The position numbers were made by a program, and so were the translations under genes. The notes beneath the pieces were generated by a model. The model made no database searches and was not told the origin of the DNA. It saw only the letters and a list, made by a program, of their open reading frames with translations. A DNA stretch of 10,543 bases. Origin: a virus. Positions 1-10,543 of this stretch are shown one piece after another. Where the stretch lies: the UHGV virus genome UHGV-0380619. The stretch is one strand, 5' to 3'. Numbering within the stretch: the first letter of the stretch is position 1; the number at the start of each line of letters is the position of its first letter.

Positions 1-3
1 CCT

Positions 4-186
4 TCACGATTTCAACGCAATGACCAGTTTTGCCAGCCCATACAGCATCGGGGACACAGCAACACCGACCGCCACCCACTTAATGGCAAAAGCCAGTGCT
101 CTGCTGATGTCATCAGTTACAGGCGCTTTCAGTTCAAGGCCGTTTTTCATAGTCAACCTCAACAGAATTCGTTTATACTTTTCCAT
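4..186 (-). CDS. Small hypothetical protein (about 60 aa) with a hydrophobic C-terminal segment, downstream of the endolysin
   Basis: Complete ORF with stop at 4-6. ATG at 186..184 is preceded by AGGGAG but with only 3-nt spacing. Alternative starts: GTG at 219 (track start) or ATG at 150 preceded by GAGGT. C-terminal stretch AFAIKWVAVGVAVSPMLYGLAKLVIAL is hydrophobic. No family recognised. Confidence 0.3.
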   Translation of the reverse strand: MEKYKRILLRLTMKNGLELKAPVTDDISRALAFAIKWVAVGVAVSPMLYGLAKLVIALKS

Positions 187-220
187 GTTCTCCCTTGCCT
201 TATCCAAGGTCAGAAACACA

Positions 221-253
221 AAACCCCGCTTGCAGCCAACAAACGGGGTTTTT
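221..253. terminator. Putative bidirectional intrinsic terminator between the endolysin and the small ORF
   Basis: Hairpin CCCCGCTTG/CAAACGGGG at 224-248 (9-bp stem, one mismatch, 7-nt loop), flanked by AAAA upstream and TTTTT (249-253) downstream on the plus strand; the minus-strand copy is followed by TTTTGTGTTT. Confidence 0.45.
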
Positions 254-342
254 ACTTTTATTCACTTAGGTTTTGCCAGTTCTCAGGATTTCGTGTTATC
301 CGTCCGCATTAGCCAACGTCATTTTTCAACAAAATATTCTGC

Positions 343-876
343 TTATTTGTCAATTCCCCAGCACGCCAGCGCGCTCTCCTGGTCACGCCGTGAGACCTGT
401 CCATAGCAGTTATTTGAACGAATACGGCAGTCTCTGCCACCGTCCTTAATCCACCAGCGAATCGCCTCACATGCTCCCCTGCGATCGCCAGCATTAATTC
501 GTCTGTAAAACGTCGACGGGAAACACTTACCGGGACCAATGTTGTACGGACAGAATGACGCGATCCCCGCTTTCTGGGGTTCGGTCAATGGCACTTTGAT
601 GTTTTTCTCCACCCATGCCAGCGCCTTATCACGCTCAATGGCGTTAACCCGGTCGCATTTTTCCTTCGACAACTTCATGCCCGGAACGACAGGTTTGCCA
701 TCCACCAGGATGGCACCGCGGCAGATGGTCCAGATACCCGCGCCATCACGGTATGCCGTGGTGTGGTTACCTTCCTTTTCATCCAGAAACTGGTCGAGAA
801 TGTCAGGCGCAGGCGCACCAGCGGCAATCAGCGCCAGAACGGCAGCCGACAGGCCGTATCTGATTTTTGCGTTCAT
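343..876 (-). CDS. R: SAR endolysin (T4-lysozyme-like muramidase, phage 21 R type)
   Basis: 177-aa ORF. N-terminal Gly/Ala-rich weakly hydrophobic signal-anchor-release segment (GLSAAVLALIAAGAPA). Catalytic triad spacing E-8aa-D-5aa-T (EGNHTTAYRD GAGIW T). Strong recalled similarity to P21 R / DLP12 RrrD. Confidence 0.9.
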   Translation of the reverse strand: MNAKIRYGLSAAVLALIAAGAPAPDILDQFLDEKEGNHTTAYRDGAGIWTICRGAILVDGKPVVPGMKLSKEKCDRVNAIERDKALAWVEKNIKVPLTEPQKAGIASFCPYNIGPGKCFPSTFYRRINAGDRRGACEAIRWWIKDGGRDCRIRSNNCYGQVSRRDQESALACWGIDK

Positions 877-981
877 GGATATTTATCAGGATTTATCGGT
901 TTCTGAGCCCTGGATATGTTTATCAGTTCCAGCCTGTTGCCTCAGGCTGCTAACAGGTCAATACAATCATGAGGATTATTT

Positions 982-1107
982 ATGGACAATAACACCATTT
1001 CTCTACAGGAGTTGCTCGACAGCATTTCCAGGCTTCGGGAAGACGTGAATACCCTTACCGTCGCCTTCTCATATCTGGCATTCTCAATTCCAAGGGAACA
1101 GATGTAA
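982..1107 (+). CDS. Candidate small ORF (41 aa) on the opposite strand, between the endolysin and DUF1327 genes
   Basis: ATG at 982 preceded by GAGGA (971-975) at 6-nt spacing; translation MDNNTISLQELLDSISRLREDVNTLTVAFSYLAFSIPREQM; TAA at 1105-1107. Possible sigma70-like promoter upstream (TTGCCT 937-942, TACAAT 962-967). Below the ORF-track size cutoff. Unverified. Confidence 0.2.
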   Translation: MDNNTISLQELLDSISRLREDVNTLTVAFSYLAFSIPREQM

Positions 1108-1219
1108 TCAACGCTGGCATCAATCCAGTTTGAATCATGCAATCCCAAATGGTCTCAGGAACAACAAGACTCTTTCAGGCGGCTTGCTGTATTACTGGAT
1201 GAAAAATATGCTGGTAAAA

Positions 1220-1564
1220 TTACCATTTCGGCGGACTCTTCAGAGAACCCGTAATTATTCCCGGTAGTTTTCCTCTGTAGGTTATCAACACATCCTGCGC
1301 CTCTAAAATTACGGGGCGCTTTTCCGGCGACTGCTCATCCCCTTCACATAACCCGGCAGCAACATCCAGGAAGACCTGTCTGATGCTCCTTCTGGCTGCT
1401 GCCTCATAAAACTCCAGCGCGGCACCTTCAACACGGTCCAGCGAGATGTCCAGGTCAAAAATTTCACCGTCAAAGCGTTTTTTGTCCCGTAACGCTAAAG
1501 TTACCGTAACTTTATTCTCAAAATTGCGGATCCCTTTCACAATCAGTTCATAGTTTTGAGTCAT
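1220..1564 (-). CDS. DUF1327-family protein (YdfR-like) inserted between holin and endolysin
   Basis: 114-aa ORF. ATG at 1564 lies 4 nt after the holin stop and is preceded by GGGGAGAG. Translation MTQNYELIVKGIRNFENKVTVTLAL... resembles my recollection of YdfR, which sits between essQ and rrrQ in Qin. Family assignment is from memory. Confidence 0.6.
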   Translation of the reverse strand: MTQNYELIVKGIRNFENKVTVTLALRDKKRFDGEIFDLDISLDRVEGAALEFYEAAARRSIRQVFLDVAAGLCEGDEQSPEKRPVILEAQDVLITYRGKLPGIITGSLKSPPKW

Positions 1565-1568
1565 TGAA

Positions 1569-1784
1569 TTACTCTCCCCGTGCAGCCTTACGCTTGTCTT
1601 CTCTGATTTTGAAGTACAGATTTGTCAGATAAGTCAGGAAGCCCAGAACCAGACTCCCCAGTACACCAATCGCAGCCCACTGTGACGGACTGACCTGATC
1701 AAGCCACTGTAAAAACCAGTAGCCAGCACTGCCTGCGGAGGTGCCGTAGGCAATGCCCGTTGAAATTTTGTCCATGGATTTCAT
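1569..1784 (-). CDS. S: Class II pinholin (phage 21 S21 type, 71 aa) with dual-start motif
   Basis: Translation [71 protein letters not shown] is near-identical in pattern to S21/EssD as recalled. Dual start Met1-Lys-Ser-Met4. Strong SD GGAGGTGA upstream of ATG at 1784. Two transmembrane segments. Confidence 0.85.
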
Positions 1785-1921
1785 AGCCTCACCTCCGCAG
1801 CGAACGGATGGCGTAGTTATAAGGGGAGCGAAAAAGAAAGAATGCGCGATTGCGCAATATGGTAACGTCAGGGTATTATCCACTGGCTGAATAGATCACT
1901 TCACGTTTTTTGTTCCTTGCC

Positions 1922-1949
1922 GCCCGTATCCATATGCGGGCTTTTTTTT
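1922..1949 (+). terminator. Plus-strand intrinsic terminator (hairpin plus T8)
   Basis: GCCCGTAT..ATGCGGGC hairpin at 1922-1941 followed by eight T at 1942-1949 on the plus strand. Confidence 0.45.
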
Positions 1950-1955
1950 GCATGT

Positions 1956-1985
1956 AAAAAGGCCCCAACACATGTGCGTGGGGCC
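1956..1985 (-). terminator. Minus-strand intrinsic terminator upstream of the holin gene
   Basis: Hairpin GGCCCCA...TGGGGCC at 1961-1985. On the minus strand it is followed by UUUUU (plus-strand A run at 1956-1960). Confidence 0.5.
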
Positions 1986-2185
1986 TGAGAGTATACATGG
2001 TTTCAGTCAACTGCATGGTGCCGGGTGCCTCCCGGTGAATTCAGTACCAGCACCTGAATCCGCGATTATCCCATATACCTACTCGCTGATTGCCCATCCG
2101 CACAGGGGGATTCACCATGCCAGTTTCTTTTAACAAACTCCCCGCAAAACAGACAACTGTCAACCGTCTGAATTGTGAGACATTT

Positions 2186-2211
2186 AAAAAAAAGGCCCGC
2201 AAAAGCGAGCC
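2186..2211 (-). terminator. Minus-strand intrinsic terminator immediately 3' of the tRNA cluster
   Basis: On the minus strand: GGCUCGC-UUUU-GCGGGCC (7-bp stem with one G.U, 4-nt loop) followed by U8 (plus-strand A8 at 2186-2193). Confidence 0.45.
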
Positions 2212-2225
2212 GGGAAAAATAAGTC

Positions 2226-2302
2226 TGGCGCGTTGTACTGGATTCGAACCAGTGACCGATTGCTTAGAAGGCAATTGCTCTGTCCGGTTGAGCTAACAAC
2301 GC
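2226..2302 (-). tRNA. tRNA-Arg (anticodon UCU)
   Basis: Reverse complement folds as a cloverleaf: acceptor GCGTTGT/ACAACGC, anticodon stem ATTGC/GCAAT with loop CTTCTAA (anticodon TCT), T-arm ACTGG-TTCGAAT-CCAGT, 3' GCCA. Confidence 0.9.
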
Positions 2303-2315
2303 AGGGTACAGATAA

Positions 2316-2392
2316 TGGACCGCCATCGAGGACTCGAACCCCGCGCAACCAGCTTCGAAGGCTGGTGCTCTATCCTGATGAGCTAATGGCGG
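2316..2392 (-). tRNA. tRNA-Arg (anticodon UCG)
   Basis: Reverse complement: acceptor CCGCCAT/ATGGCGG, D-arm GCTC..GAGC, anticodon stem CCAGC/GCTGG with loop CTTCGAA (anticodon TCG), T-loop TTCGAGT, 3' TCCA. Confidence 0.85.
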
Positions 2393-2399
2393 TATGTGA

Positions 2400-2475
2400 T
2401 GGTGGCCCTTGCTGGATTTGAACCAGCGACCTGGCGATTATGAGTCGCTCGCTCTCACCACTGAGCTAAAGGGCC
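2400..2475 (-). tRNA. tRNA-Ile2 (anticodon CAU, lysidine type; alternatively tRNA-Met)
   Basis: Reverse complement GGCCCTTTAGCTCAGTGGTGAGAGCGAGCGACTCATAATCGCCAGGTCGCTGGTTCAAATCCAGCAAGGGCCACCA: anticodon loop CTCATAA, T-arm GCTGG-TTCAAAT-CCAGC. Closely resembles E. coli ileX as recalled. Confidence 0.85.
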
Positions 2476-2515
2476 GGGAGCCGCATAATAACGACGCGTA
2501 ATTAATTCTTCAATA

Positions 2516-2794
2516 TCATCCGTTCTGGCTGACTAAATCCTGTACTTCCCGAACCGTCTGCTCAAAACGTTCAGTCTCCAGCTCAACGCCAATTGCACGA
2601 CGCCCGAGCGCCAGTGCCGCTTTCACTGTCGAACCCGACCCCATGAAAAAATCTGCAATCAGGTCACCCGGACGACTGCTAGCGCTGATTATCTGCTGCA
2701 GCATTTCTGCCGGTTTTTCGCACGGATGTTTCCCGGGATAGAACTGCACCGGTTTATGCGTCCAGACATCGGTATACGGCACCTGCGCCGTCAC
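2516..2794 (-). pseudogene. Truncated N6/N4 DNA methyltransferase remnant (C-terminal portion only)
   Basis: Translation carries the C-terminal AdoMet-binding motif region (DLIADFFMGSGSTVKAALALGRRAIGVELE). No DPPY-containing N-terminal half; the reading frame closes at a stop at 2876-2878 and the first candidate start is GTG at 2794. Confidence 0.7.
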
Positions 2795-2852
2795 GCCAAA
2801 ATACCGCCGCAGTCGGCATTCACAACCACCAGCGCATTTAACGTTCAGCCAT

Positions 2853-2877
2853 AAAAAAACCCGCTCGCGGCGGGTTT
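2853..2877 (-). terminator. tR'-like intrinsic terminator downstream of Q
   Basis: On the minus strand: AAACCCGC-CGCGA-GCGGGUUU hairpin followed by U7 (plus-strand A7 at 2853-2859, hairpin 2860-2874). Confidence 0.55.
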
Positions 2878-2945
2878 AAGCTGTGTGGCGAAGTAACCAC
2901 TCTTAACATACTGACATACTTTTTGCGGACCGCACTAATCATTTT
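2878..2945 (-). promoter_or_regulatory. Candidate late promoter / Q-utilisation region (pR'-qut-like), position inferred
   Basis: Directly downstream of the Q stop. On the minus strand there are tandem -10-like hexamers TATGTC and TATGTT (plus-strand direct repeat ACATACT-G-ACATACT at 2906-2920), followed about 40 nt later by the terminator. No convincing -35 found. Confidence 0.25.
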
Positions 2946-3326
2946 TTACTTTTTTAGCAGCCAGTCGTCCATCTCCAGTCTTACCCCCAGCACAGACAAA
3001 CATCCGTCAATAAACCCTTCGGCTATCTGCATCTCAATTCGTATTGCTTTTTCGCTTTTCTTTCTCGTCCTGGCTATCTGTCTTTTTGATATTCGCAACA
3101 AATAATGAGCAATGAGAAGCGAATACTCCTCAGGTTTTTTCTGCTTCAGACGAGCAAGACAGTTTTCAATGATAAGTCCGTCATCATCGCAGCAGGCCGG
3201 ACGTGGTTTAGTGGCAGATGGTAAAAGTCCTTTGAATCCGGCAGCGATCGGAGAATAGTCCACCCCGGTGTTACCACTTGCAGCCCATGCCCCCCAGCGT
3301 TCAAGAACCATCTGAATATCACGCAT
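2946..3326 (-). CDS. Q: Late-gene antiterminator Q (phage 82/21 / QuuD-like family)
   Basis: ATG at 3326 (MRDIQMVLERWGAWAA...) preceded by GGAGAAAG; the track's upstream start at 3341 is TTG. Cys-rich motif ACCDDDGLIIENC. Position immediately upstream of the tR'-like terminator and late region. Confidence 0.8.
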   Translation of the reverse strand: MRDIQMVLERWGAWAASGNTGVDYSPIAAGFKGLLPSATKPRPACCDDDGLIIENCLARLKQKKPEEYSLLIAHYLLRISKRQIARTRKKSEKAIRIEMQIAEGFIDGCLSVLGVRLEMDDWLLKK

Positions 3327-3343
3327 CAACTTTCTCCACAAAA

Positions 3344-4339
3344 TCAGGCCAGCACGCCAATTGCCAGCGCACGATCGATAAAACGAAATATCAGCTCCAG
3401 CTGGGAGCCATACTTCTCTTCAAATGCCACGGTATCCGCATGCAGCTCGTCGTGATGCTTTCTGCACAAAGGCAACACAAAGAGGTCATGCGCTTTTGTA
3501 CCCATTCCCCCCTGACCGTGGCCTATCAGGTGGTGGGGATCATCAGCTGGCTTTCCACAACATGCACACGGCTGTGTCTTAACCCAGCGCGTGTACTTTT
3601 CATTAACCCAGCGGCGACGTTTTGGGCGTAACATAAAAGACTCCGGCGACTCCGGATCCACTTTCAGCGCCAGCACCTTTTTCGCTTTATCCTGGATAAT
3701 GCTGGTGGCAGGAACCGAAGGAACAAGGTCACTCTCCCGGGTGACAGACGGCACAACAGGCTTCGGTAATCTCAGTGCCTTACGGGCTGCACTTTCCGGT
3801 AAGGCATCCGCCAGGTCATTACGAATCAGCCACCAGCACAGTTCCGGCATTGTCACAACGTGACTGTCATCAAAACCGAGATCACGGCGCACAACAGATA
3901 ACACCCAGCGGGCACAGTTATCCGTTGCCATTGATTCCAGCCGTTCCGTGAACTGATCGCGCAACTGGTTATCGCAGTGCCAGCACAGACGGATTGCGCC
4001 CGGAGCGTGCCGCATTGTGGTCATGTTCTCGCTGTGCCAGTCGGAATGAGGCCACTGGCAGCCTTTTTCACGAAGTAACCAGCTTTCAAGACATTCCACG
4101 CCACCAGCACGACGGATCACTGCCTCATTGCGGAACACGGCCCGAACGGCAGGATCATCCGCCAGCGGTTGTGATGCCGCCGGAACGGCACCACTGGCGA
4201 AAGATGAATAACGCTCCGGCTCAGGCTCCAGCAGGACACGCCCCTGCATAAACAGGGGCATCAGCTCTGAACCTGGCCTGAACAATACGATCCCCATACG
4301 CGGGGCAATTTCAGGGGTCAGTAGTGCTCTCACAGTCAC
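3344..4339 (-). CDS. DUF968-family phage protein with HNH-like Cys/His motif (YdfU-like)
   Basis: 331-aa ORF. C-terminal CACCGKPADDPHHLIGHGQGGMGTKAHDLFVLPLCRKHHDELH motif. Sits immediately upstream of Q as ydfU does in Qin. Start uncertain: the first codon at 4339 is GTG; internal ATGs are possible. Confidence 0.7.
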   Translation of the reverse strand: MTVRALLTPEIAPRMGIVLFRPGSELMPLFMQGRVLLEPEPERYSSFASGAVPAASQPLADDPAVRAVFRNEAVIRRAGGVECLESWLLREKGCQWPHSDWHSENMTTMRHAPGAIRLCWHCDNQLRDQFTERLESMATDNCARWVLSVVRRDLGFDDSHVVTMPELCWWLIRNDLADALPESAARKALRLPKPVVPSVTRESDLVPSVPATSIIQDKAKKVLALKVDPESPESFMLRPKRRRWVNEKYTRWVKTQPCACCGKPADDPHHLIGHGQGGMGTKAHDLFVLPLCRKHHDELHADTVAFEEKYGSQLELIFRFIDRALAIGVLA

Positions 4340-4340
4340 C

Positions 4341-5183
4341 TCAATGAACGGTATCGAGCAGCTTTAACAGCTCAGGAAATCGGGATTCGAAGAAATGCGG
4401 CTGCGTCTCGCGCGGATTTGCAGGACTGGTGATGTTCTTGCCGAACATGCAGCCTTTCGCCGTCAGCGACCAGAATTTTTTGATGTTGTTAATCGCGGTA
4501 CGGCTGTATCGTTCGCGTTGTTCAACGATCCCCAGCTTCACCATCTGGTGATATGCCTGATTAGCCGTCAGGCGGATACCATACTGTTTCAGCAGTGCAC
4601 TCAGCGACAGCGTGGGGCGACTTGAGCCATCAGGCGCGTCAGCAGGAGCATCAATGGCATAGCGCGGTGCCAGATTCGGTAAGCCAACAGCCTCCTGAAG
4701 CTTCTGACAGGCTCCAAGCACTGATGAGTTAGACAGGTTTAATTCCCGGCGCATAAAGTCCAGCAGGATCACGCCAGCCTGCATCTTGTCAGCAGCCTGC
4801 CCGGATAATTTTTCCGGTGTGCTGGTTACCATATCGAAAGTACGGATCACCTTCAGATGGAATGACGGGCTGATCCACATTGCATAGGCATACACCAGTT
4901 CATTGCAGACATACGTTCCTCCATTCCGCCCTTCTATTTTACTTACTGGTTTACTACCCAAATTTTGGGTAGTTTCATTGAATGAACCGACACCCAAATT
5001 TTGGGTATCGATCAATTCCTGAACCAGCTCAGTAATCTGTTGGCTGGAAAGAAACTTTCCCGGCTCCTTAGTTCTGGCATTTGCACCAGATGCAACAGCA
5101 GCCCGATGCAGATCGTTCAGGCTGTAACGCCCATAAGCATCACGACGAACTTCAATACCATCAATGACCATCAGATTATTCAT
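4341..5183 (-). CDS. KilA-N domain protein with KilAC/ANT-like C-terminal domain (antirepressor-like)
   Basis: ATG at 5183 (MNNLMVIDGIEVRRDAYGRYSLNDLHRAA...) preceded by GAGGAG. N-terminal KilA-N-like region and C-terminal antirepressor-like region, joined by a linker encoded by the palindromic repeats. Confidence 0.75.
   Translation of the reverse strand: MNNLMVIDGIEVRRDAYGRYSLNDLHRAAVASGANARTKEPGKFLSSQQITELVQELIDTQNLGVGSFNETTQNLGSKPVSKIEGRNGGTYVCNELVYAYAMWISPSFHLKVIRTFDMVTSTPEKLSGQAADKMQAGVILLDFMRRELNLSNSSVLGACQKLQEAVGLPNLAPRYAIDAPADAPDGSSRPTLSLSALLKQYGIRLTANQAYHQMVKLGIVEQRERYSRTAINNIKKFWSLTAKGCMFGKNITSPANPRETQPHFFESRFPELLKLLDTVH
4955..5008. repeat. Two copies of a 16-bp element ACCCAAATTTTGGGTA, each an inverted repeat, 36 bp apart, inside the KilA-N gene
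   Basis: Copy 1 at 4956-4971 (extended palindrome TACCCAAA-T-TTTGGGTA at 4955-4971); copy 2 at 4992-5007. They encode the repeated peptide TQNLG in the linker. Confidence 0.8.
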
Positions 5184-5202
5184 ACTTCGTTTCTCCTCTT
5201 GA

Positions 5203-5592
5203 TCAGGCGGCTGCACCCGCCGTTTTCTCGTACTTACTGATAGTGATCTCGACCTTCCCTTCCGGGATAACCGGTCCCCACTCCACCAGCATTCTTTTCA
5301 CCTGGCTGTCGTCTTCCCACACACCCGCGTGGGTCAGGGCGTCAAACAGCGCCTTGTTATAGTTGTCCAGATCGCGGATCCGGTTATCCGGAGGAAACAA
5401 CACGATCTCCACTGAAGCAGGTGCCGACGTTGGTTTCGGCAGACGACGTAACTGCTCAACTATTGCTGTGCACGCCGCACTCTGGAATTTTCGCCCCGCC
5501 GCGCTTATCAGGCTCTTACCAGCAAATGCCCCTTTGTTGGGGTGTCGCCAGTAGGTGTTCACGCTGGGTGGAAAAGGCAGAATCAGCTTCAT
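5203..5592 (-). CDS. rusA: RusA-family Holliday junction resolvase
   Basis: 129-aa ORF MKLILPFPPSVNTYWRH...RDLDNYNKALFDALTHAGVWEDDSQV, matching the RusA motif pattern. The start ATG overlaps the upstream gene's stop (ATGA). Confidence 0.88.
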   Translation of the reverse strand: MKLILPFPPSVNTYWRHPNKGAFAGKSLISAAGRKFQSAACTAIVEQLRRLPKPTSAPASVEIVLFPPDNRIRDLDNYNKALFDALTHAGVWEDDSQVKRMLVEWGPVIPEGKVEITISKYEKTAGAAA

Positions 5593-5915
5593 ACTTTCAG
5601 CCCCCTCTCATGTAACCAGTGGGCTGCACGCAGCCTGGCGTTTTCCTCACCAGCAAGCAGTGCGCGGATAATCCCGGCCACCTCGCTGTCGTCGTCCTTC
5701 ACCGCGGTATGAAGCGTGATGCCCCGGGCCACGCCACGCTTTATCGTGATGACGCCTTTTTTCTCCAGTGCGCGAAGATGCTCCACCGCTGCATTCACTG
5801 AACGGTATCCCAGCATGGTAGCCACCTCCTGATTGGTTGGCGGGAAGCCACGTTCTTTCTGGTAAGAAATCAGCATATCCAGCACCTGCTGCTGGCATTG
5901 AGTTAACGTCGTCAT
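5589..5915 (-). CDS. LexA N-terminal DNA-binding-domain-like protein lacking the S24 peptidase domain
   Basis: From ATG at 5915: MTTLTQCQQQVLDMLISYQKERGFPPTNQEVATMLGYRSVNAAVEHLRALEKKGVITIKRGVARGITL, which aligns by eye with the LexA N-terminus. No Ser/Lys protease domain. Start overlaps the upstream stop (TAATG); stop overlaps the rusA start. Confidence 0.75.
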   Translation of the reverse strand: MTTLTQCQQQVLDMLISYQKERGFPPTNQEVATMLGYRSVNAAVEHLRALEKKGVITIKRGVARGITLHTAVKDDDSEVAGIIRALLAGEENARLRAAHWLHERGLKV

Positions 5916-6403
5916 TAAGCCCCCACGTAATTCCCTGACAGATACCACTCTTCACCCGATACAGCGCGCTTGCTGCTTTTCCGTAAACACCGCTCACGAC
6001 GCGCAAGAAAATTGTTTCGCTCTTGCTGGGAGTGGCTTTCACGGAATGCCGCCATCCACACCGTTGCAGCACGACGGTATAAGCCCCTGGACTCCAGTTC
6101 TTCAGCCTGACGGGTCAGGCACAAAATCACCCAGGGGTCGTTAGTGCCGACATAGAAATTGCTCACAGGTATGGTTTCAAGAACAGGTTGCAGTTTCTCC
6201 TCCTGCGATATCTCAGCCTGGTGTGGGAAATGTCTGCGTGTTTTCCCTTCACAACGGTGAGCCACACGCCCACTCTGACGTAACTTGCTTGCTGACTGCA
6301 GTACGCGCTGCCGTGAGTAACCTGCAAAAGCATCCGCAATGTCTCCGGAAGTACAGCCCGGATGGGCTTCAATGAATTTCTGAACTTCATTCAAAAGACT
6401 CAT
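5915..6403 (-). CDS. PerC-family transcriptional regulator-like protein (YfdN-like) with an N-terminal HTH-like region
   Basis: C-terminal LTRQAEELESRGLYRRAATVWMAAFRESHSQQERNNFLARRERCLRKS resembles PerC/Pch proteins. ATG at 6403 preceded by GGGGGTG; the track start at 6409 is GTG. Confidence 0.6.
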   Translation of the reverse strand: MSLLNEVQKFIEAHPGCTSGDIADAFAGYSRQRVLQSASKLRQSGRVAHRCEGKTRRHFPHQAEISQEEKLQPVLETIPVSNFYVGTNDPWVILCLTRQAEELESRGLYRRAATVWMAAFRESHSQQERNNFLARRERCLRKSSKRAVSGEEWYLSGNYVGA

Positions 6404-6405
6404 GA

Positions 6406-7347
6406 TCACCCCCTGAATCCTTCCGGGATCTGGCTGTAGTCCACGTTGTCGTAACTGGCTTTGAAGTACGGGTCCTCACGTTTTTCTGTGTGCGTGCTGA
6501 CGGACGGCGATAAGCGCAGGGAAAGCTCATCCCATTTTTCCCGCAACTTCGACGGGCTGAGCACGTTACGGCACCAGAACGGATCACGGCTGACGCGGCT
6601 GTACATCTCGCAGATTTGTTTGTGAGTACGACCATCCTGCACACACATCAGGCGAATTTCGTTTGCCCATGCTGTCCAGTTCGGTTCTTTGGGACGAACC
6701 ACCTCGCCGTCACATTCGGCGGCCTGCTCGTACAGGGCGATGATTTTTTTCCAGAGCCACTGTGCGCAGGTCAAATCATCCTGCGTTCCCCACTGGCGCT
6801 TTTTAGGGCTGAATACAACCGCATCAGGATGGCGAGTTAAAAAATCCTGTTCAGCCGTCTGCGTGTCCGGTTGCAAAGCGTCCGGACGAGAAGGTTTTTT
6901 ATCTGACGGATCATGTTTTGATTTTACTGACGGATCCCCGCCAGATTCTGACGGGTGAAAACACGCTTTTTTGCCAGATTTCGACGCATCAAATTTTGAC
7001 GGGTCAGATTTTGATGCGTCAGATTTTGACGGGTCAGAATCTGACAGTTGAGAAAATGCCGCAGCCTGAAGCTTCGCAACGTTAAGCTGATAAACATTCG
7101 ACGCATTGCGGTTACCCTGGCGACGCGCCTTACGCGTTAACCAGCCTTCTGCTTCCAGCCGTGCGATAGCCGTTCTGACGGTACTCATCCCCGCGCCAAT
7201 CTGGCGGGCAATGGTTTCAATTGATGGCCAGCACACACCCTCGTCATTACTGAAATCAGCCAGACGGGCCATAATTGCCACACTGGATAATTTCATGCCT
7301 GACGCTGCGCAACCATCCCATACATAGCCGGTTAATTTGGTGCTCAC
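6406..7347 (-). CDS. Replication initiator (lambda O-like; HTH replisome-organiser N-domain with low-complexity linker)
   Basis: GTG start at 7347 preceded by a strong SD AAGGAGGTG with an in-frame TAA immediately upstream. N-terminal HTH region (LTGYVWDGCAASGMKLSSVAIMARLADFSNDEGVCWPSIETIARQ). Central pentapeptide repeats (SDPSK/SDASK) encoded by iterons. Confidence 0.8.
   Translation of the reverse strand: MSTKLTGYVWDGCAASGMKLSSVAIMARLADFSNDEGVCWPSIETIARQIGAGMSTVRTAIARLEAEGWLTRKARRQGNRNASNVYQLNVAKLQAAAFSQLSDSDPSKSDASKSDPSKFDASKSGKKACFHPSESGGDPSVKSKHDPSDKKPSRPDALQPDTQTAEQDFLTRHPDAVVFSPKKRQWGTQDDLTCAQWLWKKIIALYEQAAECDGEVVRPKEPNWTAWANEIRLMCVQDGRTHKQICEMYSRVSRDPFWCRNVLSPSKLREKWDELSLRLSPSVSTHTEKREDPYFKASYDNVDYSQIPEGFRG
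6901..7048. repeat. Origin-like iteron array inside the O-like gene (about 8 copies, consensus AGATTTTGACGGGTC, 15-bp period in the core)
   Basis: Repeated TCTGACGG(G/A)TC-type units at about 6903, 6926, 6947, 6980, 6996, 7011, 7026 and 7041. Each unit contains a short inverted repeat (TCTGAC..GTCAGA). An AT-richer stretch follows at 6891-6930. Confidence 0.7.
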
Positions 7348-8201
7348 TTACGCACCTCCTTATGCTTTTCGTTCAGTTCCGAGTCCACCAGCCCGGCAAC
7401 GAATACACCATCGTTGATGTAGTCGTAGAGCGATGAAGCCAGCGGAGACTGAACTGAAACCAGCATCGGATAAAGTTGTTCTAACCAAACGCGGTGAATT
7501 TCAGCCATGTAGAGGTAAACAACGTGGGCATTGTGCGCGACACATGAAGTATCAACCTTTCCGATCAGCGCCTGTTCCATCTGGTTAAAGGCATTGATGT
7601 ATGCCTCTTTGAACTGGGCAGCACGTTTACCCGTGAAACCCATAGCAAGAAACGCAAAGCCATCGCGGGTTATTTGATAGCAAGGTAGTTTGCGAGTACC
7701 GCCGTTGGGCTGGCGTACCAAAATTGATGTCTCCGCAAAATTGCGGGCACAAAACTCTGGAGAACAATCCAAAATGCGAATCTTTTTCAGAACATCGTCA
7801 TGACGTTTAGAGAAGAAGTCAGCAACAGCCAAAGAAGATGTAACAGCCTGACCATCAACGATGGCAATTTCAGGTTGAGAGAGGGTTGGGAGAGTAGTCA
7901 TAGTGACAGCCCCGGTAGTCAGTTTTTTAGAAAACTCACCACATGGGACGCCAATCACAGAGGTGGTGAGACGTACAGGGTTGGCGTTACCGGAGACTAC
8001 CGAACCCGGCCCGACCGAAGTCGGCCCTGTACGCCCCACCATAATTTGGGCGTAGCAATGCTCATGACACGAAAAAACCGCATGAGCGCGGTTATGCTCA
8101 GTAATCAATTTCAGGACGCCAATCCCGGCAACGGATTTTGCCGCTGCCAGAACAATATAACGCCCAGAATTATCAGAATCAATCATTACTGGTTTGCTCA
8201 T
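7344..8201 (-). CDS. Rha-family phage regulatory protein with an unassigned ~100-aa N-terminal extension
   Basis: Rha-like core from about residue 101 (MTTLPTLSQPEIAIVDGQAVTSSLAVADFFSKRHDDVLKKIRILD...). ATG at 8201 preceded by AAGGGA; alternative internal start ATG at 7901. The N-terminal 100 aa have coding-like codon usage. Stop overlaps the O-like GTG start. Confidence 0.65.
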   Translation of the reverse strand: MSKPVMIDSDNSGRYIVLAAAKSVAGIGVLKLITEHNRAHAVFSCHEHCYAQIMVGRTGPTSVGPGSVVSGNANPVRLTTSVIGVPCGEFSKKLTTGAVTMTTLPTLSQPEIAIVDGQAVTSSLAVADFFSKRHDDVLKKIRILDCSPEFCARNFAETSILVRQPNGGTRKLPCYQITRDGFAFLAMGFTGKRAAQFKEAYINAFNQMEQALIGKVDTSCVAHNAHVVYLYMAEIHRVWLEQLYPMLVSVQSPLASSLYDYINDGVFVAGLVDSELNEKHKEVRK

Positions 8202-8210
8202 GATCGTCCC

Positions 8211-8549
8211 TTATCTCCCTGAACTTTTGCCTGAAATGCTCAAGCGGGCTGAAGCATTCATGTTCATAGCCTTCACGGAGGTAGATAACCCGTTGTGTTT
8301 CCGGCTCCCAACGAATGACTCTGACGGGCACTCCGTAGTGATCTTTGAACCAGCGGTTAACTTGTCGCAAAGGACTGTCTCCTTCTGCCGGTTGAAATCC
8401 CCCACAGCCCACTCTGCAAAGCAGTGGGTTACAATTTCCCTGTCACCTGGTACATTCACTGCATAGCAATACTCCACCTTCGCTTTTCCACCCGGTACAG
8501 GAAGCGCAATCAGTTGCGAGCGACGGTAGTGTGTTGTTAAACTGTTCAT
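8211..8549 (-). CDS. Hypothetical protein (112 aa), translationally coupled to the upstream gene
   Basis: ATG at 8549 overlaps the upstream stop (ATGA) and is preceded by GGAGAAA. It overlaps in a different frame with a second protein-like ORF at 8179-8412, so the assignment is ambiguous. Confidence 0.4.
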
Positions 8550-9187
8550 GCGTTAGTTTCTCCACAACCAGAAGCAATCGACGCCACGACGCCCGGAGCT
8601 GCACACTCGCGGGCGTTACTCTTTTCCGGCGCACAAAAAACACGAAATAACAGTGTTAAATGCTCCTGCCACTTCGCCATTACTTGGTAGCTGTTCTCTT
8701 CGATTTGCTCACGCTCAGCTTGGTCAATAACTCCATCAGCAGTTGCCTTGCGTAAGTACTGGGAATGCTTGCCAATCCATTCTATTGACTCCATCAGCCG
8801 CTGATTAATGTCACCATTGTCAATGTCATCAATGACCACCAGCGGCACAAACACCCCATTACTACGACGGGCTATTGCATCCGTTACATGCCTGGTACCA
8901 CTGGCATCCTGTAAAACCATGGCCCACTCAAGTGGAAAAATTTGATCCCCACCGCTACGCAGTCTGTTATGCAATTGATCTTTTGCTGGGGTGATATCAT
9001 CAGATTTATACAAACCAAGAATTTCTGCTGCTTCCTCATAGCCATGAGGTAAATCAGCAATCGTTCTTCGTATTGCTGCCACCAGCCATGCTGGTTGCTT
9101 ATCAACTTTCCATTCAGGTTCTTTACCCACGTTTAAGCCCTCATATCTGTGGTTTCTGTAAATCGATTTATCCATTAGATTTTTCAT
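8546..9187 (-). CDS. CII-like / YdaT-like early regulatory protein (family uncertain)
   Basis: Long ORF immediately downstream of the Cro-like gene. Start not resolved: ATG at 9187 or 9175, both with weak SD; the track start at 9244 is GTG and would overlap cro extensively. Confidence 0.5.
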
Positions 9188-9368
9188 AAAGCTCAGGTTT
9201 AAATGGCAACCGTCCGCAAGTTCTATATGCAGCCTCTGCTGCACGTCCTTTTGGAATTAACTGGCCAGGACGGTTTCGCCACTGATAAACGGCTTCAGTT
9301 GTTATGCCGAAAAAAGCAGCAACTTTCTCAATGCTGCCGAAGTAGCTTTCGATATCGTCAGTCGTCAT
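9168..9368 (-). CDS. cro: Cro-like repressor (YdaS-type HTH)
   Basis: 66-aa ORF. ATG at 9368 preceded by GGAGGG. Motif VAAFFGITTEAVYQWRNRPGQLIPKGRAAEA resembles the YdaS/Cro family. Divergent from the CI gene across an operator-rich intergenic region. Confidence 0.75.
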   Translation of the reverse strand: MTTDDIESYFGSIEKVAAFFGITTEAVYQWRNRPGQLIPKGRAAEAAYRTCGRLPFKPELYEKSNG

Positions 9369-9465
9369 ATGCCCTCCAAACTAAGTTTTATTAGATGTTA
9401 ATTATCAATCTATCTTAGGTCAATAAAAACTAAGATTACTTAGTAATTAAAGAAATGGTGCTCCT
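9369..9465. promoter_or_regulatory. Immunity-region control region: three operator-like 18-bp sites plus candidate pR (and implied pRM)
   Basis: Sites AACTAAGTTTTATTAGAT (9379-9396), AACTAAGATTACTTAGTA (9428-9445) and a weaker reverse-orientation site ACCTAAGATAGATTGATA (9403-9420), with centres 24-25 bp apart. Candidate minus-strand pR: -35 TTGACC (9418-9423), 17-bp spacer, -10 TAACAT (9395-9400). Confidence 0.55.
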
Positions 9466-10092
9466 ATGGAAACGGTTGGTCAGCGTATAAAAGCTCTGAG
9501 AAGAGTTACCAGAACGTCCCAGAAAGAATTGGGTAAATTTTGTGGAGTAAGTGACGTTGCTGTGGGGTACTGGGAGAAAGACATCAATGTCCCTGGTGGG
9601 GAAGCACTTTCAAAATTAGCGAAGTTCTTCAATACGTCAATAGATTACATTCTTTATGGTGCGGAGTTTGAAGGCAAACTCGTCACAAACATGCGCAGAG
9701 TTCCTGTAATCTCGTGGGTTCAGGCTGGGCAGTTTACTGAGTGCAGGACAGCAGAAGTGTTTAGTGAAGTAGACAAGTGGGTAGATACATCATTAAAGAT
9801 TGGTGATAACTCATTTGCATTGGAGGTTAAAGGCGACTCCATGACTAACCCTAACGGCCTCCCAACAATACCAGAAGGCGCAACAGTGATTGTAGATCCT
9901 GATGCAGAACCCCGGCATGGAAAAATAGTCATCGCTAGACTTGATGGAACAAACGAAGCCACAGTAAAAAAATTAGTTATCGATGGCCCTCAAAAGTTTT
10001 TAGTGCCATTAAATCCCCGGTACCCCAACATCCCGATCAATGGTAATTGCCTCATCATTGGTGTAGTCAAAGGAGTTCAATACGAACTCTAG
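9466..10092 (+). CDS. cI: CI-type prophage repressor (HTH-XRE N-domain plus LexA-like S24 autopeptidase C-domain)
   Basis: 208-aa ORF. N-terminal HTH (QKELGKFCGVSDVAVGYWEKD). C-terminal S24 motifs: GDSM (Ser nucleophile) and VKKL (Lys), with a QAG candidate cleavage region. Confidence 0.9.
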   Translation: METVGQRIKALRRVTRTSQKELGKFCGVSDVAVGYWEKDINVPGGEALSKLAKFFNTSIDYILYGAEFEGKLVTNMRRVPVISWVQAGQFTECRTAEVFSEVDKWVDTSLKIGDNSFALEVKGDSMTNPNGLPTIPEGATVIVDPDAEPRHGKIVIARLDGTNEATVKKLVIDGPQKFLVPLNPRYPNIPINGNCLIIGVVKGVQYEL

Positions 10093-10112
10093 CCCCCCTT
10101 TTCTCTAACCAA

Positions 10113-10148
10113 AACACCGAACTAAGAAAAGTTTGGTGTTTTCTCTTG
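10113..10148 (+). terminator. Intrinsic terminator downstream of cI
   Basis: AACACCGAAC / GTTTGGTGTT stem (10113-10122 and 10131-10140, one G.U), 8-nt loop, followed by a T-rich run TTCTCTTG. Confidence 0.55.
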
Positions 10149-10180
10149 CCATCAAAACTAAGTTAAGTTAGATTTTATAT
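10146..10180 (+). promoter_or_regulatory. OL-like operator with candidate pL
   Basis: AACTAAGTTAAGTTAGAT at 10156-10173 shares the AACTAA-N6-TTAGAT pattern with the OR sites. Candidate -35 TTGCCA (10146-10151), 17-bp spacer, -10 TAGATT (10169-10174). Confidence 0.4.
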
Positions 10181-10281
10181 CAAAGATAACGAACAGGCAG
10201 GACGCCCACGAAGTAGCCGCCCGGGGCATATGAAGTCCAGGATGATTCGTTAGCAACAAAAAAGCGCCCTACAGGACGCTT

Positions 10282-10293
10282 AGCTCTTTAACA
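10282..10293 (+). promoter_or_regulatory. boxA-like antitermination element (GCTCTTTAACAA) downstream of the candidate pL
   Basis: 12/12 match to the rrn-type boxA core as recalled. A GC hairpin (about 10262-10279) lies immediately upstream rather than downstream. Confidence 0.35.
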
Positions 10294-10543
10294 ATCTTGG
10301 TATCCCCGTAACAAAAGAGGGTTCTATGGTCATATTCTGTGCTTACGTTCATCCTAATGGATTTTTTATCAGCACCAACCAACAAGACGAATTCTGGATT
10401 CTATGAACCGCCCCGGGTTTCCTGGAGAGTATTTTATCTGTGAACTCAGGCTGCCAGATCATCGTTTCCGATGGAAGCATAATAAGCTTTTTCTGCTTCT
10501 GCCGGAGGAGTATGGCCCAGCCTTTCCAGCAATCGTCGATTGT

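Follow-up and report, generated by a model that had tools for sequence, protein, structure and literature searches.

Arrangement of the locus

The window, by which we mean the whole analysed stretch of 10,543 nucleotides from the virus genome UHGV-0380619, carries a lysis region near its left end, and all genes in the region examined lie on the minus strand (Table 1). A SAR-type endolysin and an S21-type pinholin (PF04971, 1.4e-35) form part of one cassette. The endolysin, which is annotated in the records as 'lysozyme' or rrrQ, has a short, cytoplasmic and basic N-terminus (MNAKIRY...) and is the gene directly upstream of a module made up of a hairpin, a leader and a small open reading frame, orf60. 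The window breaks off shortly behind orf60, within the ribosome-binding site of a second small reading frame, orf43.

Table 1. Positions of the features in the window
Feature	Position	Strand	Remarks
orf43 ribosome-binding site GGGAGG	1..3	-	first bases only; orf43 itself is cut by the window edge
orf60, 60-aa small membrane protein MEKYKRILLRLTMKNGLELKAPVTDDISRALAFAIKWVAVGVAVSPMLYGLAKLVIALKS	186->4	-	stop codon 6-4
Internal ATG (Met13) 150->148 with GAGG 160->157	148..160	-	putative second start
Sigma-70-like promoter TAGTCA-18-TATACT	150..179	+	inside orf60 codons 3-13
Putative cis-antisense RNA, ~74 nt	186..262	+	promoter-like site, hairpin and T tract
Shine-Dalgarno-like AAGGGAG for ATG186	196->190	-	kept in the leaders of E. 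coli and Salmonella
Leader stem-loop CCTTG-(7-nt variable loop)-CAAGG	193..209	-	3' arm overlaps the Shine-Dalgarno sequence
Hairpin AAAACCCCG...CGGGGTTTT	220..252	both	A and T runs on either side; terminator-like in both directions
SAR-type endolysin (rrrQ-like lysozyme)	343..876	-	PF00959, 3.2e-24; PHROG 7 endolysin
STnc100 RNA (Q / late-promoter region)	1950-2149		RNA family search
Q antiterminator	2946-3341		PF06530

The region beyond the window edge was read from at least 24 genomes that are identical over window positions 1-900, 118UI being one of these. In the identical locus L001, orf43 occupies 8912-9043, Rz 9055-9513 and Rz1 9266-9451. The 43-aa orf43 is a transmembrane ORF between orf60 and Rz; it starts 15 nt past the orf60 stop codon and has an in-frame dN/dS of 0.29. 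In 118UI, orf60 and orf43 are followed by Rz (PF03245, 1.7e-49) with the embedded Rz1 (PF06085, 8.6e-20), and in the identical genomes Rz/Rz1 are intact and start about 155 nt beyond window position 1. Rz was also found within 900 nt downstream in 78 of the 80 closest IMG/VR loci. Since orf60 and orf43 are followed by the intact Rz/Rz1, they represent an insertion and not a replacement of the spanins, and the idea of an earlier note that the small ORF occupies the spanin position was not upheld. In this lambdoid E. coli prophage, two genes are inserted between the SAR endolysin and Rz/Rz1, and positions 4-253 of the minus strand make up the first half of the insertion. The endolysin/Rz junction is known as a hot spot of insertion, where relatives carry antirepressor genes and a number of further small transmembrane ORFs.

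The small gene, its family and its surroundings

The earlier note had suggested conservation across related prophages as a check on the ORF. In 11 variants from E. coli, E. marmotae and Salmonella the ORF was kept, and substitution was strongly synonymous-biased. The in-frame dN/dS was 0.19 for the whole of orf60 and 0.11 for residues 30-60, and the other two frames gave 0.83 and 3.3. The N-terminal 11 codons were under weak constraint at the protein level (omega 0.75). As purifying selection acts on this frame, orf60 is a real protein-coding gene, and the small membrane-protein gene that the note had seen directly 3' of the SAR-type endolysin is genuine. A 128-aa ORF on the plus strand (20-406) was rejected as an antisense reading, the selection signal lying in the minus-strand frame.

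The start codon had been called ambiguous between ATG186 and ATG150, which give proteins of 60 and 48 aa, respectively. ATG186 is the best supported start because it is preceded by the conserved AAGGGAG, because PGAP calls the 60-aa protein WP_021566721.1 in the identical locus, and because the KYKR..LRL motif is kept in the paralogous subfamily through synonymous changes. A GAGG stands 6 nt upstream of ATG150; nearly all variants keep Met13 and the rare AGG arginine codon that forms this GAGG, and many gene callers choose the 48-aa form. From these sequence features, ATG150 is a possible second start. The mechanically delimited ORF (4..219, minus strand) extends to 71 aa from a GTG, but GTG219 sits within the hairpin's tail and is an improbable start.

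The hydrophobic C-terminus that the note had described was confirmed by hydropathy and by AlphaFold2. The best Kyte-Doolittle window of orf60 spans residues 38-58 with a mean of 1.97, whereas the pinholin helix of the same window reaches 1.72. AlphaFold2 predicted one long helix from residue 23 to 59 with a pLDDT of about 90. About 28 aa at the N-terminus make up a basic part of the protein, and one transmembrane helix is predicted at its C-terminus. Neither a signal peptide nor a lipobox was found in orf60.

Over its full length, orf60 matched PHROG 1115 (1.4e-42, residues 1-60 on profile positions 8-67 of 67). It also matched PHROG 4493 (2.6e-30), and its residues 23-60 matched the C-terminus of PHROG 3246. 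PHROG 4493 is the family of the short paralog that lies beside Rz in GER2 and Sakai Sp4. Searches of Pfam, NCBIfam, PADLOC and PDB sequences gave no match for orf60, orf43 or the paralogs; the PADLOC models returned no family for orf60, orf43 and the short paralog, and no holin family was among the Pfam or PHROG matches of orf60. All 354 family proteins are labelled 'hypothetical', and literature searches by Sakai locus tags, by RefSeq accessions of members and by topic returned no paper on the family.

The named sources of the family are Escherichia, Salmonella and Klebsiella, except for one partial entry labelled Pseudomonas aeruginosa. An alignment scan of the GTDB species representatives gave 45 pattern matches and no confirmed relative, and only 4 chance matches, all in unrelated Firmicutes and Bacteroidota, came from a degenerate DNA pattern for FAIKWVAVG. 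The species representatives are therefore without the gene, and the distribution was taken instead from E. coli genomes, phage records, exact-protein look-ups and IMG/VR. Window positions 1-260 were matched in some part by 2132 of 5426 complete E. coli genomes, and 1043 of the 5426 (~19%), O157:H7 among them, carried at least 80% of this segment. Seven complete phage genomes on deposit have an identical copy, among them those of the PhiR12 series (for example PhiR12_1, PV340549). Relatives in IMG/VR number roughly 450 or more.

The gene stands directly 3' of the endolysin in five non-homologous types of holin/endolysin cassette. These consist of an S21-type pinholin with a lysozyme, a lambda-S-type holin with a GH19 endolysin or an unclassified endolysin of 138-140 aa, an HP1-type holin with a lysozyme (Rz follows in these three), and holin_8 plus holin_3_7 with either GH108 or an M15 peptidase. 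Members of the short subfamily have a stop codon that overlaps with the start of Rz. Further copies follow tail-fibre genes in L017, where terminator-like sites flank the gene on both sides, and in L019, where two copies stand in tandem; in L029 a copy lies inside a Klebsiella baseplate operon. The copies in tail and baseplate modules argue for portable late-region cargo with a function that is not tied to lysis. In the Qin prophage of K-12 and in other prophages, the endolysin gene is joined directly to Rz with no orf60 in between, which means that orf60 is dispensable.

Hairpin, leader and the opposite strand

The hairpin with flanking A and T runs was found as the earlier note had reported it, 3' of the endolysin. 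On the minus strand it reads AAAACCCCGTTTGTTGGCTGCAAGCGGGGTTTT, followed by GTGTTTCTGA, and a consensus scan for terminator-like sites gave a stem of 14 pairs with a 5-nt loop (252->220). The T tract is longer on the plus strand, where it covers 249-262 (TTTTTACTTTTATT). RNA folding returned the hairpin as centroid on either strand, with z scores of -2.1 (minus) and -1.6 (plus). The number of terminator-like sites in 2.2 kb was unexceptional by itself (3 observed, 2.2 +/- 1.6 in shuffles), and it is by its conservation that the hairpin stands above chance.

An equivalent hairpin precedes the gene in all homologous contexts examined except for the second tandem copy of L019, which has a family copy and no hairpin directly upstream. 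Hairpin and conserved leader occur in front of the gene behind unrelated upstream genes, and records whose match is confined to the first 73 bases hold the hairpin and leader without the ORF. The hairpin is thus not merely a terminator of the endolysin gene, but accompanies the small gene. Its consensus is A4-CCCCG...CGGGG-T4, and of the 17 family contexts folded, 16 share the outer 9 bp without change; the stem of L017 differs (GCCCG...CGGGC). The inner stem and loop occur in 12 differing versions, each of which still pairs. When the inner segments were shuffled, all 12 versions beat the shuffle mean, with 2-28% of the shuffles folding at least as well, so that the test gives only modest support. 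In an alignment of 13 variants, in which the outer stems are invariant and the variable inner stems are misaligned, RNAalifold returned 18 pairs, and in none of them had both sides changed.

Only 33 nt separate the hairpin from the start codon, and this gap is filled by the conserved leader of about 35 nt. The stem of the leader is invariant save for one G-U change and its loop varies between variants; since the stem never varies on both sides, it yields no covariation evidence for or against the pairing. The leader of the window was 84-97% identical to those of eight other variants and 89% identical to those of Salmonella L015 and L022, whereas 42-53% of the synonymous sites differ in the same window-Salmonella pairs. 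By this comparison of sequences, the leader is conserved more strongly than the synonymous sites of the gene. In sister lineages, the leader region holds a mini-ORF of 8 codons, a GTGA overlap of stop and start codon and a sequestered second ribosome-binding site.

The promoter scan of 1-2200 gave no sigma-70-like site on the minus strand. On the plus strand, inside orf60, the scanner found the promoter-like site of Table 1. The same scanner found sites at the homologous position in Klebsiella (TAGTCA-18-TATAAT), Salmonella (TTGTCA-18-TATACT), GER2 (TGGACA-18-TATACT) and L017 (TTGGCC-16-TATACT), and 78 of 80 IMG/VR loci have an opposite-strand promoter-like site. A transcript from here would be complementary to the orf60 start codon, the Shine-Dalgarno sequence and the leader, and would end at the hairpin; its predicted fold consists of two stem-loops. 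Rfam returned no family at the site in the window and eight relatives, the only match being a sub-threshold one to the rimP leader (188-262, plus strand, 25.6 bits, E = 0.27). None of the 63 candidates of the Hfq-CRAC list of Hfq-bound sRNAs from O157 Sakai maps to the site. The putative RNA is also distinct from EcOnc33, which in Sp6 falls within the 3' end of the esterase gene situated upstream of the holin, from EcOnc11 (HnrS), located 3' of Rz in Sp10, from EcOnc35 and EcOnc52, both elsewhere in Sp4, and from the Pas sRNAs, which are encoded upstream of the holin.

Proposed function of the cassette and comparison with known systems

On balance we think it somewhat more likely than not that orf60, a real gene, lies on a mobile cassette, is co-transcribed late and controlled in its translation by the leader, and encodes a predicted inner-membrane protein with an accessory role in lysis or at the envelope. 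The self-contained cassette would have three parts, namely the hairpin with its conserved outer stem, the structured leader and the 60-aa gene. The late transcript, on which orf60 would be made together with the lysis genes, would be synthesised by the Q-modified polymerase reading through the hairpin. In lambda, Q-modified polymerase reads through terminators, and the same is assumed for the hairpin at 220-252. Translation may be tightly controlled via the leader, in sister lineages through the mini-ORF and the sequestered second ribosome-binding site, and a cis-antisense RNA could add a further layer of control. The product is predicted to be a small inner-membrane protein with its basic N-terminal residues in the cytoplasm and the C-terminal helix in the membrane. 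It would serve as a non-essential accessory of a lysis or envelope step and not as a substitute for the spanins. Judged by position, an accessory of lysis is the most likely role of orf60.

A reading that resembles toxin-antitoxin systems of type I can coexist with a role in lysis; we regard it as possible but doubtful. The membrane protein would be a potential toxin, and in size and hydrophobicity (60 aa, one predicted transmembrane helix) orf60 falls within the range of type I toxins. A cis-antisense RNA of about 74 nt, or about 100 nt in the lineages with the mini-ORF, might start from the promoter in codons 3-13, and the hairpin might primarily be its terminator. By analogy with the action of Sok on mok/hok, this RNA could mask the ribosome-binding site and any mini-ORF, so that the protein would perhaps stay silent in the lysogen until late transcription swamps the RNA. 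Several observations point in this direction. All five loci tested with the same scanner had a promoter-like site at the homologous position, and it was the sole or nearly sole match in each 700-nt region, where 0.5-0.9 are expected by chance. The -10 box is TATACT in 15 of 17 distinct variants (TATAAT in Klebsiella, TACACT in L027), and tyrosine is encoded by TAT throughout, with no TAC; the base in question supplies the critical A2 of the box. The N-terminus of L017 differs, yet a -35 box is present at another spacing. Synonymous divergence was 0.125 in codons 2-12, compared with 0.32 and 0.43 further downstream. The longer T tract lies on the antisense side, and a terminator in sense orientation would be harmful within the Klebsiella baseplate operon, whereas an antisense one would not. 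The coupling of the mini-ORF through GTGA and the sequestered ribosome-binding site recall mok/hok, and a precedent exists in hokW-sokW of the Stx phage Sp5, which assists phage release (PMC8621323). On the other side stand the lack of a match among the Sakai candidates and in Rfam, the few synonymous sites that discriminate among variants which are not independent, and the position of the helix at the C-terminus, unlike in most known type I toxins. No separate promoter for a toxin mRNA was found, and RNAalifold gave no pair changed on both sides. Since the promoter boxes coincide with conserved codons (K-Y-K, L-T-M), their conservation could also be at the level of the protein. Our tentative proposal is that hairpin, leader and orf60 may form a previously undescribed, horizontally mobile, type-I-TA-like cassette within phage late operons, with a candidate antisense RNA of about 74-100 nt. 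Equally tentatively, its tail-anchored protein might be silenced in the lysogen and act on the inner membrane late in infection, and the mok-like coupled leader ORF of 8 codons might be an extra control in sister lineages.

The other explanations are less probable. The earlier note had considered a moron, which in its fuller form would be expressed in the lysogen, insulated by the hairpin as a terminator, and serve the host or prophage in, for example, superinfection exclusion or envelope modification. The insertion hot spot between endolysin and Rz and the terminator-like sites on both sides of the L017 gene are consistent with this, as are the family copies behind tail-fibre genes, a common site of exclusion genes such as cor. 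The fit is poor, since no sigma-70-like promoter was found on the gene strand and the terminator-like hairpin is upstream and not downstream. Between hairpin and start no such promoter was found on the gene strand of the window and four relatives, and the short gap is taken up by the leader; orf60 also has no signal peptide or lipobox, and PADLOC gave no match. We consider the moron unlikely. Quite unlikely is a specific regulator of the endolysin or holin, which by analogy would act like the Mu releasin (PMC9239132) or as an antiholin with Met1 and Met13 forms. The gene does follow a SAR endolysin with a short basic cytoplasmic N-terminus, the predicted topology joins a cytoplasmic basic domain to a membrane anchor, and the conserved Met13 and the GAGG in front of it are reminiscent of the dual-start motifs of holins. 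Against it, no DUF2730 or holin match was obtained in Pfam even at E <= 1, and the cassette already has an S21-type pinholin. The family also accompanies non-SAR endolysins (GH19, GH108, M15) and five different holin types and occurs in tail modules, so that orf60 cannot depend on one partner. Finally, a chance ORF or a substitute for the spanins comparable to the disruptin of phage phiKT, which stands in where spanins are missing, is very improbable. The ORF is short, and no spanin is visible within the window, which stops 3 nt past the orf60 stop codon. Selection confined to the orf60 frame rules out chance, and the intact Rz and Rz1 downstream, in the identical genomes as in the viral contigs, rule out replacement. 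orf60 also has no Pfam family, no lipobox and no N-terminal transmembrane domain of the kind found in spanins. Its sole hydrophobic segment, which stops 2 residues short of the C-terminus, is a plain transmembrane helix and not a cationic amphipathic peptide.

The locus shows that the junction between endolysin and spanins in lambdoid lysis cassettes contains a zone of turnover for translationally coupled small membrane ORFs (orf60, orf43, orf31 and orf28-type) that are unaccounted for in current lysis models. The gene is present in about one-fifth of complete E. coli genomes and in Salmonella and Klebsiella prophages, is under clear purifying selection, and yet is called 'hypothetical' everywhere. 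For annotation, the lesson is that a small hydrophobic ORF past the endolysin at the edge of a contig or window does not mean a missing or replaced spanin. If the antisense reading were true, a new family of RNA-controlled membrane proteins would be built into phage late operons, and this is directly testable in the deposited phage genomes with an identical copy, such as the PhiR12 series.

Among the known systems, the PHROG families 1115, 4493 and 3246 are matched by orf60, but their entries carry no described function, topology, regulation or genomic rule. The lambdoid moron concept, reportedly of Juhala et al. 2000, comprises a promoter, a gene and a terminator. Like a moron, the orf60 DNA is an addition to the late operon at a junction between modules, is bounded by a terminator-like hairpin and is highly mobile. 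It differs in that the hairpin lies upstream, that no promoter was found on the gene strand, the sole promoter-like element facing the opposite way, and that orf43 follows 15 nt past the stop.

With hok/sok-type loci, hokW-sokW included, orf60 shares the small hydrophobic membrane protein, the prophage location, and, in the sister lineages, the short coupled upstream ORF with a sequestered ribosome-binding site. A candidate antisense RNA that covers the initiation region and ends at an intrinsic terminator is a further likeness. In contrast to Hok, orf60 shows no sequence relation and matches no Pfam family at E <= 1, PF01848 included, its helix is C-terminal and no dedicated toxin promoter was found; antisense RNA and toxicity are putative.

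The releasin gp25 of Mu is a membrane-tethered cytoplasmic protein that releases SAR endolysins (PMC9239132). It is a DUF2730 protein whose transmembrane domain is N-terminal, whereas orf60 has no DUF2730 match and carries its helix at the C-terminus. The lysis-timing accessory of the P2 LysA type is non-essential. With Mu gp25 and P2 LysA, orf60 has in common that it is a small membrane-anchored protein of the lysis region, encoded beside a SAR endolysin and ahead of the spanins, with a predicted cytoplasmic soluble part and the status of a non-essential accessory. Unlike gp25, the orf60 family is independent of the endolysin type and extends to tail modules.

The orf60 gene between endolysin and spanins

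On the minus strand, an ATG preceded by AAGGGAG starts the 60-codon frame orf60, whose stop codon lies at 4-6. A hairpin, AAAACCCCGTTTGTTGGCTGCAAGCGGGGTTTT, ends 33 nt ahead of this ATG and is separated from the endolysin stop codon by a 90 nt spacer. Alternative starts are the ATG at 150, giving 48 aa, and the GTG at 219, giving 71 aa. An earlier note had described a hairpin and an ORF with a hydrophobic C-terminus at this place. Both were seen there, and the computed hydropathy agrees, since the C-terminal half of orf60 is hydrophobic with a top Kyte-Doolittle window mean of 1.97. AlphaFold2, run with a 15-sequence alignment, modelled one helix at residues 23-59 (pLDDT about 90) and a weaker helix at residues 2-14, and a single C-terminal transmembrane helix is predicted. 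Since the N-terminal 29 residues contain 7 K/R and 4 D/E, the positive-inside rule suggests that the N-terminus faces the cytoplasm.

Selection was analysed by pairwise Nei-Gojobori comparison of 11 full-length orf60 variants from E. coli, E. marmotae and Salmonella. The whole gene showed a pS of 0.35 and a pN of 0.085 in frame, corresponding to an omega of 0.19; the +1 and +2 frames gave 0.83 and 3.3. Omega was 0.11 for residues 30-60, 0.29 for residues 13-29 and 0.75 for codons 2-12. Synonymous-biased substitution in related prophages, which the earlier note had expected of a genuine gene, was therefore found. We conclude that orf60 is a real conserved small-protein gene.

Features of the late region around orf60
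Feature	Position	Strand	Match or remark
Q antiterminator	2946-3341	-	PF06530
DNA methyltransferase remnant, 92 aa	2516-2794	-	
Three phage-borne tRNA genes, Met(cat), Arg(tcg), Arg(tct)	2226-2475	-	
STnc100-type RNA, between tRNA genes and pinholin gene	1950-2149	-	Rfam RF02076, full-length, 133 bits, E = 1.9e-30
S21-type pinholin	1569-1784	-	PF04971, 1.4e-35
DUF1327/YdfR-family gene, between pinholin and SAR endolysin	1220-1564	-	PF07041, 7e-43
90-aa ORF	982-1254	+	WP_000369850.1 in strain 118UI
Lysozyme-family endolysin, N-terminal SAR-like hydrophobic stretch	343-876	-	PF00959
Hairpin	252-220	-	14 pairs
orf60	186-4	-	60 aa
Promoter-like site	150-179	+	TAGTCA-18 nt-TATACT
T tract	249-262	+	

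On the minus strand, the left end of the window reads as a lambdoid late region, in which the STnc100-type RNA marks the late-promoter region. Its match lies where a short late-promoter transcript sits in lambdoid and Stx prophages. Positions 1-900 are 100% identical in at least 24 complete E. coli genomes, and the identical locus of strain 118UI (L001) allowed us to follow the sequence past the window edge. In L001 the tRNA called Met(cat) is annotated as tRNA-Ile, and the counterpart of the methyltransferase remnant as a partial pseudogene without its N-terminus. The YdfR-family gene is a further conserved lysis-cassette passenger without known function. The 90-aa ORF is antisense to it and to the YdfR-endolysin spacer; its window version is shortened to 41 aa by one C to T change (CAA to TAA, 1105-1107), which at 1105 is the sole difference from L001 within 880-1300.

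In strain 118UI, PGAP annotates the 60-aa ORF as WP_021566721.1. A second small ORF of 43 aa (orf43, MSDKLITLAKILCVIVGISFSLMLVALFLSMAWMMLSSSGLLG) starts 15 nt past the orf60 stop codon and is preceded by GGGAGG, the first three bases of which are window positions 3-1. Its omega was 0.29 in frame, compared with 0.9 and 2.1 for the other frames. The orf43 stop codon overlaps the GTG that heads Rz (PF03245, 1.7e-49), and Rz1 (PF06085, 8.6e-20) is embedded in Rz. The impression that the small ORF occupies the position of the spanins was thus an artefact, created by the window edge. An rrrQ-type endolysin is found upstream in 79 of the 80 closest IMG/VR loci; orf43 is present in 62 of the 80, and Rz follows within 900 nt downstream in 78. 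In K-12 Qin, rrrQ is joined straight to rzpQ. Since orf60 and orf43 are followed by intact Rz/Rz1, and Qin has the direct rrrQ-rzpQ joint, the window holds the first half of an insertion, about 480 bp long, and its edge cuts off the rest. Together, these comparisons show that orf60 and orf43 form an insertion that separates the endolysin gene from intact spanin genes.

The junction holds further small transmembrane ORFs in various combinations, with orf43, a 31-aa ORF, a 28-aa fragment-like paralog and a 32-aa ORF among them, and their stop and start codons frequently overlap. The 32-aa ORF (MAEKLSTWKFILIWLVFVIMASGYFIGQIRWW) is unannotated and lies between hairpin and Rz in E. coli strain 20 (L014, about 1620-1720); its stop is 2 nt ahead of the Rz start, and it ends in ...IRWW like the short orf60 paralogs.

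A mobile unit of hairpin, leader and gene

The orf60 protein matches PHROG 1115, 4493 and 3246, all of function unknown, and searches of Pfam, NCBIfam, PADLOC and PDB sequences returned nothing. A single-sequence query found 121 related proteins and a profile 354, every one named 'hypothetical'. Their named sources are Escherichia, Salmonella and Klebsiella, except for one partial entry that bears the name Pseudomonas aeruginosa. Of 5426 complete E. coli genomes, 1043 contain at least 80% of window 1-260, O157:H7 among them, and identical orf60 copies are found in seven complete phage genomes in the databases, among which is the PhiR12 series. The family is real, common and uncharacterised, and is catalogued only as PHROGs without known function. 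Around the invariant core ...A.AFAI(K/R).VA.. there are two main forms. The window form ends in ...SPMLYGLAKLVIALKS; the short form, found in phage GER2, Sakai Sp4 and phiSTEC1575, ends in ...AIAVLVWAIRWW with its stop overlapping the Rz start. The Sp4 copy is ECs_1094, annotated from an internal ATG. Intermediates such as P0131 connect the two forms.

The strongest clue to the function of the family is its genomic context. The gene stands directly 3' of the endolysin in five cassette types with unrelated holins and endolysins. An Rz-type spanin gene comes next in three of them: S21-type pinholin with lysozyme, lambda-S-type holin with a GH19 or an unclassified 138-140-aa endolysin, and HP1-type holin with lysozyme. 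The other two combine holin_8 and holin_3_7 with GH108 or with an M15 peptidase, and in these (L011, L004, L025) an Rz-type i-spanin gene was absent from the annotations and gene calls of the flanking 2.5 kb. In such phages a 60-aa lipoprotein (lipobox L-V-G-C) is encoded after orf60/orf57 (and orf44), at 1912-2094 in L011, 2649-2831 in L004 and about 2840-3020 in L025, where its frame appears disrupted. Outside lysis cassettes, one copy follows tail-fibre genes (L017) and another lies within the baseplate operon of a Klebsiella myovirus (L029). In Salmonella locus L019 (2856-3168), two tandem copies of 47 and 55 aa follow a tail-fibre/SASA esterase gene and precede a tail assembly chaperone gene, at the extreme end of the prophage. 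These placements point to a portable late-region gene that prefers the endolysin-spanin junction strongly, not exclusively.

The hairpin was compared in aligned upstream regions of the family. In the GH108, M15, Salmonella and Klebsiella contexts, what precedes the hairpin on its 5' side bears no relation to the window sequence, yet the outer stem (AAAACCCCG/CGGGGTTTT) is shared, with different inner stems and loops. Twelve inner versions were seen, and L017 differs throughout the stem (GCCCG...CGGGC). The sole exception is the second tandem copy in L019, which has a family copy directly upstream instead. The hairpin is the centroid structure for either strand. Each of the twelve versions folds and beats its own shuffle mean, with modest individual support, as 2-28% of shuffles fold at least equally well. 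Because the outer stem is invariant, RNAalifold found zero pairs changed on both sides among the family variants and hence no formal covariation. In L012, L013 and L014 a window-type hairpin lies behind rrrQ and ahead of other cargo, which indicates recombination joints on both sides of it. By its distribution over the family, the conserved hairpin belongs to the small-gene module.

The leader spans about 35 nt from hairpin to start codon, and in it the window shares 84-97% identity with the eight other variants compared. Against Salmonella L015 and L022 the leader is 89% identical while synonymous sites of the gene differ by 42-53%, so the leader itself is constrained. Within it, CCTTG and CAAGG pair around a variable 7-nt loop, and the 3' arm of this stem-loop shares bases with the Shine-Dalgarno sequence. 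A longer leader is found in the lineages of Salmonella, GER2 and Sp4, where the same Shine-Dalgarno sequence precedes an 8-codon mini-ORF (ATG GGT AGG GAG GTT CTT TCC CTG TGA). The gene itself starts with GTG or TTG, a codon that the mini-ORF stop overlaps in a GTGA arrangement, and a second GGGAGG lies inside an AGGGA-(variable loop)-TCCCT hairpin. This layout is the anatomy of translational coupling, which may operate here. The window-type leader looks like a deletion derivative, with the first Shine-Dalgarno sequence and ATG fused straight to codon 2. Taken together, our results show that hairpin, constrained leader and orf60 travel jointly from one phage late operon to another.

A candidate antisense RNA

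The only match near the site in a promoter scan was on the plus strand, within orf60 codons 3-13. A transcript starting at about 186 would be complementary to the start codon, to the Shine-Dalgarno sequence (through the anti-SD UCUCCCUU) and to the leader. Its predicted end lies at the hairpin and the plus-strand T tract, so that the RNA would be about 74 nt long and form two stem-loops. This would make the locus a toxin-antitoxin-like module of type I, a reading that we regard as possible but rather unlikely. In four distant relatives the same scanner found promoter-like sites at the homologous position; the chance expectation was 0.5-0.9 per 700-nt region. The boxes are TAGTCA and TATAAT in Klebsiella L029, TTGTCA and TATACT in Salmonella L024, TGGACA and TATACT in phage GER2, all with 18-nt spacers, and TTGGCC and TATACT with a 16-nt spacer in L017. 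The N-terminal peptide of L017 is unlike the others, yet it too has a -35 box, at altered spacing. The motif is kept in 78 of the 80 IMG/VR loci, the Tyr codon supplying A2 of the -10 box is TAT in all variants, and spacer codons vary more than those beneath the two hexamers. Synonymous divergence is 0.125 in codons 2-12 compared with 0.32-0.43 downstream. However, serious caveats apply: both boxes fall on conserved residues (K-Y-K and L-T-M), few synonymous sites separate promoter-level from protein-level constraint, and the motif observations are not independent because the variants are related. An Rfam search of the site found no family, and none of 63 Hfq-bound sRNA candidates of O157 Sakai maps to the endolysin-spanin junction.

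Known sRNAs were also rejected as the antisense RNA: HnrS (EcOnc10-12) is encoded 3' of Rz with a sequence unrelated to the hairpin module, and the Pas sRNAs are encoded upstream of the holin. The gene for the Hfq-dependent HnrS is found shortly past the end of Rz, on the other strand, in Sakai Sp9, Sp10 (L033, about 1520-1568) and Sp12. Antisense-oriented sRNA genes thus exist within a few hundred bases of the junction in related prophages.

Proposed role and known systems

From lambda biology and gene position, we propose that orf60 would be transcribed through the hairpin on the Q-antiterminated late message, with the leader possibly gating its translation. The protein would insert into the inner membrane with its N-terminus in the cytoplasm and may act as a dispensable accessory in a lysis or envelope step. 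The label of a small membrane protein or lysis accessory in the earlier note is reasonable in this light. Its other suggestion, a moron, does not fit the definition, because the promoter scan found none on the strand of orf60 and the hairpin lies upstream. This analysis contributes the architecture of the module and a candidate antisense control of the orf60 family.

The orf60 protein is not a spanin, as it has neither a periplasmic domain nor a lipobox and Rz/Rz1 are present besides, nor is it a member of Hok, DUF2730 (releasin) or the holin Pfam families. With Mu gp25 it shares only the likeness of a membrane-tethered protein beside a SAR endolysin (PMC9239132). The locus resembles hok/sok-type loci in its leader logic, and would do so in antisense control if the RNA exists; a precedent for help in phage release by a locus of this kind is hokW-sokW of Stx phage Sp5 (PMC8621323).

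Follow-up and report, generated by a model that had tools for sequence, protein, structure and literature searches.

Pinholins of the P21 holin S type form small heptameric pinholes that depolarize the membrane without releasing soluble endolysin, and SAR endolysins are exported in a Sec-dependent manner, remain tethered to the membrane and are released upon its depolarization. In phage 21 (S21-R21-Rz/Rz1) and DLP12 (essD-rrrD-rzpD/rzoD), the lysis cassette consists of a PF04971 holin with an MKSM dual start, a lysozyme that has an E-D-T triad and begins with a segment of the SAR type, and an embedded two-component spanin. In the Qin prophage of Escherichia coli K-12 (essQ-ydfR-rrrQ-rzpQ/rzoQ), an S21-type holin gene lies 4 nt ahead of ydfR, a gene of the DUF1327 family, which overlaps the gene of a RrrQ-type lysozyme by 4 nt; rzpQ in turn overlaps rrrQ. 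The order holin, DUF1327 ORF and R is also found in H-19B (Stx1) and in Stx1a- and Stx2c-converting phages, which are functional phages.

The window analysed here, a stretch of 10,543 nt from the virus genome UHGV-0380619, carries on its minus strand a pinholin gene, ydfR 4 nt downstream, a gap of 343 bp and a SAR endolysin gene. The features of the region are as follows.

4..186, minus strand: 60-aa ORF, basic protein with a C-terminal transmembrane domain (phrog_1115, function unassigned)
220..252, minus strand: hairpin with a weak T tract, resembling an intrinsic terminator, 3′ of the endolysin gene (terminator scan)
343..876, minus strand: RrrQ-like SAR endolysin, 177 aa (PF00959, E 3e-24; phrog_7 "endolysin")
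982..1254, plus strand: convergent gene of 90 codons (phrog_2411), acidic product with no transmembrane domain, a pseudogene here
1220..1564, minus strand: YdfR/DUF1327 protein, 114 aa (PF07041 DUF1327, E 7e-43)
1569..1784, minus strand: S21-type class II holin (pinholin), 71 aa (PF04971 "P21 holin S", E 1.4e-35)
1950..2149, minus strand: match to the STnc100 family of sRNAs (Rfam RF02076, 133 bits, E 8e-30)
2226..2475, minus strand: three tRNA genes, Arg-TCT, Arg-TCG and Met/Ile-CAT (ARAGORN, Rfam)

The original prediction described this cassette as non-canonical, a view that comparative synteny contradicts: the holin-YdfR-endolysin order is shared by K-12 Qin, about 90 fetched loci and 101 phage records. 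The window and Qin have the same four gene families in equal order, the spanin being predicted for the window, and the endolysins are about 89% and the YdfR cores about 81% identical. The ydfR product of Qin is 103 aa long and differs in its C-terminal tail; the window further differs in carrying, between ydfR and R, an insertion of 343 bp that holds a convergent gene, and in small membrane-protein genes between R and the putative Rz. Phage 21 and DLP12 resemble the window in the PF04971 holin with its MKSM dual start, in the SAR-type segment and triad of the lysozyme (3HDE, E 1e-16) and in the embedded spanin, the counterpart of which is seen in relatives of the window cassette, whereas they have no DUF1327 gene and no spacers, and their endolysin is of the RrrD lineage, not of the RrrQ lineage. 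The YdfR of Stx phages is only 66% identical and often unannotated, with stx and nanS-p upstream and other flanking accessory genes. Upstream of the lysis cassette of the window, the STnc100 match lies between the tRNA cluster and the holin gene. Lambdoid and Stx-type prophages typically carry such tRNA genes between Q and S, and the three-tRNA cluster is also found in relatives. The best match to the backbone of the whole window, strain 774, has a compact holin-YdfR-R-Rz arrangement. The locus is very probably an ordinary late-gene lysis cassette of the Qin/H-19B type from a lambdoid E. coli prophage, with its spanin outside the window.

Profile searches confirmed the protein identities proposed earlier, namely an S21-type pinholin, a DUF1327 (YdfR-like) protein and a SAR endolysin. 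The 71-aa holin matches PF04971 with 121.5 bits (Pfam gathering score 26) and also phrog_20/9876 "holin", and 100% identical holins occur in E. coli phages that have been induced, vB_EcoS-689R5 among them. Its N-terminal MKSM is a putative dual-start motif (Met1/Met4) that would yield antiholin (S71) and holin (S68). A weakly hydrophobic segment rich in Gly, Ala and Ser (residues 8–27) is the predicted TMD1. The hydrophobic TMD2 comes next (residues about 34–56, the only stretch with a Kyte-Doolittle score above 1.5), and the C-terminus is charged. The endolysin has the catalytic triad E35/D44/T50 within an E-x8-D-x5-T motif (residues 35–50, EGNHTTAYRDGAGIWT) and matches the solved SAR endolysin R of phage 21 (3HDE/3HDF, E 1e-16), as well as 4ZPU (RrrD). 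Its N-terminal SAR-type segment (YGLSAAVLALIAAGAPAP, residues 7–24, nt 805–858) is 56% Gly, Ala and Ser, with a maximum Kyte-Doolittle score of 1.77, and a Pro after AGA in this N-terminus may disfavour cleavage by signal peptidase.

The 114-aa protein matches PF07041 with 145 bits (gathering cut-off 25) and phrog_406 with E 4e-68. The tight coupling to the holin gene noted in the original prediction also holds, because the ydfR ATG lies 4 nt past the holin stop codon and its Shine-Dalgarno sequence, GGGGAGAG, is located within the 3′ end of the holin gene. The conserved core of YdfR comprises residues 1–72 (nt 1349–1564) and consists of three beta strands followed by one helix, and residues 73–114 form a variable tail that is predicted to be disordered. 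A first AF2 run with 18 close homologues gave a pLDDT of 47 and was discarded; a second run, to which distant homologues were added, gave a confident beta-beta-beta-alpha core, with a pLDDT of 83–95 across residues 11–70 and about 50 in the tail (model 2). A Kyte-Doolittle scan of YdfR found no hydrophobic or membrane segment (maximum score 0.85). The ORFs of holin, YdfR and endolysin are intact, with pN/pS values of 0.08–0.3, and the value of about 0.3 for ydfR indicates purifying selection. YdfR is best read as a small, soluble cytoplasmic protein encoded by a late-expressed accessory gene.

The spacer between ydfR and the endolysin gene has exactly the length given originally, 343 bp (877–1219), but it is not empty, as it contains most of a plus-strand ORF of 90 codons that overlaps the 3′ end of ydfR by 35 nt and is cut at codon 42 by TAA in place of CAA (1105–1107). 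Translation and alignment showed that this ORF differs from those of THO-006 and phage 783R2 by a single C-to-T change. All 535 complete E. coli genomes with the segment are one base off the 61-mer of the window, and this base is taken to be C, as in THO-006 and 783R2. The T (TAA) allele was found neither in the viral contigs searched nor in these 535 genomes; it also occurs in a metagenome contig (L108), which is another mosaic and in which R is immediately followed by Rz. The pN/pS of the convergent gene is 0.27, with 27 of 40 differences at codon position 3, and in relatives the gene is under purifying selection. The spacer might also have arisen by decay of the C-terminal extension found in a long form of YdfR; this was rejected, as its six-frame translation has no similarity to that extension.

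The absence of an adjacent spanin, the remaining structural claim, is correct within the window and does not extend to its relatives. No Rz-like ORF, nor a PF03245 match with an embedded outer-membrane spanin, was found in window positions 1–342 or elsewhere near R. In near-identical loci (98% over window positions 1–1724), the 60-aa ORF and then an ORF of 43 aa come between the endolysin gene and Rz (PF03245, E 4.5e-50), and a Pro-rich Rz1 lipoprotein, MKLFALTLPLVVSAC..., is embedded in the +1 frame of Rz. This order occurs in loci L001, L002, L005, L035 and L043, with Rz at +1718 from the ydfR start, and every complete locus with the 60-aa ORF arranged as in the window continues through the 43-aa ORF to Rz with Rz1 embedded. 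In this type of cassette, R and Rz are parted by two small membrane-protein genes, the first being the 60-aa ORF. Because complete loci of the same arrangement carry Rz/Rz1, the missing spanin can be explained as an effect of the window edge. The start of the hydrophobic 43-aa ORF is predicted about 15 nt and that of Rz about 155 nt before window position 1, and Rz/Rz1 very probably lie just beyond the edge, past the two small membrane-protein genes; a spanin pair beyond the window start, which the original prediction named as a refuting finding, is present in relatives and is expected in the source contig. Against this placement stands that the best whole-window matches part from the window at about position 338, relatives being mosaic exactly here. 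The hairpin at 220–252 would probably be read through by Q-modified polymerase, and the region has no more terminator-like sites than expected from shuffled sequence.

An S21-type holin occurs in 438 phage records, and 101 of these also have YdfR, those of H-19B and of Stx1a and Stx2c phages among them. In all of about 90 Escherichia loci compared (94), the holin gene ends 3–4 nt before ydfR, with holin alleles ranging from 73 to 100% identity, and the distances from ydfR to R and from R to Rz vary in discrete steps. The DUF1327 family is very small and occurs only in prophages of Enterobacterales. Distant homologues, from Citrobacter, Sodalis, Cronobacter and metagenomic phages, are 72–94 aa long and consist of the 72-residue core alone. 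They sit after the tape-measure gene, after gpL, before gpJ or before terminase genes, always in the direction of the late genes, and seven of the eight examined are in tail modules or ahead of terminase genes, far from any holin. Directly behind the DUF1327 gene, a small convergent ORF is found in seven of the eight distant homologues and in the window itself. BLASTP and hhalign comparisons among these convergent ORFs gave nothing significant (best E 0.012–0.014, probability about 3%), so that they fall into at least four families without detectable homology, and a Pfam search of them gave no credible match; a "DUF1823" label on the convergent ORF of PhiR12_1 was dismissed as below threshold (E 0.023). 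For P0166, no related loci were found among the viral contigs searched. The pairing of DUF1327 with a convergent gene as a two-gene cassette is thus only a positional observation.

By analogy with phage 21, Q-antiterminated late transcription would yield an S21-type pinholin and antiholin from the dual start, together with a Sec-exported, membrane-tethered SAR endolysin. Triggering of the pinholin would then depolarize the inner membrane, upon which the endolysin would be released and refold, and Rz/Rz1 would finally fuse the inner and outer membranes. YdfR would stand outside this machinery, its 72-residue core being a mobile accessory gene of late operons (a "moron") that in Escherichia has become fixed 3–4 nt behind the holin gene and would therefore be made in step with the late proteins. 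The convergent gene of the spacer, inactivated here by a nonsense codon, would be a second accessory gene. YdfR is likely to be dispensable for lysis, because DLP12 lacks it, only 101 of the 438 records with an S21-type holin have it and the protein has no hydrophobic segment.

What YdfR does late in infection is the least secure part of this model; its most likely activity would be to bind host RNase E at the catalytic N-terminal half, and possibly also RNA. Several phage proteins act on RNase E (T4 Srd, T7 gp0.7 and phiKZ Dip), and host proteins such as RapZ and RraA bind it; YdfR may resemble these as a small protein that contacts the enzyme, RapZ and Srd likewise binding the catalytic half. 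K-12 YdfR was reported in 2026 to bind Rne 1–597 in a two-hybrid assay and to co-purify with Rne 1–598, and its residues 1–72 suffice for binding to the catalytic half (PMC13232886). RNA also co-purifies with it, although according to the authors this RNA may stem from a contaminant, and overexpression of ydfR hardly changed the transcriptome (PMC13232886). The link to RNase E comes from this one paper (PMC13232886) and was reported for the K-12 protein, to whose core that of the window protein is about 81% identical; the binding fragment coincides with the core defined by homology. An action of YdfR by way of RNase E or RNA decay is a tentative proposal. Taken as a whole, an ordinary cassette with two accessory insertions, in which YdfR possibly acts on RNA decay, is the explanation that we moderately favour. 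A broader version, in which the DUF1327 core is a mobile phage module directed against the RNase E catalytic half or RNA decay, moving among late-operon sites of lambdoid phages, usually with a prophage-expressed convergent gene as an unrecognized two-gene cassette, is quite unlikely.

The original prediction suggested that DUF1327 could be a lysis-timing factor. In this case YdfR would be a cytoplasmic protein, translationally coupled to the pinholin in a fixed ratio, that binds the charged cytoplasmic C-terminus of the holin, or else the precursor of the SAR endolysin, thereby advancing or delaying triggering. The invariant junction of 3–4 nt in 94 of 94 loci, despite holin identities of 73 to 100%, and the purifying selection on ydfR are consistent with such a role, although a single ancestral insertion would explain the junction equally well. 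A ydfR deletion has also scored in a screen for envelope defects, a result that could point to a role in the envelope, but we suspect that the deletion was polar on the lysozyme gene downstream. In the literature searched on essQ/rrrQ and DUF1327, no study of YdfR in lysis was found. The membrane or periplasmic location, or the confinement to lysis cassettes, of antiholins and lysis-timing regulators such as S107, S21-71, T4 RI and P1 LydB is not seen in YdfR, which has no membrane segment and is missing from about three quarters of the S21-type-holin records and from DLP12. Of its eight examined distant homologues, seven lie in tail modules or ahead of terminase genes, and its overexpression in K-12 caused no growth defect (PMC13232886). 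These observations make a timing function very improbable.

A role in counter-defence or superinfection exclusion, in which YdfR with or without the convergent gene travels among late-operon sites with no specific link to RNase E, would agree with the moron-like positions in several late modules, the recurrent convergent ORF, the small size of the family and its confinement to prophages of Enterobacterales, and an Acb2/Tad1-like anti-defence gene nearby in one context (L106). It is nevertheless unlikely, as the convergent ORFs have no detectable homology across their families and compact cassettes such as those of K-12 Qin and strain 774 have no such partner. Least probable, and by our estimate only a slight chance, is that the cassette is a decaying remnant in a defective prophage, with YdfR and the neighbouring small ORFs as functionless passengers. 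The nonsense codon in the convergent ORF, a DNA methyltransferase fragment upstream and the cryptic state of K-12 Qin point in this direction, but the intact and constrained holin, YdfR and endolysin ORFs do not, and identical YdfR and near-identical cassettes occur in induced, isolated phages (vB_EcoS-783R2, PhiR12_1 and H-19B).

The ordinary cassette with accessory insertions has consequences mainly for YdfR, as thousands of E. coli genomes, K-12 included, already have the holin-YdfR-lysozyme order in their annotation. For DUF1327 as a lysis gene the result is negative, since its homologues are not bound to lysis cassettes, and YdfR is a candidate for a temperate-phage protein that modulates RNA decay in the host.

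The genes of the lysis cassette, identified by ORF listing and by Pfam and PHROG scans of the window, are all located on the minus strand.

1569-1784, minus strand: holin, 71 aa (PF04971 'P21 holin S', E 1.4e-35)
1220-1564, minus strand: DUF1327/YdfR protein, 114 aa (PF07041, E 7e-43)
877-1219: interval between ydfR and the endolysin gene, 343 bp
343-876, minus strand: lysozyme, 177 aa (PF00959, E 3e-24)
220-252: hairpin 3′ of the endolysin gene
4-186, minus strand: 60-aa ORF with a C-terminal transmembrane domain (phrog_1115)

The holin begins with MKSM, the dual-start motif of S21, and in its hydropathy profile a weakly hydrophobic segment rich in Gly, Ala and Ser comes before the only strongly hydrophobic one (residues 34-56). 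The lysozyme harbors an E-x8-D-x5-T triad at residues 35-50 and an N-terminal segment, YGLSAAVLALIAAGAPAP, in which Gly, Ala and Ser account for 56% of the residues; among solved structures, it matches the phage 21 SAR endolysin (3HDE/3HDF, E about 1e-16) and RrrD (4ZPU). The ATG of ydfR is located 4 nt downstream of the holin stop codon, with a Shine-Dalgarno sequence within the 3′ end of the holin gene. No Rz-like ORF was found in the window, where the endolysin gene is followed only by the hairpin and the 60-aa ORF. In gene content, gene order and the lack of a spanin inside the window, the original prediction is correct as written.

The spanin genes of this cassette almost certainly lie just outside the window, as judged from its relatives. 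In all five comparison loci that share the downstream arrangement of the window (L001, L002, L005, L035 and L043), the 60-aa ORF, at +1378, is followed by a 43-aa ORF with a single transmembrane domain and then by a 152-aa Rz (PF03245, E 4.5e-50; phrog_13 'Rz-like spanin'), whose start projects to about 155 nt before position 1 of the window. The +1 frame of this Rz encodes MKLFALTLPLVVSAC... and then a proline-rich stretch, and its predicted product is a typical Rz1 lipoprotein. The proposed absence of an adjacent spanin thus holds within the window, but not in these five relatives, in which Rz/Rz1 follow. In this cassette type, the 60-aa protein, which is basic, is encoded between endolysin and Rz, together with a second small membrane protein, the 43-aa product (phrog_4906; L001 8858-8989, minus strand). 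A role of both proteins in lysis control is conceivable.

The cassette had been regarded as non-canonical. However, the same order is annotated in many E. coli genomes and phages and in the Qin prophage of K-12 MG1655 (essQ-ydfR-rrrQ-rzpQ/rzoQ), where the junctions are 4-nt or overlapping; the cassette is of a very common, already known Qin/H-19B type. The 2.1-kb region has at least a partial match in 4987 of 5426 complete E. coli genomes, and many E. coli loci, labelled 'class II holin / YdfR family protein / lysozyme', are 98% identical across window positions 1-1724. By tblastn, DUF1327 occurs in 101 phage records, all of them from Escherichia, with H-19B, BP-4795, mEp460 and numerous Stx1a/Stx2c-converting phages among them. 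In a synteny table built from 94 fetched loci, ydfR always begins 3-4 nt downstream of the holin end, the endolysin start takes discrete offsets (+308, +370, +414, +688 or about +830-870), and Rz follows R either directly or at about 310, 500 or 650 bp. The cassette is thus fixed except at two insertion hot spots, the ydfR-R and R-Rz junctions. Two contigs (L011 and L013), from MAGs labelled Veillonella parvula and Bacillota, have essQ-ydfR-rrrQ loci of the E. coli type and are most likely mis-binned.

The 343-bp interval, originally described as a spacer, contains a gene on the opposite strand. A 90-codon ORF (982-1254, plus strand; phrog_2411), which is preceded by GAGGA-N5-ATG and overlaps the 3′ end of ydfR by 35 nt, is intact in the relative THO-006 and in the induced phage vB_EcoS-783R2. 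Across the whole interval, the window differs from both by one substitution, C to T at 1105, which changes codon 42 from CAA to TAA (stop at 1105-1107). The two main alleles of the ORF show 40 differences, 27 of them at third codon positions, with a pN/pS of 0.27, compared with 1.2-2.3 in the other frames; the one exception, the antisense frame that shares the wobble positions, is interrupted by a stop. This ORF is therefore a real gene that has become a pseudogene in the window. The 61-mer of the window has no exact match in the 535 complete E. coli genomes carrying the segment; each is one base off, and this base is taken to be C at 1105, the nucleotide present in THO-006 and 783R2. Because the T allele recurs in a metagenome contig with a different downstream mosaic (L108), the TAA is not a sequencing error. 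In the phage PhiR12_1, an unrelated convergent ORF (phrog_2572) occupies the same position.

It had also been suggested that the DUF1327 protein acts as a lysis-timing factor, but it is better regarded as the product of an accessory gene expressed late. Distant DUF1327 homologues from Citrobacter freundii, Sodalis ligni, Cronobacter dublinensis and metagenomes consist of the core only (72-94 aa), and none of the eight examined occupies the holin-endolysin position. Their genes, always co-directional with late genes in these eight contexts, lie after the tape-measure gene, after or before gpL, between gpI and gpJ, or directly before the terminase genes, with a GH19 endolysin/Rz pair a few kb upstream. 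Moreover, S21-type holins occur in 438 phage records versus only 101 with DUF1327, and the DLP12 prophage (essD-rrrD-rzpD/rzoD) lacks DUF1327. These positions and holin-only systems argue for a late-operon accessory gene rather than for a part of the pinholin/SAR system or a regulator of it. The original interpretation is therefore only partly supported: the observation is confirmed, the cassette was already known and common, and the lysis-timing reading is disfavoured.

A single ancestral insertion, later spread by recombination, is the simplest explanation for the fixed slot behind the holin in Escherichia. Such recombination is visible in the window, where the holin allele is a 100% match to one lineage and the ydfR allele goes with another, the breakpoint lying near 1724. 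Over the window as a whole, the backbone is best matched by E. coli strain 774 (98% over 338-10296), whose compact cassette reads holin-YdfR-50 bp-R-Rz; with the THO-006-type similarity, this makes the window a mosaic of a strain 774 backbone and a THO-006-type lysis region. THO-006-type identity (98%) stops inside the holin at about 1724, and strain-774-type identity starts at about 338, just below the endolysin stop. Other features were observed elsewhere in the window.

1922-1941: hairpin with a T tract on the plus strand
1950-2149, minus strand: strong STnc100 sRNA family match (133 bits), with a tRNA cluster on one side and the holin on the other
2516-2794, minus strand: C-terminal fragment of a DNA methyltransferase, 92 aa
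7959-8046, minus strand: C4 antisense RNA match (82 bits), in the early/regulatory region
8071-8147, minus strand: isrK Hfq-binding sRNA match (69 bits), beside the C4 match

By projection from the strain 774 relative, the C4 and isrK matches lie within or beside a Rha-family regulator gene. The closest relative (L107 4386-4682) has the methyltransferase annotated as a pseudogene, and in THO-006 it is a full 349-aa gene.

The YdfR family is small, with only 78 representatives among 1.84 billion clustered proteins, and among species-representative genomes it is confined to Escherichia and Shigella apart from two MAG hits, which are probably mis-binned. In its alignment, about 72 conserved residues form a core, and the tails that come after it are lineage-specific, giving forms of 103, 114, 116 and 176-183 aa. 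One homologue (P0149) joins the window-type tail to an unrelated N-terminus; the C-terminal tail and a coiled-coil extension are shuffled as separate modules in P0149, P0029 and the 287-aa P0139. With distant homologues added, AF2 models the core confidently (pLDDT 83-95) as three strands plus a helix and predicts the tail to be disordered. The structure search returned no significant relatives, and hydropathy analysis revealed no hydrophobic segment in YdfR. The gene is under purifying selection (pN/pS about 0.3).

Seven of the eight distant DUF1327 genes are directly followed by a small convergent ORF (58-182 aa), at spacings from 42 nt to a 17-nt overlap, and the same pattern is found in the window and PhiR12_1.

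L097-L106 (loci with distant homologues), about 3730-4320 per locus: convergent ORF behind DUF1327 in nearly every case
Window, 982-1254: convergent ORF behind DUF1327
L005, 3488-3748: convergent ORF behind DUF1327

The convergent ORFs represent at least four PHROG families, with no homology between them detected by BLASTP or hhalign, and the compact cassettes of Qin and strain 774 lack them. DUF1327 and the convergent ORF could form a two-gene mobile unit, or could share insertion hot spots. In one metagenomic phage contig (L106), an anti-defence gene of the Acb2/Tad1-hairpin family (314-595) is located about 3 kb upstream of the distant DUF1327-like gene.

A lead to the function of YdfR comes from a bacterial two-hybrid screen (Göpel et al., RNA Biol 2026, PMC13232886), in which codons 1-72 of K-12 ydfR were isolated on three occasions. 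In that study, RNase E 1-597 interacts with full-length YdfR, and Strep-YdfR co-purifies Rne 1-598 as well as DNase-resistant nucleic acid, of which a contaminant could be the source; overexpression of ydfR alters few transcripts and causes no growth defect (PMC13232886). A ydfR deletion is also among the scorers in the Paradis-Bleau envelope screen (supplementary lists), a score suspected to reflect polarity on the downstream lysozyme gene. The 72-residue interacting fragment coincides with the core defined independently here by homology and structure, and we therefore tentatively favour, as possible but somewhat doubtful, a role of YdfR as a modulator of RNase E or of RNA decay while the late genes are expressed. 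T4 Srd and phiKZ Dip, unrelated to YdfR in sequence and fold, provide analogies in outcome to such a role. What remains of value is a testable RNase E hypothesis, together with the association between DUF1327 genes and convergent ORFs.

Follow-up and report, generated by a model that had tools for sequence, protein, structure and literature searches.

A probable broken accessory gene, rather than a dedicated antisense control of lysis, opposite the late genes of viral genome UHGV-0380619

What is the function of a small open reading frame that is read on the plus strand between the endolysin and ydfR genes of viral genome UHGV-0380619, against the direction of all lysis genes around it? A preliminary description of this DNA, the whole stretch of 10,543 nucleotides that is called the window here, combined a promoter-like element, a 41-codon frame preceded by a Shine-Dalgarno sequence and a terminator beyond the holin gene into a single unit, placed a perfect 7-bp hairpin ahead of the frame, and proposed that the transcript would be antisense to the DUF1327 and pinholin genes and could modulate expression of the lysis genes in the lysogen. 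All elements of this proposal are found where it placed them, and Pfam matches confirm the identity of the flanking minus-strand genes for the lysozyme, the DUF1327 protein and the holin (Table 1). The comparison with related loci leads to a different interpretation of how these elements belong together: the open reading frame is most likely what is left of an accessory gene, and no regulator that evolved to control lysis by antisense pairing.

Table 1. Features of the lysis region and of the plus-strand elements opposite to it (coordinates of the window).
Feature	Coordinates	Strand	Basis or detail
Endolysin R, 177 aa	343..876	-	PF00959 (lysozyme), E = 3e-24
Conserved non-coding block (CCCTGGATATGTT...CAGCC) with -10-like TATGTT (915-920)	908..934	+	Alignment
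Perfect 7-bp inverted repeat CAGCCTG-TTGCCT-CAGGCTG	930..949	+	6-nt loop
Promoter-like element: TTGCCT (937-942), 19-bp spacer, TACAAT (962-967)	937..967	+	Preliminary description
Shine-Dalgarno sequence GAGGA	972..976	+	5 nt (977-981) to ATG at 982
Truncated frame, codons 1-41 and premature TAA (1105-1107)	982..1107	+	Alignment with intact copies
Rest of the ancestral frame, codons 43-90 and original stop (1252-1254), now untranslated	1108..1254	+	
Convergent 3'-end overlap of the 90-codon gene (+) and ydfR (-), 35 nt	1220..1254		
DUF1327/YdfR family gene, 114 aa	1220..1564	-	PF07041, E = 7e-43
Phage-21-type class II holin, 71 aa	1569..1784	-	PF04971, E = 1e-35
Small unit: TTGCGC (1851-1856), 18-bp spacer, TATTAT (1875-1880), terminator (1922-1941) and T8	1851..1949	+	
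sRNA STnc100	1950..2149	-	RF02076, 133.1 bits (gathering threshold 47), full model 1-206

The 41 codons match the N-terminal part of the 90-residue protein of PHROG 2411 without any difference, and the Shine-Dalgarno sequence, the start codon and the flanks are identical as well. An intact homologue matches phrog_2411 over positions 1-90 (E = 1e-58). The truncation was judged by alignment with the phages 783R2 and Chlobot. A single C to T change at 1105, which converts the codon CAA for Gln42 into the stop codon TAA, is the sole difference between the window and intact copies across 877-1300, and the remainder of the frame downstream of this stop is identical to the intact gene in phage vB_EcoS-783R2 and in strain 120899, where the gene also has the same position between the lysozyme and YdfR genes. 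The window copy, which encodes residues 1-41 of the full-length protein and then TAA, is a member of PHROG 2411 by descent but a pseudogene. That the spacer between R and ydfR holds a genuine plus-strand gene was correctly recognized, as start codon and Shine-Dalgarno sequence are conserved, with a GAGGA or AAGGA motif shortly before the ATG, at a similar distance, in the divergent homologues of prophage and E. coli type that were compared; what had been taken for a complete small gene is the front of a 90-codon gene with a nonsense mutation at codon 42. The frame is intact in all 85 related loci that were fetched, and the truncated allele was seen again in other assemblies from many samples. 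Because the 41-residue fragment recurs in many samples, a residual function of the first predicted helix alone may be conceivable.

Does the intact gene encode a protein? Frame +1 is the only frame that is open in all six divergent homologues; copies from E. coli and from Citrobacter differ by 23, 21 and 47 changes at codon positions 1, 2 and 3, and a dN/dS of about 0.28 indicates purifying selection on the 90-codon frame. Taken together, the codon-position bias, the dN/dS value and the frame kept open in every divergent relative show that the intact gene is protein coding. The view that no plus-strand gene exists here, and that the conservation is due to a minus-strand open reading frame of 68 residues (942-1148) or to structure in the spacer of the late mRNA, is hardly credible. 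Such a minus-strand frame with a TTG start does exist in the window, but it is not conserved among the six homologues, most or all of which contain stops in the minus-strand frames, and the sole stop-free minus-strand frame, frame -2, is open only in the near-identical copies L002 and L005. Moreover, the excess of changes in third positions is consistent with frame +1, and free-standing homologous genes occur at chromosomal sites.

The intact gene product is predicted to be an acidic (pI 4.5), soluble protein of 10 kDa without transmembrane segment, for which AlphaFold2 proposes three helices (pLDDT 73.8). No match to the PHROG 2411 protein was found in Pfam, NCBIfam, PADLOC or the PDB sequences, and fold searches were uninformative. 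A type I toxin was considered and rejected, since the product is not only acidic but hydrophilic, with a maximal Kyte-Doolittle value of 0.75 in 19-residue windows and a GRAVY of -0.43.

How widespread is this family and which neighbors does it keep? PHROG 2411 corresponds to the RefSeq protein WP_000369850.1, annotated by PGAP as 'hypothetical protein' and labeled 'ybl58' in a few records; no paper was found that names 'ybl58' or WP_000369850, and the single paper on DUF1327 is unrelated. The 90-residue family is present in roughly one in five complete E. coli genomes (1117 of 5426), as compared to only 3 of 50,697 phage records. Outside of E. coli prophages the family is narrow at species-representative sampling, because a scan of species-representative genomes gave only two loci. 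Presence of the gene also varies between otherwise collinear phages: the spacer between R and ydfR measures 343 bp including the gene in the window, in 783R2 and in Chlobot, and 63 bp in phage 611R1, which is without about 280 bp, and in strain MS8345. The GC content of the gene (44.7%) and of spacer plus gene (43.1%) is below that of R (55.1%) and of the entire window (50.0%).

In addition to the R/ydfR spacer of prophages, the gene is found beside S and R in a prophage with a 21-type holin but without ydfR, upstream of a lambda-type holin gene in Citrobacter, between tail genes in Atlantibacter, in the order pyrC-dinI-X-bssS-solA on the chromosomes of Serratia and Chimaeribacter, and after an AIDA-type autotransporter gene on the E. 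coli chromosome. Since the neighbors thus differ across prophages and chromosomal sites that have no relation to phages (ydfR, 21-type holin, lambda-type holin, tail genes, dinI/bssS), being antisense to the DUF1327 and pinholin genes, as originally suggested, is not the conserved role of the family. Control by the SOS response was considered and rejected: a good LexA-box look-alike (14/20) precedes the gene in Serratia proteamaculans but is missing from three further copies of Yersiniaceae.

From where could the gene be transcribed? Being opposed to all its neighbors, it needs a promoter of its own. The TTGCCT-19-TACAAT element proposed in the preliminary description is present, but several observations speak against it. 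With a spacer above 18 bp it was not reported by the promoter scan, its predicted start at about 973-975 falls within the Shine-Dalgarno sequence, and its -10 hexamer reads TACAAT in Chlobot and TAGCAT in locus L088 and is absent from the Citrobacter and Atlantibacter types. About 0.1 such promoter matches are expected in the 105-nt spacer (scaled from shuffles), and the match is not significant alone. Preference is given to a -10-like hexamer in a conserved non-coding block further upstream, which is common to the E. coli, Citrobacter and Atlantibacter copies despite their differing genomic contexts and in which the hexamer varies (TATGTT, TATTGT or TACGAT) with A2 and T6 invariant. The -35 region of this block is weak (TTTATC) and its predicted start lies near 926-928. 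Both candidates are weak, with 7-9 of 12 consensus matches and neither passing the standard scan; judged by conservation, TATGTT is more likely the promoter than TACAAT.

If the transcript starts from the TATGTT block, the more likely of the two candidates, the inverted repeat at 930-949 would be located at the 5' end of the mRNA, which would begin with this stem-loop. The hairpin is as perfect as had been claimed. Taken alone it is unremarkable, as the window has 7 places with perfect hairpins of at least 7 bp (12 counts versus 4.6 ± 2.6 in shuffled sequences). In the Chlobot type the stem has 5 bp, and in L088 it is interrupted. As regards a conserved RNA structure, no compensatory changes were found among the E. 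coli types compared, and the repeat only resembles an outer stem, CAGCC...GGCTG, of the distant copies L087 and L103.

Where would such a transcript end? A scan detected no other plus-strand terminator-like site between 1255 and 1922, folding of 1245-1345 gives nothing out of the ordinary (z = -0.8), and no common downstream terminator was found among 86 loci. The sequence GCGCC...GGCGC-TTTT at 1298-1326 was rejected as terminator, as it is outside the minimum-free-energy fold of a region with z = -0.8. In the window allele translation would end at codon 41, and the RNA beyond this codon would remain untranslated and enter a stretch rich in C and poor in G, in which termination by Rho would be expected; across 1300-1580 the C/G ratio is 1.5-2.0, a rut-like composition.

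The plus-strand terminator at 1922-1949 that had been assigned to the gene is present and a strong match (-13.2 kcal/mol and z = -2.2 for 1922-1941 with T8), but it is not inherited together with the gene. The 175-bp spacer carrying it (1786-1960) is found in 97 of 5426 genomes; both carriers examined, MS8345 and phage 611R1, are without the PHROG 2411 gene, and gene and spacer are joined in no complete genome searched (best coverage 87%). The terminator is the putative end of a separate, conserved unit with a promoter of its own, and not of the PHROG 2411 gene. From a predicted start near 1887 this small unit would give an RNA of about 62 nt in total with a U-rich body, and its terminator stands back-to-back with that of STnc100, for which the fold has a z of -4.3.

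Could this unit encode an RNA of its own? We consider the chances about even that the terminator closes an sRNA of about 62 nt with its own promoter, which would converge with STnc100 and be a positional analogue of PasA and PasC, sRNAs of EPEC prophages that are located upstream of the holin gene in opposite orientation (PMC8550237; bioRxiv 10.64898/2026.05.13.724894). Like PasA and PasC, the unit is short, has an intrinsic terminator, lies upstream of the holin gene in opposite orientation and is close to an sRNA of the PasD/STnc100 type, and the two EPEC sRNAs have the same '> < >' placement as the unit (PMC8550237, Table S6). Unlike them, it directly abuts STnc100 and has no detectable sequence similarity to them, as blastn gave chance words only; homology of the stretch 1785-1950 to PasA/PasC was rejected by the same search, and the unit has no match to an Rfam family. 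Diverged homologous units, about 73-76% identical, are nevertheless present in 1078 of the 5426 E. coli genomes. In seven of seven copies examined the unit adjoins the 3' end of STnc100, and in the seven aligned copies TATTAT is identical throughout and TTGCGC in all but one (TTGTAC in L088), with a divergent spacer between them. In the consensus fold the U-rich 5' part is unstructured and the terminator stem has 8 bp, one pair of which is compensated. However, with only three stem variants covariation is thin, the promoter of the unit has 8 of 12 consensus matches only and is absent from the scan list, and the conservation might instead stem from the leader of the minus-strand late mRNA. In some Stx phages the unit of about 62 nt adjoins stx2.

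The explanation that we favor, with a probability of roughly 0.7, is that the locus contains a moron-like prophage accessory gene that acts by its protein and is a pseudogene in the window, with the terminator belonging to a separate unit. The gene would be self-contained and, as its orientation and autonomy suggest, would be transcribed from its own weak promoter in the lysogen, when late transcription is off; it would act via its protein and not via antisense pairing. The bor gene of lambda is likewise located beside lysis genes on the opposite strand, is expressed in lysogens and belongs to the moron class according to the Juhala/Hendrix definition. Similar to morons, the PHROG 2411 gene is an extra element of some related phages, inserted inside the late region, opposed to late transcription and lower in GC content than its neighbors. 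Unlike a classical moron it is without a flanking intrinsic terminator, and unlike the Bor lipoprotein its product is predicted to be a cytoplasmic acidic helical protein.

Alternatively, a transcript originating at TTGCCT-19-TACAAT could encode the 41-residue peptide and proceed antisense through the DUF1327 and holin genes up to 1922-1949, damping leaky lysis genes in the lysogen. All elements of this model exist, the next intrinsic plus-strand terminator downstream of the gene is indeed the one at 1922-1949, any transcript leaving the gene is by the 3' overlap necessarily antisense to ydfR, and the gene is antisense to late genes in each of the four prophage settings that were examined. We nevertheless regard the model as unlikely. 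The 41-residue frame is a mutational truncation, gene and terminator are not co-inherited, and most loci that bear the gene are without a comparable downstream terminator. The antisense partner differs from locus to locus and there is none at the chromosomal sites, the transcript would start within the Shine-Dalgarno sequence, and the C-rich untranslated RNA would be a likely substrate for Rho. The OOP and paQ RNAs of lambda and the sar RNA of P22 are short non-coding cis-antisense RNAs with one fixed target each. A transcript from 982 onward would, like these, be complementary to late-gene mRNA, but the conserved entity at this locus is a protein-coding frame with varying neighbors, and neither a conserved linkage to a target nor a 3' end co-inherited with the promoter was found. 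Antisense control of lysis is unsupported.

A broader variant of this idea, that PHROG 2411 is selected for its antisense place in late operons, where it would silence leaky late genes with the protein as a second function, and, separately, that 1851-1949 is an undescribed Hfq-type sRNA, seems similarly improbable. If it were true, transcription in the prophage phase would converge into ydfR, holin or tail genes, the antisense transcript of the nonsense allele would be shorter owing to Rho polarity and the leakiness of the lysis genes would be altered, and an Hfq-type sRNA beside STnc100 would be common among lambdoid prophages, those of Stx phages included.

What does the interpretation as a protein-acting accessory gene mean for this locus and for the family? 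Neither the PHROG 2411 gene nor the small unit is a new kind of system; the gene is already annotated as hypothetical, and reading the 41-residue frame as the result of a nonsense mutation corrects an earlier misreading. The locus is also a lesson for annotation, as an apparent small open reading frame with a promoter and a distant terminator turns out to be a mutated common hypothetical gene beside an unrelated small unit. This conserved unit, which faces STnc100 and spans about 62 nt, is a possible additional prophage sRNA, and the 90-residue family, which is abundant and has chromosomal orthologues in Serratia, is a candidate for an accessory protein expressed during lysogeny.

What does the short plus-strand open reading frame between the endolysin gene R and ydfR represent? 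The preliminary description had read it as a 41-aa ORF (982-1107) preceded by GAGGA at 972-976, and start codon, Shine-Dalgarno element and all 41 codons are where it placed them, but the ORF is almost certainly only the front part of a 90-codon gene. Phages vB_EcoS-783R2 and Chlobot have a 273-nt plus-strand CDS annotated at exactly this position, which uses the same ATG and yields a product of 90 aa. Comparison with 783R2 over 877-1300 shows one difference, T for C at 1105 in the window, which turns CAA (Gln42) into TAA; comparison with E. coli strain 120899 shows the same one and no other. The intact gene encodes hypothetical protein WP_000369850.1 (PGAP annotation), which has a full-length match to phrog_2411 (E = 1e-58) and none to a Pfam family, and the frame is intact in 85 of the 85 related loci fetched up to that stage of the comparison. 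The gene is already known, being annotated in hundreds of genomes and having a PHROG; the copy in the window, broken by the stop, appears to be a pseudogene. The truncated allele is a genuine inherited variant all the same: a large assembly collection has the 41-aa product in 64 blocks. Over 342-1548 two contigs with the TAA allele (L096, L098) do not differ from the window, but from 1549 onward, in the holin gene and the region upstream of it, their sequence departs from that of the window (mosaic junction at about 1549-1593). The window is therefore a mosaic whose holin-proximal part stems from another lineage.

On sequence grounds the 90-codon frame is to be regarded as a gene. Among six divergent homologues, with amino-acid identities as low as 58%, frame +1 alone is stop-free; differences are concentrated at third codon positions (for example 23/21/47 at positions 1/2/3 between the E. 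coli and Citrobacter copies), and dN/dS is about 0.28 between the two main E. coli types over the 79 codons overlapping nothing. In addition, the divergent homologues compared, of prophage and E. coli type, have GAGGA or AAGGA ahead of the start codon. A rival minus-strand 68-aa ORF is not conserved. The 90-aa product has a mass of 10.2 kDa, a pI of 4.5 and no hydrophobic segment and is predicted to fold into three helices (pLDDT 73.8); sequence and fold searches gave no functional lead.

Of 5426 complete E. coli genomes, 1117 contain 80% or more of 877-1300; of 50,697 phage records, only 3 encode the protein. Presence of the gene, which has a GC content of about 44%, lower than its neighbours, varies between otherwise collinear phages. 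In phage 611R1 and E. coli strain MS8345, where it is absent, the R-ydfR spacer measures 63 bp. Since this short spacer (1528-1590 in L001, the 611R1 locus, and 1366-1428 in L093) retains, in frame, the final 12 codons of the gene (KVVIPEESSENQ*) along with a degenerate version of its upstream block, it looks like a deletion scar. The neighbours also vary between settings: the gene is found between holin and R, without ydfR, in Logan assemblies L088-L090, upstream of a lambda-type holin and a CHAP endolysin in Citrobacter, between tail genes M and L in Atlantibacter, after an AIDA-type autotransporter gene in another E. coli variant, and free-standing in Sodalis and relatives. Serratia spp. 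and Chimaeribacter carry chromosomal orthologues (L099, L111, L112, L113) with about 30-36% identity to the 90-aa family at a fixed site between dinI and bssS (pyrC-dinI-X-bssS-solA). A LexA-box look-alike upstream of the chromosomal orthologue was discarded, occurring in one species and not kept in others. The gene opposes the late genes in all four prophage contexts. Originally a single plus-strand unit over 900-1949 had been proposed, running from a promoter through the 41-aa ORF to a far terminator, antisense to the DUF1327 and holin genes. Such a transcript is physically possible but without comparative support, and we consider it very unlikely; it is a protein-coding unit that is conserved, not an antisense partner.

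The far terminator itself (1922-1941 plus T8) is present and a strong match, and a scan of 1255-1922 gave no other plus-strand terminator-like site, but it seems to lie outside the unit of the 90-codon gene. The 175-bp holin-upstream spacer carrying it was present in 97 of 5426 genomes, each time at 99% identity or more, and both carriers examined (MS8345, 611R1) are without the gene. No complete genome joins gene and spacer (best coverage of 877-1960, 87%), and of 86 sequences with the gene, the window is the only one in which this terminator follows. By its layout the terminator would instead close a compact, separate unit (see table), of which 1078 of 5426 E. coli genomes have diverged copies (73-76% identical). 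Copies were also located at 4132-4236 in L088 and about 1200-1311 in L114-L118. In 7 of 7 copies examined the unit is back-to-back with the STnc100 3' end, as the two terminators are in the window; in O103:H2 strain 12009 it sits between stx2B/STnc100 and the nanS-p esterase gene, the arrangement also seen in Stx2a prophages. All seven copies share the -10 TATTAT and six the -35 TTGCGC (L088 has TTGTAC), but the spacer differs from copy to copy. The terminator stem also changes, with one compensated pair in the alignments. Such a pattern is typical of small-RNA genes; we give even odds to the unit being one, with a product of about 62-70 nt. No Rfam family covers it. The EPEC sRNAs PasA and PasC have the same placement, upstream of the holin and in opposite orientation (PMC8550237, Table S6), but share no sequence similarity with it.

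Features of the window around the lysis genes and elsewhere in the prophage
Feature	Position	Strand	Remarks
71-aa ORF	4-219	-	beyond hairpin 220-252
Terminator-like hairpin	220-252	-	strong, 14 pairs, directly after lysozyme gene
Lysozyme (R)	343-876	-	PF00959
DUF1327/YdfR gene	1220-1564	-	PF07041
Phage-21-type class II holin	1569-1784	-	PF04971
Small unit (candidate)	1851-1949	+	TTGCGC 1851-1856, 18 bp, TATTAT 1875-1880, U-rich body of about 40 nt, 8-bp hairpin, T8
sRNA STnc100	1950-2149	-	RF02076, 133 bits, full-length match
Three tRNA genes	2226-2475	-	Arg-TCT, Arg-TCG, CAT-anticodon tRNA
DNA methyltransferase ORF	2516-2794	-	truncated (fragment)
Antiterminator Q ORF	2946-3341	-	
C4 antisense RNA	7959-8046	-	RF01695, 82 bits; adjoins isrK
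isrK	8071-8147	-	RF01394, 69 bits

Positions 1-3400, read on the minus strand, constitute the late/lysis region of a lambdoid prophage. The tRNA genes lie downstream of Q and of the truncated methyltransferase ORF, a layout typical of Stx-type lambdoid phages; the CAT-anticodon tRNA is Met according to ARAGORN and Ile in the RefSeq annotation of related prophages. The window contains no stx genes. Stx phages carry stx at the position that STnc100 holds here between the tRNA genes and the holin gene. No Rz/Rz1 spanin genes were seen within the window immediately after R, a point in which related loci differ. The C4-isrK pair, elsewhere in the same prophage, is presumably a P1/P7-type immunity and antirepressor control module. 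STnc100 is related to EPEC PasD (bioRxiv 10.64898/2026.05.13.724894).

From where could the 90-codon gene be transcribed? As it is oriented against all its neighbours, it would need a promoter of its own. The element noted earlier, TTGCCT (937-942), 19 bp and TACAAT (962-967), exists, as does the perfect 7-bp hairpin at 930-949, and both are statistically unremarkable: about 0.1 matches to the former are expected in the 105-nt spacer (scaled shuffle expectation), and the window has 7 sites of the latter kind, giving 12 counts against 4.6 +/- 2.6 in shuffles. The 19-bp spacer is non-optimal, for which reason the promoter scan left this element out. With 14 nt between the end of its -10 and the ATG, transcription would be expected to begin at about 973-975, within the Shine-Dalgarno element. 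Furthermore, this -10 reads TACAAT or TAGCAT in the E. coli types and is not kept in the Citrobacter or Atlantibacter types. A block CCCTGG(A/T)TATGTT...CAGCC (908-934), by contrast, is common to all these contexts despite differing flanking genes (alignment A5 of the regions upstream of the gene); its -10-like hexamer is TATGTT, TATTGT or TACGAT, with A2 and T6 invariant. Both candidates are weak by consensus; the hexamer in the block is, in our view, the likelier promoter. Transcription from there, beginning near 926-928, would give an mRNA with the 930-949 stem at its 5' end. At the same place, distant copies show an outer stem CAGCC...GGCTG and an inner hairpin CGTCAG...CTGRCG with one compensatory change (CAGTG/CACTG versus CAGCG/CGCTG). 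The inner hairpin, located some 45-75 nt ahead of the start codon in loci L087, L006, L103, L105 and L106, spans four different genomic contexts and is absent from the window type.

We therefore favour, with a probability of roughly 0.7, a self-contained accessory gene of the moron kind: a weak promoter belonging to the gene would drive it when late transcription is silent, an intact copy would act through its small acidic protein, and the copy here is a pseudogene. Opposite-strand accessory genes in late operons are a well-known kind, lambda bor being an example. In the window the RNA after the premature stop would be untranslated, and the plus-strand RNA at about 1300-1580 is C-rich and G-poor (C/G 1.5-2.0). 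As untranslated RNA of this composition favours Rho-dependent termination, transcription may end well before 1922. The outcome is threefold: the reading of 900-1949 is corrected, an abundant but uncharacterised family of small proteins, which has orthologues on chromosomes, is described, and a candidate sRNA is proposed beside STnc100.

Follow-up and report, generated by a model that had tools for sequence, protein, structure and literature searches.

In pathogenic E. coli, convergent pairs of small RNA (sRNA) genes have been described at a ‘moron’ site downstream of the antiterminator gene Q (Tree et al. 2014, Mol Cell; PMC4104026). Such pairs are found at this site in Sp3, Sp4, Sp5, Sp9, Sp10, Sp11, Sp15 and Sp17; in the Stx2 phage Sp5, the pair consists of EcOnc27/STnc100 and AsxR and is located just after stx2B (PMC4104026). 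The Sp4 pair is formed by EcOnc05 and EcOnc08. Both EcOnc05 and EcOnc27 have been shown to be Hfq-associated by CRAC and have been seen by northern blot, the former at a size of ~222 nt and the latter at two sizes, 235 and 247 nt. In EDL933, 11 out of 11 STnc100 copies are transcribed according to RNA-seq, and one of these has been confirmed by northern blot. No member of the STnc100 family has an established function.

The window analysed here is a stretch of 10,543 nucleotides from the virus genome UHGV-0380619. Its interval 1785-2475 very probably corresponds to the moron region found between Q/PR' and the lysis genes in Shiga-toxin-type lambdoid prophages, here in a minimal state that carries no cargo. 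Nothing in the window goes beyond published knowledge, as the tRNA trio, the moron site and the convergent sRNA pairs have all been described already. The interval appears to hold three small transcription units: a tRNA operon, an STnc100-family RNA and an RNA of ~64 nt on the opposite strand (Table 1). All of its genes lie on the minus strand, with the exception of the convergent small RNA on the plus strand. The likely start of Q is the ATG at 3326, whilst position 1785, from which the sequence-only reading had counted the interval, is the base just ahead of the holin ATG. A lysozyme was also identified by Pfam in the lysis cassette, and the tRNAs are situated between Q and that cassette. 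As that reading had recognised, the tRNA set and its placement between Q and S resemble those of Stx phages; in VT2-Sakai, stx2AB is found between the same tRNAs and S. The window differs from the Stx phages in having no stxA/stxB operon after the tRNAs, and no tblastn match to Stx2A or Stx2B was obtained anywhere in it. Terminator-like hairpins are enriched in 1500-3400, where the terminator scan found 6 against an expectation of 2.2 +/- 1.5.

Table 1. Features of the interval between Q and the holin gene and of its two boundaries (window coordinates).
Feature	Position	Strand	Basis and remarks
Antiterminator Q	2946..3341	-	Upstream slot boundary; PF06530, E 1.6e-52; PhiR49_2 annotation
tR'-like terminator	2877-2857	-	After Q; terminator scan
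Sigma-70-like promoter of tRNA operon	2485..2513	-	TTGAAG, 17 nt, TATTAT; promoter scan
tRNA, anticodon CAU (CAT), predicted Ile2 (lysidine) type, ileZ homologue	2400..2475	-	ARAGORN; Rfam 72.5 bits
tRNA-Arg (UCG), argN homologue	2316..2392	-	ARAGORN; Rfam 56.2 bits
tRNA-Arg (UCU), argO homologue	2226..2302	-	ARAGORN; Rfam 70.1 bits
Intrinsic terminator of tRNA operon	2186..2211	-	GGCTCGC-TTTT-GCGGGCC then T8; terminator scan
STnc100-family sRNA gene	1950..2174	-	Rfam RF02076; homologue of EcOnc05 (Sp4) and EcOnc27 (Sp5); PasD relative
EcOnc08-type small RNA, ~64 nt predicted	~1886..1949	+	Terminator scan, homology
Promoter of convergent sRNA	1850..1879	+	-35 TTGCGC (1850-1855), 18-nt spacer, -10 TATTAT (1874-1879); read from sequence
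Holin leader and mosaic joint	1785..1849	-	sRNA module fused to holin module at ~1820-1835
Class II (P21-type) holin S	1569..1784	-	Downstream slot boundary; PF04971, E 1.4e-35

The three tRNA genes proposed from the sequence alone were recovered both by ARAGORN and by the Rfam tRNA model (threshold 29 bits), and together span 2226-2475 on the minus strand. Judged by sequence, the trio is the known ileZ-argN-argO set of Shiga-toxin-type prophages. It has the order, anticodons, site downstream of Q and promoter layout of the clusters in Sakai Sp4, Sp5, VT2-Sakai and 933W. The CAU tRNA is identical to tRNA-Ile of VT2-Sakai (76/76) and matches Sakai ileZ1 at 75/76 positions; the corresponding identities are 73/77 (VT2-Sakai) and 70/77 (Sakai argN1) for the UCG tRNA, and 75/77 (VT2-Sakai) and 76/77 (Sakai argO1) for the UCU tRNA. 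ARAGORN labels the CAT tRNA ‘Met’, and PGAP names its homologues tRNA-Ile. The CAU tRNA contains C4-G69 and C5-G68, which we take to be TilS identity elements, and it is predicted to be of the Ile2 type, read as Ile via lysidine at C34.

The -10 element of the tRNA promoter ends 9 nt ahead of the first tRNA. A TTGnnn-17-TATTAT arrangement is also present upstream of ileZ in Sakai Sp4, VT2-Sakai, O157 strain 7636 and EPEC PP6, with differing flanks, and the layout is kept across five different upstream contexts. The intrinsic terminator directly follows argO, as it does in Sp4, and is conserved there and in O157 strain 7636; in VT2-Sakai stx2AB is found in its place. Use of the cognate rare codons in the phage genes, noticed earlier, is supported by counts in the window ORFs, where ATA, AGA, AGG and CGA occur at 9.1, 10.3, 5.3 and 4.6 per 1000 codons, respectively; averages in E. 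coli K-12 are around 4, 2, 1 and 3.5. The operon, with its own promoter and terminator, would supply tRNAs for AUA, CGA/CGG and AGA/AGG, codons that seem to be over-used in prophage genes.

The slot between the last tRNA and the holin (1785-2225) had been described as empty and as holding only terminators. This proved incorrect, as it contains a full-length STnc100 match and a convergent small-RNA gene, and three of the supposed terminators end the tRNA operon, the STnc100-family sRNA and the convergent EcOnc08-type sRNA, respectively. The match to RF02076 (2149-1950, minus strand) scores 133.1 bits against a threshold of 47 (E 8e-30) and covers model positions 1-206 of 206. The window shares with this family, which has PasD1 and PasD2 of EPEC as relatives, the core CACCGGGAGGCACCCGGCACCAUGCA and the 5' hairpin GCAUGGUGAAUCCCCC...GGGG, whilst its central region is divergent and shorter. 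A terminator hairpin and U-run occupy 1985-1956. The gene aligns with EcOnc05 of Sp4 and EcOnc27 of Sp5, the Sp4 copy scoring 138 bits and the VT2-Sakai/Sp5 copy 208 bits. In VT2-Sakai, STnc100 lies 75 nt after stx2B, and AsxR (88 bits) is convergent on it.

The closest homologues of the locus include that of Sp4, along whose EcOnc05-EcOnc08 pair the window can be aligned throughout; the Table S2 coordinates of EcOnc05, EcOnc08 and EcOnc21 (PMC4104026) fall on the Sp4 sequence that aligns with it. Position, orientation, back-to-back terminators and a hairpin at the -35 element of the reverse gene are common to the window and the pairs of Sp5 and Sp4. In contrast to Sp4, the window pair is joined straight to the holin, with no esterase between, its STnc100 copy being ~84% identical over the region and its reverse RNA having a shorter GU tract and a different terminator stem. 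By analogy with these homologues, the window copy is predicted to be an expressed, Hfq-associated RNA. It would be ~200-220 nt in length and end at its own terminator, in keeping with relatives that are Hfq-bound and expressed in lysogens.

The terminator of the plus-strand gene (1922-1949) abuts the STnc100 end at 1950, so that the gene is convergent on that of the STnc100-type sRNA. An RNA of ~64 nt would be transcribed towards the STnc100 gene from the TTGCGC-18-TATTAT promoter, with the two terminators standing back to back. The -35 element falls within a hairpin (1843-1856). Downstream are an invariant CUUCACGU, a seed CCUUGCC (1915-1921), a terminator hairpin (1922-1941) and a U8 tail (1942-1949). 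The predicted RNA has a folding energy of -18.5 kcal/mol (z = -4.3) and is homologous both to the EcOnc08 Hfq-CRAC peak of Sakai Sp4 and to the EPEC RIL-seq RNA E2348C_1409.E2348C_1408.IGR, which is named as a homologue of EcOnc08/21/42 in table S6 of the EPEC RIL-seq study. Across 20 distinct homologues, the TATTAT -10, CTTCACGT and TTCCTTGC are invariant, the full seed CCTTGCC is found in 20/20, and TTGCGC is nearly invariant (TTGCAA in 2 variants). With 10 EcOnc08-type variants as input, the one consensus structure returned by RNAalifold was the terminator hairpin, with changes on both sides at 2 of 8 pairs; these covariation counts are an underestimate because the shorter stem of the window is partly misaligned.

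The promoter, the CUUCACGU block, the CCUUGCC seed and the terminator layout are those of EcOnc08/21/42 and the EPEC RNA, as is the neighbourhood, with tRNAs upstream and, in EPEC PP6, also holin, YdfR and lysozyme downstream. The window variant differs from the common form in that 5 nt of the GU-rich tract are missing and the terminator stem is different. The reported sizes of these RNAs are in the range of 182-271 nt: against the 64 nt predicted from the TATTAT -10 stand ~271 nt by northern blot for EcOnc08/21 in Sakai and an estimate of 182 nt in EPEC, and therefore a longer transcript starting further upstream may be the main species.

The relationship to AsxR, AgvB and EcOnc03 is more limited. 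These RNAs resemble the plus-strand RNA in locus, strand, size class, TTGCGC -35 and the terminator form GCCCG...CGGGC, and AsxR of VT2-Sakai has TTGCGC-18-TAAAAT at the same place; the -10 of the window, however, is TATTAT rather than TAAAAT. The ~42-nt 3' region that defines these anti-sRNAs (GUAUCUCAUGC..UUGCCCGAACCCAYUCGGGC) is absent from the window sequence. The seed is adjacent to the terminator in the EcOnc08 type, in contrast to the variable 5' end used by AsxR, AgvB and EcOnc03, and its RIL-seq partners are mRNAs and not sRNAs as for the latter. The plus-strand RNA matches no Rfam family, and a sensitive search of 451 nt with the AsxR and AgvB models gave no match to it at E <= 10; membership of the AsxR/AgvB family was therefore rejected.

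Homology with EcOnc08 of EHEC and the intergenic sRNA of EPEC PP6 points to trans action with Hfq as the most likely role of the ~64-nt RNA. Pairing would involve the CCUUGCC seed immediately 5' of the terminator and sites of the GGCAAGG type in host and virulence mRNAs; the EPEC RIL-seq target motif GGCAAGG/GGCAGGG is complementary to this seed. In EPEC, chimeras of the EcOnc08-type RNA involve cfa, dppA, tir and emrA. When the window and EPEC RNAs were paired with the EPEC cfa and dppA leaders using RNA.duplexfold, 20-105 of 300 mononucleotide shuffles were as good and the structures were implausible; a 9-bp match of UUCCUUGCCG with CGGCAAGGG in the cfa leader was found by eye only. dppA is also a gene that is de-repressed by AgvB.

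The EcOnc08 type has a promoter region in common with AsxR and AgvB, an unrelated body and a terminator-proximal seed, and its gene in the window lies ~100 nt upstream of the holin start and is fully complementary to the Q-dependent late transcript. It is a speculative and rather doubtful suggestion that EcOnc08-type RNAs make up a putative third, unnamed class at the ‘anti-sRNA’ locus, that the locus is an exchangeable regulatory-RNA cassette that retargets host mRNAs, and that the RNA might also serve as a cis antisense or transcription-collision brake on leaky expression of the lysis genes.

The proposal that the interval is a hotspot for cargo is well founded in so far as the flanks vary between relatives, where the interval was found to be variable in both length and content. 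The idea is correct but not new, because the moron site with its convergent sRNAs has been published (Tree et al. 2014; PMC4104026). Insertion into a blank spacer is not what is observed, however, as the cargo occurs on one flank or the other of the RNA pair and, in some cases, between the two genes. Across ~120 related loci, in a survey anchored on the STnc100 core whose counts cover core-bearing loci only, the cargo flanking the pair comprises stx2AB, a TerB-like gene, IS elements and a sialate esterase. In 32 loci, 186-189 nt separate the last tRNA from the core, as in the window (188 nt from argO); in other loci the separation is 808, about 880-955, 1528-1553 or 2916 nt, and these longer intervals carry a 118-aa ORF, a 167-171-aa ORF (TerB-like, as judged by eye), stx2AB or an IS element. 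Between the core and the holin, the spacing varies from ~240 to ~4070 nt. Phage records give a rough indication of frequency, with 289 matching the tRNA trio and 180 the slot.

The view that the slot is a functionally blank spacer, a vacant landing pad with terminators only, is very improbable. It would account for the several terminator-like hairpins, for the lack of any ORF with a Pfam match and for the cargo that relatives carry in the region. However, the STnc100 match takes up ~200 of the 441 nt and has nearly three times the gathering score, a further ~100 nt run from a promoter to a terminator as one unit, with conservation across 20 distinct variants and homology to Hfq-bound RNAs, and the cargo of relatives flanks this RNA module without replacing it. 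That the slot instead encodes a small protein, for example the 46-aa ORF at 1876-2016 on the minus strand, is barely credible, even though this ORF is annotated as a ‘hypothetical protein’ in PhiR49_2, RefSeq lists hypothetical proteins under homologous sequence, and ribosome coverage reaches 3.2 on some EDL933 STnc100 copies. The ORF reads straight through the two back-to-back terminators, its alignments with Sp4 and O157 strain 7636 contain gaps of 4, 5 and other lengths that are not multiples of 3, and in PGAP annotation its counterparts are marked as incomplete pseudogenes. None of the slot ORFs (46, 61 and 68 aa) is matched by Pfam, and their frames are broken by indels in homologues; they were rejected as coding, and on this point the sequence-only reading, which saw no convincing ORF in the slot, was right. 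It is quite unlikely that deletion of cargo such as stx or the esterase left the two RNA genes behind as decaying, unexpressed remnants. The arrangement of the window is indeed rare (3 of ~124 surveyed loci), there is a mosaic joint immediately upstream of the holin, and both the 5-nt deletion in the plus-strand RNA and an STnc100 score below that of the Sp5 copy would suit decay; on the other hand, promoter hexamers, seed and both terminators are intact, the Rfam model is matched in full with no truncation, and the Hfq-bound Sp4 copy scores about the same. In blastn comparisons, many loci have a match to window 1948-1837 in their sRNA module, and ~1820-1701 is 95-96% identical to the holin region of loci with ~1.4 kb between the holin and the STnc100 core. 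The joint at ~1820-1835 is the only feature found that bears on whether the minimal state is ancestral or arose by deletion, and it is compatible with either origin.

Within the reading of the interval as a minimal moron region with two sRNA genes, the 5' end of the STnc100-type RNA is the part least firmly placed, with candidate positions from about 2174 to 2128. Conservation with the Sp5 copy starts at TCACAATTCAG (window ~2176), and upstream of this block the two sequences are wholly different. No convincing sigma-70 promoter was found for this RNA: for a conserved TTGACA (2163-2158), no acceptable -10 is present at a spacing of 16-19 nt, the northern sizes of homologues place the 5' end upstream of it, and no good -35/-10 pair stands at the right distance from any plausible 5' end. 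The RNA could therefore be a processing product, a stable 3' fragment of read-through from the tRNA operon or of the Q-antiterminated late transcript, rather than the product of an independent gene. The two sizes of EcOnc27 would also be in keeping with this possibility, which deserves consideration but is unlikely, since a strong intrinsic terminator separates argO from the STnc100-type RNA in both the window and Sp4, the STnc100 family is transcribed in uninduced cultures, and in the PasD/EcOnc13 relatives TTGACT stands 17 nt upstream of TTAAAA, immediately before a 5' end consistent with their 187-nt northern band.

The locus illustrates a blind spot in annotation, as phage and RefSeq records show a ‘hypothetical protein’ or a blank where two regulatory RNA genes are found. 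The same RNA pair is located directly after stx2B in Stx2 phages, and an association between HUS outcome and variants of the STnc100/EcOnc27 region has been reported (PMC12711010). E. coli MS8345 is an example of a lysogen with a 100% match. Of 5426 complete E. coli genomes, 2792 contain matches to sequence from the slot, mostly to the 33-nt STnc100 core, at up to 11 places per genome.

The interval 1785-2475 runs exactly from the first of three tRNA genes to the base preceding the holin ATG, as judged from the positions of the Pfam-identified genes, and the minus strand carries all genes in this part of the window, a predicted plus-strand RNA aside. A sequence-only reading had described the part between the last tRNA and the holin gene S (1785-2225, here the slot) as an empty cargo site holding only terminators. 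Instead, the slot contains a full-length STnc100-family RNA, matched over model positions 1-206 of 206, and a plus-strand RNA unit that directly adjoins it and converges on it from the opposite strand; both are predicted genes in this prophage. The hairpins themselves are present, but each of three transcription units (the tRNA operon, STnc100 and the convergent RNA) finishes at one of them. E. coli MS8345 carries a slot that is 100% identical, and the closest deposited phage, Escherichia phage PhiR49_2 from ECOR13, one that is 99.8% identical.

As had been supposed, the slot holds no convincing ORF, those of 46, 61 and 68 aa giving zero Pfam matches. The 46-aa ORF, annotated in PhiR49_2, was rejected as a gene because it reads across both terminators and indels break its frame in the closest homologues. 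‘Hypothetical protein’ CDSs, often flagged incomplete, overlie the STnc100 and convergent sRNA sequences in 1785-2225 and in homologous RefSeq and phage regions; these calls are probably spurious, made over conserved DNA that does not code for protein.

Features of the tRNA, small RNA and lysis region
Feature	Position	Strand	Basis or detail
Q antiterminator	2946-3341	-	Pfam PF06530, E 1.6e-52
tR'-like terminator, downstream of Q	2877-2857	-	terminator-type hairpin
N6/N4 DNA methylase, C-terminal remnant	2516-2794	-	Pfam match limited to positions 137-220 of the 221 in the profile
tRNA operon promoter, sigma-70-like	2513-2485	-	TTGAAG-17-TATTAT; ends 9 nt before first tRNA
tRNA, anticodon CAT	2400-2475	-	ARAGORN; Rfam tRNA 72.5 bits
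tRNA Arg-TCG	2316-2392	-	ARAGORN; Rfam tRNA 56.2 bits
tRNA Arg-TCT	2226-2302	-	ARAGORN; Rfam tRNA 70.1 bits
Strong intrinsic terminator after argO	2211-2186	-	hairpin
STnc100, RF02076, full length	2149-1950	-	Rfam 133.1 bits (gathering score 47), E 8e-30
STnc100 terminator	1985-1956	-	hairpin and U-run
Plus-strand RNA, -35 TTGCGC	1850-1855	+	sequence
Plus-strand RNA, -10 TATTAT	1874-1879	+	sequence; 18-nt spacer after -35
Plus-strand RNA, predicted start	near 1886	+	promoter position
CCUUGCC seed	1915-1921	+	window RNA sequence
Plus-strand RNA, terminator hairpin	1922-1941	+	then T8 run to 1949
Holin S, P21-type	1569-1784	-	Pfam PF04971
DUF1327/YdfR protein	1220-1564	-	Pfam
Phage lysozyme	343-876	-	Pfam

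The three tRNAs proposed earlier are real: ARAGORN calls all of them, and their Rfam scores lie well above the threshold of 29 bits. The CAT tRNA is labelled ‘Met’ by ARAGORN, yet it is identical at 76/76 positions to a VT2-Sakai (Sp5) tRNA annotated tRNA-Ile and at 75/76 to Sakai ileZ1, and PGAP likewise names its homologues tRNA-Ile. Arg-TCG and Arg-TCT match their VT2-Sakai counterparts at 73/77 and 75/77. With its own promoter and terminator, the trio looks like a self-contained operon that would have no need of Q. A TTGnnn-17-TATTAT layout also precedes ileZ in four further prophages, the rest of whose upstream sequence differs. The -35 element touches the 3' end of the methylase remnant, of which the C-terminal third alone is left; this remnant sequence also lies upstream of ileZ in VT2-Sakai. 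The use of rare codons in the phage ORFs was borne out, with ATA, AGA, AGG and CGA at 9.1, 10.3, 5.3 and 4.6 per 1000 codons in the window ORFs; the E. coli K-12 averages are ~4, ~2, ~1 and ~3.5, respectively.

For the STnc100-type RNA, the Rfam model begins at 2149, but the northern sizes of homologues (222 nt in Sp4, 235/247 nt in Sp5) and the start of the conserved stretch at TCACAATTCAG suggest a 5' end at ~2174. No convincing promoter was found near this position. In the PasD1/EcOnc13 relatives of EPEC PP4 (L126) and Sakai Sp3 (L125), TTGACT lies 17 nt before TTAAAA, immediately upstream of a 5' end matching a 187-nt northern band, whereas in STnc100 copies the two motifs are 24 nt apart; thus, the two subfamilies may have different promoters. 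The alignment made here agrees with a 2026 preprint that connects STnc100 with the EPEC sRNAs PasD1 and PasD2. Among CsrA-bound chimera partners in EPEC, PasD2 is the most abundant according to a 2026 preprint. In EDL933, 11/11 STnc100 copies are transcribed in ordinary culture. In one surveyed locus (L044, 1486-1786), two STnc100 cores are separated by 275 nt, pointing to tandem copies.

The predicted 64-nt plus-strand RNA has a folding energy of -18.5 kcal/mol, with z = -4.3 relative to shuffled sequences. It shares its locus, orientation and -35 (TTGCGC in the GCGCAnnnGCGC hairpin) with the AsxR/AgvB/EcOnc03 ‘anti-sRNA’ family, but membership was rejected, as a sensitive Rfam search gave no match and the RNA lacks the 42-nt 3' region by which the family is defined. 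Its relatives are instead sequences of the type of EcOnc08, an Hfq-bound EHEC RNA. Among 20 distinct sequences of this type, TATTAT, CTTCACGT and TTCCTTGC are invariant, the full seed CCTTGCC is present in 20/20, and the -35 is TTGCGC except in two variants with TTGCAA. The GU tract and terminator stem vary, the window variant differing in a GU tract 5 nt shorter and a stem of its own. The RNAalifold consensus of 10 variants is the terminator hairpin, with both-sides changes at 2/8 pairs. The predicted 64 nt compares with 182-271 nt reported for homologues.

This architecture, a tRNA trio with a convergent sRNA pair at the moron site, is already published, and what the window shows belongs to kinds of feature that are known. 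Convergent sRNA genes lie at the moron site downstream of PR' in Sp3, 4, 5, 9, 10, 11, 15 and 17, and in Sp5 stx2B is followed by EcOnc27 and EcOnc02/AsxR (Tree et al. 2014, PMC4104026). In VT2-Sakai, STnc100 (208 bits) starts 75 nt past stx2B and AsxR (88 bits) converges on it. In Sp4, EcOnc05 is on the plus strand (northern ~222 nt) and EcOnc08 and EcOnc21 are on the minus strand (~271 nt; Tree et al. 2014 Table S2, PMC4104026). With these coordinates mapped onto the Sp4 sequence, the order is ileZ1-argN1-argO1, the same terminator as in the window, the STnc100-type RNA (EcOnc05) and EcOnc08, whose Hfq-CRAC peak reaches from the terminator as far as the base that immediately follows TATTAT. 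By sequence, Sp4 EcOnc08 is the homologue of the plus-strand RNA.

An EPEC RIL-seq study lists E2348C_1409.E2348C_1408.IGR (PP6, minus strand, 1444797-1444978) as an EcOnc08/21/42 homologue; among its chimera partners are the cfa leader (767), the dppA leader (197), tir and emrA, and the partners share the motif GGCAAGG/GGCAGGG, complementary to CCUUGCC in the RNA (PMC8550237). Duplex-energy prediction against the cfa and dppA leaders gave nothing informative. The PP6 locus reads Q, two tRNAs, an IS element, the EcOnc08-type RNA, esterase, holin, YdfR and lysozyme, the last three making the same lysis cassette as in the window.

The proposal of a cargo hotspot stood, although the site was already described and is organised around the sRNA pair, with cargo on both sides of it. 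In a survey of loci anchored on the STnc100 core, so that loci without the RNA pair fall outside the counts, the tRNA-core distance ranges from 186 to 2916 nt and the core-holin distance from 239 to ~4070 nt. The last tRNA lies 186-189 nt from the core in 32 loci, as in the window. In 16 loci the distance is 808-810 nt and the interval carries a 118-aa ORF together with a small membrane ORF; intervals of ~880-955 nt carry an ORF of 167-171 aa that looks TerB-like by eye, those of 1528-1553 nt contain stx2AB or other genes, and one of 2916 nt has an IS element. A core-holin distance of 239-255 nt is confined, among surveyed loci, to the window itself, PhiR49_2 and a single locus from IMG/VR; in the remainder it is 566 to ~4070 nt, usually including a sialate-esterase gene. 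The mosaic joint between the sRNA and holin modules falls at ~1820-1835. Of ~120 IMG/VR loci containing the core, 38 carry an EcOnc08-type RNA directly after it, 11 an AgvB-like one, 4 an AsxR-like one and ~2 an EcOnc03-like one, and 66 have something else there. At least 7 of these 66 carry the EcOnc08 type ~490 nt further along. Such a displacement of ~490 nt is seen in L014, L018, L024, L078 and L121 (about +567 to +684 from the core), so that the space separating the two convergent RNAs is a third variable point. As a rough guide to absence of the RNA pair, 289 phage records match the tRNA trio and 180 the slot.

Elsewhere in the window, a ~265-nt segment (~900-1215) between the YdfR-like and lysozyme genes is missing from the otherwise near-identical PhiR49_2; for the 41-aa ORF that it includes (982-1107, +), Pfam gives no match. 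Upstream of RusA, within the nin-like region, adjacent ORFs carry a PerC transcriptional-activator domain (5915-6409, -) and a LexA DNA-binding domain (5589-5948, -). An ORF whose product has Ash and Rha antirepressor domains (7344-8201, -) contains, towards its 5' end at 7959-8160 (-), Rfam matches to C4 antisense RNA (82 bits), isrK (69 bits) and, at 44 bits and slightly below threshold, the c4 a1/b1 target element. The annotated start of this ORF is probably too far upstream, and the arrangement looks like a module for antirepressor control of the P1 immI/Gifsy-1 IsrK kind, carried by a lambdoid prophage.

Follow-up and report, generated by a model that had tools for sequence, protein, structure and literature searches.

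Which elements of the DNA between the gene of a Q-type antiterminator and the terminator behind it start late transcription, and which of them bring Q to the polymerase? We addressed this question for the minus strand of the viral genome UHGV-0380619 around positions 2878-2945, where "window" denotes the whole stretch of 10,543 nucleotides that was analysed. The initial annotation, made from the letters alone, had noticed two -10-like hexamers, TATGTC and TATGTT, downstream of Q and had tentatively read them as an arrangement of the lambda pR'/qut kind, with the promoter and the pause signal side by side in front of a tR'-like terminator. The comparison with related loci described below supports a late promoter, a Q-loading region and a short terminated leader at this place, but not the two hexamers as their elements. 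On balance, the interval 2878-2945 together with its flanks on the minus strand is probably the late regulatory cassette of a lambdoid prophage, in which the hexamers are not working parts.

Gene order of the probable late cassette

Escherichia phage PhiR49_2 and the window share 99.4% identity. The landmarks of the window around the gap, in the order of the minus strand, are the following.

4339-3344, minus strand: DUF968/YdfU gene, the first in this order, ahead of Q
2946-3326, minus strand: Q antiterminator gene, 126 aa, start codon ATG at 3326, stop codon TAA at 2948-2946
2853-2877, minus strand: intrinsic terminator tR' from a terminator scan, stem 2877-2870/2864-2857, loop of 5, U-run 2859-2853
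2812-2844, minus strand: mosaic junction adjoining the 3' side of tR'

The Q protein of 126 residues matches the Pfam family PF06530 over the full length of the profile (E=1.6e-52), its residues 8-86 align to the structures of Q21 (PDB 6p18/6jnx) with distant similarity (E=7.5e-8), and its counterpart in PhiR49_2 is annotated as antitermination protein Q. A single-sequence AlphaFold model of the window Q was poor (pLDDT 46). This Q-family gene lies upstream of the promoter region and on the same strand, and a gap of 68 nt separates its stop codon from the intrinsic terminator. On the 3' side of the terminator follow a truncated methylase fragment, three tRNA genes, an S21-type holin, a DUF1327 gene and a lysozyme, all in minus-strand order. 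The likeness to the Q modules of Stx phages (Stx2a) stops at 2844, just past the terminator, and similarity to a methylase/tRNA module begins at 2812, boundaries which indicate that Q, the gap and the terminator move as one unit.

A shared promoter module, its start and its leader

Viral contigs were searched with the Q protein, which yielded 80 loci (63-100% identity), and the DNA after each Q was compared. These Q-found loci shared two flanking blocks, TAgyGCGGTCCGCA and TAAGAGTGGTyAC, with exactly 18 variable bases between them and with CTTAa and a terminator coming after the second block; the pair of palindrome and block (palindrome-N18-TAAGAGTGG) was present on the Q strand in 59 of 81 Q-found loci, with an unchanging spacing. 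Another 120 loci came from a pattern scan, and since the invariance of the blocks in this larger set is largely due to the search pattern, only the Q-found set is unbiased in that respect. In a comparison of more than 100 related modules the architecture was fixed; the module begins about 15 nt after the Q stop at the closest and is displaced by up to 2.9 kb at most. Scanning genome contigs for the pattern gave mostly random matches across phyla, and the true module was found there at only nine enterobacterial loci. In the window, the elements discussed from here on are located as follows (in brackets, positions relative to the predicted start).

2942-2947 (-46 to -41), minus strand: A-tract overlapping the Q stop codon, resembling an UP element and putatively acting as one
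2924-2933 (-32 to -23), minus strand: type-specific palindrome GCGGTCCGC(A), the proposed Q-binding element (QBE), with a 9-bp palindrome at 2933-2925 (-32 to -24)
2920-2923 (-22 to -19), minus strand: AAAA tract, AAAA or TTTT across the family
2905-2918, minus strand: the hexamers TATGTC and TATGTT of the initial annotation, part of a lineage-specific repeat, AGTATGT twice, at 2920-2906
2908-2916 (-15 to -7), minus strand: extended -10, TGtCAGTAT, with TG at 2916-2915, one base and the hexamer CAGTAT at 2913-2908
2901 (+1), minus strand: predicted start, the A of TAAG[A]G, transferred from DLP12 of K-12
2893-2905 (-4 to +9), minus strand: near-invariant block TAAGAGTGGTYAC / TAAGAGTGGTTAC
2889-2904 (-3 to +13), minus strand: proposed sigma70 pause module AAGAGT-GG-TTACTT-CG, suggested by its likeness to lambda, with candidate parts AAGAGT at -3 to +3, GG at +4 and +5, TTACTT at +6 to +11 and the pause site C+12/G+13
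2876-2880 (+22 to +26), minus strand: conserved CTTAA

The start was taken from the homologous module in the K-12 prophage DLP12. A Cappable-seq list has a primary start there at 576452 on the plus strand of U00096.2, and an independent dRNA-seq study placed 576452-576453 in Class I (TAP-enriched, the leading edge of transcription). With the offset of 777 bp between U00096.2 and NC_000913.3, verified on the neighbouring strong start 576081, which falls on an A 7 nt after a TATTAT, this position becomes 577229 of NC_000913.3, that is, the A of TAAG[A]G, exactly 7 nt after T-7. Neither the Cappable-seq nor the dRNA-seq list holds a start 7-9 nt further downstream in K-12 DLP12. The K-12 and window sequences align without a gap from the palindrome slot to +26, so the position carried over to A2901 is the K-12 start, mapped twice in a homologous module whose -10 signature is conserved. 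The locus has no entry in the supplementary lists of Adams 2021, SMRT-Cappable-seq and ROSE. The DLP12 module from which the start was transferred differs from the window in its palindrome and its spacer.

Scanning for consensus promoters revealed no sigma70 promoter within 2878-2945, in agreement with the remark of the initial annotation that a convincing -35 was missing. The -10, on the other hand, could be located by conservation. Among 71 distinct modules, T-12 was present in 67 and A-11 in all, neither being fixed by the search pattern, while the three middle positions varied freely, and in the Q-found set T-7 and G-6 were invariant; a conserved T-12 and A-11 with a free middle is the signature of a working -10. 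When registers were scored for A at the second and T at the sixth position in 64 distinct spacers, the register of CAGTAT, 5 nt downstream of that of TATGTC and lying between the two hexamers, qualified in 62, compared with 22 for TATGTC and 9 for TATGTT. The conservation and the mapped start also led us to reject the phage 21 arrangement, in which the -10 would occupy positions 6-11 of the spacer. Outside the -10, A was enriched at -45 to -41 (41-54 of the 71 modules per column), positions -22 to -20 were exclusively A/T and -19 nearly so, and the downstream CTTAA was conserved at C+22 (57/71), T+23 (70/71), T+24 (57/71) and A+25 (71/71). At -12 the window itself has a C where the family has a T.

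The most uniform part of the module lies around the start. The block TAAGAGTGGTTAC occurs in all nine palindrome classes described below, and in the modules found through Q alone it carries at most 1-2 substitutions; further downstream, T+10 was found in 61 and G+13 in 70 of the 71 modules. Its elements agree in order and sequence with those of the lambda pR' pause, a -10-like hexamer, a G-rich discriminator, TTAnTT and CG, and the alignment with lambda AACGAT-GGG-TTAATT-CG (NC_001416) gives 13 of 16 matching positions with one gap, the window block overlapping the start. According to PMC5001585, four parts of the lambda sequence TAAATT-TGACTC-A(+1)ACGAT-GGG-TTAATT-C(+16)G (NC_001416) are known to belong to the pause signal: the hexamer that resembles a -10, GGG as discriminator element, an AT-rich stretch and the pause site C/G. 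In the window the pause element would begin 9 bp from the promoter -10; the corresponding offsets are 12 bp for lambda, 13 for phage 21 and about 20 for phage 82. Since an offset of 9 bp and an overlap with the start are without precedent, we give the reading of AAGAGT-GG-TTACTT-CG as a sigma70-dependent pause element about equal chances of being right or wrong.

From 2901 to tR' the predicted leader RNA measures about 47-49 nt. The RNA of 2901-2850 folds into a small 5' hairpin and the terminator (-18 kcal/mol, z = -3.1), the latter with an 8-bp G+C-rich stem followed by seven U. A terminator-like hairpin was present within 125 nt of the start in 93 of 116 distinct modules, most of them ending at +40 to +69, and the same dRNA-seq study recorded a 67-nt RNA, the sRNA candidate IS019, at the DLP12 locus of K-12. 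Two Rfam families gave hits below threshold, isrK (18.3 bits against 50) and the Trp leader (21.6 bits against 41), the confident alignment covering in both cases the terminator hairpin alone. HnrS, a prophage sRNA of 66 nt, was rejected as a product of this module, the Sakai prophage Sp10 having a DUF1133-type antiterminator and no TAAGAGTGGTYAC block.

The conservation from +1 to +26 could also stem from a function of the short terminated RNA in trans, similar to that of StxS, which would be compatible with the promoter and QBE model and which we consider unlikely. The K-12 counterpart IS019 is listed as an sRNA candidate, in Stx phages the terminated RNAs from pR' serve as Hfq-dependent sRNAs, the conservation reaches +26, past any pause module, and a 5' hairpin is predicted. 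StxS resembles the predicted RNA of the window in being short, constitutive, made from a late promoter and ended at tR', and differs from it in belonging to another Q/pR' type and in being made as 258 nt and processed to 74 nt. However, the invariant stretch already sets in at -4, ahead of the transcript, and the predicted hairpin (+2 to +6 with +13 to +17) showed no compensatory changes in 71 modules, its pairs being either invariant or mismatched, one of them in 18 of the 71. The element-by-element likeness to the lambda pause points to a function at the level of DNA.

Somewhat less probable still is that the architecture outlined here holds but that the lineage of the window uses TATGTT (2910-2905) as its -10 and starts near 2898. 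TATGTT has 4/6 matches to TATAAT, including T-12, A-11 and T-7, whereas CAGTAT in the family register has C-12; with the better hexamer 3 nt downstream and a C at -12 the start could shift to about 2898. In CAGTAT, nevertheless, A-11 and T-7 are retained, and the TG found at -15/-14 (2916-2915) is canonical, a feature known to compensate for a weak -10 hexamer. Moreover, the spacing of the palindrome and the pause block is fixed throughout the family, and a start at 2898 would lie even deeper within the pause element.

We regard as improbable that the block is itself an extended -10, TGnTAAGAG(T), with the start near 2893 and the palindrome, then at about -40 to -31, serving as an activator site. 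The geometry is canonical, as a TG stands one base upstream of TAAGAG in every module, and no other element of the module is as conserved as the block. Yet TAAGAG has no T-7, both K-12 maps start inside the block and none 7-9 nt downstream, and a uniform invariance over 13 bp is unlike a -10, whose middle positions drift; the block resembles the lambda pause module rather than a promoter.

The variable palindrome and the Q protein

In place of a -35, the slot at -32 to -23 holds at least nine sequences across the modules, eight of them palindromic or near-palindromic. These classes are GCGGTCCGC (the class of the window), GCGTACGC, TACGTACGTA (DLP12), TACGATCGTA, TACAATCGTA (imperfect), TCGTTACGA, TGTTATAACA, TGGAATTCCA and TGTCATGACA. 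Each class is matched by a distinct motif of Q, situated in the second helix of the C-terminal-proximal helix-turn-helix, for instance K(K/G)(D/S)EK.IRI with GCGGTCCGC, KCSDGTIRK with GCGTACGC and CSDGYIGKR with TACGTACGTA, and among 80 distinct pairs there was no clear exception. Classes whose Q proteins are 82% identical in the N-terminal part but 43% in the helix-turn-helix segment have different palindromes, and the link stands both where Q ends 41 nt upstream of the module and where it ends 2.9 kb upstream. Residues S93/K94/H95, through which Q21 touches DNA in its structures, correspond in the alignment to S80/K81/R82 of the window Q, in the preceding helix. Because the palindrome changes together with the Q helix-turn-helix through nine classes, GCGGTCCGC is likely the Q-binding element, and part of this covariation could reflect the co-inheritance of linked DNA. 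A limited literature search (motif sequences, QuuD, QBE, IS019) found no description of a palindromic element, and a full-text search with the motif sequences returned unrelated primers only.

Another candidate for the QBE would be the two octamers AGTATGTC and AGTATGTT of the window, read as a direct repeat of the phage 21 type with two 8-bp subsites abutting the -10, a reading we hold to be very improbable. The QBE of phage 21, ATTGAGCA/AATGAGCA, indeed has a period of 8 bp and ends at -12, the window Q is distantly related to Q21, and the repeat in the window has the same period. The latter is, however, situated at -19 to -4 and not at -27 to -12, and Q proteins of 63-77% identity with the same recognition-helix motif go with unrelated spacers, in which the best repeat reaches 6/8 at most. 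It is the palindrome and not the spacer that varies with the helix-turn-helix, and the window Q lacks the minor-groove loop of about 24 residues found in Q21.

A similarly low probability is assigned to recognition of the promoter by sigma-E instead of sigma70, as published for essD of DLP12, with Q working together with sigma-E. A passage of PMC7918800 credits Rueggeberg et al. 2015 with RpoE control of the DLP12 lysis operon, and according to work cited there Q_DLP12 controls the lysis cassette with the involvement of RpoE. Some spacers of the family do contain TCTGA or TCTGT at -9 to -5, but the family modules show no conserved -35 of the GGAACTT type at a distance of about 16 bp from a TCTGA-like -10; the slot of such a -35 holds the palindrome, which varies with the Q type, and a sigma element should not track Q. 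Rueggeberg and colleagues are also said to have found the -35 region necessary for Q-dependent expression, a requirement that is equally explained if the palindrome is the QBE. In addition, both the conserved TAnnnT and the candidate pause module of lambda type are features of sigma70, and the genomic SELEX list of the RpoE holoenzyme contains no essD site.

This leaves the tandem hexamers. Both do occur on the minus strand, downstream of the Q stop (2948-2946) and upstream of the terminator (stem 2877-2857, T-run 2859-2853); TATGTC occupies 2918-2913 and TATGTT 2910-2905. Their spacing was given as 9 bp and is 8 bp from start to start, with 2 nt between them; they are downstream of the stop, though "just after" it is loose for a first hexamer that begins 27 nt on, and the distance of about 40 nt to the terminator corresponds to 27 nt from the end of the second hexamer to the stem and about 45 to the T-run. 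The proposal that TATGTC is the pR' -10, with a start near 2906, and TATGTT the sigma70 pause repeat has in its favour that both hexamers are real, that the exact tandem is unique in the window and that 13 bp separate the start of TATGTC from TAAGAG, the -10-to-pause distance of phage 21; it is nonetheless the least credible of the explanations considered here, as TATGTC matches TATAAT in 3/6 positions and ends in C, without the critical T-7, the two registers are -10-like in only a minority of spacers (counts above), the homologous mapped start is downstream of both hexamers, an offset of 8 bp would put the second at -4 to +2, and the family shows about as many such repeats as expected by chance. 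With the equivalent start at A2901, TATGTT occupies -10 to -5, upstream of the transcript, and thus cannot be a pause element of the transcribed region, for which AAGAGT-GG-TTACTT-CG a little further downstream is a better candidate. The hexamers do coincide in part with the -10 proposed here, TATGTC providing the TG of the extended -10 and TATGTT the TAT that ends its hexamer.

The repeat behind them is the 7-nt direct repeat AGTATGT at 2920-2914 and 2912-2906. The exact pattern TATGTYNNTATGTY was single-copy in the window and occurred in 0 of 200 shuffles, a test picked post hoc, and the generic pattern TAnnnT-N2-TAnnnT was seen twice in the window against 2.25 expected. In 60 distinct spacers of the promoter family, a repeat of at least 7/8 was seen once, in the window itself; shuffling the free spacer positions gave a mean of 0.91 and a probability of 0.60 for one or more. 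The hexamers are not kept in modules that have the same palindrome and related Q proteins. From this comparison of modules, we take the two AGTATGT copies to be filler, present in the variable spacer of a single lineage and overlapping the -10 by chance. The case also advises caution with -10-like hexamers picked by eye, which may sit one register off the real elements.

Proposed mechanism and known Q systems

From upstream to downstream, the module would thus consist of the A-tract, the palindrome GCGGTCCGC replacing the -35, the AAAA tract, the extended -10, the start A2901, the candidate pause module and the terminator. We propose that sigma70 RNA polymerase initiates at 2901, that sigma region 2 re-binds the -10-like AAGAGT when the RNA has reached a length of about 10 nt, as by the rule of lambda, and that the complex stalls near +12 (C2890). 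Q, a PF06530 protein with a plain helix-turn-helix, would bind the palindrome just upstream and move onto the stalled polymerase, and the polymerase so modified would pass the terminator and go on to transcribe the tRNA genes and the lysis cassette. If Q is absent, a short terminated RNA would be produced, whose K-12 counterpart would be IS019. Antitermination by Q in the phage of the window is what we infer from this arrangement.

The closest of the classical systems is phage 21. Its Q and that of the window both belong to PF06530, the order of elements is alike (Q, promoter, QBE between the -35 region and the -10, and an early pause element, in the window a candidate), and both have a leader of about 45-50 nt (about 47 nt in the annotated record of phage 21), a terminator, tRNAs and an S21-type holin; CTTAA starts at +21/+22 in both, being CTTAAG at +21 to +26 in phage 21. 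Phage 21, in contrast, has a consensus -35 (TTGACA) and the -10 AACACT, whereas the window has no -35, and where the window has a palindrome of 9-10 bp at -32 to -23, the QBE of phage 21 consists of two directly repeated 8-bp subsites at -27 to -12. The pause element of phage 21 is TAAGCTG at +2 to +8, that proposed for the window AAGAGT at -3 to +3. Q21 has 162 residues with a long loop in its helix-turn-helix and matches positions 3-90 of the 118-position PF06530 profile; the window Q, with 126 residues, covers the profile in full and has a plain turn with about 5 residues between the helices. For two helix-turn-helix protomers, a palindrome of 9-10 bp is short.

In lambda, the Q protein belongs to a family unrelated to the window Q, and the good -35, the non-palindromic QBE and the leader of 194 nt are all unlike the window; the lambda pause module starts at +1 with the pause at +16, compared with a start at -3 and a predicted pause near +12 in the window. 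The module upstream of essD in K-12 DLP12 is the same as that of the window, with an identical TAAGAGTGGTTAC and the same spacing, leader and terminator, and with TATGCT as its -10. Its QuuD is about half identical to the window Q, its palindrome is TACGTACGTA, and it lies 2.9 kb from quuD, past nmpC and an IS5.

Judged by these comparisons, the cassette appears to be of the known Q-dependent kind, with the lack of a -35, a QBE in the form of an inverted repeat, a plain helix-turn-helix and a pause candidate overlapping the start as the points in which it differs from phage 21 and lambda. A bolder reading, which we put forward as doubtful, is that this large PF06530 subfamily follows a cis design different from the three Q systems studied so far, in which two Q protomers would sit on the symmetric palindrome in the -35 slot and load onto a sigma70 complex stalled unusually early. 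The helix-turn-helix of Q, which would resemble that of sigma region 4, would then substitute for the missing -35 contact and activate a promoter without a -35, and the pause element, which overlaps the start, would halt the complex when the RNA measures about 10-12 nt. If this were true, the nine or more pairs of Q and palindrome on an invariant scaffold would be ready orthogonal antiterminator switches.

The family can be regarded as a natural experiment, in which promoter, candidate pause element and terminator stay constant while the palindrome and the recognition helix change. A constant scaffold combined with a 10-bp palindrome that co-varies with the recognition helix of Q makes the rules of DNA recognition by Q and the geometry of its loading directly testable. 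Furthermore, the output of toxin in Stx2 phages depends on the late promoter and Q, and the correct placement of promoter, Q site and pause therefore matters for models of toxin expression. This Q type and promoter module occur in many E. coli prophages, including the long-tailed Stx2a phages, whose Q module DNA is about 97% identical to that of the window.

Gene order upstream of the module and its distance from Q

The antiterminator gene Q follows closely on the stop codon of its upstream neighbour, whose product also weakly matches a nuclease domain of the HNH type.

Window 3344-4339, minus strand: gene for a DUF968/YdfU protein, directly upstream of Q

In many relatives (L029, L040, L052, L083, L088-L121 and others) the promoter/pause/terminator module does not adjoin Q and lies 0.6-2.9 kb downstream of it, the gap being filled by other genes, e.g. 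nmpC and IS5 in DLP12. These displaced modules keep a palindrome, the proposed Q-binding element, that matches their own Q. An 8-nt direct repeat, AAAAAGTA, was also seen on the minus strand of the window (2917-2924 and 2947-2954, copies 30 bp apart), with one copy at the Q stop codon and the other at the start of the variable spacer downstream of the palindrome; it is probably due to chance in A-rich sequence.

The leader RNA and short RNAs of related units

Two features were located in the leader RNA, one by comparison of the module family and the other by prediction of RNA folding.

Window 2876-2880, minus strand: conserved CTTAA, at +22 to +26 of the transcript
Window 2885-2900, minus strand: predicted 5' hairpin, GUGGU (2900-2896) pairing with GCCAC (2889-2885)

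Phage 21 (L082 1394-1399) carries CTTAAG at +21 to +26, with the same start-to-motif distance as the CTTAA of the family. The predicted hairpin received no covariation support when its pairs were compared across the family, because they are either invariant or mismatched. In K-12 the RNA corresponding to the terminated transcript, from the DLP12 copy of the module (L083, NC_000913.3 about 577215-577282), is a listed sRNA candidate, IS019, of 67 nt; the main start there is preceded, at a distance of 14 nt, by a weak additional 5' end (Class III). A further unit was found in the Sakai prophage Sp10.

L326 1566-1700: gene for a DUF1133 antiterminator of 184 residues, then a TTGACG promoter-like site, then a terminator

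The Sp10 terminator resembles that of the window and lies within about 120 nt, and the predicted RNA, counted from the sequence, is about 66 nt long. This RNA may be the 66-nt sRNA HnrS, which would make HnrS the pR' RNA of another Q family.

The region downstream of the terminator

Three features follow the intrinsic terminator on the minus strand.

Window 2812-2844, minus strand: mosaic junction, directly 3' of the terminator
Window 2516-2860, minus strand: N6/N4 DNA methylase fragment, Pfam profile match
Window 2226-2475, minus strand: cluster of tRNA-Met(CAT), tRNA-Arg(TCG) and tRNA-Arg(TCT), after the terminator and before the lysis genes

Since only the C-terminal part of the methylase is present (Pfam profile positions 135-220 of 221), the fragment is a leftover of a recombination event and not an intact gene. 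Stx phages likewise carry a tRNA cluster in this position; unlike in those phages, no stx genes were found downstream of the cluster in the window. At the DNA level, the Q module of the window shares about 97% identity with its counterpart in long-tailed Stx2a phages (LC5678xx records).

Follow-up and report, generated by a model that had tools for sequence, protein, structure and literature searches.

The window analysed here is a 10,543-nt stretch of DNA from the virus genome UHGV-0380619, and the gene under study lies on its minus strand, where the open reading frame at 3344-4339 encodes a full-length DUF968 protein, as had been proposed from the sequence in a preliminary description (Table 1). 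The translated reading frame matched Pfam DUF968 (PF06147) with E = 3.5e-81 (271.7 bits, the cut-off being 27.8), the match spanning residues 162-328 of the reading frame and positions 2-171 of the 171 in the profile, and it matched PHROG 96 with E = 2.9e-177. Both PHROG 96 and RefSeq annotate the gene as "HNH endonuclease". Rfam has no family overlapping the gene, NCBIfam provided no model for the protein, and a search with PADLOC gave no defence-system match for it. Antisense reading frames that cross the gene on the plus strand (3424-3582, 3591-3863 and 3994-4251) were unsupported.

The gene is located immediately upstream of the antiterminator gene Q, in agreement with the preliminary description, since the Q start codon (ATG 3326) follows 17 nt downstream of the DUF968 stop codon. 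This Q start is preceded by GGAG, and the same MRDIQ start is present in a distant locus (L003). The upstream neighbour encodes a KilA-N domain protein whose true start is likely ATG 5183; PHROG 129 aligns with the protein from residue 12. The KilA-N protein also showed a weak match to the candidate defence model PDC-S22. A gene for a RusA Holliday-junction resolvase belongs to the same module. Homologous loci and the literature likewise bear out the earlier statements that the family is conserved but uncharacterised and that it resides in the nin region.

The gene is an ordinary and very common DUF968/YdfU gene of lambdoid prophages, and its family, fold assignment and genomic setting are already present in the literature and in annotation pipelines. 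DUF968 and DUF1364/YbcO were placed together in group 7 of the His-Me finger superfamily with a proposed role in recombination (Jablonska et al. 2017, PMC5714182). The zinc-finger HNH motif of DUF968 had been noted before (Curtis et al. 2014, PMC4118853), in a study that also reported Erf, Rad52, RusA and Orf-like domains fused to DUF968/HNH domains. The searchable literature on DUF968, YdfU and YbcO in connection with nuclease function consisted of classification papers only, with no biochemistry or genetics. The additions made here are the corrected start codon and the description of an N-terminal Cys/His domain.

Table 1. Features of the DUF968 gene and its neighbours in the window (residue numbers count from the start at GTG 4333).
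Feature	Position	Strand	Details
DUF968/YdfU-family gene	3344..4333	-	start corrected to GTG 4333; 329 codons, then TGA stop at 3346-3344
Predicted Shine-Dalgarno sequence GAGGTG for GTG 4333	4337..4342	-	read from the sequence; GAGG 5 nt from the start
N-terminal domain, aa 1-160, unannotated	3854..4333	-	without Pfam family; AlphaFold2 domain model
Putative second zinc site, β-hairpin plus helix	3962..4060	-	C92-Q-x6-H100…strands 104-109, 112-117…C117-W-H-C120-D-N
Helical middle part with variable linker, aa 161-235	3629..3853	-	alignment, pLDDT
C-terminal YbcO-like His-Me finger (HNH) domain, aa 236-329	3347..3628	-	hhalign, PDB profile matches, Pfam HNHc_6, PMC5714182
HNH core motif	3440..3568	-	C256, C259, C290, H293 (predicted zinc ligands); H267, H268, D283, H294, H298 (predicted catalytic/metal)
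Q antiterminator gene	2946..3326	-	Pfam Phage_antitermQ E = 1.6e-52; downstream neighbour
KilA-N domain gene	4341..5216	-	Pfam KilA-N E = 2.4e-20; upstream neighbour
RusA Holliday-junction resolvase gene	5203..5592	-	Pfam RusA E = 7.4e-15; same module

Start codon of the DUF968 gene

The preliminary description had left the start of the gene open between GTG 4339 and internal ATG codons. The start can be resolved, and it is neither of these but the second GTG, at 4333, predicting a protein of 329 amino acids. The Shine-Dalgarno sequence assigned to GTG 4333 (4342-4337) overlaps the TGA stop codon (4343-4341) of the upstream KilA-N gene, and this spacing is consistent with translational coupling of the DUF968 gene to the KilA-N gene. 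An MRALL or MRVLL start equivalent to GTG 4333 is found in nearly all database homologs as well as in YdfU of Escherichia coli K-12, a length of 329 residues dominates among database homologs, and distant homologs carry ATG or GTG at exactly this position. Moreover, residues 1-30 show protein-level conservation down to ~25-30% overall identity. GTG 4339 was discarded, since no Shine-Dalgarno sequence lies at a usable distance from it and the homologs begin two codons later. Likewise, the internal ATGs (codons 15, 27 and 31 of the reading frame 3344-4339) were rejected because they are unconserved and without Shine-Dalgarno sequences, and because the residues preceding them are kept as protein.

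The C-terminal HNH domain

A C-terminal arrangement of cysteines and histidines reminiscent of HNH or zinc-ribbon nucleases had been pointed out at the outset. It is legible directly in the translation (QPCACCGKPADDPHHLIGHGQGGMGTKAHDLFVLPLCRKHHDELH) in the order C256-x2-C259…H267-H268…D283…C290-x2-H293-H294…H298, and its conservation in 124 distinct C-domains of the DUF968 family places it beyond chance. D283 is invariant in this set (124/124), His occupies each of the positions 267, 268, 294 and 298 in 115-118 of the 124 sequences (118 for H268, 117 for both H294 and H298), and the complete H-H-D-H-H pentad is intact in ~90% of them. The zinc-ligand pattern C-C-C-[H/C] occurs in ~100 of the 124 C-domains, and H272 (96/124) and H282 (110/124) are the least conserved among the residues originally listed. 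In ~13 sequences the zinc ligands are lost and the pentad is retained; such retention of the pentad despite the loss of structural ligands is the pattern expected of an enzyme. The HH dyad is lost in a few family members (P0190, P0191 and P0251).

The view that the C-terminal ~75 residues form an HNH/zinc-finger nuclease-like module is supported by Pfam, PHROG and hhalign comparisons, by the register with McrA and by AlphaFold2. Several PHROG families designated 'HNH endonuclease' match the protein, and Pfam HNHc_6 (PF16784) passed its gathering threshold marginally (26.9 against 26.6 bits) through the HNH core only (residues 253-310 against profile positions 123-184 of 204). A profile of the family C-domains aligned with YbcO (PDB 3g27) in hhalign at 80% and E = 1.4e-5, bringing PHH/AH, K..D and C-x2-[C/H]-H-D-E into register, and YbcO 3g27 was also the best PDB match of this profile, ahead of McrA (6ghc) and IscB, which matched through their HNH motifs. 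The profile is in register with the McrA motif HH…D/N…LC-x2-[C/H]-H-x3-H, its C-x2-[C/H]-H-x3-H spacing is the same as in McrA, and H268 aligns both with the His of the 'AH' in YbcO and with the second His of the 'HH' in McrA. The link to YbcO is visible only with the C-domain sub-alignment: a search of PDB sequences with the full-length profile found nothing, and a single-sequence search recovered only a weak YbcO match (E = 1.3).

In the full-length AlphaFold2 model (pLDDT 89), DSSP assigned a strand at residues 265-268, a second strand at 286-289 and a helix at 291-299, which together make up a predicted ββα unit with the conserved histidines at the expected places; the local pLDDT is mostly 92-97, falling to ~75 in the Gly-rich loop (residues 271-280). 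The predicted zinc site has a treble-clef layout, with C256-x2-C259 before the first strand and C290-x2-H293 at the N-terminus of the helix. A Foldseek search of the full-length model against the PDB returned nothing significant (all E 0.9 or worse), and the only recurrent class among the weak matches were HNH nucleases (Cap5, Cascade-HNH, IscB and ScoMcrA), for instance the insignificant match to Cap5 8fmf_A (probability 0.60, rmsd 4.5 over 105 columns). According to the preliminary description, the nuclease reading was to be given up if structure prediction revealed no nuclease-like fold; the profile matches, the McrA register and the predicted ββα unit speak for such a fold. Alignment with McrA and YbcO, together with general knowledge of HNH enzymes, suggests probable roles for the residues of the core. 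A structural zinc ion on C256, C259, C290 and H293 would brace the hairpin and the helix in a treble clef, H268, the last residue of the first strand, would act as general base, and H267, H294, H298 and D283 would hold the catalytic divalent cation.

The N-terminal domain and the linker

The N-terminal 160 residues are a separate domain that is specific to this DUF968 subfamily. PHROG 11007, whose function is unannotated, covers residues 3-135, and AlphaFold2 modelled the domain with a pLDDT of 92.9 and a pTM of 0.74. No Pfam family was recognised in this domain in any of 35 members, Foldseek gave no significant match of the model in PDB or BFVD, and a profile search of the PDB found no significant relative. 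Searched against 5.8 billion proteins, the domain profile retrieved only DUF968 proteins and fragments of them, with no alternative architecture. A likeness to lambda Orf (NinB) was rejected at an hhalign probability of 0.2%.

Within the domain, C92 (163/164 sequences), [H/C]100 (161/164), C117 (164/164) and [C/H]120 (164/164) are conserved and W118, D121 and Q93 are nearly invariant, which suggests a putative zinc-binding site at C92/H100/C117/C120. In residues 92-124 both the pattern of ligands and the succession of secondary-structure elements fit a predicted treble-clef knuckle, hairpin and helix. This resemblance raises the question of an internal duplication, in which the N-terminal domain would be a degenerate YbcO-like treble-clef/His-Me finger of a tandem ββα-finger protein, itself inactive, recognising branched or single-stranded DNA and directing the active C-terminal finger, so that the protein together with RusA would constitute a recombination module of the nin region, alternative to lambda Orf plus Rap. 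With hhalign, the N-terminal domain aligned with the C-terminal domain at E = 0.03 and 1.7% probability and with YbcO at E = 0.33, and residue 109, at the position of the general base, is His in only 108 of the 164 sequences and Tyr in 31. We regard this scenario as rather unlikely, and it stays speculative because the searches with the N-terminal domain found no significant relative or alternative architecture.

Between the two domains, residues 190-230 have the lowest pLDDT of the AlphaFold2 model (71-82), and homologs, K-12 YdfU among them, carry insertions in the linker. The linker ends in a conserved basic motif, DPE.P..FM.RPK..RW, which runs into the C-terminal domain.

Proposed role and relation to known systems

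In homologs at 30-40% identity the gene always has the replication genes on one side and the late antiterminator gene on the other. The DUF968, RusA and KilA-N genes travel as a block: of 65 related loci, 60 have KilA-N and 60 have RusA upstream of DUF968. The 65 loci are closely related, near-identical E. coli prophages amounting to few independent observations, and the counts are not phylogenetically independent because the C-domain alignment retrieved only such prophages. RusA is also present in the distant locus L003 and is not recognisable in two of three distant loci. Rap/NinG, YbcO and Orf were found in none of the 65 related loci, and a tblastn search with lambda NinG gave no match in any of 80 DUF968 loci.

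On the basis of family membership, motif conservation, the predicted fold elements, the gene position and the start codon, we consider it fairly probable that the gene encodes a two-domain, delayed-early lambdoid protein that cuts replication or recombination intermediates together with RusA by means of a C-terminal His-Me nuclease module. The gene, placed between replication genes and Q, would be transcribed together with the nin region, and the C-terminal ~75 residues of its product would act as a His-Me finger (HNH, ββα-metal) nuclease module homologous to YbcO. The N-terminal 160-residue domain with its second Cys/His site would most likely serve in recognition of a substrate (DNA structure) or partner and not in catalysis. 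For the protein as a whole, the most likely role would be cutting or trimming the intermediates that arise when phage DNA replicates or recombines, as part of a module that includes the RusA resolvase; lambda Rap/NinG and the YbcO-RusA pair of DLP12/phage 82 would be analogues in this role. Zinc binding, the catalytic roles of the residues, nuclease activity, the substrate and the biological role are what we infer for the protein, and a role in recombination is argued as the most likely one from analogy and neighbourhood only.

Alternatively, the protein could be a non-catalytic zinc-finger DNA-binding or regulatory protein, such as a transcription or antitermination accessory factor acting next to Q, with a His-Me-like module that would serve solely for binding nucleic acid or a partner. 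The gene always adjoins the late antiterminator gene, its neighbours encoding KilA-N, LexA-like and PerC-like proteins are regulators, a few family members are without the HH dyad, and one member has been annotated as a transcriptional regulator (PMC5714182). However, the full pentad including the general-base His is kept in ~90% of the distinct sequences, even where the zinc ligands are absent, and the Q alleles joined to DUF968 are of two unrelated types (28 QuuD-type and 34 lambda-Q-type), which therefore indicates no co-inheritance with a particular Q. A regulatory function is judged unlikely. Slightly less probable again is a nuclease that would target the host or competitors, serving in host-DNA degradation, superinfection exclusion or counter-defence. 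The nin region is known to harbour accessory genes, HNH effectors occur widely in defence systems, with Cap5 and Cascade-HNH being the nearest though insignificant structural matches, and the weak PDC-S22 match of the KilA-N neighbour would fit such a function. Against it stand the lack of a PADLOC match for DUF968, the absence of an adjacent immunity, sensor or toxin-antitoxin partner, the stable linkage to RusA, and expression only from the lytic early operon, which therefore would give no protection to the lysogen.

Phage HNH genes are often homing endonucleases, and a free-standing selfish gene of this kind would cleave alleles from which it is absent and spread by recombination without a role in the phage life cycle. 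A mosaic joint lies exactly at the DUF968/Q boundary, and the gene is internally mosaic as well, its C-terminal third being ~95% identical to YdfU and the rest ~45-50%. Yet it is normal for lambdoid phages to show mosaic joints at gene boundaries, and the same operon position is held in homologs down to ~30% identity with a whole-length divergence like that of the neighbouring genes, in contrast to the sporadic insertion of homing genes. In addition, the only Pfam matches are DUF968 and HNHc_6 and none is of a homing-type HNH family, and the protein lacks the DNA-binding modules that HNH homing enzymes of phages typically have. We hold a homing endonuclease to be very unlikely. Phage HNH proteins with a terminase-associated role in packaging are known, and the protein, being a small HNH module from a lambdoid phage of the cos type, could in principle be a factor needed for cos cleavage and packaging, as in HK97 gp74-type systems. 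Packaging HNH genes are, however, late genes adjoining terminase genes, whereas the DUF968 gene belongs to the early rightward operon, upstream of Q, ~3 kb before the lysis genes and at a great distance from any terminase gene, and the closest relatives, YbcO and HNHc_6, are nin-region or replication-module proteins. This explanation appears extremely improbable.

A large share of the prophages of E. coli, Shigella and Salmonella, Stx2-converting phages included, carry a DUF968/YdfU gene, and in an association study of HUS an allele of the DUF968 gene hitch-hikes with stx2 and Q (PMC11950266). A defined activity for the proposed nuclease would fill one of the gaps left in the nin region of lambdoid phages and in the 'y-ome' of E. 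coli K-12.

Comparison with known systems begins with K-12 YdfU (b1560) of the cryptic prophage Qin, the founding member of Pfam DUF968 (PF06147), which is 57% identical to the window protein over its full length and ~95% identical over the C-terminal 110 residues. YdfU shares the two-domain layout and the MR(A/V)LL start, and ydfU is likewise directly upstream of a Q homolog (ydfT/quuQ). In contrast, its N-terminal two-thirds are far more divergent, its linker has a 20-residue insertion relative to the window protein, and Qin carries rem-hokD-relBE in place of the upstream RusA/KilA-N module. The only relative with a solved structure is YbcO of DLP12/phage 82 (PF07102, formerly DUF1364; PDB 3g27), in which a treble-clef zinc site is combined with a His-Me finger and which aligns across AH/HH, K..D and C-x2-C/H-H-D-E. 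Like the DUF968 gene, the YbcO gene is located in the nin region upstream of Q, where it adjoins rusA, and a nuclease function has been predicted for YbcO (PMC4999995, PMC5714182). However, YbcO is a single domain of 96 residues, whereas the window protein has an extra 235 residues (N-terminal domain and linker), and the first zinc knuckle is C-x2-C in the window protein and C-x7-C in YbcO, the fourth ligand being His in the window protein and Cys in YbcO. The window protein gave no match to Pfam YbcO (PF07102) at E <= 0.01, and only a profile-to-sequence comparison detects the homology. The protein is a relative and not a member of PF07102.

The HNH core of the window protein is also homologous to that of the HNHc_6 (PF16784) Orf-HNH fusions of Listeria and Staphylococcus phages, which are proteins of phage replication/recombination modules (PMC4118853); these fusions carry a lambda-Orf-like N-terminal domain, unlike the N-terminal domain described here. 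Canonical HNH nucleases (McrA 6ghc, the HNH domains of IscB and Cas9, and CBASS Cap5) share the register HH…D/N…L-C-x2-[C/H]-H-x3-H in matches that were all statistically insignificant (E = 0.5-4), and they differ in that the N of H-N-H is replaced by the invariant Asp in the window protein, which in addition has a longer Gly-rich loop (GHGQGGMGTK) between the two strands. Lambda Rap/NinG (PF05766) belongs to the same superfamily and the same nin neighbourhood, ninG being located 0.8 kb upstream of Q in lambda; the window protein gave no NinG match in Pfam, and NinG has been assigned to His-Me group 24 and DUF968 to group 7 (PMC5714182). A defined activity of the DUF968 protein would show whether the RusA-linked HNH module offers a functional alternative to Rap/NinG. 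Rap is a structure-specific HNH endonuclease with experimentally established activity on D-loops and junctions, and it has the role that is here proposed for DUF968.

Identity and start of the DUF968 gene

The open reading frame that the preliminary description had placed at 3344-4339 on the minus strand is a real gene encoding a full-length DUF968 member (Pfam, 271.7 bits, E = 3.5e-81), and its product also matched PHROG 96 (E = 2.9e-177), which carries the PHROGs label 'HNH endonuclease'. Its proposed position immediately upstream of Q was borne out, with 17 nt between the end of the gene and the start of Q. While the frame itself stood, its start, left between GTG 4339 and internal ATGs, was settled as GTG 4333. 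Ahead of this codon stands a GAGGTG (4342-4337) that shares bases with the TGA stop of the KilA-N gene; no Shine-Dalgarno sequence is suitably spaced for GTG 4339, and none accompanies the internal ATGs. A protein of 329 aa starting with MRALL is the overwhelming form among database homologs, K-12 YdfU starts with MRVLL, and homologs of 30-40% identity carry ATG or GTG at the exact equivalent codon. Moreover, residues 1-30 are kept as protein in Salmonella, Kosakonia, Phytobacter, Citrobacter and relatives down to ~25-30% identity, and the internal Met codons vary among the aligned homologs. Together, the Shine-Dalgarno placement, the homolog starts and the conserved N-terminus indicate a gene at 3344-4333 encoding 329 aa. 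Residues are numbered below from this start, two fewer than in the preliminary description. The RefSeq start of the phage cdtI gene (NC_009514; 6079-6996 of the extracted locus), which uses an internal ATG lying 24 codons past the conserved GTG and 26 codons into the frame originally described, is probably a mis-annotation. Public labels for the gene include 'hypothetical protein', 'HNH endonuclease', 'YdfU family' and 'DUF968 domain-containing protein', and the mEp460_4F5 record (LR595868) wrongly labels the homolog 'Phage antitermination protein Q'.

The gene shares 97-98% DNA identity with genes of phages cdtI, SfII, SfIV and mEp460 and of many Stx2-converting phages, and, of the 5,426 complete E. 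coli genomes searched, 5,212 contain a match to the surrounding 3.3 kb (2400-5700), a count that is not gene-specific. A ydfU signal in a genome-wide association study of HUS is accompanied by stx2B and a Q gene and thus reflects linkage to Stx2 phages. Internally the gene is mosaic: its C-terminal ~110 aa are ~95% identical to K-12 YdfU (3344-4333 against 3256-4305 of the K-12 ydfU locus), the N-terminal two-thirds share ~45-50% identity with it, and a 20-aa indel lies in the linker. The reverse mosaic, in which the first ~120 aa diverge and the rest is identical to the window protein, occurs in alleles of the type of the database homolog P0042.

The C-terminal HNH-like domain and the N-terminal domain

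The Cys/His pattern described for the C-terminus is present in the sequence QPCACCGKPADDPHHLIGHGQGGMGTKAHDLFVLPLCRKHHDELH, and nothing observed, in profile matches or in the fold predicted by AlphaFold2, contradicts the nuclease-like, HNH-type fold read from it. An alignment of 39 full-length homologs (25-85% identity), with residues counted over 124 distinct C-terminal domains (aa 236-329), revealed a near-invariant pentad, H267, H268, D283 (124/124), H294 and H298, together with four zinc-type ligands, C256, C259, C290 and [H/C]293. Since the pentad is kept in the ~13 of 124 domains that have lost the ligands, the pattern is as expected if a structural zinc were a dispensable brace to a catalytic site. 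The domain profile matched the DLP12 protein YbcO (PDB 3g27) with every motif in register (80% probability, E = 1.4e-5), and when PDB sequences were searched with the profile, YbcO again ranked first, ahead of McrA (6ghc) and IscB, whose HNH motifs have identical C-x2-[C/H]-H-x3-H spacing; the Pfam HNHc_6 match was marginally above its threshold. The AlphaFold2 model (mean pLDDT 89) has strand 265-268 ending in H267 and H268, D283 immediately ahead of strand 286-289, and helix 291-299 bearing C290, H293, H294 and H298. A Foldseek search against the PDB gave no significant match, and HNH nucleases (Cap5, Cascade-HNH, IscB, ScoMcrA) were the sole recurring class among its best weak matches.

The protein may be a one-metal His-Me nuclease that is braced by zinc and uses H268 as its general base, and homology, conservation and neighbourhood make it reasonably likely that it is an active one. 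This nuclease reading is the best supported and is already in the literature: DUF968 and DUF1364/YbcO were assigned to group 7 of the His-Me finger superfamily, with YdfU named (Jablonska et al., 2017; PMC5714182), a nuclease function of YbcO was predicted from its treble-clef structure (Kaur and Subramanian, 2016; PMC4999995), and a zinc-finger HNH motif was reported for DUF968 along with fusions to Orf-like, Erf, Rad52 and RusA domains (Curtis et al., 2014; PMC4118853). The papers retrieved in our literature search included no experimental work on YdfU or other DUF968 proteins.

As far as we found, novelty is modest and confined to the N-terminal domain (aa 1-160), which neither the preliminary description nor the literature retrieved mentions. 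It lies outside the Pfam DUF968 model and matched no Pfam family, alone or across 35 members, and when 5.8 billion proteins were searched with its profile, only DUF968 proteins and fragments of them were recovered. Modelled alone, it is predicted to fold confidently (pLDDT 92.9, pTM 0.74), with no significant Foldseek match in the PDB or BFVD. Its four-position Cys/His site, C92 (163/164), [H/C]100 (161/164), C117 (164/164) and [C/H]120 (164/164), is conserved as strictly as the C-terminal one, and Q93, W118 and D121 are nearly invariant. The order of elements, a knuckle, a β-hairpin (104-109, 112-117) and a helix from C117, is that of a treble clef, and the C-Q-x7-[C/H] knuckle resembles the C-Q-x7-C knuckle of YbcO. 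Direct comparison by hhalign did not demonstrate homology with either the C-terminal domain (E = 0.03, 1.7% probability) or YbcO (E = 0.33), and an origin of the domain as an internal copy of a YbcO-like finger is conceivable but speculative. At the site corresponding to the general-base His, the residue varies (His 108/164, Tyr 31/164). The domain is interpreted as a non-catalytic recognition domain, specific to the subfamily and probably zinc-binding. A λ-Orf-like N-terminal domain was rejected, in contrast to the Gram-positive DUF968/HNHc_6 proteins, whose N-termini are λ-Orf-like.

Layout of the immunity-to-lysis segment

The window, 10.5 kb long, covers the part of a lambdoid prophage from immunity to lysis and is described here along its minus strand.

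Features of the window in order of decreasing coordinate
Feature	Coordinates	Strand	Remark
cI-like repressor gene	9466-10092	+	then cro, CII/CP76-like gene
Ash/Rha antirepressor gene	7344-8201		matches Phage_ASH and Phage_pRha
isrK	8071-8147	-	Rfam, 69 bits
C4 antisense RNA	7959-8046	-	Rfam, 82 bits
Replication initiator gene	6406-7347		
Tandem repeat	6975-7038		~4 copies of 15-nt CAGATTTTGACGGGT
PerC-like gene	within 5589-6409	-	164 aa, PerC-like C-terminus
LexA-like gene	within 5589-6409	-	119 aa
rusA	5203-5592	-	
KilA-N gene	4341-5216	-	
DUF968 gene	3344-4333	-	329 aa
Q	2946-3326	-	
Intrinsic terminator	2857-2877	-	8-bp GC-rich stem and T-run
Methyltransferase remnant	2516-2794	-	92 aa
tRNA Met-CAT	2400-2475	-	
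tRNA Arg-TCG	2316-2392	-	
tRNA Arg-TCT	2226-2302	-	
STnc100 sRNA	1950-2149	-	133 bits
P21-type holin gene			
DUF1327 gene	1220-1564	-	
Lysozyme gene			

Both C4 and isrK lie inside the 5' part of the antirepressor frame, whose protein probably starts downstream of them, and the arrangement looks like a P1/P7-type c4-controlled antirepressor module in the early-right region. The 15-nt repeats, internal to the replication-initiator gene, encode a repetitive SDPSKSDASKS stretch and, by analogy with the ori iterons inside λ O, are probably origin iterons. The LexA-like protein, encoded just upstream of rusA like the PerC-like one and, like it, a small putative regulator, comprises the DNA-binding domain without the peptidase domain. 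The strong terminator, ~70 nt downstream of the Q stop, is at the place expected of the late-operon leader tR'. The methyltransferase, intact (~1 kb) at the same position in phage cdtI, is truncated here, its match to the N6_N4 DNA methylase profile being confined to the final third (137-220 of 221). Stx phages carry ileZ-argN-argO and stx at the position of the tRNA genes, whereas the window has no toxin gene. The DUF1327 gene, between the holin and lysozyme genes, occupies a place comparable to that of ydfR, which separates essQ from rrrQ in K-12 Qin.

Conserved neighbourhood and likely role

At 30-40% identity, homologs invariably occupy the rightward early operon, flanked by the replication genes on one side and the late antiterminator on the other, and the RusA-antirepressor-DUF968-Q order of the window recurs at one of these loci. 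This fixed position and the full-length divergence of the gene argue against a typical homing endonuclease, and a packaging HNH protein is disfavored by its distance from terminase genes; known defence-system models gave no match. Among the 65 IMG/VR prophage loci whose flanks were long enough, close relatives of one another, RusA and the KilA-N gene were each upstream in 60, the LexA-like gene traveled with RusA and DUF968 in 59, and Rap/NinG, YbcO, Orf/NinB, NinH and NinI were found in none. Because of this relatedness, the counts describe a conserved LexA-like/RusA/KilA-N/DUF968 block, not statistically independent co-occurrence. Q followed directly in 62 of the 65 and was of two unrelated types (28 QuuD-type, 34 λ-Q-type), with a mosaic joint precisely at the DUF968/Q junction (window ~3326-3346); the same DUF968 allele with either Q type argues against a Q-specific partnership. 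RusA, Q and antirepressor neighbours have been noted for the family and a role in recombination or repair proposed (Jablonska et al., 2017). With less assurance than we attach to nuclease activity, homology, conservation and neighbourhood suggest that its probable substrates are intermediates of phage replication or recombination, on which it would work next to RusA. The locus counts would also agree with RusA and a group-7 HNH protein together forming an alternative to λ Rap, a pairing with a parallel in DLP12, where ybcO abuts rusA.

Follow-up and report, generated by a model that had tools for sequence, protein, structure and literature searches.

What use does a prophage have for a LexA DNA-binding domain that comes without the LexA protease? 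The question is raised by a 108-aa reading frame in the window, as we call the whole stretch of 10,543 nt of the virus genome UHGV-0380619 that was analysed. We consider it practically certain that the frame is an intact and conserved gene, that it encodes a LexA winged-helix domain followed by a two-helix tail specific to its family, and that its place is the early-right (nin-type) operon of a prophage that is lambdoid and resembles SfV, mEp460, cdtI and CPS-53; these statements form one joint reading of the identity of the locus. The role of the protein is then considered in the light of its residues, its operon and the SOS boxes carried by its relatives.

A LexA winged-helix domain and its C-terminal tail

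The frame begins with an ATG at 5915 and ends with a stop codon at 5591-5589 on the minus strand, giving 108 aa (Table 1). An alternative frame starting with GTG would encode 119 aa; the homologues and PGAP take the ATG. An earlier note on this DNA, made from the letters and their translations, had named the neighbours as a PerC-like regulator and RusA, and both assignments hold, with scores above the Pfam cutoffs. The PerC-like frame, which begins at 6403 with ATG or at 6409 with GTG, matches Pfam PerC over residues 100-152 (8.9e-10, 39.1 bits, cutoff 22.6) as well as phrog_1324, and is named by PGAP 'PerC family transcriptional regulator', yfdN. The rusA gene falls just beyond the range 5589-6403 given in the note; its product matches Pfam RusA over residues 6-118 (7.4e-15, 56.1 bits, cutoff 22.8) and phrog_34 (1e-57). 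The TAATG and ATGA overlaps described in the same note were both read in the sequence, the PerC-like TAA (5917-5915) and the LexA-like ATG (5915-5913) having one base in common. A Shine-Dalgarno-like G-rich run, GTGGGGG, is located 4 nt 5' of the LexA-like ATG, and a second G-rich run, GAGAGGGGG, about 9 nt 5' of the rusA ATG, each inside the upstream gene. To judge from the letters, the overlaps and the G-rich runs would fit the pattern of translationally coupled pairs.

Table 1. Coordinates of the LexA-like gene, its parts and its neighbours in the window
Feature	Position	Strand	Basis
LexA-like gene, 108 aa (SfV orf42 / PHROG 362 family)	5589..5915	(-)	ORF, Pfam, phrog_362, PGAP
Winged helix-turn-helix, codons 1-68, homologous to LexA residues 1-68	5712..5915	(-)	BLASTP, AF2, Foldseek
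Recognition helix VNAAVEHLRALEK, codons 40-52	5760..5798	(-)	Contact residues per PMC3091678 and PMC13416735
Linker and family-specific two-helix tail, codons 69-108	5592..5711	(-)	AF2, conservation
TAATG, PerC-like stop/LexA-like start overlap; site of the 650-bp dam-cassette indel	5913..5917	(-)	Sequence, SfV alignment
ATGA, LexA-like stop/rusA start overlap	5589..5592	(-)	Sequence
PerC-family / YfdN-like gene, upstream neighbour	5915..6403	(-)	Pfam PerC, phrog_1324, PGAP
RusA Holliday-junction resolvase gene, downstream neighbour	5203..5592	(-)	Pfam RusA, phrog_34

The earlier note had also claimed, from an alignment by eye, that the protein covers the whole LexA N-terminal winged-helix domain, and it had proposed a profile search and a superposition on the LexA N-domain as checks; both analyses agreed with the claim. 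Pfam LexA_DNA_bind (PF01726) was matched significantly and over its entire length (E=2.9e-19, 69 bits against a cutoff of 23.7, profile positions 1-65 of 65), BLASTP aligned the protein to residues 1-68 of E. coli LexA with 35 of 68 residues identical (51%) and no gap, and phmmer matched it to the PDB entry 1lea at 8e-16. An AF2 model of the monomer, built with an alignment of 35 sequences as input, reached a pLDDT of 82.6 and was used in preference to a single-sequence model, which was set aside at a pLDDT of 52. Foldseek ranked the LexA-DNA complex 3jso first among the matches of this model, with 68 residues superposed at an rmsd of 1.0 Å; the winged helix-turn-helix (wHTH) of the model consists of the elements H6-22, H28-35, H40-52, E56-58 and E66-68. 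The RecA-LexA structure 8trg also appeared among the Foldseek matches. When the protein was compared with the PADLOC defence models, the sole match was an 18-bit CARF hit; a CARF identity was dismissed, a score of 18 bits being taken as a generic wHTH match.

No match to Peptidase_S24 was found in the protein with Pfam, and the protein ends at residue 108, so that the C-terminal domain with the Ser119/Lys156 dyad of LexA is missing; the same domain is matched at 1.6e-27 by the cI-like protein of the window (9466-10092). Against the NCBIfam lexA equivalog TIGR00498, the protein scored 67.4 bits, below the cutoff of 110.95, and only profile positions 1-91 of 203 were matched. Because it has no S24 domain, the protein cannot autocleave, as the earlier note had argued. 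The protein has the winged-helix fold of the E. coli LexA N-terminal domain (1lea, 3jso), with S39, N41, A42 and E45 common to both, whereas the linker and the S24 protease/dimerisation domain that make LexA RecA-inducible are missing, V replaces E44 and a 40-residue two-helix tail absent from LexA is present. Databases have transferred names to such proteins by homology, among them 'transcriptional repressor', 'SOS-response repressor and protease LexA' and 'RecA-mediated autopeptidases'; these names overstate what is known, and the two protease names are wrong.

In the AF2 model, the tail forms two helices, 73-88 and 93-103, with block-mean pLDDT values of 87 (residues 81-90) and 85 (residues 91-100). 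It is conserved across genera in the 35 homologues, which come from at least seven genera, with an overall identity of 40% and with A97 and L101 invariant. A profile made from the tail alone found no homologue in PDB or Pfam, nothing scoring below E=0.1. The tail starts with VAGIIRALLAGE, which MAFFT aligned to the LexA cleavage-site region LVGRVAAG, Ala-Gly included; A87-G88 aligns with LexA A84-G85, is not conserved in the family and has no catalytic domain in cis. From the modelled helices, we propose that the tail may be a dimerisation element, which would be consistent with a replacement of the C-terminal dimerisation domain of LexA; joined directly after the wing, it could give a half-site spacing unlike that of LexA. 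The protein is of a known kind, with a two-helix tail that was previously undescribed.

The gene belongs to a widespread family. The match to phrog_362 is full length (7e-58, residues 1-108 against 1-106 of 106), and the protein is 94-97% identical to the phage proteins SfV orf42, mEp460 gp46 and cdtI orf48; all are of the same family and nothing of substance distinguishes them, the dam gene that usually precedes being missing here. PGAP calls a 'LexA family protein' in the 98.9%-identical prophage of E. coli ECSC054 and also uses the name 'LexA family transcriptional regulator' for the family, and the gene is already annotated in about half of the complete E. coli genomes. Family members are found, at 40-65% identity across genera and with conserved synteny, in prophages of at least seven enterobacterial genera, and are intact in thousands of genomes; the module occurs in Stx2-, Cdt- and serotype-converting phages. 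A tblastn search of 50,697 phage records gave 63 matches at E<=1e-3. Among four alleles from E. coli/Shigella prophages and phages, dN/dS was 0 to 0.4 with 0-6 non-synonymous differences per pair, and V55I in SfV is the only difference within the wHTH. As the frame is conserved and syntenic, a chance reading frame at 5589-5915 is excluded; an origin as a piece of a disrupted full-length lexA was rejected, as the tail is conserved and most branches keep a constant size of 104-112 aa. Full-text literature searches found no functional or experimental study of the family, which is mentioned only in a catalogue, probably under the name 'pham 237', for Stx phages (PMC8136144).

The operon and its methyltransferase slot

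The gene is part of a leftward, close-packed operon whose genes abut or overlap, in the order cro, replication gene, PerC-like, methyltransferase slot (empty here), LexA-like, RusA, KilA-N, DUF968 and Q. The stop of the replication gene is 2 nt from the PerC-like ATG, and the KilA-N gene follows closely 3' of rusA. A simple promoter scan of the gene strand between 5900 and 6500 gave no promoter-like site before the LexA-like gene. The nin-type position, between the replication genes and Q and with RusA and/or DUF968 next, is common to the window, SfV, mEp460 and the relatives in Cronobacter, Salmonella, Kosakonia, Enterobacter and Klebsiella, and the block that is conserved consists of LexA-like, RusA (in most relatives), DUF968 and Q. 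With the PADLOC models, the KilA-N neighbour gave a 30-bit PDC-S22 match.

The earlier note had gone further and deduced a co-translated unit of three genes, PerC-like, LexA-like and RusA. When the junction in the window was aligned with both SfV junctions, a precise 650-bp indel was revealed, dam being absent here. One or two methyltransferase genes stand between the PerC-like and LexA-like genes in SfV, mEp460 and the Cronobacter, Salmonella and Kosakonia relatives, and those just 5' of the LexA-like gene belong to three unrelated Pfam families (Dam, PF05869; C5, PF00145; D12, PF02086). The junction between methyltransferase and LexA-like genes is a 4-nt overlap in Cronobacter and Salmonella and a 9-nt gap in Kosakonia; in the relatives from Klebsiella and Enterobacter, the LexA-like gene has no methyltransferase next to it. 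Direct adjacency of the PerC-like and LexA-like genes is a minority state among complete E. coli genomes, 2,703 of 5,426 carrying the LexA-like module and only 761 the dam-less junction. Across genera, only the ATGA overlap between the LexA-like gene and rusA is conserved (E. coli, Cronobacter, Salmonella and Kosakonia). A dedicated three-gene unit was rejected in view of the dam indel and the variable slot: close packing is a property of the whole operon, and the methyltransferase slot usually splits the PerC-like from the LexA-like gene.

Recognition residues, SOS boxes and operator searches

The DNA-contacting residues of LexA are S39, N41, A42, E44 and E45 (PMC3091678; PMC13416735). At the corresponding positions the LexA-like protein has S, N, A, V and E, so that four of the five contacts are kept and E44 is replaced by V. 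Within the family, S39 and N41 are invariant (35 of 35 members) and A42 is present in 28 of 35, whereas E44 is lost in all 35 sampled members, with A, V, L, T, F or N in its place; at position 45, E is replaced in 16, by D in seven and by L, T or G in nine. The recognition helix of the Klebsiella branch reads NAVLLH, whereas the nearest true LexAs strictly keep E44 and read NAAE(E/D/Q/S)H. The DNA-contact and wing residues S39, N41, R64 and G65 do not vary across genera. The host SOS box is, to our knowledge, the same throughout Enterobacteriaceae. Variation at positions 44 and 45 against a uniform host box therefore favours a shifted or lineage-specific operator over the canonical one.

The earlier note had found no SOS box in this DNA, and three scans led to the same result. 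No exact CTGT-N8-ACAG was present in the window; with one mismatch allowed, six sites were counted against 3.5 expected, which is not above chance; and the best site found with a position-specific matrix, made from 19 E. coli SOS boxes and approximate in its absolute scores, reached 9.8 bits, where known boxes score 13-27 bits and the best sites of shuffled windows have a median of 9.0 bits. The same matrix found strong boxes in relatives. In the Klebsiella relative, where the gene order is dinI, a small ORF and the LexA-like gene, a box of 27.1 bits, TACTGTTTATTTATACAGTA, lies 20 nt upstream of dinI and coincides in part with a TTGAAC/TATACT promoter; in the Enterobacter relative, a 20.1-bit box precedes the same small ORF, followed by the LexA-like gene. 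One to four boxes of 20-26 bits are present in each of mEp460, cdtI, SfV and 2H10, located at dinI and at the start of a late methyltransferase gene; mEp460 also has one within its cI-like gene. SfV, cdtI, mEp460 and ECSC054 have in common a strong box 8 nt inside the start of this second, late-region methyltransferase gene. No box above 15 bits was found in lambda.

An operator specific to the family was also searched for, using all perfect inverted-repeat cores of 4 and 5 nt with spacers of 4-12 nt in seven loci. No non-coding palindrome common to the seven loci was found, and the recurrent palindromes that were inspected lie in coding sequence, such as CCAGCA-N5-TGCTGG in QQxVL codons; no other candidate operator was found in the window, and scans of it for short inverted repeats, promoters and terminators gave no promoter-like site ahead of the gene. 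The earlier note had suggested a decoy or competitor at SOS boxes or prophage operators. Taken at the level of residues and sites, the retention of S39, N41 and A42 and the SOS-box and dinI contexts of the relatives would speak for binding to SOS boxes; the loss of E44 in every sampled member, the partial retention of E45 and the lack of a box in the window would speak against binding to the canonical box.

A proposed RecA-proof binder and its rivals

We tentatively favour the reading, which we hold to be plausible rather than probable, that the phage makes the protein in its lytic growth and that it binds SOS-type boxes, probably as a dimer, in a RecA-proof manner. The gene would be transcribed from pR only after loss of the S24-type repressor of the prophage (9466-10092), a moment that would coincide with fresh cleavage of host LexA. 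The protein would then dimerise, probably through its C-terminal helical hairpin, and the dimer would occupy CTGT-type (SOS-box-like) operators as a surrogate of LexA. Neither RecA* nor self-cleavage would inactivate this surrogate in the way LexA is inactivated, and it may re-close some or all of the LexA-controlled promoters during lytic growth, those of host SOS genes included, together with the SOS-box-controlled dinI and late methyltransferase genes of sister phages. In the Klebsiella/Enterobacter branch, the LexA-like gene would itself be SOS-induced because it is downstream of a strong SOS box, which would result in delayed negative feedback. A more far-reaching form of this idea, which we find rather unlikely, is an SOS off-switch of the prophage acting at the operator: by re-closing LexA promoters, the tail-dimerised surrogate would shut off both host SOS and LexA-gated competitors within the same cell, such as antirepressor-controlled prophages, colicins and SOS-box morons such as dinI or the late methyltransferase.

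Known systems offer a functional likeness. Non-cleavable (Ind-) LexA and the LexA 1-84 fragment bind DNA as LexA does but are beyond the reach of RecA*; it is ClpXP that clears the 1-84 fragment. If the LexA-like protein binds SOS boxes, it would by analogy be comparable to these forms; they are host mutants or degradation intermediates, whereas the LexA-like gene has evolved separately, is borne by phages and carries a C-terminal module of its own. Modulation of host SOS or LexA by mobile elements is documented for gp7/gp6 of GIL01 (PMC6182141), and the Listeria phage protein AriS is described as another such modulator. Prophage DinI homologues, GIL01 gp7, AriS and plasmid PsiB are likewise products of mobile elements that damp or reshape host SOS; they act on the RecA or LexA protein, whereas the LexA-like protein would act at the DNA operator. 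In Klebsiella, dinI and the LexA-like gene belong to one gene string, dinI being the second gene upstream, and in mEp460, cdtI and 2H10 it is present in the same phage.

The closest precedent supports a different explanation, possible although somewhat doubtful, in which a captured LexA DNA-binding domain has been retargeted to give a phage-specific transcription factor with its own operator. Such a factor would activate or repress a phage promoter, for example a late, nin-region or moron promoter, without acting directly on host SOS boxes. A truncated homologue of LexA of this sort is gp6 of GIL01, a tectivirus of Bacillus thuringiensis, which binds GaCACAn nTGTGaC at -43.5 and activates the late promoter P3; like the protein studied here, it is phage-encoded, consists essentially of a LexA DNA-binding domain and is expressed early by a phage with a life cycle linked to SOS (PMC6182141). 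The two also differ, as gp6 is by description a wHTH alone (PMC6182141) and the LexA-like protein adds a conserved two-helix tail, and as gp6 has been shown to activate P3 and has a palindrome of its own whereas the LexA-like protein belongs to a lambdoid nin-type operon with Q and its target is putative. Phages of many hosts commonly encode LexA DNA-binding domains as stand-alone proteins of 70-150 aa, and a position 44 that is never E together with a position 45 that varies by genus is what would be expected if the operator co-evolves within each phage lineage. However, no conserved non-coding palindrome shared by the loci was found, nor did that search give a candidate for a gp6-type site overlapping the -35 element of a late promoter; the protein retains three contact residues (S39, N41 and A42), and control of late genes is already explained by Q-type antitermination. 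Nor is there a direct sequence link to gp6, because no Bacillus phage or tectivirus was present in the tblastn name tally or among the 40 matches listed.

Two further explanations were weighed. A role as controller or accessory of the upstream methyltransferase slot, in which the protein might tune methyltransferase expression or damp the SOS response and restriction damage caused by foreign methylation, appears improbable. The gene directly follows methyltransferases of three unrelated families in relatives, the late methyltransferase gene carries its SOS box in four phages and prophages, and foreign methylases reportedly induce SOS via Mcr/Mrr, a finding attributed to Heitman and Model in 1987; however, an intact gene persists in the window and in 761 complete E. 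coli genomes where no methyltransferase precedes it, none is adjacent in the relatives from Klebsiella and Enterobacter, and the gene is downstream of the methyltransferase whereas controllers of R-M systems are usually upstream. We regard as very improbable that the protein is a decoy binding a LexA-interacting factor, or a decaying, functionless fragment of a captured lexA. The missing LexA dimerisation domain would fit this explanation, and VAGIIRALLAGE, aligned to the cleavage-site region, could be a relic, whereas the Ala-Gly is not conserved in the family. Residues S39, N41, R64 and G65 are invariant, dN/dS is below 1 with a wHTH identical in four alleles but for V55I in SfV, the tail shows conservation, and thousands of genomes carry intact members of the family, all of which argues against this explanation. 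A role as decoy is further opposed by the missing C-terminal domain of LexA, which we take to be the part that engages RecA in structure 8trg.

If the favoured reading is right and SOS-type boxes are bound, a gene that is very common in prophages would modulate the SOS response without having been recognised as doing so; this response governs mutagenesis, persistence, the induction of Shiga-toxin phages and competition between co-resident prophages. [quoted passage not shown]

Identity of the 108-residue protein

The ORF located between the PerC-family and rusA genes had been proposed to encode the N-terminal domain of LexA without the S24 peptidase domain, and hence a protein that cannot cleave itself. 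Both proposals were borne out. Pfam LexA_DNA_bind covers residues 1-65 end to end (E=2.9e-19), E. coli LexA aligns gaplessly with the 108-aa protein in BLASTP (35/68 identities), and 1lea, the LexA DNA-binding domain, is the top sequence match in the PDB (8e-16). AlphaFold gave a poor model from the single sequence (pLDDT 52) and a pLDDT of 82.6 with a 35-member alignment. In the alignment-based model, the LexA winged helix-turn-helix, with its three helices and two-strand wing, precedes two more helices (73-88 and 93-103); Foldseek superposed residues 1-68 on the LexA-DNA complex 3jso with an rmsd of 1.0 Å. No S24 domain was found with Pfam, and the score against the NCBIfam lexA equivalog is well under the cutoff. 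Combined, these matches and the lack of S24 identify a LexA DNA-binding domain unable to autocleave.

The protein matches PHROG 362 along its full length (7e-58). The C-terminal 40 residues are conserved in the whole family (consensus ..EAvxLiRALLxGExxARxRAxxxLxxRG..), with A97 and L101 invariant, and no relative of this tail was detectable in the PDB or Pfam. Four prophage and phage alleles from E. coli/Shigella differ by very few substitutions, with dN/dS of 0 to 0.4; V55I of SfV is the sole replacement in the winged helix, the others being in the tail. The start of the tail (codons 81-92, VAGIIRALLAGE) aligns to the LexA cleavage-site region LVGRVAAGE, LexA A84-G85 pairing with A87-G88. This Ala-Gly is not conserved in other family branches, and the resemblance may be a vestige of an ancestral lexA. 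Several proteins of 140-350 aa (P0129, P0130, P0146, P0150-P0153) carry two tandem LexA DNA-binding domains per chain; such "covalent dimers" are an alternative way to dispense with the S24 dimerisation domain.

Operon context and gene overlaps

The window corresponds to the early-right and lysis region of a lambdoid prophage. Its closest relative among public sequences is a prophage of E. coli ECSC054, 98.9% identical over 5100-6500, in which PGAP gives the identical gene string and labels the LexA-like ORF "LexA family protein".

Features of the window and SOS boxes in related loci
Feature	Position	Strand	Basis or remark
cI-like repressor, HTH_3 + Peptidase_S24	9466-10092	+	Pfam
cro	9168-9368		Pfam; divergent from cI-like gene
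YmfL-like gene	between cro and Rha-named gene	-	Pfam
Gene named Rha family	7344-8201	-	PGAP in ECSC054
HTH_36 replication protein	6406-7347	-	Pfam
15-nt repeats	6975-7045		within replication-protein gene
PerC-family gene	5915-6403	-	Pfam
LexA-like 108-aa ORF	5589-5915	-	Pfam LexA_DNA_bind
Start of tail, codons 81-92	5640-5675		within LexA-like ORF
RusA	5203-5592	-	Pfam
KilA-N gene	4341-5216	-	Pfam
Palindrome copies	4953-5007		5' part of KilA-N gene
DUF968 gene	3344-4339	-	Pfam
Antiterminator Q	2946-3341	-	Pfam
Methyltransferase remnant	2516-2794		C-terminal 92 codons
tRNA genes Met(CAT), Arg(TCG), Arg(TCT)	2226-2475	-	directly downstream of remnant
27.1-bit box, Klebsiella (L003-L005)	4385-4404		upstream of dinI
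20.1-bit box, Enterobacter (L011)	4560-4579		upstream of small ORF
25.8-bit box, mEp460	31970-31989		in cI-like gene
22.7-bit box, mEp460 (L009)	41021-41040		late methyltransferase gene
22.7-bit box, SfV (L014)	34170-34189		late methyltransferase gene
22.7-bit box, cdtI (L015)	44083-44102		late methyltransferase gene
22.7-bit box, ECSC054 (L001)	2876-2895		late methyltransferase gene

A tRNA cluster between Q and the lysis genes is usual in Stx-like prophages. In the replication-protein gene, a 15-nt unit (CAGATTTTGACGGGT) recurs about four times, accompanied by overlapping inverted repeats, and encodes a repetitive SKSD(A/P) linker; by its sequence this looks like a candidate iteron-type origin inside an initiator gene, similar to that within lambda O. 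In the KilA-N gene, the perfect palindrome TACCCAAATTTTGGGTA is present twice, 37 bp apart, and encodes the repeated peptide TQNLG; it could be a putative protein-binding site or a coding coincidence.

Direct reading of the sequence confirmed that the PerC-like stop overlaps the LexA-like start (TAATG, 5917-5913) and that the LexA-like stop overlaps the rusA start (ATGA, 5592-5589), each overlapping start being preceded by a G-rich Shine-Dalgarno-like run within the upstream gene. The co-translated three-gene unit that the earlier note had deduced from these overlaps was not upheld. The order conserved across genera runs from the PerC-like gene through one or two DNA methyltransferase genes to the LexA-like gene, and then to RusA, KilA-N or Rha/ANT, DUF968 and Q. 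The enzymes in the methyltransferase slot belong to unrelated families: E. coli and Cronobacter have Dam (PF05869), Salmonella combines Dam with a C5 methylase, and Kosakonia has a D12-class enzyme. This slot is absent from the window. SfV, mEp460 and most E. coli prophages have dam between the PerC-like and LexA-like genes; here it is lacking, and alignment of both SfV junctions (L002, 3806-4459) with window 5913-5917 revealed a precise ATG-to-ATG 650-bp indel at ATGA microhomology. As the dam-less junction occurs in 761 of 5,426 complete E. coli genomes compared to about 2,700 with the module, the PerC-like/LexA-like overlap is a secondary, minority arrangement. Relatives conserve the ATGA overlap with RusA and, except for Kosakonia with its 9-nt gap, a 4-nt overlap with whichever gene lies upstream. 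Tight spacing of this type is found along the operon; the overlaps therefore do not mark a dedicated unit.

DNA recognition and possible function

Cyanobacterial LexAs recognise a different box; to our knowledge, the host LexA box is constant across the hosts considered here. LexA contacts DNA through five residues of helix 3, S39, N41, A42, E44 and E45 (PMC3091678; PMC13416735), and the cyanobacterial proteins differ at positions 41, 42, 44 and 45 (PMC13416735). The window protein carries S, N, A, V and E at the five contact positions. Among 35 family members, S39 and N41 are present in all and A42 in 28; position 44 is never E (A 11, V 8, L 7, T 4, F 4, N 1) and position 45 is E in 19, D in 7, L in 6, T in 2 and G in 1, whereas the nearest full-length LexAs retain NAAE(E/D/Q/S)H. 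The surface is thus LexA-like, with one contact systematically changed and another variable. Judged from these residues, it is compatible with a CTGT-related half-site but speaks against a strict and simple imitation of host LexA.

A window-wide scan found no SOS box, in agreement with the earlier note, and no palindrome was shared across seven loci beyond coding-driven ones. Relatives were scored with a PSSM built from 19 E. coli boxes, which themselves score 13-27 bits; its absolute scores are approximate. In Klebsiella, a box and a good promoter overlap 20 nt upstream of dinI, which is followed by a small conserved ORF, the LexA-like gene, a 67-aa ORF and DUF968, with no convincing terminator between dinI, the small ORF and the LexA-like gene; this locus looks like a widespread prophage remnant. 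In Enterobacter, a box precedes the Klebsiella-type small ORF and then the LexA-like gene. Among sister phages that carry the E. coli-type gene, dinI promoters have strong boxes, two per promoter. In four genomes, an identical box (TACTGTAAAAATAAACAGTG) is present in the late-region DNA methyltransferase gene located between Q and holin, 8 nt past the start of the gene. In the window, only the C-terminal codons of this gene are kept and its box is consequently lost. Strong boxes (20-26 bits) number four in mEp460, three in cdtI, two in 2H10 and one in SfV; the PSSM scan found none above 15 bits in lambda. These contexts, from five genomes with shared ancestry, are circumstantial in tying the family to SOS-regulated settings.

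We regard as shown that the protein is a RecA-insensitive, predicted LexA-type DNA binder whose gene belongs to the pR operon, a location that implies synthesis only after loss of the prophage repressor. Our tentative reading, held with somewhat less than even confidence, is that it would dimerise via its tail, bind SOS-type boxes and, during lytic growth, re-repress promoters under LexA control; the outcome in Klebsiella and Enterobacter would be an SOS-induced delayed feedback. The main alternative, by analogy with gp6 of the Bacillus thuringiensis tectivirus GIL01, would be a retargeted phage regulator: gp6 is a truncated LexA homologue shown experimentally to bind its own palindrome and activate a late promoter (PMC6182141). 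Variability at positions 44 and 45 favours such retargeting, which we rate only a little below our own reading, whereas the retained S39, N41 and A42 and the SOS contexts favour a surrogate acting at SOS boxes. A methyltransferase-linked controller is improbable, and a protein decoy or relic slightly more so.

Novelty and spread of the family

Full-text literature search found no functional study of the enterobacterial family, only annotation tables. Fifteen Stx phages share a pham named "LexA family transcriptional regulator, pfam01726" (PMC8136144), which is probably this family. Four phage records (H47, H52, H63, H75) label it "SOS-response repressor and protease LexA", "RecA-mediated autopeptidases" or "LexA repressor"; as the protein has no protease domain, these labels are annotation errors. 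Since gp6 is already a phage-encoded LexA DNA-binding domain alone, and the gene has been on deposit since SfV was sequenced, the family is not novel as a kind, although its conserved tail and nin-operon setting set it apart from gp6. According to BFVD, phages at large frequently encode stand-alone LexA DNA-binding-domain proteins of 70-150 aa, and the findings are all within expectation for phage regulatory genes.

Profile searches retrieved full-length relatives with 40-65% identity from Citrobacter, Salmonella, Cronobacter, Klebsiella, Enterobacter, Kosakonia and Atlantibacter, and a Hafnia metagenome-assembled genome supplied a nearer homologue (87%). At the protein level, the family was found in 63 records of the phage collection, including SfV (orf42), SfII, SfIV, cdtI, mEp460, mEp390 and Stx2a/Stx2c phages. 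With the module present in 2,703 of the 5,426 complete E. coli genomes, the LexA-like gene is very common.

What the first reader, a model, noticed from the sequence alone, without database searches (positions are those of the whole stretch)
6406..7347. Origin iterons encode a pentapeptide-repeat linker in the O-like initiator, and no helicase-loader gene follows
About eight iterons with 15-bp spacing (encoding SDPSK/SDASK repeats) and an adjacent AT-richer stretch mark an ori inside the initiator gene, as is established for lambda. Unlike lambda, the next gene is a PerC-like regulator rather than a P/DnaC-type helicase loader, so helicase recruitment must rely on the initiator C-terminal domain, on host DnaC, or on a loader encoded elsewhere.
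Basis: partly seen in the sequence, partly recalled or inferred. Interest (0 to 1): 0.5.

Follow-up and report, generated by a model that had tools for sequence, protein, structure and literature searches.

The report
Loader-less phage origin with DnaT-like tail
This prophage replication gene carries its own origin repeats inside its coding sequence, as in phage lambda, has no helicase-loader gene, and ends in the same short tail as the host protein DnaT, a tail that elsewhere always sits next to DnaC-type loaders, so it most likely borrows the host's DnaB-DnaC.

Summary
Gene 6406-7347 (- strand) carries six 13-bp palindromes, GTCAGA-W-TCTGAC, at 6940-7045. Five are exactly 15 bp apart and encode S-D-P/A-S-K. 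Two GATC-bearing half-sites and a modestly A/T-rich stretch follow.

Comparison across about 65 species shows DNA-level selection: synonymous codons are fixed, the motif tracks the N-terminal DNA-binding domain, and sister classes have 22-24-bp repeats.

The protein has an HTH_36 winged helix, a disordered iteron-encoded linker, and a C-terminal domain 36% identical to the lambda O C-terminal domain. No P, DnaC or DnaB gene lies in the window or in complete relatives (SfIV, two E. coli prophages). The PerC-like neighbour is dispensable.

The new point is the last ~15 residues (...VDYSQIPEGFRG), which match the C-terminus of E. coli DnaT (...[13 protein letters not shown]).
- 79 of 80 phage DnaC-like genes are preceded by initiators of at least six architectures ending in this tail.
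- Initiators with a W-rich, lambda-like tail are always followed by a P gene (11/11).
- 48 of 49 DnaT-tailed initiators in genomes have no loader gene.

Inference: the tail couples the initiator to host DnaB-DnaC. The locus type is common and known descriptively. The tail rule appears undescribed and untested.

The parts
6406..7347 (-). Replication initiator gene: 313 aa, GTG start overlapping the Rha stop as GTGA, TGA stop at 6406-6408.
   Evidence: ORF. phrog_391 'replication initiation O-like' matches full length, E 1e-134. HTH_36 PF13730, E 4e-11.
7054..7347 (-). Coding region for the N-terminal winged-helix DNA-binding domain (aa 1-98), the presumed iteron reader.
6940..7045 (.). Iteron array: six 13-bp palindromes GTCAGA-W-TCTGAC at 7033-7045, 7018-7030, 7003-7015, 6988-7000, 6973-6985 and 6940-6952. 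The first five are in 15-bp register. They encode the S-D-P/A-S-K repeats.
   Evidence: The array sits at the same position and phase in all 65 homologues with at least 70% N-terminal identity and is absent below 64%. Synonymous codons are fixed.
6898..6936 (.). Two half-site repeats (reverse complement GATCCGTCAG[A/T]TAAAA) 24 bp apart, each with a Dam site (GATC at 6909-6912 and 6933-6936).
   Evidence: family D8. The GATC is kept at the synonymous level in 56/56 and 50/56 homologous genes. The element is also conserved in initiators with a different iteron class (L016, L075).
6890..6929 (.). The most A/T-rich 40 bp of the gene (68% AT; A-rich on the coding strand). Candidate unwinding region at the downstream end of the iteron array, with the same polarity as in lambda and P22.
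   Evidence: Lambda and P22 ori sequences were read. The function is inferred.
6892..7044 (-). Coding region for the disordered interdomain linker (aa 102-152). It coincides with the iterons, half-sites and A/T-rich stretch.
   Evidence: AlphaFold2 pLDDT is below 50 for residues 102-152. Repeat copy number varies from 0 to 9 among close homologues.
6514..6864 (-). Coding region for the helical C-terminal domain (aa 162-278), homologous to the lambda O C-terminal domain.
   Evidence: tblastn to lambda and lambdoid O: 39% identity, E 9e-18. blastp to lambda O: E 3e-25. pLDDT is about 90.
6409..6480 (-). Coding region for the disordered C-terminal tail (aa 290-313, ...REDPYFKASYDNVDYSQIPEGFRG), a DnaT-type motif [IV]-P-x-G-F-R-G. 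Proposed adaptor to host DnaB-DnaC.
   Evidence: E. coli DnaT ends ...[19 protein letters not shown]. The tail precedes 79 of 80 phage DnaC-like genes. It is mutually exclusive with the P-type tail plus P gene.
5915..6409 (-). PerC/YfdN-like gene (winged-helix N-terminus plus PerC domain), abutting or overlapping the initiator stop. An accessory gene, not a loader.
   Evidence: PF06069 and phrog_1324. It is absent after orthologous initiators in Klebsiella phage P7641, Citrobacter phage phiNP and most genome loci, where a methylase follows instead.
7344..8201 (-). Ash plus Rha regulatory gene immediately upstream, translationally coupled to the initiator. With the initiator it corresponds to the 'Eru6' layout of Stx phages.
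   Evidence: PF09669 and PF10554. PMC8951638.

Best explanation
The 313-aa protein is a modular lambdoid replication initiator, and its gene contains the phage origin.

Proposed mechanism:
1. Dimers of the N-terminal winged-helix domain bind the six palindromic iterons at 6940-7045. These iterons also encode the protein's own disordered linker.
2. The flanking GATC-bearing half-sites and A-rich stretch (about 6890-6936) are the likely unwinding or regulatory zone.
3. No phage helicase loader is encoded. Instead the protein ends in a DnaT-type C-terminal tail (...IPEGFRG), which recruits the host DnaB-DnaC complex to the opened origin. The host's DnaC plays the part that P plays for lambda.

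Shown by sequence and comparison: the repeats, their DNA-level constraint, the domain architecture, the absence of a loader gene, and the identity of the tail with DnaT and its genomic coupling to DnaC-type loaders.

Inferred: binding of the N-terminal domain to the iterons, origin firing, and the physical partner of the tail (DnaC, DnaB or their complex).
For: Iterons:
- Six clustered palindromes; 8 matches in the window against 2.09 expected.
- The same motif, position and 15-bp phase occur in 65 genes from about 60 Enterobacterales species whenever the N-terminal domain is at least 70% identical, whatever the C-terminal domain. There are 0-1 matches when identity is 64% or less.
- In units defined by the peptide alone, the first Ser is TCA in 217/234 (28% elsewhere) and the second is TCT in 205/234 (15% elsewhere). 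Lys is AAA in 123/123. Fisher p values run from 1e-17 to 1e-114.
- Initiators with other N-terminal classes carry different repeats at the same place, with periods of 21-24 bp that change reading frame.
- The linker is predicted disordered, and its copy number varies from 0 to 9.

O-type C-terminal domain.

No loader:
- Window.
- Whole SfIV genome.
- Whole prophages in E. coli ECSC054 and strain 774.

Tail rule:
- DnaT ends in the same motif and lies directly upstream of dnaC.
- 79 of 80 phage DnaC-like genes are preceded by an ORF ending ..PD..[IV]P.GFRG, in at least six unrelated initiator architectures.
- A third DnaC subfamily is preceded by ..DIPEGF...
- In 77 genome loci, all 9 initiators with a ..HWNSPEAWENTL-type tail are followed by a PF06992 P protein. 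Of the GFR-tailed ones, 48 have no loader and 1 has a DnaC-like gene.
- A prediction was then tested. P0042 (75% identical to the window protein) and P0089 carry the lambda-like tail DNTDWIYGIE, and both are followed by a P gene.
Against: - No experiment links the DnaT tail to DnaC or DnaB. The 2026 preprimosome paper suggests the DnaT N-terminal domain as the recruiter and says the mechanism is unknown.
- The 80 DnaC-linked loci are closely related in their DnaC gene (72-83% identity), so the tail and dnaC could partly travel together as one mosaic block without touching each other.
- A third group of loader-less initiators (17 loci) has a different C-terminal extension, so a DnaT tail is not the only way to do without a loader.
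- The A/T-rich stretch is weak (68% AT).
- Variants lacking the whole 15-bp array exist. Whether they are functional is unknown.
- tblastn used only DnaB, DnaC and P as probes. An unrelated, unrecognised loader among small unannotated ORFs cannot be excluded.
Confidence: 0.6

Rival explanations
1. The tail is a DnaT mimic that plugs the initiator into the PriA-PriB restart primosome, or binds another DnaT partner. Helicase loading would then go through PriA rather than by direct capture of DnaB-DnaC.
For: The motif is shared with DnaT, whose known contacts are PriA, PriB and ssDNA. What the DnaT tail binds has not been established.
Against: The published PriA and PriB contacts involve the DnaT C-terminal domain and linker, and a terminal tail is not mentioned in the text read. 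The tail's tightest genomic association is with DnaC-type loader genes across six initiator architectures. It is replaced exactly when a P gene is present, which fits a loader-specific adaptor.
Confidence: 0.15
2. The PerC/YfdN-like protein encoded next door takes the place of P as a novel adaptor or loader for this initiator.
For: It occupies the P position, abuts the initiator stop codon, and the two genes move together as a 96%-identical cassette in at least 14 phages. It follows the initiator in 15 genome loci.
Against: Orthologous initiators (72% identical, with the same iterons and tail) are followed directly by a methylase in Klebsiella phage P7641, Citrobacter phage phiNP and about 30 genome loci. 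The gene also follows initiators with other C-termini (L043). Its only recognisable domains are a winged helix and PerC.
Confidence: 0.05
3. The repeats are only a low-complexity, slippage-prone protein linker. The real origin lies elsewhere, or the element is a defective prophage that no longer replicates on its own or depends on a loader supplied by another prophage.
For: Copy number varies from 0 to 9, and some variants lack the array. The window is a prophage fragment. E. coli genomes often hold several lambdoid prophages, with up to 6 copies of this module per genome. The AT-rich stretch is weak.
Against: Synonymous sites in the repeats are fixed across genera. The motif follows the N-terminal domain and not the peptide context. 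Sister classes have repeats with non-triplet periods at the same place. Lambda and P22 have annotated origins at the equivalent position. The same cassette is present in the deposited complete genomes of isolated phages SfIV, SfII and mEp460, and no loader is annotated in SfIV, the one genome read in full.
Confidence: 0.1
4. Helicase is delivered through host DnaA bound at the origin, as in RK2 or pSC101, with the initiator only opening the DNA.
For: Several iteron plasmids work this way (established knowledge, not tested here).
Against: DnaA-box matches (TTWTNCACA, up to 1 mismatch) are not enriched in the window (26 found against 20.5 expected). None is perfect, and only one imperfect match lies in the gene.
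Confidence: 0.05

Closest known systems
Phage lambda O protein and ori-lambda (with P as helicase loader)
   Same: The origin iterons are inverted-repeat sites lying inside the initiator gene, between an N-terminal DNA-binding domain and a C-terminal domain. An A-rich stretch follows on the coding strand. The C-terminal domain is homologous (36-39% identity). The gene sits in the early right operon after cro and a cII-like gene.
   Different: The N-terminal domain is HTH_36, not Phage_rep_O. There are six 13-bp sites at 15-bp pitch, against four 18-19-bp sites about 20-24 bp apart in lambda. The AT-rich region is weak. There is no P gene. The C-terminal tail is DnaT-type (..IPEGFRG), not lambda-type (..TDWIYGVDL).
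E. coli DnaT (primosomal protein i) and the dnaT-dnaC operon
   Same: The extreme C-terminal motif is identical: D-x-[IV]-P-x-G-F-R-G-COOH. In phages the same tail lies directly upstream of DnaC-like genes, mirroring dnaT-dnaC.
   Different: There is no PF17948 DnaT three-helix ssDNA-binding domain and no DnaT N-terminal domain. The protein recognises a sequence-specific origin, not a restart fork.
Initiator plus DnaC-like loader modules of enterobacterial temperate phages (loci L076, L088-L167)
   Same: Some have the same lambda-O-type C-terminal domain and the same tail (L076, L088, L089). Iterons are in the linker.
   Different: Those phages encode their own DnaC paralogue. This module does not.
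Replication region of Shigella phages SfII, SfIV and SfV, coliphage mEp460, E. coli K-12 CPS-53 yfdO-yfdN, and the 'Eru6' type of Stx phages
   Same: The initiator plus PerC-like cassette is essentially the same (96% identity to SfII and SfIV, 88% to mEp460). Rha plus an HTH_36 protein is the Eru6 layout. The cassette is present in 3363 of 5426 complete E. coli genomes.
   Different: Nothing substantive differs, so this window is one more member. The papers read describe the genes but not the iterons, the tail or the mechanism.
Iteron plasmids whose Rep protein recruits host DnaB-DnaC directly (pSC101 RepA, R6K pi; from established knowledge, not tested here)
   Same: A single element-encoded initiator, iterons, and reliance on the host helicase and loader.
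   Different: The Rep fold is unrelated. Those origins use DnaA boxes, which are not seen here. Their iterons are not inside the rep coding sequence.

Membership tests
Lambda O-type initiator/origin | N-terminal Phage_rep_O (PF04492) DNA-binding domain | tested here: not met
   The Pfam scan gives HTH_36, GntR and MarR, with no PF04492. blastp to lambda O aligns only residues 131-277.
Lambda O-type initiator/origin | Several inverted-repeat iterons inside the initiator's own coding sequence, between its two domains | tested here: met
   Six palindromes at 6940-7045 within the linker, aa 102-152. DNA-level constraint and co-variation with the N-terminal domain.
Lambda O-type initiator/origin | AT-rich unwinding region next to the iterons | tested here: inconclusive
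   The best 40-bp stretch is 68% AT, about the 95th percentile of the window. Polarity and position match lambda and P22.
Lambda O-type initiator/origin | C-terminal domain homologous to lambda O | tested here: met
   36% identity over 149 residues, E 3e-25. tblastn E 9e-18 to many lambdoid O genes.
Lambda O-type initiator/origin | Cognate P-family helicase loader encoded immediately downstream | tested here: not met
   The next gene is PerC-like. There is no PF06992 or tblastn hit in the window or in related whole phages and prophages.
Lambda O-type initiator/origin | The fragment supports autonomous replication, and the protein binds the iterons | not testable with these tools
   Requires an origin-plasmid assay and EMSA or footprinting.
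HTH_36 (PF13730) replication/DNA-binding proteins; PHROG 391 | Match above the curated threshold | tested here: met
   PF13730 scores 42.9 bits against a cut-off of 25. phrog_391 matches full length, E 1e-134.
DnaT (PF17948, primosomal protein i) | Three-helix-bundle ssDNA-binding C-terminal domain | tested here: not met
   No PF17948 hit at E<0.01. The 'primosomal protein I' database labels rest on local similarity only.
DnaT (PF17948, primosomal protein i) | Extreme C-terminal motif ..D-x-[IV]-P-x-G-F-R-G | tested here: met
   The window protein ends VDYSQIPEGFRG and DnaT ends [12 protein letters not shown]. The motif is conserved in 105 DnaT orthologues.
Eru6 replication-region type of Stx phages | A Rha(/Ash) protein gene followed by an HTH_36 protein gene on the cro side of cI | tested here: met
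   Rha plus Ash at 7344-8201, then the HTH_36 initiator. The Eru6 reference phage Stx2a_WGPS2 matches at 86.7% in pieces. The definition is in PMC8951638.
Pentapeptide-repeat proteins (beta-helix fold, PF00805) | Tandem A(D/N)LXX repeats forming a right-handed beta-helix | tested here: not met
   There is no Pfam hit. The S-D-P/A-S-K segment is predicted disordered, pLDDT 33-44. The five-residue period is a by-product of the 15-bp DNA repeat.
PerC family (neighbouring gene 5915-6409) | PerC domain match above threshold | tested here: met
   PF06069 scores 39.1 bits against a cut-off of 22.6. phrog_1324, E 2e-76.

The most novel reading that the evidence does not exclude
The ~15-residue C-terminal tail shared by E. 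coli DnaT and many phage initiators (..D-x-[IV]-P-x-G-F-R-G) is a portable peptide adaptor that docks onto the DnaC-type loader or the DnaB-DnaC complex. That would make it the missing link in how DnaT hands the helicase to restart forks. It would also explain how 'loader-less' lambdoid phages, present in most E. coli genomes, hijack host DnaB-DnaC. Swapping this tail for a W-rich lambda-type tail would switch an otherwise unchanged initiator to a P-type loader.
Probability: 0.4. Interest if true: 0.75.

Novelty: new variant of a known kind. Interest (0 to 1): 0.55.

Why it matters
The locus itself is ordinary. The same initiator cassette sits in about 60% of complete E. coli genomes, in Shigella serotype-converting phages and in Stx phages (the Eru6 type). 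The authors who typed the Eru regions state that nothing is known about how these phages replicate.

What the locus exposes is a simple rule that can be tested: the last 15-25 residues of these modular initiators, not their globular domains, predict which helicase loader is used. A DnaT-type tail goes with DnaC, phage-encoded or, by inference, host-encoded. A W-rich tail goes with P.

If the tail does bind DnaC or DnaB-DnaC, two things follow. It would explain replication of a very common class of temperate phages, including toxin-converting ones. It would also give a concrete candidate for DnaB-DnaC recruitment by DnaT, a step that recent structural papers call unknown.

Separately, the strictly conserved pair of GATC sites in the origin, together with the Dam-type methylase gene that follows the initiator in most relatives, suggests methylation control of origin firing.

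Tried and rejected
- PerC/YfdN as a hidden loader. Rejected because orthologous initiators lack it.
- A loader elsewhere in the element. None was found in the SfIV genome, including a Pfam scan of its hypothetical proteins, or in two complete E. coli prophages.
- DnaA boxes at the origin. Not enriched.
- Promoter or terminator consensus inside the origin. Nothing is notable; promoter-like sites are no more frequent than in shuffles.
- My recollection that the P22 gp18 C-terminus is homologous to lambda O. blastp against the window protein did not confirm it, so it is not used.
- Literature searches. 'initiator-solo' gave no hits. yfdO/yfdN gave nothing on function. PPGFRG and 'GFRG motif' gave only collagen papers. 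'DnaT-like' gave nothing on phages. The category 'initiator-solo replication module' is my memory of Weigel & Seitz 2006 and could not be checked.
- The Eru1-3 types of Llarena 2021 do not match this locus.
- The first motif-based codon table was partly circular, so it was redone with units defined by peptide only.
Full report
**Context.** The window is the early-right and lysis region of a lambdoid prophage of E. coli. On the minus strand, in order, lie:
- cro (9168-9368);
- a YmfL/CII-like gene (8546-9244);
- DUF4222 (8179-8412);
- an Ash+Rha regulator (7344-8201);
- the gene in question (6406-7347);
- a PerC-like gene (5915-6409);
- a gene encoding only a LexA DNA-binding domain (5589-5948);
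- RusA, KilA-N, DUF968/HNH and Q;
- three tRNA genes, then the lysis genes.

A cI-like repressor lies on the plus strand at 9466-10092. The two-gene block 5915-7347 is 99.9% identical to E. coli ECSC054 and matches 3363 of 5426 complete E. coli genomes. It is 96% identical to Shigella phages SfIV and SfII and 88% to coliphage mEp460. It also matches Stx2a and Stx2c phages. The Rha plus HTH_36-protein layout is the 'Eru6' type of Stx phages, and the authors who defined that type say nothing is known about how Eru phages replicate.

**The observation.** Tandem Repeats Finder reports 6975-7038 with period 15 (4.3 copies) and, scoring higher, period 30. The repeat finder gives six copies spaced 33, 15, 15, 15, 15 bp, plus a related pair at 6898-6912 and 6922-6936. 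Read on the coding strand, each unit is a 13-bp imperfect palindrome, GTCAGA-W-TCTGAC, separated from the next by 2 bp. Allowing 3 mismatches, the window has 8 matches against 2.09 expected (0 of 200 shuffles reach 8), and six of them lie in the 106 bp from 6940 to 7045. The five phased units encode LSDSD-PSKSD-ASKSD-PSKFD-ASKSG. The 'AT-richer stretch' is 6890-6929, which is 68% AT. It is the richest 40 bp in the gene but only about the 95th percentile of the window.

**Are these iterons or just a repetitive linker?** Four comparative tests point to DNA-level function.
1. In 80 loci from one genome per species, every initiator whose N-terminal 95 residues are at least 70% identical to this one carries 3-9 matches to the palindrome, at the same position and in the same 15-bp phase. 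This holds whichever C-terminal domain it has. Those with 64% identity or less have 0-1 matches.
2. I defined units by peptide alone (S-[KEDN]-S-[DEG]; 234 units in 65 genes). The first Ser is TCA in 93% (28% elsewhere in the same genes), the second is TCT in 88% (15% elsewhere), Lys is AAA in 100% (71% elsewhere), and Asp is GAC in 81% (46% elsewhere). Fisher p values range from 1e-17 to 1e-114. The units are not phylogenetically independent, but the genes come from many genera.
3. Initiators with other N-terminal classes have their own repeats at the same place. Some have periods of 21-24 bp, so the repeat is read in different frames. Peptide selection cannot explain that.
4. The segment encodes a linker that AlphaFold2 predicts to be disordered (pLDDT 33-48 for residues 102-152). 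Its repeat number ranges from none to about nine among near-identical proteins.

Lambda and P22 have annotated origins at the equivalent place in O and gene 18.

**The protein.** Residues 1-98 form a winged helix (HTH_36). Residues 162-278 form a confident helical domain that aligns with lambda O residues 139-270 at 36% identity (E 3e-25) and with many lambdoid O genes and phi80 gene 15. 'O-like' is therefore correct for the C-terminal domain only. The last ~30 residues are predicted disordered.

**No loader.**
- Pfam, PHROG and NCBIfam scans of the window's ORFs, and tblastn with E. coli DnaB, DnaC and lambda P, find nothing.
- The complete genome of phage SfIV has no such gene, even among its hypothetical proteins.
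- The same is true of the complete prophages in E. coli ECSC054 and strain 774, the closest full relative at 98% identity over 88% of the window.
- The PerC-like gene is not a disguised loader. Orthologous initiators in Klebsiella phage P7641 (72% identical) and Citrobacter phage phiNP, and most genome loci, are followed directly by a Dam-type, MT-A70 or C5 methylase.

**The tail.** Aligning homologues showed that the domains are shuffled. phiNP shares the N-terminus and linker but has another middle domain, and SfV differs in nearly everything. Yet all of them end in ..VDYS..P..GFR[GST]. Among close homologues there are alternative tails:
- a lambda-like ..DNTDWIYGIE.. tail (lambda O itself ends TNTDWIYGVDL);
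- ..GGHWNSPEAWENTL;
- a longer ..W(N/A)xIW.. extension.

In 77 genome loci the tail predicts the next gene:

| Tail class | Loci | What follows |
|---|---|---|
| W-rich (..HWNSPEAWENTL) | 9 | PF06992 P protein in all 9 (E 1e-51 to 1e-62) |
| GFR | 49 | No loader in 48; a DnaC homologue in 1 (L076; E 1e-77 to E. coli DnaC) |
| W(N/A)xIW | 17 | No loader in any |

I then tested a prediction. P0042 (75% identical to the window protein over 97% of its length) and P0089 have the lambda-like tail, and both are followed by a P gene.

Next I searched viral contigs with DnaC-like proteins. The ORF upstream of 79 of 80 such genes ends ..PD..[IV]P.GFRG. These ORFs fall into at least six unrelated architectures, including a true Phage_rep_O N-terminus and a DnaT_C-like domain. 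A more distant DnaC subfamily is preceded by ..DIPEGF... Finally, E. coli DnaT ends ...[20 protein letters not shown], and dnaT lies directly upstream of dnaC. The motif is kept in 105 DnaT orthologues.

**Interpretation.** The tail is a DnaT-type C-terminal motif that is genomically coupled to DnaC-type loaders and excluded by P-type loaders. An initiator that keeps it but has no loader gene most plausibly uses the host's DnaB-DnaC. This is an inference from gene neighbourhood. The papers read say that how DnaT recruits DnaB-DnaC is unknown, and one proposes the N-terminal domain. The partner could be DnaC, DnaB, their complex or, less likely, PriA or PriB. The DnaC-linked loci are also close relatives in their dnaC gene, so the number of independent events is smaller than 79. 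The six initiator architectures are the better count. Text searches for the motif and for 'DnaT-like' phage proteins found nothing relevant. Brezellec et al. 2017 note HTH_36, P and DnaT_C domain mixing in DopC but not this tail. I cannot exclude an earlier description in papers outside the searchable library.

**Comparison with known systems.** The module works like ori-lambda plus O, with iterons inside the gene, a two-domain initiator and a homologous C-terminal domain. It fails two membership features: the Phage_rep_O N-terminal domain and a cognate P. It belongs to the SfII/SfIV/SfV, mEp460, CPS-53 yfdO-yfdN and Eru6 group, so as a locus it is a new member of something already catalogued. 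The loader-less design with a DnaT-type tail is best described as a variant of the lambda O/P and initiator/DnaC modules.

**Verdict.** My confidence is about 0.85 that these are origin iterons and about 0.5-0.6 that the tail recruits host DnaB-DnaC. Interest is moderate (0.55). The locus is very common and descriptively known. However, it yields a clear rule that appears unreported and bears on an open question about DnaT.

Noticed in passing
window 6909-6912 and 6933-6936 (within 6898-6936): Two Dam sites sit in the half-site repeats between the iterons and the A-rich stretch. In 56 anchored homologues the Asp codon is GAT followed by C in 56/56 and 50/56, whereas Asp inside the iterons is GAC in 81%. 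Most relatives carry a Dam-family methylase gene right after the initiator or after PerC. This suggests methylation or SeqA-type control of the origin, as at oriC or P1 oriR.
   Followed up: partly
L043 (5995-7017), L018 (6001-7047) and 15 other genome loci: A third portable C-terminal extension of about 60 aa, ending ..W(N/A)xIW(K/Q)..AA, occurs on both phiNP-type and lambda-O-type C-terminal domains. It is never followed by a P, DnaC or DnaB gene (17/17). Its partner is unknown.
   Followed up: partly
window 6973-7045; proteins P0010, P0015, P0017, P0033, P0044: The number of 15-bp units varies from none to about nine among proteins that are otherwise 90-98% identical. Some variants lacking the array are seen on more than 100 contigs. 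Whether those are dead origins is unknown.
   Followed up: partly
L079 4663-5409 and its upstream ORF; L174, L175: A distinct DnaC-like subfamily is preceded by initiators ending ..DIPEGFNQNLP..GGTDDDFI. This is a DnaT-like core followed by an acidic-hydrophobic tip reminiscent of the SSB C-terminus.
   Followed up: no
window 5589-5948 (-): This gene encodes only a LexA DNA-binding domain (PF01726, E 4e-19) without the S24 peptidase domain. It occupies the slot that holds a Dam methylase in the closest relatives.
   Followed up: no
window 2226-2475 (-) and 2516-2794 (-): Three tRNA genes (Arg-tct, Arg-tcg and a Met/Ile-type cat anticodon) lie between Q and the lysis genes. Next to them is a truncated adenine methyltransferase ORF (92 aa, C-terminal part only).
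   Followed up: no
window 7344-7347 and 6401-6409: The stop and start codons are tightly arranged. The Rha stop and initiator start overlap as GTGA. The initiator TGA is followed 2 nt later by the PerC ATG, or overlaps a GTG start. This suggests translational coupling along the operon.
   Followed up: no
L168 (E. coli ECSC054), 29776-30999 and 39124-40403: In this genome the prophage integrase end lies only about 8 kb from the host dnaT-dnaC operon. This is probably coincidence.
   Followed up: no
window 6975-7038: The 30-bp period scores better than the 15-bp one (88% against 81% match), because the 2-3 bp between palindromes alternate CCG and GCA (Pro and Ala). This hints that sites may be used in pairs.
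   Followed up: no

Follow-up and report, generated by a model that had tools for sequence, protein, structure and literature searches.

The 300 nt that separate ATG 8201 from ATG 7901 in the window (the whole analysed stretch of 10,543 nt, from virus genome UHGV-0380619) probably constitute an IsrK-C4 RNA immunity leader placed before a Rha-family gene of a lambdoid prophage, and not a protein domain. The leader is of the P4 seqA-CI/P1 immI type, i.e. a new example of an already known control system. The 300 nt 5' of ATG 7901 are wholly accounted for by RNA and control elements, and one long open reading frame (ORF), with its start 5' of the internal promoter, traverses the RNA leader and leads into Rha without a change of frame. 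The features of the locus are as follows.

8179..8370, minus strand: DUF4222 gene, upstream context (supported by Pfam and PGAP; its frame differs from that of the long ORF)
8207..8213, minus strand: stop codon TAA (8213..8211) overlapping the SD-like AAGGGA (8212..8207) (read from the sequence; ORF list)
7344..8201, minus strand: long, eta-like ORF of 285 aa (ORF list; PGAP calls the identical locus likewise)
8154..8182, minus strand: sigma-70-type promoter TTGATT-17-TATATT, equivalent of PisrK and of P4 PLE (promoter scan; alignments)
8071..8147, minus strand: IsrK/seqA-like small RNA (Rfam isrK; terminator scan)
8052..8069, minus strand: codons for CHEHCY, in the variable spacer from the U-run of the IsrK terminator to C4
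7959..8046, minus strand: C4/CI-type antisense RNA (Rfam C4, RF01695)
7910..7954, minus strand: C4 operator on the mRNA, b2 and a2 (complementarity to the C4 loops)
7820..7939, minus strand: the most C-rich, G-poor stretch of the mRNA (plus-strand GC skew of +0.23 to +0.35)
7344..7901, minus strand: nested short ORF, the Rha-family protein proper (185 aa), in a kil-like position (Phage_pRha match)

The ORF, its starts and the RNA elements of the leader

The ORF list and the sequence bear out the initial annotation of a 285-aa ORF (8201..7344, minus strand) with a Rha-like core beginning at an internal Met: ATG 7901 is in frame and corresponds to M101, and frame 0 holds both starts. The signals claimed for the upstream start are also present, namely an SD-like AAGGGA 5 nt before ATG 8201 and, 10 nt before it, an upstream stop, the TAA that ends a same-frame ORF (8549..8211). 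ATG 8201 precedes the internal promoter, whose -35 element is at 8182, and is located within the 3' end of the DUF4222 gene, which overlaps it by 23 nt (DUF4222 stop at 8181..8179). Homology of the conserved leader module starts at about 8183, with the ATG 8201 region outside it, and since this ATG lies within the DUF4222 gene, its conservation is inseparable from that of DUF4222.

The Rha domain match is confined to the short ORF. Phage_pRha (PF09669) covers aa 121-210 (nt 7841..7572) with 94.9 bits (cut-off 29.9), and TIGR02681 scores 88.8 on the Rha protein (cut-off 45.95). In a tblastn search with the 185-aa core as the query, matches begin at core residue 1, and an ATG is present there in 95 loci. 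ATG 7901 is conserved and aligns with the starts of P4 kil and Gifsy-1 anrP; its SD is GGGG in the window, weaker than the GGAGG of relatives. The Rha stop codon and GTG 7347, the start of an O-like replication gene, overlap.

The internal promoter lies inside the presumed protein extension, 3' of ATG 8201, with a predicted transcription start at ~8147, and aligns with the region 5' of isrK in Gifsy-1 and the region 5' of seqA in P4, read as PLE. The PisrK promoter of Gifsy-1 was shown to be functional by Hershko-Shalev et al. (PMC4825925). The Rfam isrK match (RF01394) scores 68.6 bits, against a gathering score of 50, and this RNA has its own promoter and an intrinsic terminator (a hairpin at 8093..8076 followed by a U-run, found by the terminator scan and aligned to Gifsy-1). 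It carries the decoy sites b1 (8122..8116) and a1 (8106..8096). The c4-a1b1 model (RF03163) remained just under its gathering score (44.3 versus 46.7 bits) on bases which bear the complementary sites and are also claimed by isrK. A pR-like promoter is located further upstream, at 9423..9395. Two other Rfam hits in the window, mir-5880 (6972..7046, on iterons) and Plastid-ycf2 (2402..2475, on a tRNA), were far under their gathering scores and were taken as chance matches.

C4-class RNAs are stable, processed molecules of ~77-88 nt (RNase P processing) that repress in trans. The C4 match in the window reaches 82.3 bits (gathering score 45) and spans model positions 1-87 of 87. Its fold has a z-score of -6.0 and its 3' CACCACC motif is present; among 29 distinct sequences the three-helix structure is paired in 99.9% of cells, with double changes in 13 of 27 pairs, compared with at most 48% pairing in slid controls. 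An alignment of the leader would carry such RNA-stem covariation and could mislead a structure predictor. The a' loop of C4 is GUUCGGUAGUCU and the b' junction is AACGCCAA, and their targets on the mRNA are b2, TTGGCGT (7954..7948), and a2, GACTACCGGG (7920..7911), the latter overlapping the SD-like GGGG (7913..7910) of ATG 7901. In the window, the a'/a2 pair is GUUCGGUAGUC/GACUACCGGG.

Covariation of loops and targets was examined in 20 lineages, in 18 of which the loops could be parsed. The a', a1 and a2 sequences co-vary in nearly all of these 18 lineages, and b' and b2 in all of them; a2 is found at about -20 in 17 and at -10 in the remaining one (L006), and in most it extends into the SD. 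Among the 18 parsed lineages, the automated search detected a1 in 16 and b1 in 13. In the window, the complementarity search located a1 but missed b1, which was identified by visual inspection of the sequence. This three-way covariation of the C4 loops with their targets defines immunity specificities. Because diverged C4 copies were missed by blastn, a covariance model was built and used, and with it ten Rha loci without a blastn C4 match were found to carry a diverged C4. Downstream of the operator, the C-rich stretch (7939..7820) might act as a Rho-utilisation site, an idea that is suggestive only and is based on composition and on a position equivalent to that of P4 timm, which begins at the kil ATG (P4 timm coordinates from PMC3177188).

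An open frame and an unconstrained peptide

The initial annotation had pointed out that the 100 codons upstream of the core are open, and this holds beyond chance. In 20 of 22 diverged leader clusters, no stop interrupts the Rha frame over -300..0, compared with a neutrally simulated chance of staying open of 0.04-0.26 per lineage, and frames +1 and +2 contain 34 and 35 distinct stop columns over the leader. The long frame thus appears from these comparisons to be kept open by selection, without selection on the sequence of the peptide. Good codon usage had also been ascribed to the 100 codons; it is only intermediate, with a per-codon log-ratio of +0.11 (about 0 over the C4 part), compared with +0.13 to +0.28 for nine of the ten training genes of the window, the tenth being DUF4222 (-0.02). 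Annotated long ORFs in relatives start at, or at most 4 nt from, the stop of the upstream gene in five of eight records, mostly as 4-nt overlaps; of the other three, two have longer overlaps with the upstream gene (23 and 71 nt) and one begins 2 nt after its stop. At more distant C4-Rha loci every frame of the leader is interrupted by stops, which indicates that the module does not universally need its leader to be translated. In Aeromonas, Vibrio and Endozoicomonas, stops separate the diverged C4 from the ATG of the Rha homologues, and at Rha loci without a blastn-found C4 a median of only 8 extra codons is possible. Very long in-frame upstream ORFs in some relatives (L016, L104, L021 and L139; up to >1400 nt) were considered as extra fused domains and rejected: the two loci examined, L016 and L104, have a gene pair on the opposite strand, to which these ORFs are antisense shadow frames, L021 carries the same insertion, and the ORFs were therefore not counted as evidence.

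Constraint at the amino-acid level is a different matter. The pN/pS ratio of the leader is 0.84 in frame and 1.01 and 0.85 off-frame, versus 0.25 in the Rha core. Diversity per site at the three codon positions is.234/.259/.277 in the leader, i.e. without codon-position periodicity, and.104/.081/.280 in the core. The proposal of a novel N-terminal Cys/His domain is contradicted by these values and by the fate of its hallmark: the CHEHCY cluster is present (aa 45-50, nt 8069..8052), but relatives carry LLLQLSY, LSSAFAH, LCAMHGY, LCHEQH and other sequences at this place, and the Cys/His ligands are not conserved. Comparison of Rha homologues, the check suggested at the outset, likewise revealed an extension without amino-acid-level conservation, and the domain idea fails on this point.

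The extension had been called unassigned, which is incorrect, as Pfam Phage_ASH (PF10554) matches aa 15-110 (51.7 bits, cut-off 26, E 1e-13) and the same DNA gives Rfam matches to C4, isrK and c4-a1b1; PGAP names relatives accordingly, after the NCBI 'ash family protein'. This match could be taken to mean that the extension is a genuine folded 'Ash' domain fused to Rha, perhaps binding metal via CHEHCY, and forming a module of Bro/Ant domain shuffling. The occurrence of the stretch before different payloads in several PHROGs, its treatment as a Bro-network domain in PMC10111431 and the open frame speak in the same direction. However, Phage_ASH corresponds base for base to isrK, C4 and the target region, it matches both the window extension and the P4 ORF overlying the CI RNA, and here it shows no selection at the amino-acid level; the 'family' is a conserved translation of RNA genes and not evidence for a domain. 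As proteins, P4 eta and the window extension have no significant similarity (E 0.58), although both DNAs match C4 and isrK strongly. Searched against PDB sequences, the 285-aa protein had chance matches only (E at least 0.12), NCBIfam had no match for the extension, and the RNA pairs and target sites explain all conservation. Together with off-frame-like pN/pS, missing periodicity and unconserved Cys/His residues, this largely refutes the folded domain, which is hardly credible any more.

The suggestion that a separate gene had been fused to Rha by annotation comes nearer to the truth, since relatives are annotated in this way, but the long ORF is no mere artefact. In L006 the annotation of the stretch shows an 'ash family protein' of its own, coupled to Rha through ATGA, while in phage F004 it shows the ncRNAs isrK and C4, with the CDS beginning after them; the CDS in the Gifsy-1 record likewise starts after C4. 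Among 5426 complete E. coli genomes, 947 have a match to the leader module. The Rha core and Gifsy-1 AnrP show no similarity by BLASTP, and the leader is therefore a cassette that stands before unrelated payloads.

Comparison with the immunity regions of P4, Gifsy-1 and P1/P7

The P1/P7 immI operon comprises the c4 RNA, the a1/b1 and a2/b2 sites, icd and ant1/ant2. Work by Citron & Schuster in 1990 and by Biere et al. in 1992 reportedly dealt with the P1/P7 c4 RNA, its targets and the anti-repressor-class payload. As in the window, immI has a C4-family RNA with two loop/junction sequences complementary to upstream and downstream sites, the downstream site covers a ribosome-binding site, and the payload is an anti-repressor-class regulator (C4 control and payload of P1/P7 immI: PMC8198154). 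The window differs in that it has no icd homologue, the regulated start being that of the Rha gene itself, as well as in the IsrK-type terminator between a1/b1 and C4 and in the ORF that runs through c4 in frame.

The order of elements in the P4 immunity region (PLE, seqA, CI RNA, seqC, eta/ORF199, kil and timm) is that of the window, and the same Rfam models match (in P4, C4 at 8507..8420 and isrK at 8692..8615). In both cases a single reading frame runs through C4, the long ORF has its start 5' of the internal promoter, coupled to the stop of the upstream gene, and a nested in-frame ATG stands behind a conserved GGAGGCTGCCAT(C/T)ATG-type SD. In P4, an ATGA overlap with orf88, at 8767, provides the start of ORF199 (eta), whereas the window ORF has the 23-nt overlap with DUF4222; the ATG of the nested 65-aa kil (8365) aligns with ATG 7901. 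The two loci differ in their payload (a 185-aa Rha-family protein versus the 65-aa Kil) and in the host element, the window locus being part of the early-right operon of a lambdoid prophage, between DUF4222 and the O-like replication gene. Transcription from upstream would come from pR in the window, and it comes from PLL in P4. In P4, translation of the long ORF from the upstream promoter prevents Rho termination, the nested short ORF is under control of the CI RNA, and nonsense codons in eta cause termination (PMC10111431).

For the isrK-orf45-anrP region of Gifsy-1, translation and coupling of the leader ORF are documented, and its nucleotides, but not its amino acids, are conserved (PMC4825925), the same pattern of conservation as in the window. 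Both loci have the IsrK promoter, the small RNA, the terminator, a C4-like RNA (STnc1160 in Gifsy-1), a leader ORF from the C4 AUG and a downstream anti-repressor-type gene, the ATG of which aligns with 7901. The Gifsy-1 leader ORF is 45 aa long, lies in another frame and ends in an ATGA overlap, whereas that of the window is fused in frame and reaches 5' of the promoter; the sequences of AnrP and the Rha core are unrelated, and the Gifsy-1 locus adjoins antQ, while that of the window belongs to the replication operon.

Proposed control of the Rha gene and its meaning

By analogy with these systems, the locus may work as follows. When the internal promoter (8182..8154) alone is active, it would yield the short IsrK-like RNA and read-through transcripts, from which the C4 RNA would be processed. 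The a' and b' sequences of C4 would base-pair with their targets a2 and b2 (7954..7911), cover the SD of ATG 7901 and block translation of the 185-aa Rha protein, and Rho would then terminate transcription just downstream, as in P4 and P1. On transcripts from the upstream pR-like promoter (9423..9395), ribosomes would enter at ATG 8201, coupled to the upstream ORFs, and cross the leader in frame into Rha, bypassing C4 control and shielding the transcript from Rho. As it is the transit of ribosomes that would give this shielding, the frame has to stay open and the sequence of the peptide is irrelevant. The processing of C4, the termination by Rho and the choice of starts are modelled on the experiments with P4, P1 and Gifsy-1, and the transcription start and the use of ATG 8201 at the window locus are likewise presumed. 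Lambdoid N-type antitermination, if present, would lessen the need for anti-Rho translation.

Two other views concern where, and whether, the leader is translated. One holds that the long ORF is never translated, the sole product being the 185-aa Rha protein from 7901, and that the 285-aa call is a gene-finder artefact in a fortuitously open frame. It would fit the conserved, C4-targeted ATG 7901 with its SD, the distant loci with leader stops, the phage F004 and Gifsy-1 records and the position of the internal promoter 3' of ATG 8201; it is nevertheless unlikely, given a frame open in 20 of 22 diverged lineages with a neutral expectation of 4-26% each, the coupling of long-ORF starts to upstream stops in most annotated relatives and the published genetics of P4 eta. 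Somewhat less doubtful, and compatible with the IsrK-C4 leader favoured here, is initiation at the C4 AUG (8042..8040, in frame with Rha), as for orf45 of Gifsy-1, where translation from the same AUG was demonstrated by tagging and mutation (PMC4825925). Being in frame, such a start would yield a Rha isoform of 232 aa or would do no more than make the ribosome-binding site of Rha accessible. All 34 C4 copies have the AUG without variation, the segment from it to the Rha ATG is open in 22 of 22 clusters, and members of PHROG 4908 begin there. Against this, no SD precedes the AUG, the frame stops inside C4 in distant taxa, and the U and G of the AUG belong to the C4 outer stem, so that its invariance may be RNA-driven.

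Two broader readings were also weighed and, even taken together, are quite improbable. The 300-nt leader could be truly dual-coding, in which case the 100-aa peptide of the long isoform would have a function of its own besides the IsrK-like and C4 RNAs, e.g. as a disordered or lineage-specific tail that changes the activity or stability of Rha at induction, with peptide selection too weak or too masked by the RNA to show in pN/pS. Alternatively, translated RNA genes could be a widespread design in Enterobacterales, with RNA genes kept open purely for ribosome transit and now mislabelled as the Ash protein family.

With the IsrK-C4 leader as the preferred explanation, a habit of annotation is corrected. 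RefSeq leaves the IsrK and C4 RNAs unannotated at the window locus, and what hundreds of E. coli genomes present as 'Rha family' proteins with a 100-aa N-terminus, or as separate 'ash family proteins', would be a translated RNA immunity cassette. For the control of induction and of the anti-repressor, the relevant components would be the C4 and IsrK RNAs and the starts at 8201 and 7901, possibly also 8042; a metal-binding domain is not involved in the control of these Rha prophages. The open frame without amino-acid constraint, in combination with the three-way covariation, lends comparative support to the P4 rule in lambdoid prophages with a Rha payload, namely that the leader has to be translatable while its peptide is irrelevant.

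The extended Rha frame and the RNA genes within it

The Rha-family gene of the window is a 285-aa ORF in which ATG 7901, the start of the 185-aa core, lies in frame as residue M101, and the Pfam domain Phage_pRha (residues 121-210, TIGR02681 in agreement) falls behind this codon. The features reported in the initial annotation, i.e. the internal ATG, the CHEHCY cluster, the SD-like AAGGGA 5' of ATG 8201 and the stop codon 10 nt upstream of it (TAA, 8213..8211), were all found in the sequence. An Rfam scan of the window placed three RNA families inside the extension. The features of the locus are:

9423..9395, minus strand: predicted pR-like promoter
8370..8179, minus strand: DUF4222 gene (Pfam, and PGAP on the identical E. 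coli locus), in a frame different from that of the long ORF and overlapping ATG 8201 by 23 nt
8201..7344, minus strand: long ORF, 285 aa, start ATG 8201
8182..8154, minus strand: predicted sigma-70-type promoter TTGATT-17-TATATT, downstream of ATG 8201
8160..8108, minus strand: c4-a1b1 (44.3 bits, below the gathering score of 46.7)
8147..8071, minus strand: isrK (68.6 bits, gathering score 50)
8093..8076, minus strand: predicted intrinsic-terminator hairpin with T-run
8069..8052, minus strand: CHEHCY, residues 45-50 (read from the sequence)
8046..7959, minus strand: C4 antisense RNA (82.3 bits, gathering score 45)
7347..7344, minus strand: overlap of the Rha stop with the GTG of the O-like replication gene immediately downstream

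When the window is aligned with Gifsy-1, phage F004, mEp460, a P88-like phage and a remnant in E. coli, the promoter hexamers coincide, as do the terminator, the body of C4 and the SD-ATG that serves the next gene downstream, and in the same alignment a GATTGGCGTC-type box flanks C4 on both sides. The C4 fold reproduces the Rfam structure (-47.7 kcal/mol, z-score -6.0). In 34 C4 copies (29 distinct) from loci recovered via the Rha core, 99.9% of cells were paired, with both-side changes at 13 of 27 pairs, while slid controls did not exceed 48% pairing. The C4 RNA of this locus is genuine and has cognate targets.

The TAA at 8213..8211 closes a 112-aa ORF (8211..8549, minus strand) that shares the Rha frame and is parted from ATG 8201 by this single stop; its start codon overlaps, as ATGA, the stop codon (8548..8546) that ends a YmfL/cII-like gene, and it also overlaps the DUF4222 gene in another frame. 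In two relatives, L096 and mEp460 (L009), the equivalent frame, open all the way from where ymfL ends, joins Rha and gives ORFs of 553 and 383 aa, respectively.

Selection on the frame and not on the peptide

The extension had been proposed to be a novel N-terminal Cys/His domain fused to Rha, or a separate gene fused by annotation. Comparison of 140 loci, collected with the 185-aa core as query, revealed that it is not a protein domain. Per-site diversity at the three codon positions was.104/.081/.280 in the Rha core and.234/.259/.277 in the leader (the 100 codons between the two ATGs), i.e. the alignment with Rha homologues showed no peptide constraint. Nei-Gojobori-type counts on 19 cluster representatives gave an in-frame pN/pS of 0.84 for the leader (off-frame 1.01 and 0.85) versus 0.25 for the core (off-frame about 1.3), and the CHEHCY residues are replaced in relatives by LLLQLS, LSSAFA, LCAMHG, LCHEQH and so on. 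A search for a PDB relative of the 285-aa protein found none. As proteins, P4 Eta and the extension share no significant similarity (E 0.58); both DNAs strongly match C4 and isrK. The codon usage of the extension, described initially as good, proved only intermediate: its log-ratio (+0.11 per codon, about 0 across the C4 part) exceeds that of the off-frames (-0.2 to -0.5) but is below that of 9 of 10 window training genes (+0.13 to +0.28; DUF4222, -0.02).

The Pfam family Phage_ASH matches aa 15-110 of the extension. In P4 it also matches the ORF once listed as "cI gene product", precisely over the Rfam C4/CI RNA, so the "Ash family" amounts to a conserved translation of the RNA genes themselves. 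The fused-gene proposal was half right, since some relatives are annotated with a separate Ash protein, but the open frame itself is under selection. Among 22 leader clusters (<92% identical to each other and 56-80% identical to the window), the Rha frame is stop-free over -300..0 in 20, the exceptions (L023 and L026) having stops solely upstream of -183, whereas frames +1 and +2 hold 34 and 35 distinct stop columns. A neutral-change simulation, weighted by observed column variability, gave a probability of 0.04-0.26 for a stop-free lineage. The open frame is hence maintained, without selection on the peptide. In five annotated relatives the beginning of the long ORF shares 4 nt with the end of the gene upstream; in two further records the overlap is 23 and 71 nt, and in one the ORF begins 2 nt beyond the upstream stop.

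The open frame does not extend to all C4-Rha loci. A covariance model detected diverged C4 copies in Aeromonas, Vibrio, Veronia, Endozoicomonas, Phlomobacter and Erwinia, at a distance of about 45-110 nt (mostly 45-80) on the upstream side of the Rha-core match. There, stops separate C4 from the Rha ATG, and this ATG is served by a strong SD of its own. In 46 Rha loci without a blastn match to C4, the median room is only 8 extra codons; 10 of these hold a diverged C4, found later with the covariance model. The short protein would therefore be the universal product, and the long in-frame ORF characterises the lambdoid and P4-like group of enterobacterial elements.

C4 target sites, distribution and neighbouring genes

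The C4 hairpin-3 loop (a') and 3' junction (b') vary among lineages. A target-site script parsed the loops in 18 of 20 lineages examined, and detected the matching complement within the upstream IsrK segment in 16/18 (a1) and 13/18 (b1), and downstream of C4 for both b2 and a2 in all 18. The position of a2 is about -20 in all of these but L006 (17 of 18; -10 in L006), and in most the site reaches into the Rha SD. In the window these sites are:

8122..8116, minus strand: b1 (read from the sequence; the script chose another site)
8106..8096, minus strand: a1 (complementarity)
7954..7948, minus strand: b2 (complementarity)
7920..7911, minus strand: a2 (complementarity)
7913..7910, minus strand: SD-like GGGG of ATG 7901, overlapped by a2

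Since loops and targets match across lineages, with a2 at the SD, there is direct comparative evidence pointing to ATG 7901 as a regulated, functional start. Many loci (within L073-L137) have a Rha core only 79-81% identical to that of the window and a 100% identical C4, which indicates that the leader cassette is exchanged in mosaic fashion, independently of its payload. At least 6 b' types and more than 10 a' types were seen, presumably representing immunity specificities.

The module is common: of 5426 complete E. coli genomes 947 match it, as do 160 phage records, homology usually starting at window position ~8183, the end of DUF4222. It is annotated as (i) a long "Rha family" CDS, (ii) an "ash family protein" of its own, followed through an ATGA junction by a short Rha, or (iii) the ncRNAs isrK and C4 with a CDS beginning afterwards. 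In the window-identical locus L001 (NZ_AP024112.1) a CDS spans C4 and isrK, and for this reason RefSeq/PGAP lists neither as an ncRNA; both RNAs are annotated in GenBank LC710661 (phage F004). An enterobacterial-type C4-Rha module (C4, 80.8 bits) on a 2.2-kb contig of the alphaproteobacterial Martelella alba assembly (L019) may be contamination.

In some prophages the C4 leader and a Rha-like gene form a unit that occurs two or three times in tandem, ~850 nt apart, each unit with its own C4 variant (L079, at 1356-1443, 2216-2301 and 3064-3148; also L003, L024, L077, L080, L087, L115 and L130). Such series resemble arrays of anti-repressor-type genes under RNA control. In Edwardsiella and others, an opposite-strand insertion just upstream of the leader (L016, 498-1185, minus strand; L104, 498-1146, minus strand; L021) encodes a ~100-aa protein with a YKY...GKGDHKH motif and an HTH protein, a putative toxin-antitoxin-like pair; the 550-620-aa ORFs joined to the Rha frame there are spurious, an antisense shadow of the insertion.

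Elsewhere in the window, a strong Rfam match to the sRNA STnc100 (1950..2149, minus strand; 133 bits, gathering score 47) lies upstream of the lysis genes and downstream of three phage-borne tRNA genes (2226..2475, minus strand; Arg(tct), Arg(tcg) and Met(cat)). The tRNA genes are themselves downstream of ORF 2946..3341, a Q-like antiterminator, an order also seen in lambdoid phages of the Stx type. Within the O-like gene, a 15-bp unit (CAGATTTTGACGGGT) repeated 4.3 times (6975..7038) looks like origin iterons and accounts for a spurious Rfam match to mir-5880.

Relation to P4 and Gifsy-1 and a proposed mechanism

In P4, as reviewed in PMC10111431 after Forti et al. 1999 and Sabbattini et al. 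1995, the CI RNA is encoded within gene eta, read-through allows translation of Kil, a truncated form nested in the gene, and eta translation prevents termination. In the P4 sequence an ORF of 199 aa (ATG 8767, ATGA overlap on orf88) runs through seqA and CI, with a nested Met at 8365 giving exactly 65 aa; the kil SD-ATG aligns with ATG 7901. The P4 Rho-dependent terminator timm extends from the kil ATG (X51522, 8365-8209; PMC3177188), and the strongest C>G skew of the window mRNA (7939..7820) is only suggestive of a counterpart. Barquist et al. 2013 equated IsrK with seqA and C4 with CI, and noted such systems in lambdoid prophages (PMC3632133). For Gifsy-1, Hershko-Shalev et al. 2016 (PMC4825925) showed translation of the leader ORF orf45 and its coupling to the anti-repressor gene that follows, with conservation of its nucleotide but not its amino-acid sequence. 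The AUG at which orf45 starts is invariant in all 34 C4 copies studied here.

The comparisons establish the RNA elements with their covariation and target sites, the selection for an open frame and the lack of constraint on the peptide; processing, Rho action and start usage we infer from P4, P1 and Gifsy-1. In the most likely mechanism, silencing of the pR-like promoter by the prophage repressor would leave the internal promoter to supply IsrK-like RNA and C4. C4 would pair with b2/a2 and occlude the SD of ATG 7901, and the untranslated message would be terminated, keeping Rha and the O-like replication gene off. Under upstream transcription, ribosomes starting at 8201 would cross the leader in frame, making expression insensitive to C4 and Rho; such read-through would explain selection for an open frame without selection on the peptide. 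A third start at the C4 AUG (8042), as in Gifsy-1, may also occur. The locus belongs with P4 eta/kil and the IsrK-C4 system of Gifsy-1; its payload is of the Rha family and its setting the early operon of a lambdoid prophage. Its main practical value lies in a corrected reading of "Ash" and long "Rha" annotations, together with start-site and RNA predictions.

Follow-up and report, generated by a model that had tools for sequence, protein, structure and literature searches.

Layout of the locus

The window analysed here is a 10,543-nt stretch of DNA (UHGV virus genome UHGV-0380619) that carries two overlapping open reading frames on its minus strand, A at 8211-8549 (112 aa, ATG) and B at 8179-8412 (77 aa, GTG). 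A preliminary description had reported that two ORFs on the same strand overlap here in different frames, with B in the -1 frame relative to A. The ORF list and the sequence confirm both statements: the A frame is the +1 frame of B, and reaching B from A takes a shift of -1. The two share 160 nt when B is counted from a TTG at 8370. The features of the region are the following.

8546-9130, minus strand: upstream cistron, YmfL-family putative regulator (NCBIfam NF041471, E = 1e-53; PGAP coordinates)
8546-8563, minus strand: start signals of A (GGAG at 8563-8560, ATG at 8549-8547, and ATGA at 8549-8546 overlapping the stop codon of the ymfL-like gene at 8548-8546)
8211-8549, minus strand: ORF A, 112 aa, orthologue by homology of ymfM, which encodes the e14 cell-division inhibitor YmfM/SfiC (ORF list, homology)
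8373-8549, minus strand: N-domain of A, codons 1-59, non-overlapping and conserved as protein (frame-specific dN/dS, profiles)
8399-8403, minus strand: run of five Gs in A codons 49-51, where sporadic indels fuse the A N-domain to B (sequence; P0065 has one extra G)
8379-8384, minus strand: Shine-Dalgarno sequence of B, AAGGAG, 8 nt 5' of the TTG and within A codons 56-57 (K E)
8179-8370, minus strand: ORF B, a DUF4222 protein with 63 aa when counted from TTG 8370 (Pfam, PGAP, start column, AF2)
8211-8370, minus strand: dual-coding segment, where A codons 60-112 and the stop codon are read in the +1 frame relative to B codons 1-54
8211-8213, minus strand: TAA stop of A, formed by B codon 53 (ATA) and the first base of codon 54
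7344-8201, minus strand: downstream annotated ORF with Ash and Rha domains (Pfam, PGAP, Rfam)

Upstream of A are the YmfL family gene, a Cro/CI-type regulator and a LexA-family (S24) repressor. A follows directly after ymfL in a cro/cI-like early-right operon, and the gene order in E. coli K-12 is identical. On the other side, the ATG of the Ash/Rha ORF (8201-8199) begins 9 nt past the stop of A and in the A frame. The first third of that ORF overlaps the isrK and C4 RNA genes (Rfam), which are located immediately downstream of B. A 100% identical counterpart is found in the finished genome of E. coli ECSC054. The A/B segment genuinely holds two genes in two frames, within the early-right operon of a lambdoid E. 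coli prophage of the e14/SfII type.

The nested DUF4222 gene

B matches the Pfam model PF13973 (DUF4222) with 64.4 bits (E = 7e-18; the gathering cut-off is 27 bits) over positions 1-52 of 53, and its length and conserved motifs (VIRWEP...) are as in the rest of the family (DUF4222/phrog_1343), whose members are 59-70 aa long across the Enterobacterales. B had been described as starting only at a GTG and lacking a Shine-Dalgarno sequence, which is correct for the GTG at 8412, but an in-frame TTG 14 codons further on (8370-8368) does have one. Relatives carry a purine-rich GGAGG or AGGAAGG at the position of this Shine-Dalgarno sequence, and the start column in 21 diverged relatives reads ATG in 16, TTG in three and GTG in two. 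B most likely starts at TTG 8370 and not at GTG 8412. In the identical ECSC054 sequence, the PGAP coding sequence WP_071592424.1 has exactly the coordinates 8179-8370. The rare codons mentioned in the preliminary description (AGA, AGG, ATA, GGA) are indeed present.

AF2 predicts a confident small beta fold for B, with four strands and a helix (pLDDT 80.5). Its own start and Shine-Dalgarno sequence, a dN/dS of 0.09-0.16 and this fold identify B as an independent protein-coding gene: it is a small beta-barrel DUF4222 protein of 63 aa whose AAGGAG and TTG start signals are located within A.

The ymfM gene

In a BLASTP comparison with YmfM of K-12 (b1148), 98 of 102 residues of A are identical (96%, E = 4e-77). 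A also matches phrog_1170 over residues 1-111 (E = 1e-64), and profile searches of Pfam and NCBIfam gave no match to it. The profile searches that had been proposed for both translations lead to known families, DUF4222 for B and phrog_1170 for A. Judged by its sequence, A is the orthologue of YmfM/SfiC of the e14 prophage of E. coli K-12, an SOS-linked cell-division inhibitor. The K-12 gene has the same length, follows ymfL with an ATGA overlap and contains a nested DUF4222 ORF (TTG, 59 aa). It differs in the last 10 residues, the 3' end of the overlap being mosaic, and it is followed by a replication gene instead of the isrK-C4-Rha cassette found here.

The canonical ATG, Shine-Dalgarno sequence and ATGA coupling that had been noted for A are all there, with GGAG 10 nt 5' of the ATG, and in relatives GTGGAGAAACTAACGC followed by ATG is kept at this start. 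The N-domain matches the 63-aa profile phrog_20047 (E = 9e-42) and is modelled by AF2 as three strands and two helices at pLDDT 58-76; the certainty of the A model is too low to support a comparison of folds. The C-terminal half is rich in Ser and Thr, as previously described (11 Ser and 4 Thr among the last 52 residues), and this tail is predicted to be disordered (pLDDT 33-41). The +1 stop at the B codon that ends A is retained throughout the family in varied forms (ATA-A/G, TTA-A, GTA-G, GTG-A). Part of the reason for keeping this TAA or TAG may be that it begins an extended Shine-Dalgarno sequence of the next gene at its 5' side.

Counterparts of A that are 109-117 aa long and stop at the same position are present in Citrobacter, Enterobacter, Kluyvera, Kosakonia, Phytobacter and viral contigs, and both ORFs are conserved down to roughly 50-60% identity of B (judged by eye from the alignment). 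In Providencia-type loci the same three elements are split: the N-domain, detected with an HMM of this domain, is a stand-alone ORF upstream of DUF4222, and its stop codon forms an ATGA/TGATG overlap with the start codon of a +1 ORF inside B. This +1 ORF is about 56 codons long and is present in 14/15 distinct junction contexts; in one lineage (L143) both the +1 ATG and the open frame have been lost. Entomohabitans has a 78-aa N-domain gene and no DUF4222 gene at all. Truncated variants of A in the protein database were considered as nonsense mutants and rejected, as they are explained by contig ends, insertions or indels.

Selection on the two frames

The N-domain has dN/dS values of 0.39, 0.31, 0.40 and 0.13 in the A frame in four clades, and roughly 1-2 in the other two frames. 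In the overlap, dN/dS is 0.09-0.16 in the B frame and 1.5-2.0 in the A frame when the latter is calculated naively. The comparison of frames suggested in the preliminary description gives a partition in which the N-domain is constrained in the A frame only and the overlap in the B frame only. With an OLGenie-like estimate that takes the overlap into account, dNN/dNS for the A frame in three clades is 1.03 (CI 0.68-1.64), 0.58 (0.18-2.8) and 1.10 (0.38-4.9), while dNN/dSN for B in the overlap is 0.07-0.09. By this measure no amino-acid constraint is seen in the A frame of the overlap in any clade, and purifying selection on amino acids in both frames of the overlap was not found. The dS of B in the overlap (0.6-1.55) is not below the dS of A upstream of it (0.4-0.74). 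Selection on the hydropathy or composition of the tail, acting through synonymous sites of B, gave weak and non-significant trends, and the hydropathy of the tail equals that of synonymous randomisations. The tail of A is predicted to be disordered and evolves neutrally, and amino-acid selection in the overlap is seen only for B.

It had been proposed that purifying selection in a single frame would reduce the locus to one ordinary gene. The first part applies at the amino-acid level within the overlap, where only B is selected. The second does not, because the upstream half of A is selected in its own frame and the A frame is kept free of stop codons through B.

Stop avoidance in the +1 frame

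When the B protein is held fixed and synonymous codons are assigned to it randomly, only 2-9% of trials leave the second frame open. We counted the codon contexts of B in which a synonymous choice would create an avoidable +1 stop. Over 25 lineages, none of 119 such critical contexts contains a stop, versus 34 expected. Synonymous sites in this set are nearly saturated (pairwise synonymous p-distance at least 0.43, median 0.79), and the nominal P values treat the lineages as independent, which this saturation justifies only approximately. Over 26 sequences there are four stops in the +1 frame and 108 in the +2 frame. In neighbouring genes, +1 stops occur in 29-34% of such contexts, with a mean of 1.7-2.3 per 52 codons. 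At the same columns of B, codons ending in A or G are used where they are harmless, and only codons ending in T or C where a +1 stop would arise. Fisher tests on the Val and Leu columns gave P of about 0.03 with little power (four critical versus three non-critical columns), and we used the context-based expectation in their place. A further 38 metagenome haplotypes also have no such stops; they are close relatives (82-97% identical) and serve as a population-level check only, not as independent evidence. The second frame is therefore depleted of stops beyond chance.

The Providencia-type clade taken alone has 29 critical contexts with 7.6 stops expected (P about 1e-5). Stop avoidance holds also in lineages in which A is a separate gene (Providencia-type) or looks degenerate (L111-117), and therefore the explanation that A needs its tail is too simple. 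Going by the sequences, the overlap is a case of overprinting in which selection appears to act on the openness of the frame and not on what it encodes.

Frameshifts and fused homologues

No classical slippery heptamer had been seen at the junction, and we agree: there is no in-phase X XXY YYZ motif, and the only candidate, GGGAAAT at 8440, is out of phase. No heptamer is conserved among relatives, which have only sporadic ones at non-homologous positions. We rejected a programmed -1 frameshift on the basis of these results and because B has its own AAGGAG and TTG (ATG in most relatives). The search for a fused homologue, which had been suggested as a sign of a frameshift mutation, returned only sporadic fusions (P0029, P0053, P0060, P0065 and P0089). 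These five A-B fusions, from two hit sets of 90 and 120, are joined at five distinct points, and all are either singletons or confined to a single contig. With all junctions different, a fused protein as the ancestral form was rejected. A frameshifted pseudogene was rejected as well, because fused homologues are not the rule and because the dN/dS of each part, taken in its own frame, is far less than 1. K-12 reads GGGTG in place of the run of five Gs. In the preliminary description one of the two ORFs was taken to be spurious, frameshifted or overprinted; the last of these stands. Both ORFs are selected and matched to families, so neither is spurious, and the layout is conserved across genera, which argues against a frameshift.

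Annotation of the locus

The annotations of K-12 MG1655 and of phage SfII contain A only, as a 112-aa ORF. In every listed E. coli genome other than K-12, PGAP annotates DUF4222 alone and leaves a gap of 175 nt. The region is matched in 2,685 of 5,426 complete genomes, and recognising two genes settles a conflict between ymfM-only and DUF4222-only listings over thousands of genomes. Neither a stop-free +1 frame of DUF4222 nor its overlap with a YmfM gene appears in the titles and abstract openings of five papers that mention DUF4222.

Explanations for the open frame

We think it probable that the locus contains two real genes, a ymfM with an N-domain of about 59 residues and a +1 tail of 52 residues, and the nested DUF4222 gene B, with the frame of the tail kept open. 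SOS induction would inactivate the CI-like S24 repressor, and ribosomes leaving ymfL would re-start at the ATG of A via the ATGA overlap. They would make the folded N-domain and then continue across the ribosome-binding site of B, producing a disordered tail in which Ser, Thr and Gly are abundant. This composition would be consistent with the codon usage of B, in which C and G make up 57% of third positions, the second positions of A. The ribosomes translating A would terminate beside the next start codon, and other ribosomes would initiate independently at TTG 8370 and yield B. Selection on the tail would, we infer, preserve uninterrupted translation or length and not sequence. The most likely reason for an open tail, in our view, is that it would deliver ribosomes to the next cistron and prevent polarity; alternatively, it may provide the division inhibitor with an unstructured C-terminus, for example as a spacer or degron. 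Coupling to the start at 8201 is uncertain here because that ORF crosses two sRNA genes.

Each of the single-gene annotations amounts to a simpler explanation. If B were the sole gene, as PGAP has it, the 112-aa ORF would be spurious and 8371-8545 non-coding. PGAP lists DUF4222 alone and A has no Pfam or NCBIfam match, but this is refuted by the frame-specific selection on 8373-8549 (dN/dS 0.13-0.40, in the A frame only, in four clades), and A also has a conserved ATG, Shine-Dalgarno sequence and ATGA, belongs to a family (phrog_1170/phrog_20047, with HMM hits down to E = 1e-32) that also occurs stand-alone, and has been reported in its K-12 form to cause filamentation when expressed, so that we regard a locus with B alone as highly improbable. 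The converse, that the DUF4222 ORF is a by-product of the sequence of A, follows the K-12 MG1655 and SfII annotation and is almost certainly wrong: the DUF4222 match (E = 7e-18) and a dN/dS of 0.09-0.16 in the B frame against more than 1 in the A frame have already refuted it, and B has a conserved start and Shine-Dalgarno sequence, a confident fold, and is present where A ends at the start of B. It is also very hard to sustain that a frameshift mutation, a sequencing error or a programmed -1 frameshift splits or re-joins one protein made of the A N-domain and DUF4222. The direction of the shift from A to B, the few fusions in the databases and the run of five Gs would fit, but the fusions are singletons or from single contigs with five junctions, and the two-frame layout recurs in 25 or more diverged lineages. 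B possesses a conserved start of its own, no heptamer is in phase or conserved, K-12 lacks the run of Gs, and a finished genome matches the window without a difference.

The remaining alternatives accept both genes and concern the tail. It could be unselected read-through to the first chance stop, in an open frame inherited by accident. A tail that is neutral (dNN/dNS 1.03) and disordered, with the hydropathy of synonymous randomisations, is what this predicts; the synonymous sites of B are not slowed, and the Entomohabitans gene shows that the N-domain can exist without B. We nevertheless consider read-through unlikely, given 0/119 stops in stop-prone contexts versus 34 expected at synonymous sites near saturation, given 1.7-2.3 +1 stops per 52 codons in neighbouring genes and the 108 stops in the +2 frame, and given that the codon used at any one column changes according to its context. 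Another alternative is that the +1 ORF in DUF4222 is an independent ancient cistron with a peptide function of its own, which was fused to the YmfM N-domain in e14-like phages. This would account for the ATGA/TGATG junction that opens the +1 ORF of the Providencia-type loci in 14/15 contexts, for the significant stop avoidance in that clade alone, and for the joint loss of ATG and open frame in L143. However, the amino acids of the +1 frame show no constraint in any clade, the hydrophobic start seen in Providencia-type phages is only weakly above the expectation imposed by B (P 0.01-0.4), and the ATG arises automatically from the B codons AAT/GAT-GAA; a peptide function is thus doubtful in our view, though it deserves some weight. 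We tentatively entertain, as a possibility short of probable, that DUF4222 genes across the Enterobacterales carry an ancient +1 cistron kept only as an open translated track (a ribosome conduit against polarity, or a sequence-free disordered tail) that is fused to the YmfM N-domain in e14-like phages and ATGA-coupled in Providencia-type ones. A corollary, if this is true, is that the SfiC block credited to the 112-aa YmfM could be wholly or partly due to the nested DUF4222 protein, which every clone of ymfM has included and every deletion of it has taken away.

The two-gene locus with a tail kept open would be a clean natural case of an overlapping frame maintained by selection while its sequence is unconstrained. 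Such a pattern is invisible to overlapping-gene tests of the dN/dS type, and may point to ribosome traffic rather than to a protein.

Published experiments on YmfM

YmfM has been identified as SfiC, the SOS-inducible cell-division inhibitor of the cryptic prophage e14 (Ansari et al., bioRxiv 10.1101/2020.11.19.390815). Expression of the K-12 ymfM ORF from pBAD24 is reported to block FtsZ-ring formation and to lead to filamentation, and the 112-aa protein is taken as the sole product (bioRxiv 10.1101/2020.11.19.390815). The insert in pBAD24 also holds the Shine-Dalgarno sequence and start of B and 53 of its 59 codons, so that either product could be the active one. B is thus altered together with A in both the clone and the deletion that have been published for ymfM. 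The smallest active fragment delimited by two cell-sorting screens is still ymfL(3')-ymfM-ymfN(5'), and ymfM, e14 and DUF4222 are all absent from the PIRT-seq paper. The identity of SfiC is a 40-year-old question in which plasmid and deletion work left the N-domain, the overprinted tail and the DUF4222 protein unseparated, and single silent mutations that separate these three candidate products can now be designed.

Comparison with other phage systems

In the immI operon of phage P1 (c4 RNA - icd - ant) and in isrK-orf45-anrP of Gifsy-1, a small gene that interferes with division and an antirepressor are translationally coupled on one early transcript. The locus described here resembles them in having C4 and isrK RNA genes, supported by tested RNA matches, directly downstream of B. 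The C4/isrK cassette is absent from K-12 e14 and SfII, which share the A/B pair.

In Rz/Rz1 of phage lambda, the whole of Rz1 is contained in Rz and read in its +1 frame, and both products have defined, constrained sequences and act together. As in Rz/Rz1, two proteins are encoded by one stretch of phage DNA on the same strand, and the ribosome-binding site of the inner gene is inside the outer one. Unlike in Rz/Rz1, the A frame shows no amino-acid constraint in the overlap, where only the open reading frame is maintained, and the functional domain of A is located outside the overlap.

Layout and identity of the overlapping genes

The overlapping reading frames at 8179-8549 were shown to be two real genes, ORF A, a conserved N-terminal domain (N-domain) with an overprinted extension whose frame is maintained and whose sequence is not, and ORF B, nested in its second half with its own start. 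The relevant features are:

8549 to 8211, minus strand: ORF A, 112 aa, ATG start
8412 to 8179, minus strand: ORF B as listed, 77 aa, GTG start

GGAG precedes the ATG of ORF A by 10 nt, and this ATG overlaps the stop codon of the preceding gene as ATGA; in the window the stop of ORF A lies 9 nt before the next ATG and in frame with it. The frame of ORF B, whose +1 frame is that of ORF A, is closed by a TGA at 8445-8443. The preliminary description had ORF B starting at GTG without a Shine-Dalgarno sequence (SD), but there is an in-frame TTG at 8370, 14 codons inside the listed ORF, with AAGGAG 8 nt upstream. Its other observations hold: the C-terminal half of ORF A is Ser/Thr-rich, ORF B uses rare codons, and the window has no slippery heptamer in phase.

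By the sequence criteria tested, ORF A is a YmfM family member (96 % identity to K-12 YmfM across 102 residues) and ORF B a DUF4222 member (Pfam, E = 7e-18). In the E. coli ECSC054 chromosome, which is 100 % identical to the window, the PGAP annotation has a 63-aa "DUF4222 domain-containing protein" precisely at 8179-8370 and leaves 8371-8545 empty. In the homologous region of K-12 MG1655 (e14), ymfM (b1148, 112 aa, "cell division inhibitor YmfM") is annotated and the DUF4222 gene is not; the annotation of phage SfII has only A, that of a Klebsiella phage only B, and PHROGs holds full-length A, the first 63 residues of A and B as three separate families. We found no description of the ymfM/DUF4222 gene overlap in the literature searched, which includes the accessible parts of papers mentioning DUF4222. 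The overlap affects a studied gene and reveals a systematic annotation conflict.

The genes belong to a lambdoid early-right operon in which cro and ymfL follow a LexA-family/CI-like repressor and precede A and B, with regulatory and replication genes after them. The ymfL-like ORF (8546-9244, minus strand) has 232 aa from its first GTG and 194 aa from the PGAP start at 9130; the PGAP start looks more likely because the NCBIfam YmfL model spans residues 55-203 of the longer form.

Selection and predicted structure

dN/dS by Nei-Gojobori with codon bootstrap, in four clades
A codons 1-59: A frame 0.39, 0.31, 0.40, 0.13 (every CI <1); B frame ~1-2; third frame ~0.8-1.3
Overlap: A frame 1.5-2.0; B frame 0.14, 0.10, 0.16, 0.09; third frame 1.1-2.4

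The dS of B in the overlap (0.6-1.55) is not below that of A upstream (0.4-0.74). In an OLGenie-like partition holding the effect of B constant, dNN/dNS was 1.03 (0.68-1.64) for the A frame, and dNN/dSN was 0.09 for B. Pairwise comparison with K-12 repeats this pattern: codon differences are synonymous in B in 9 cases versus 2 non-synonymous, and the last residues of A change. In line with this, AlphaFold2 predicts moderate order for residues 1-66 of A (pLDDT 58-76) and disorder for 68-112 (33-41), and for B a confident small beta barrel plus helix (pLDDT 80.5). Third positions of B are second positions of A, and C and G make up 57 % of them in the window; the Ser/Thr/Gly/Ala-rich tail fits this composition. 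Hydropathy tests did not favour a tail of specific composition.

The +1 frame is kept free of stops

Only Leu, Val, Ile and Met codons of B can give rise to a +1 stop, and only if the next codon begins with A or G. When codons were randomized with the B protein fixed, 2-9 % of trials kept the +1 frame open. At the always-critical columns (B codons 4, 18, 28 and 43) every codon ends in T or C; GTG, CTG, TTG, ATA and TTA occur often where Val/Leu/Ile columns are harmless, and likewise in the same columns where the next codon makes them so. Among 26 representatives (pairwise synonymous p-distance at least 0.43, median 0.79), 25 had no avoidable +1 stop in 119 contexts, with 34 predicted from B codon use in harmless contexts (nominal P ~1e-22, a significance that is overstated because the lineages are not fully independent). 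In neighbouring genes of the same loci, 29-34 % of such contexts form a +1 stop, which amounts to 1.7-2.3 stops per 52 codons. The 26 representatives contain 108 stops in the +2 frame versus 4 in the +1. One clade carries a single +1 stop, forced by a Met-Ile replacement in B. The only lineage with avoidable stops is locus L143 (1201-1380), with 3 in 8 contexts, the neutral rate. A further 38 haplotypes from metagenomes have no +1 stops. At B codon 53 the +1 stop persists even where the B residue changes (ATA-A/G, TTA-A, GTA-G, GTG-A). The tail frame is protected from stops.

Frameshift or overprinting

The preliminary description held one ORF to be spurious, frameshifted or overprinted; of these, only overprinting stands. 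Homologous loci were drawn from one-genome-per-species contigs (23 loci), viral contigs and metagenomes. Both frames are open in Citrobacter, Enterobacter, Kluyvera, Kosakonia, Phytobacter, Atlantibacter and many viral contigs, where A always has 109-117 aa and terminates at the same B codon. Fused homologues, proposed earlier as a sign of frameshift mutation, do exist in the protein database as fusions of the A N-terminus to B, but with five different junctions among them, each a singleton or a single-contig cluster; no conserved slippery heptamer was found among the relatives. Because the two-frame layout is conserved, the fusions are sporadic with differing junctions and no heptamer is conserved, frameshift mutation, assembly error and programmed frameshifting are unsupported. 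The junction of one fusion (P0065, 14 member sequences, one contig) is a G5 run in A at 8399-8403 (minus strand) and equals one extra G; K-12 has GGGTG at this position. The run is probably an indel-prone or error-prone spot and not a recoding site.

We conclude that the overlap is genuine and represents overprinting, an ordinary way for phages to pack their genes. Lambda Rz/Rz1 is an embedded same-strand phage gene pair, and the A/B architecture belongs with such pairs. However, amino-acid constraint in both frames, one usual criterion for them, is absent here, as the A frame is unconstrained in the overlap. Such an open but unconstrained frame is unusual, and it is family-wide. Ribosomes coupled from ymfL would translate A through the start of B and terminate beside the following cistron, and B would be initiated independently of A. 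What is selected is probably either that translation continues without a break (coupling or anti-polarity) or that the C-terminus of the inhibitor is unstructured.

Split arrangements in relatives

In Providencia-type and related viral loci the N-domain HMM likewise matches immediately upstream of DUF4222. In these loci the N-domain forms a separate ORF of ~69 aa (frame B+2), with its stop 6-11 nt past the ATG of B, and in 14 of 15 distinct junction sequences this stop overlaps a +1-frame ATG as ATGA, TGATG or TAATG. An ORF of ~56 codons nested in B begins at that ATG. In Providencia-type loci the three signals fit into 11 nt:

~1201-1211 in L119-L138, ~2001-2011 in L025: ATG of B (position 1), N-domain stop (6-8 or 9-11), +1 ATG (8-10)

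Stop avoidance is also significant when this clade is taken by itself (29 contexts, 7.6 stops expected). The nested ORF begins with a hydrophobic stretch of ~20 residues, e.g. IISIAFIWISAVFVFVSYVM, and B third positions are 55 % T in codons 1-22 versus 22 % T in codons 23-52. L143 also lacks the +1 ATG beside the N-domain stop and appears to be a lineage that lost the overlapping ORF naturally.

In L111-L117 (~1040-2210 in L111) no stop ends the +1 frame of DUF4222, which reads on into the Ash/Rha gene without changing frame, so that stop-to-stop stretches reach 305-389 codons; the upstream N-domain is degenerate (HMM E = 0.003) or absent, and the +1 frame within B is still stop-free. In Entomohabitans teleogrylli (L172, 1501-1737) the replication gene comes immediately after an N-domain gene of only 78 aa, and DUF4222 is absent. 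This N-domain gene has a short tail opening with LC.QLT, much as the overprinted tail does, which points to a deletion of B. These arrangements show N-domain, +1 track and DUF4222 to be three separable modules, with the fused form in the window.

Assignment of the YmfM phenotype

The functional data we found concern the K-12 ORF only. Expressed from pBAD24, it abolished Z rings and caused filamentation independent of SulA, SlmA and MinC, and ymfM deletion reduced SOS filamentation in a sulA background (bioRxiv 10.1101/2020.11.19.390815). The insert is described as "the open reading frame" (bioRxiv 10.1101/2020.11.19.390815), so it includes the SD, the TTG and 53 of the 59 codons of B; the deletion takes out most of B, and earlier library clones span ymfL(3')-ymfM-ymfN(5'). 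Because clones and deletion affect both genes, the phenotype may be due to the N-domain, the tail or B.

RNA and tRNA genes elsewhere in the window

8071-8147, minus strand: isrK Hfq-binding RNA (Rfam 68.6 bits, above gathering score)
7959-8046, minus strand: C4 antisense RNA (Rfam 82.3 bits, above gathering score)
1950-2149, minus strand: STnc100 sRNA match (133 bits)
2226-2302, minus strand: tRNA Arg-tct
2316-2392, minus strand: tRNA Arg-tcg
2400-2475, minus strand: tRNA Met-cat

The isrK and C4 RNAs (7959-8147) sit in the N-terminal third of a PGAP-annotated 285-aa "Rha family" ORF (7344-8201, minus strand), in which Pfam places "Ash" at residues 15-110 and the Rha domain at 121-210. The layout is similar to P1 immI and Gifsy-1 isrK-anrP. 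An internal Met may be the true start of the antirepressor, and the "Ash" part may come from reading the two sRNA genes as an open frame. At 1950-2475 (minus strand) the STnc100 match is followed by the three tRNA genes; the prophage tRNA-Arg(tct) would read AGA, which ORF B uses at codon 17.
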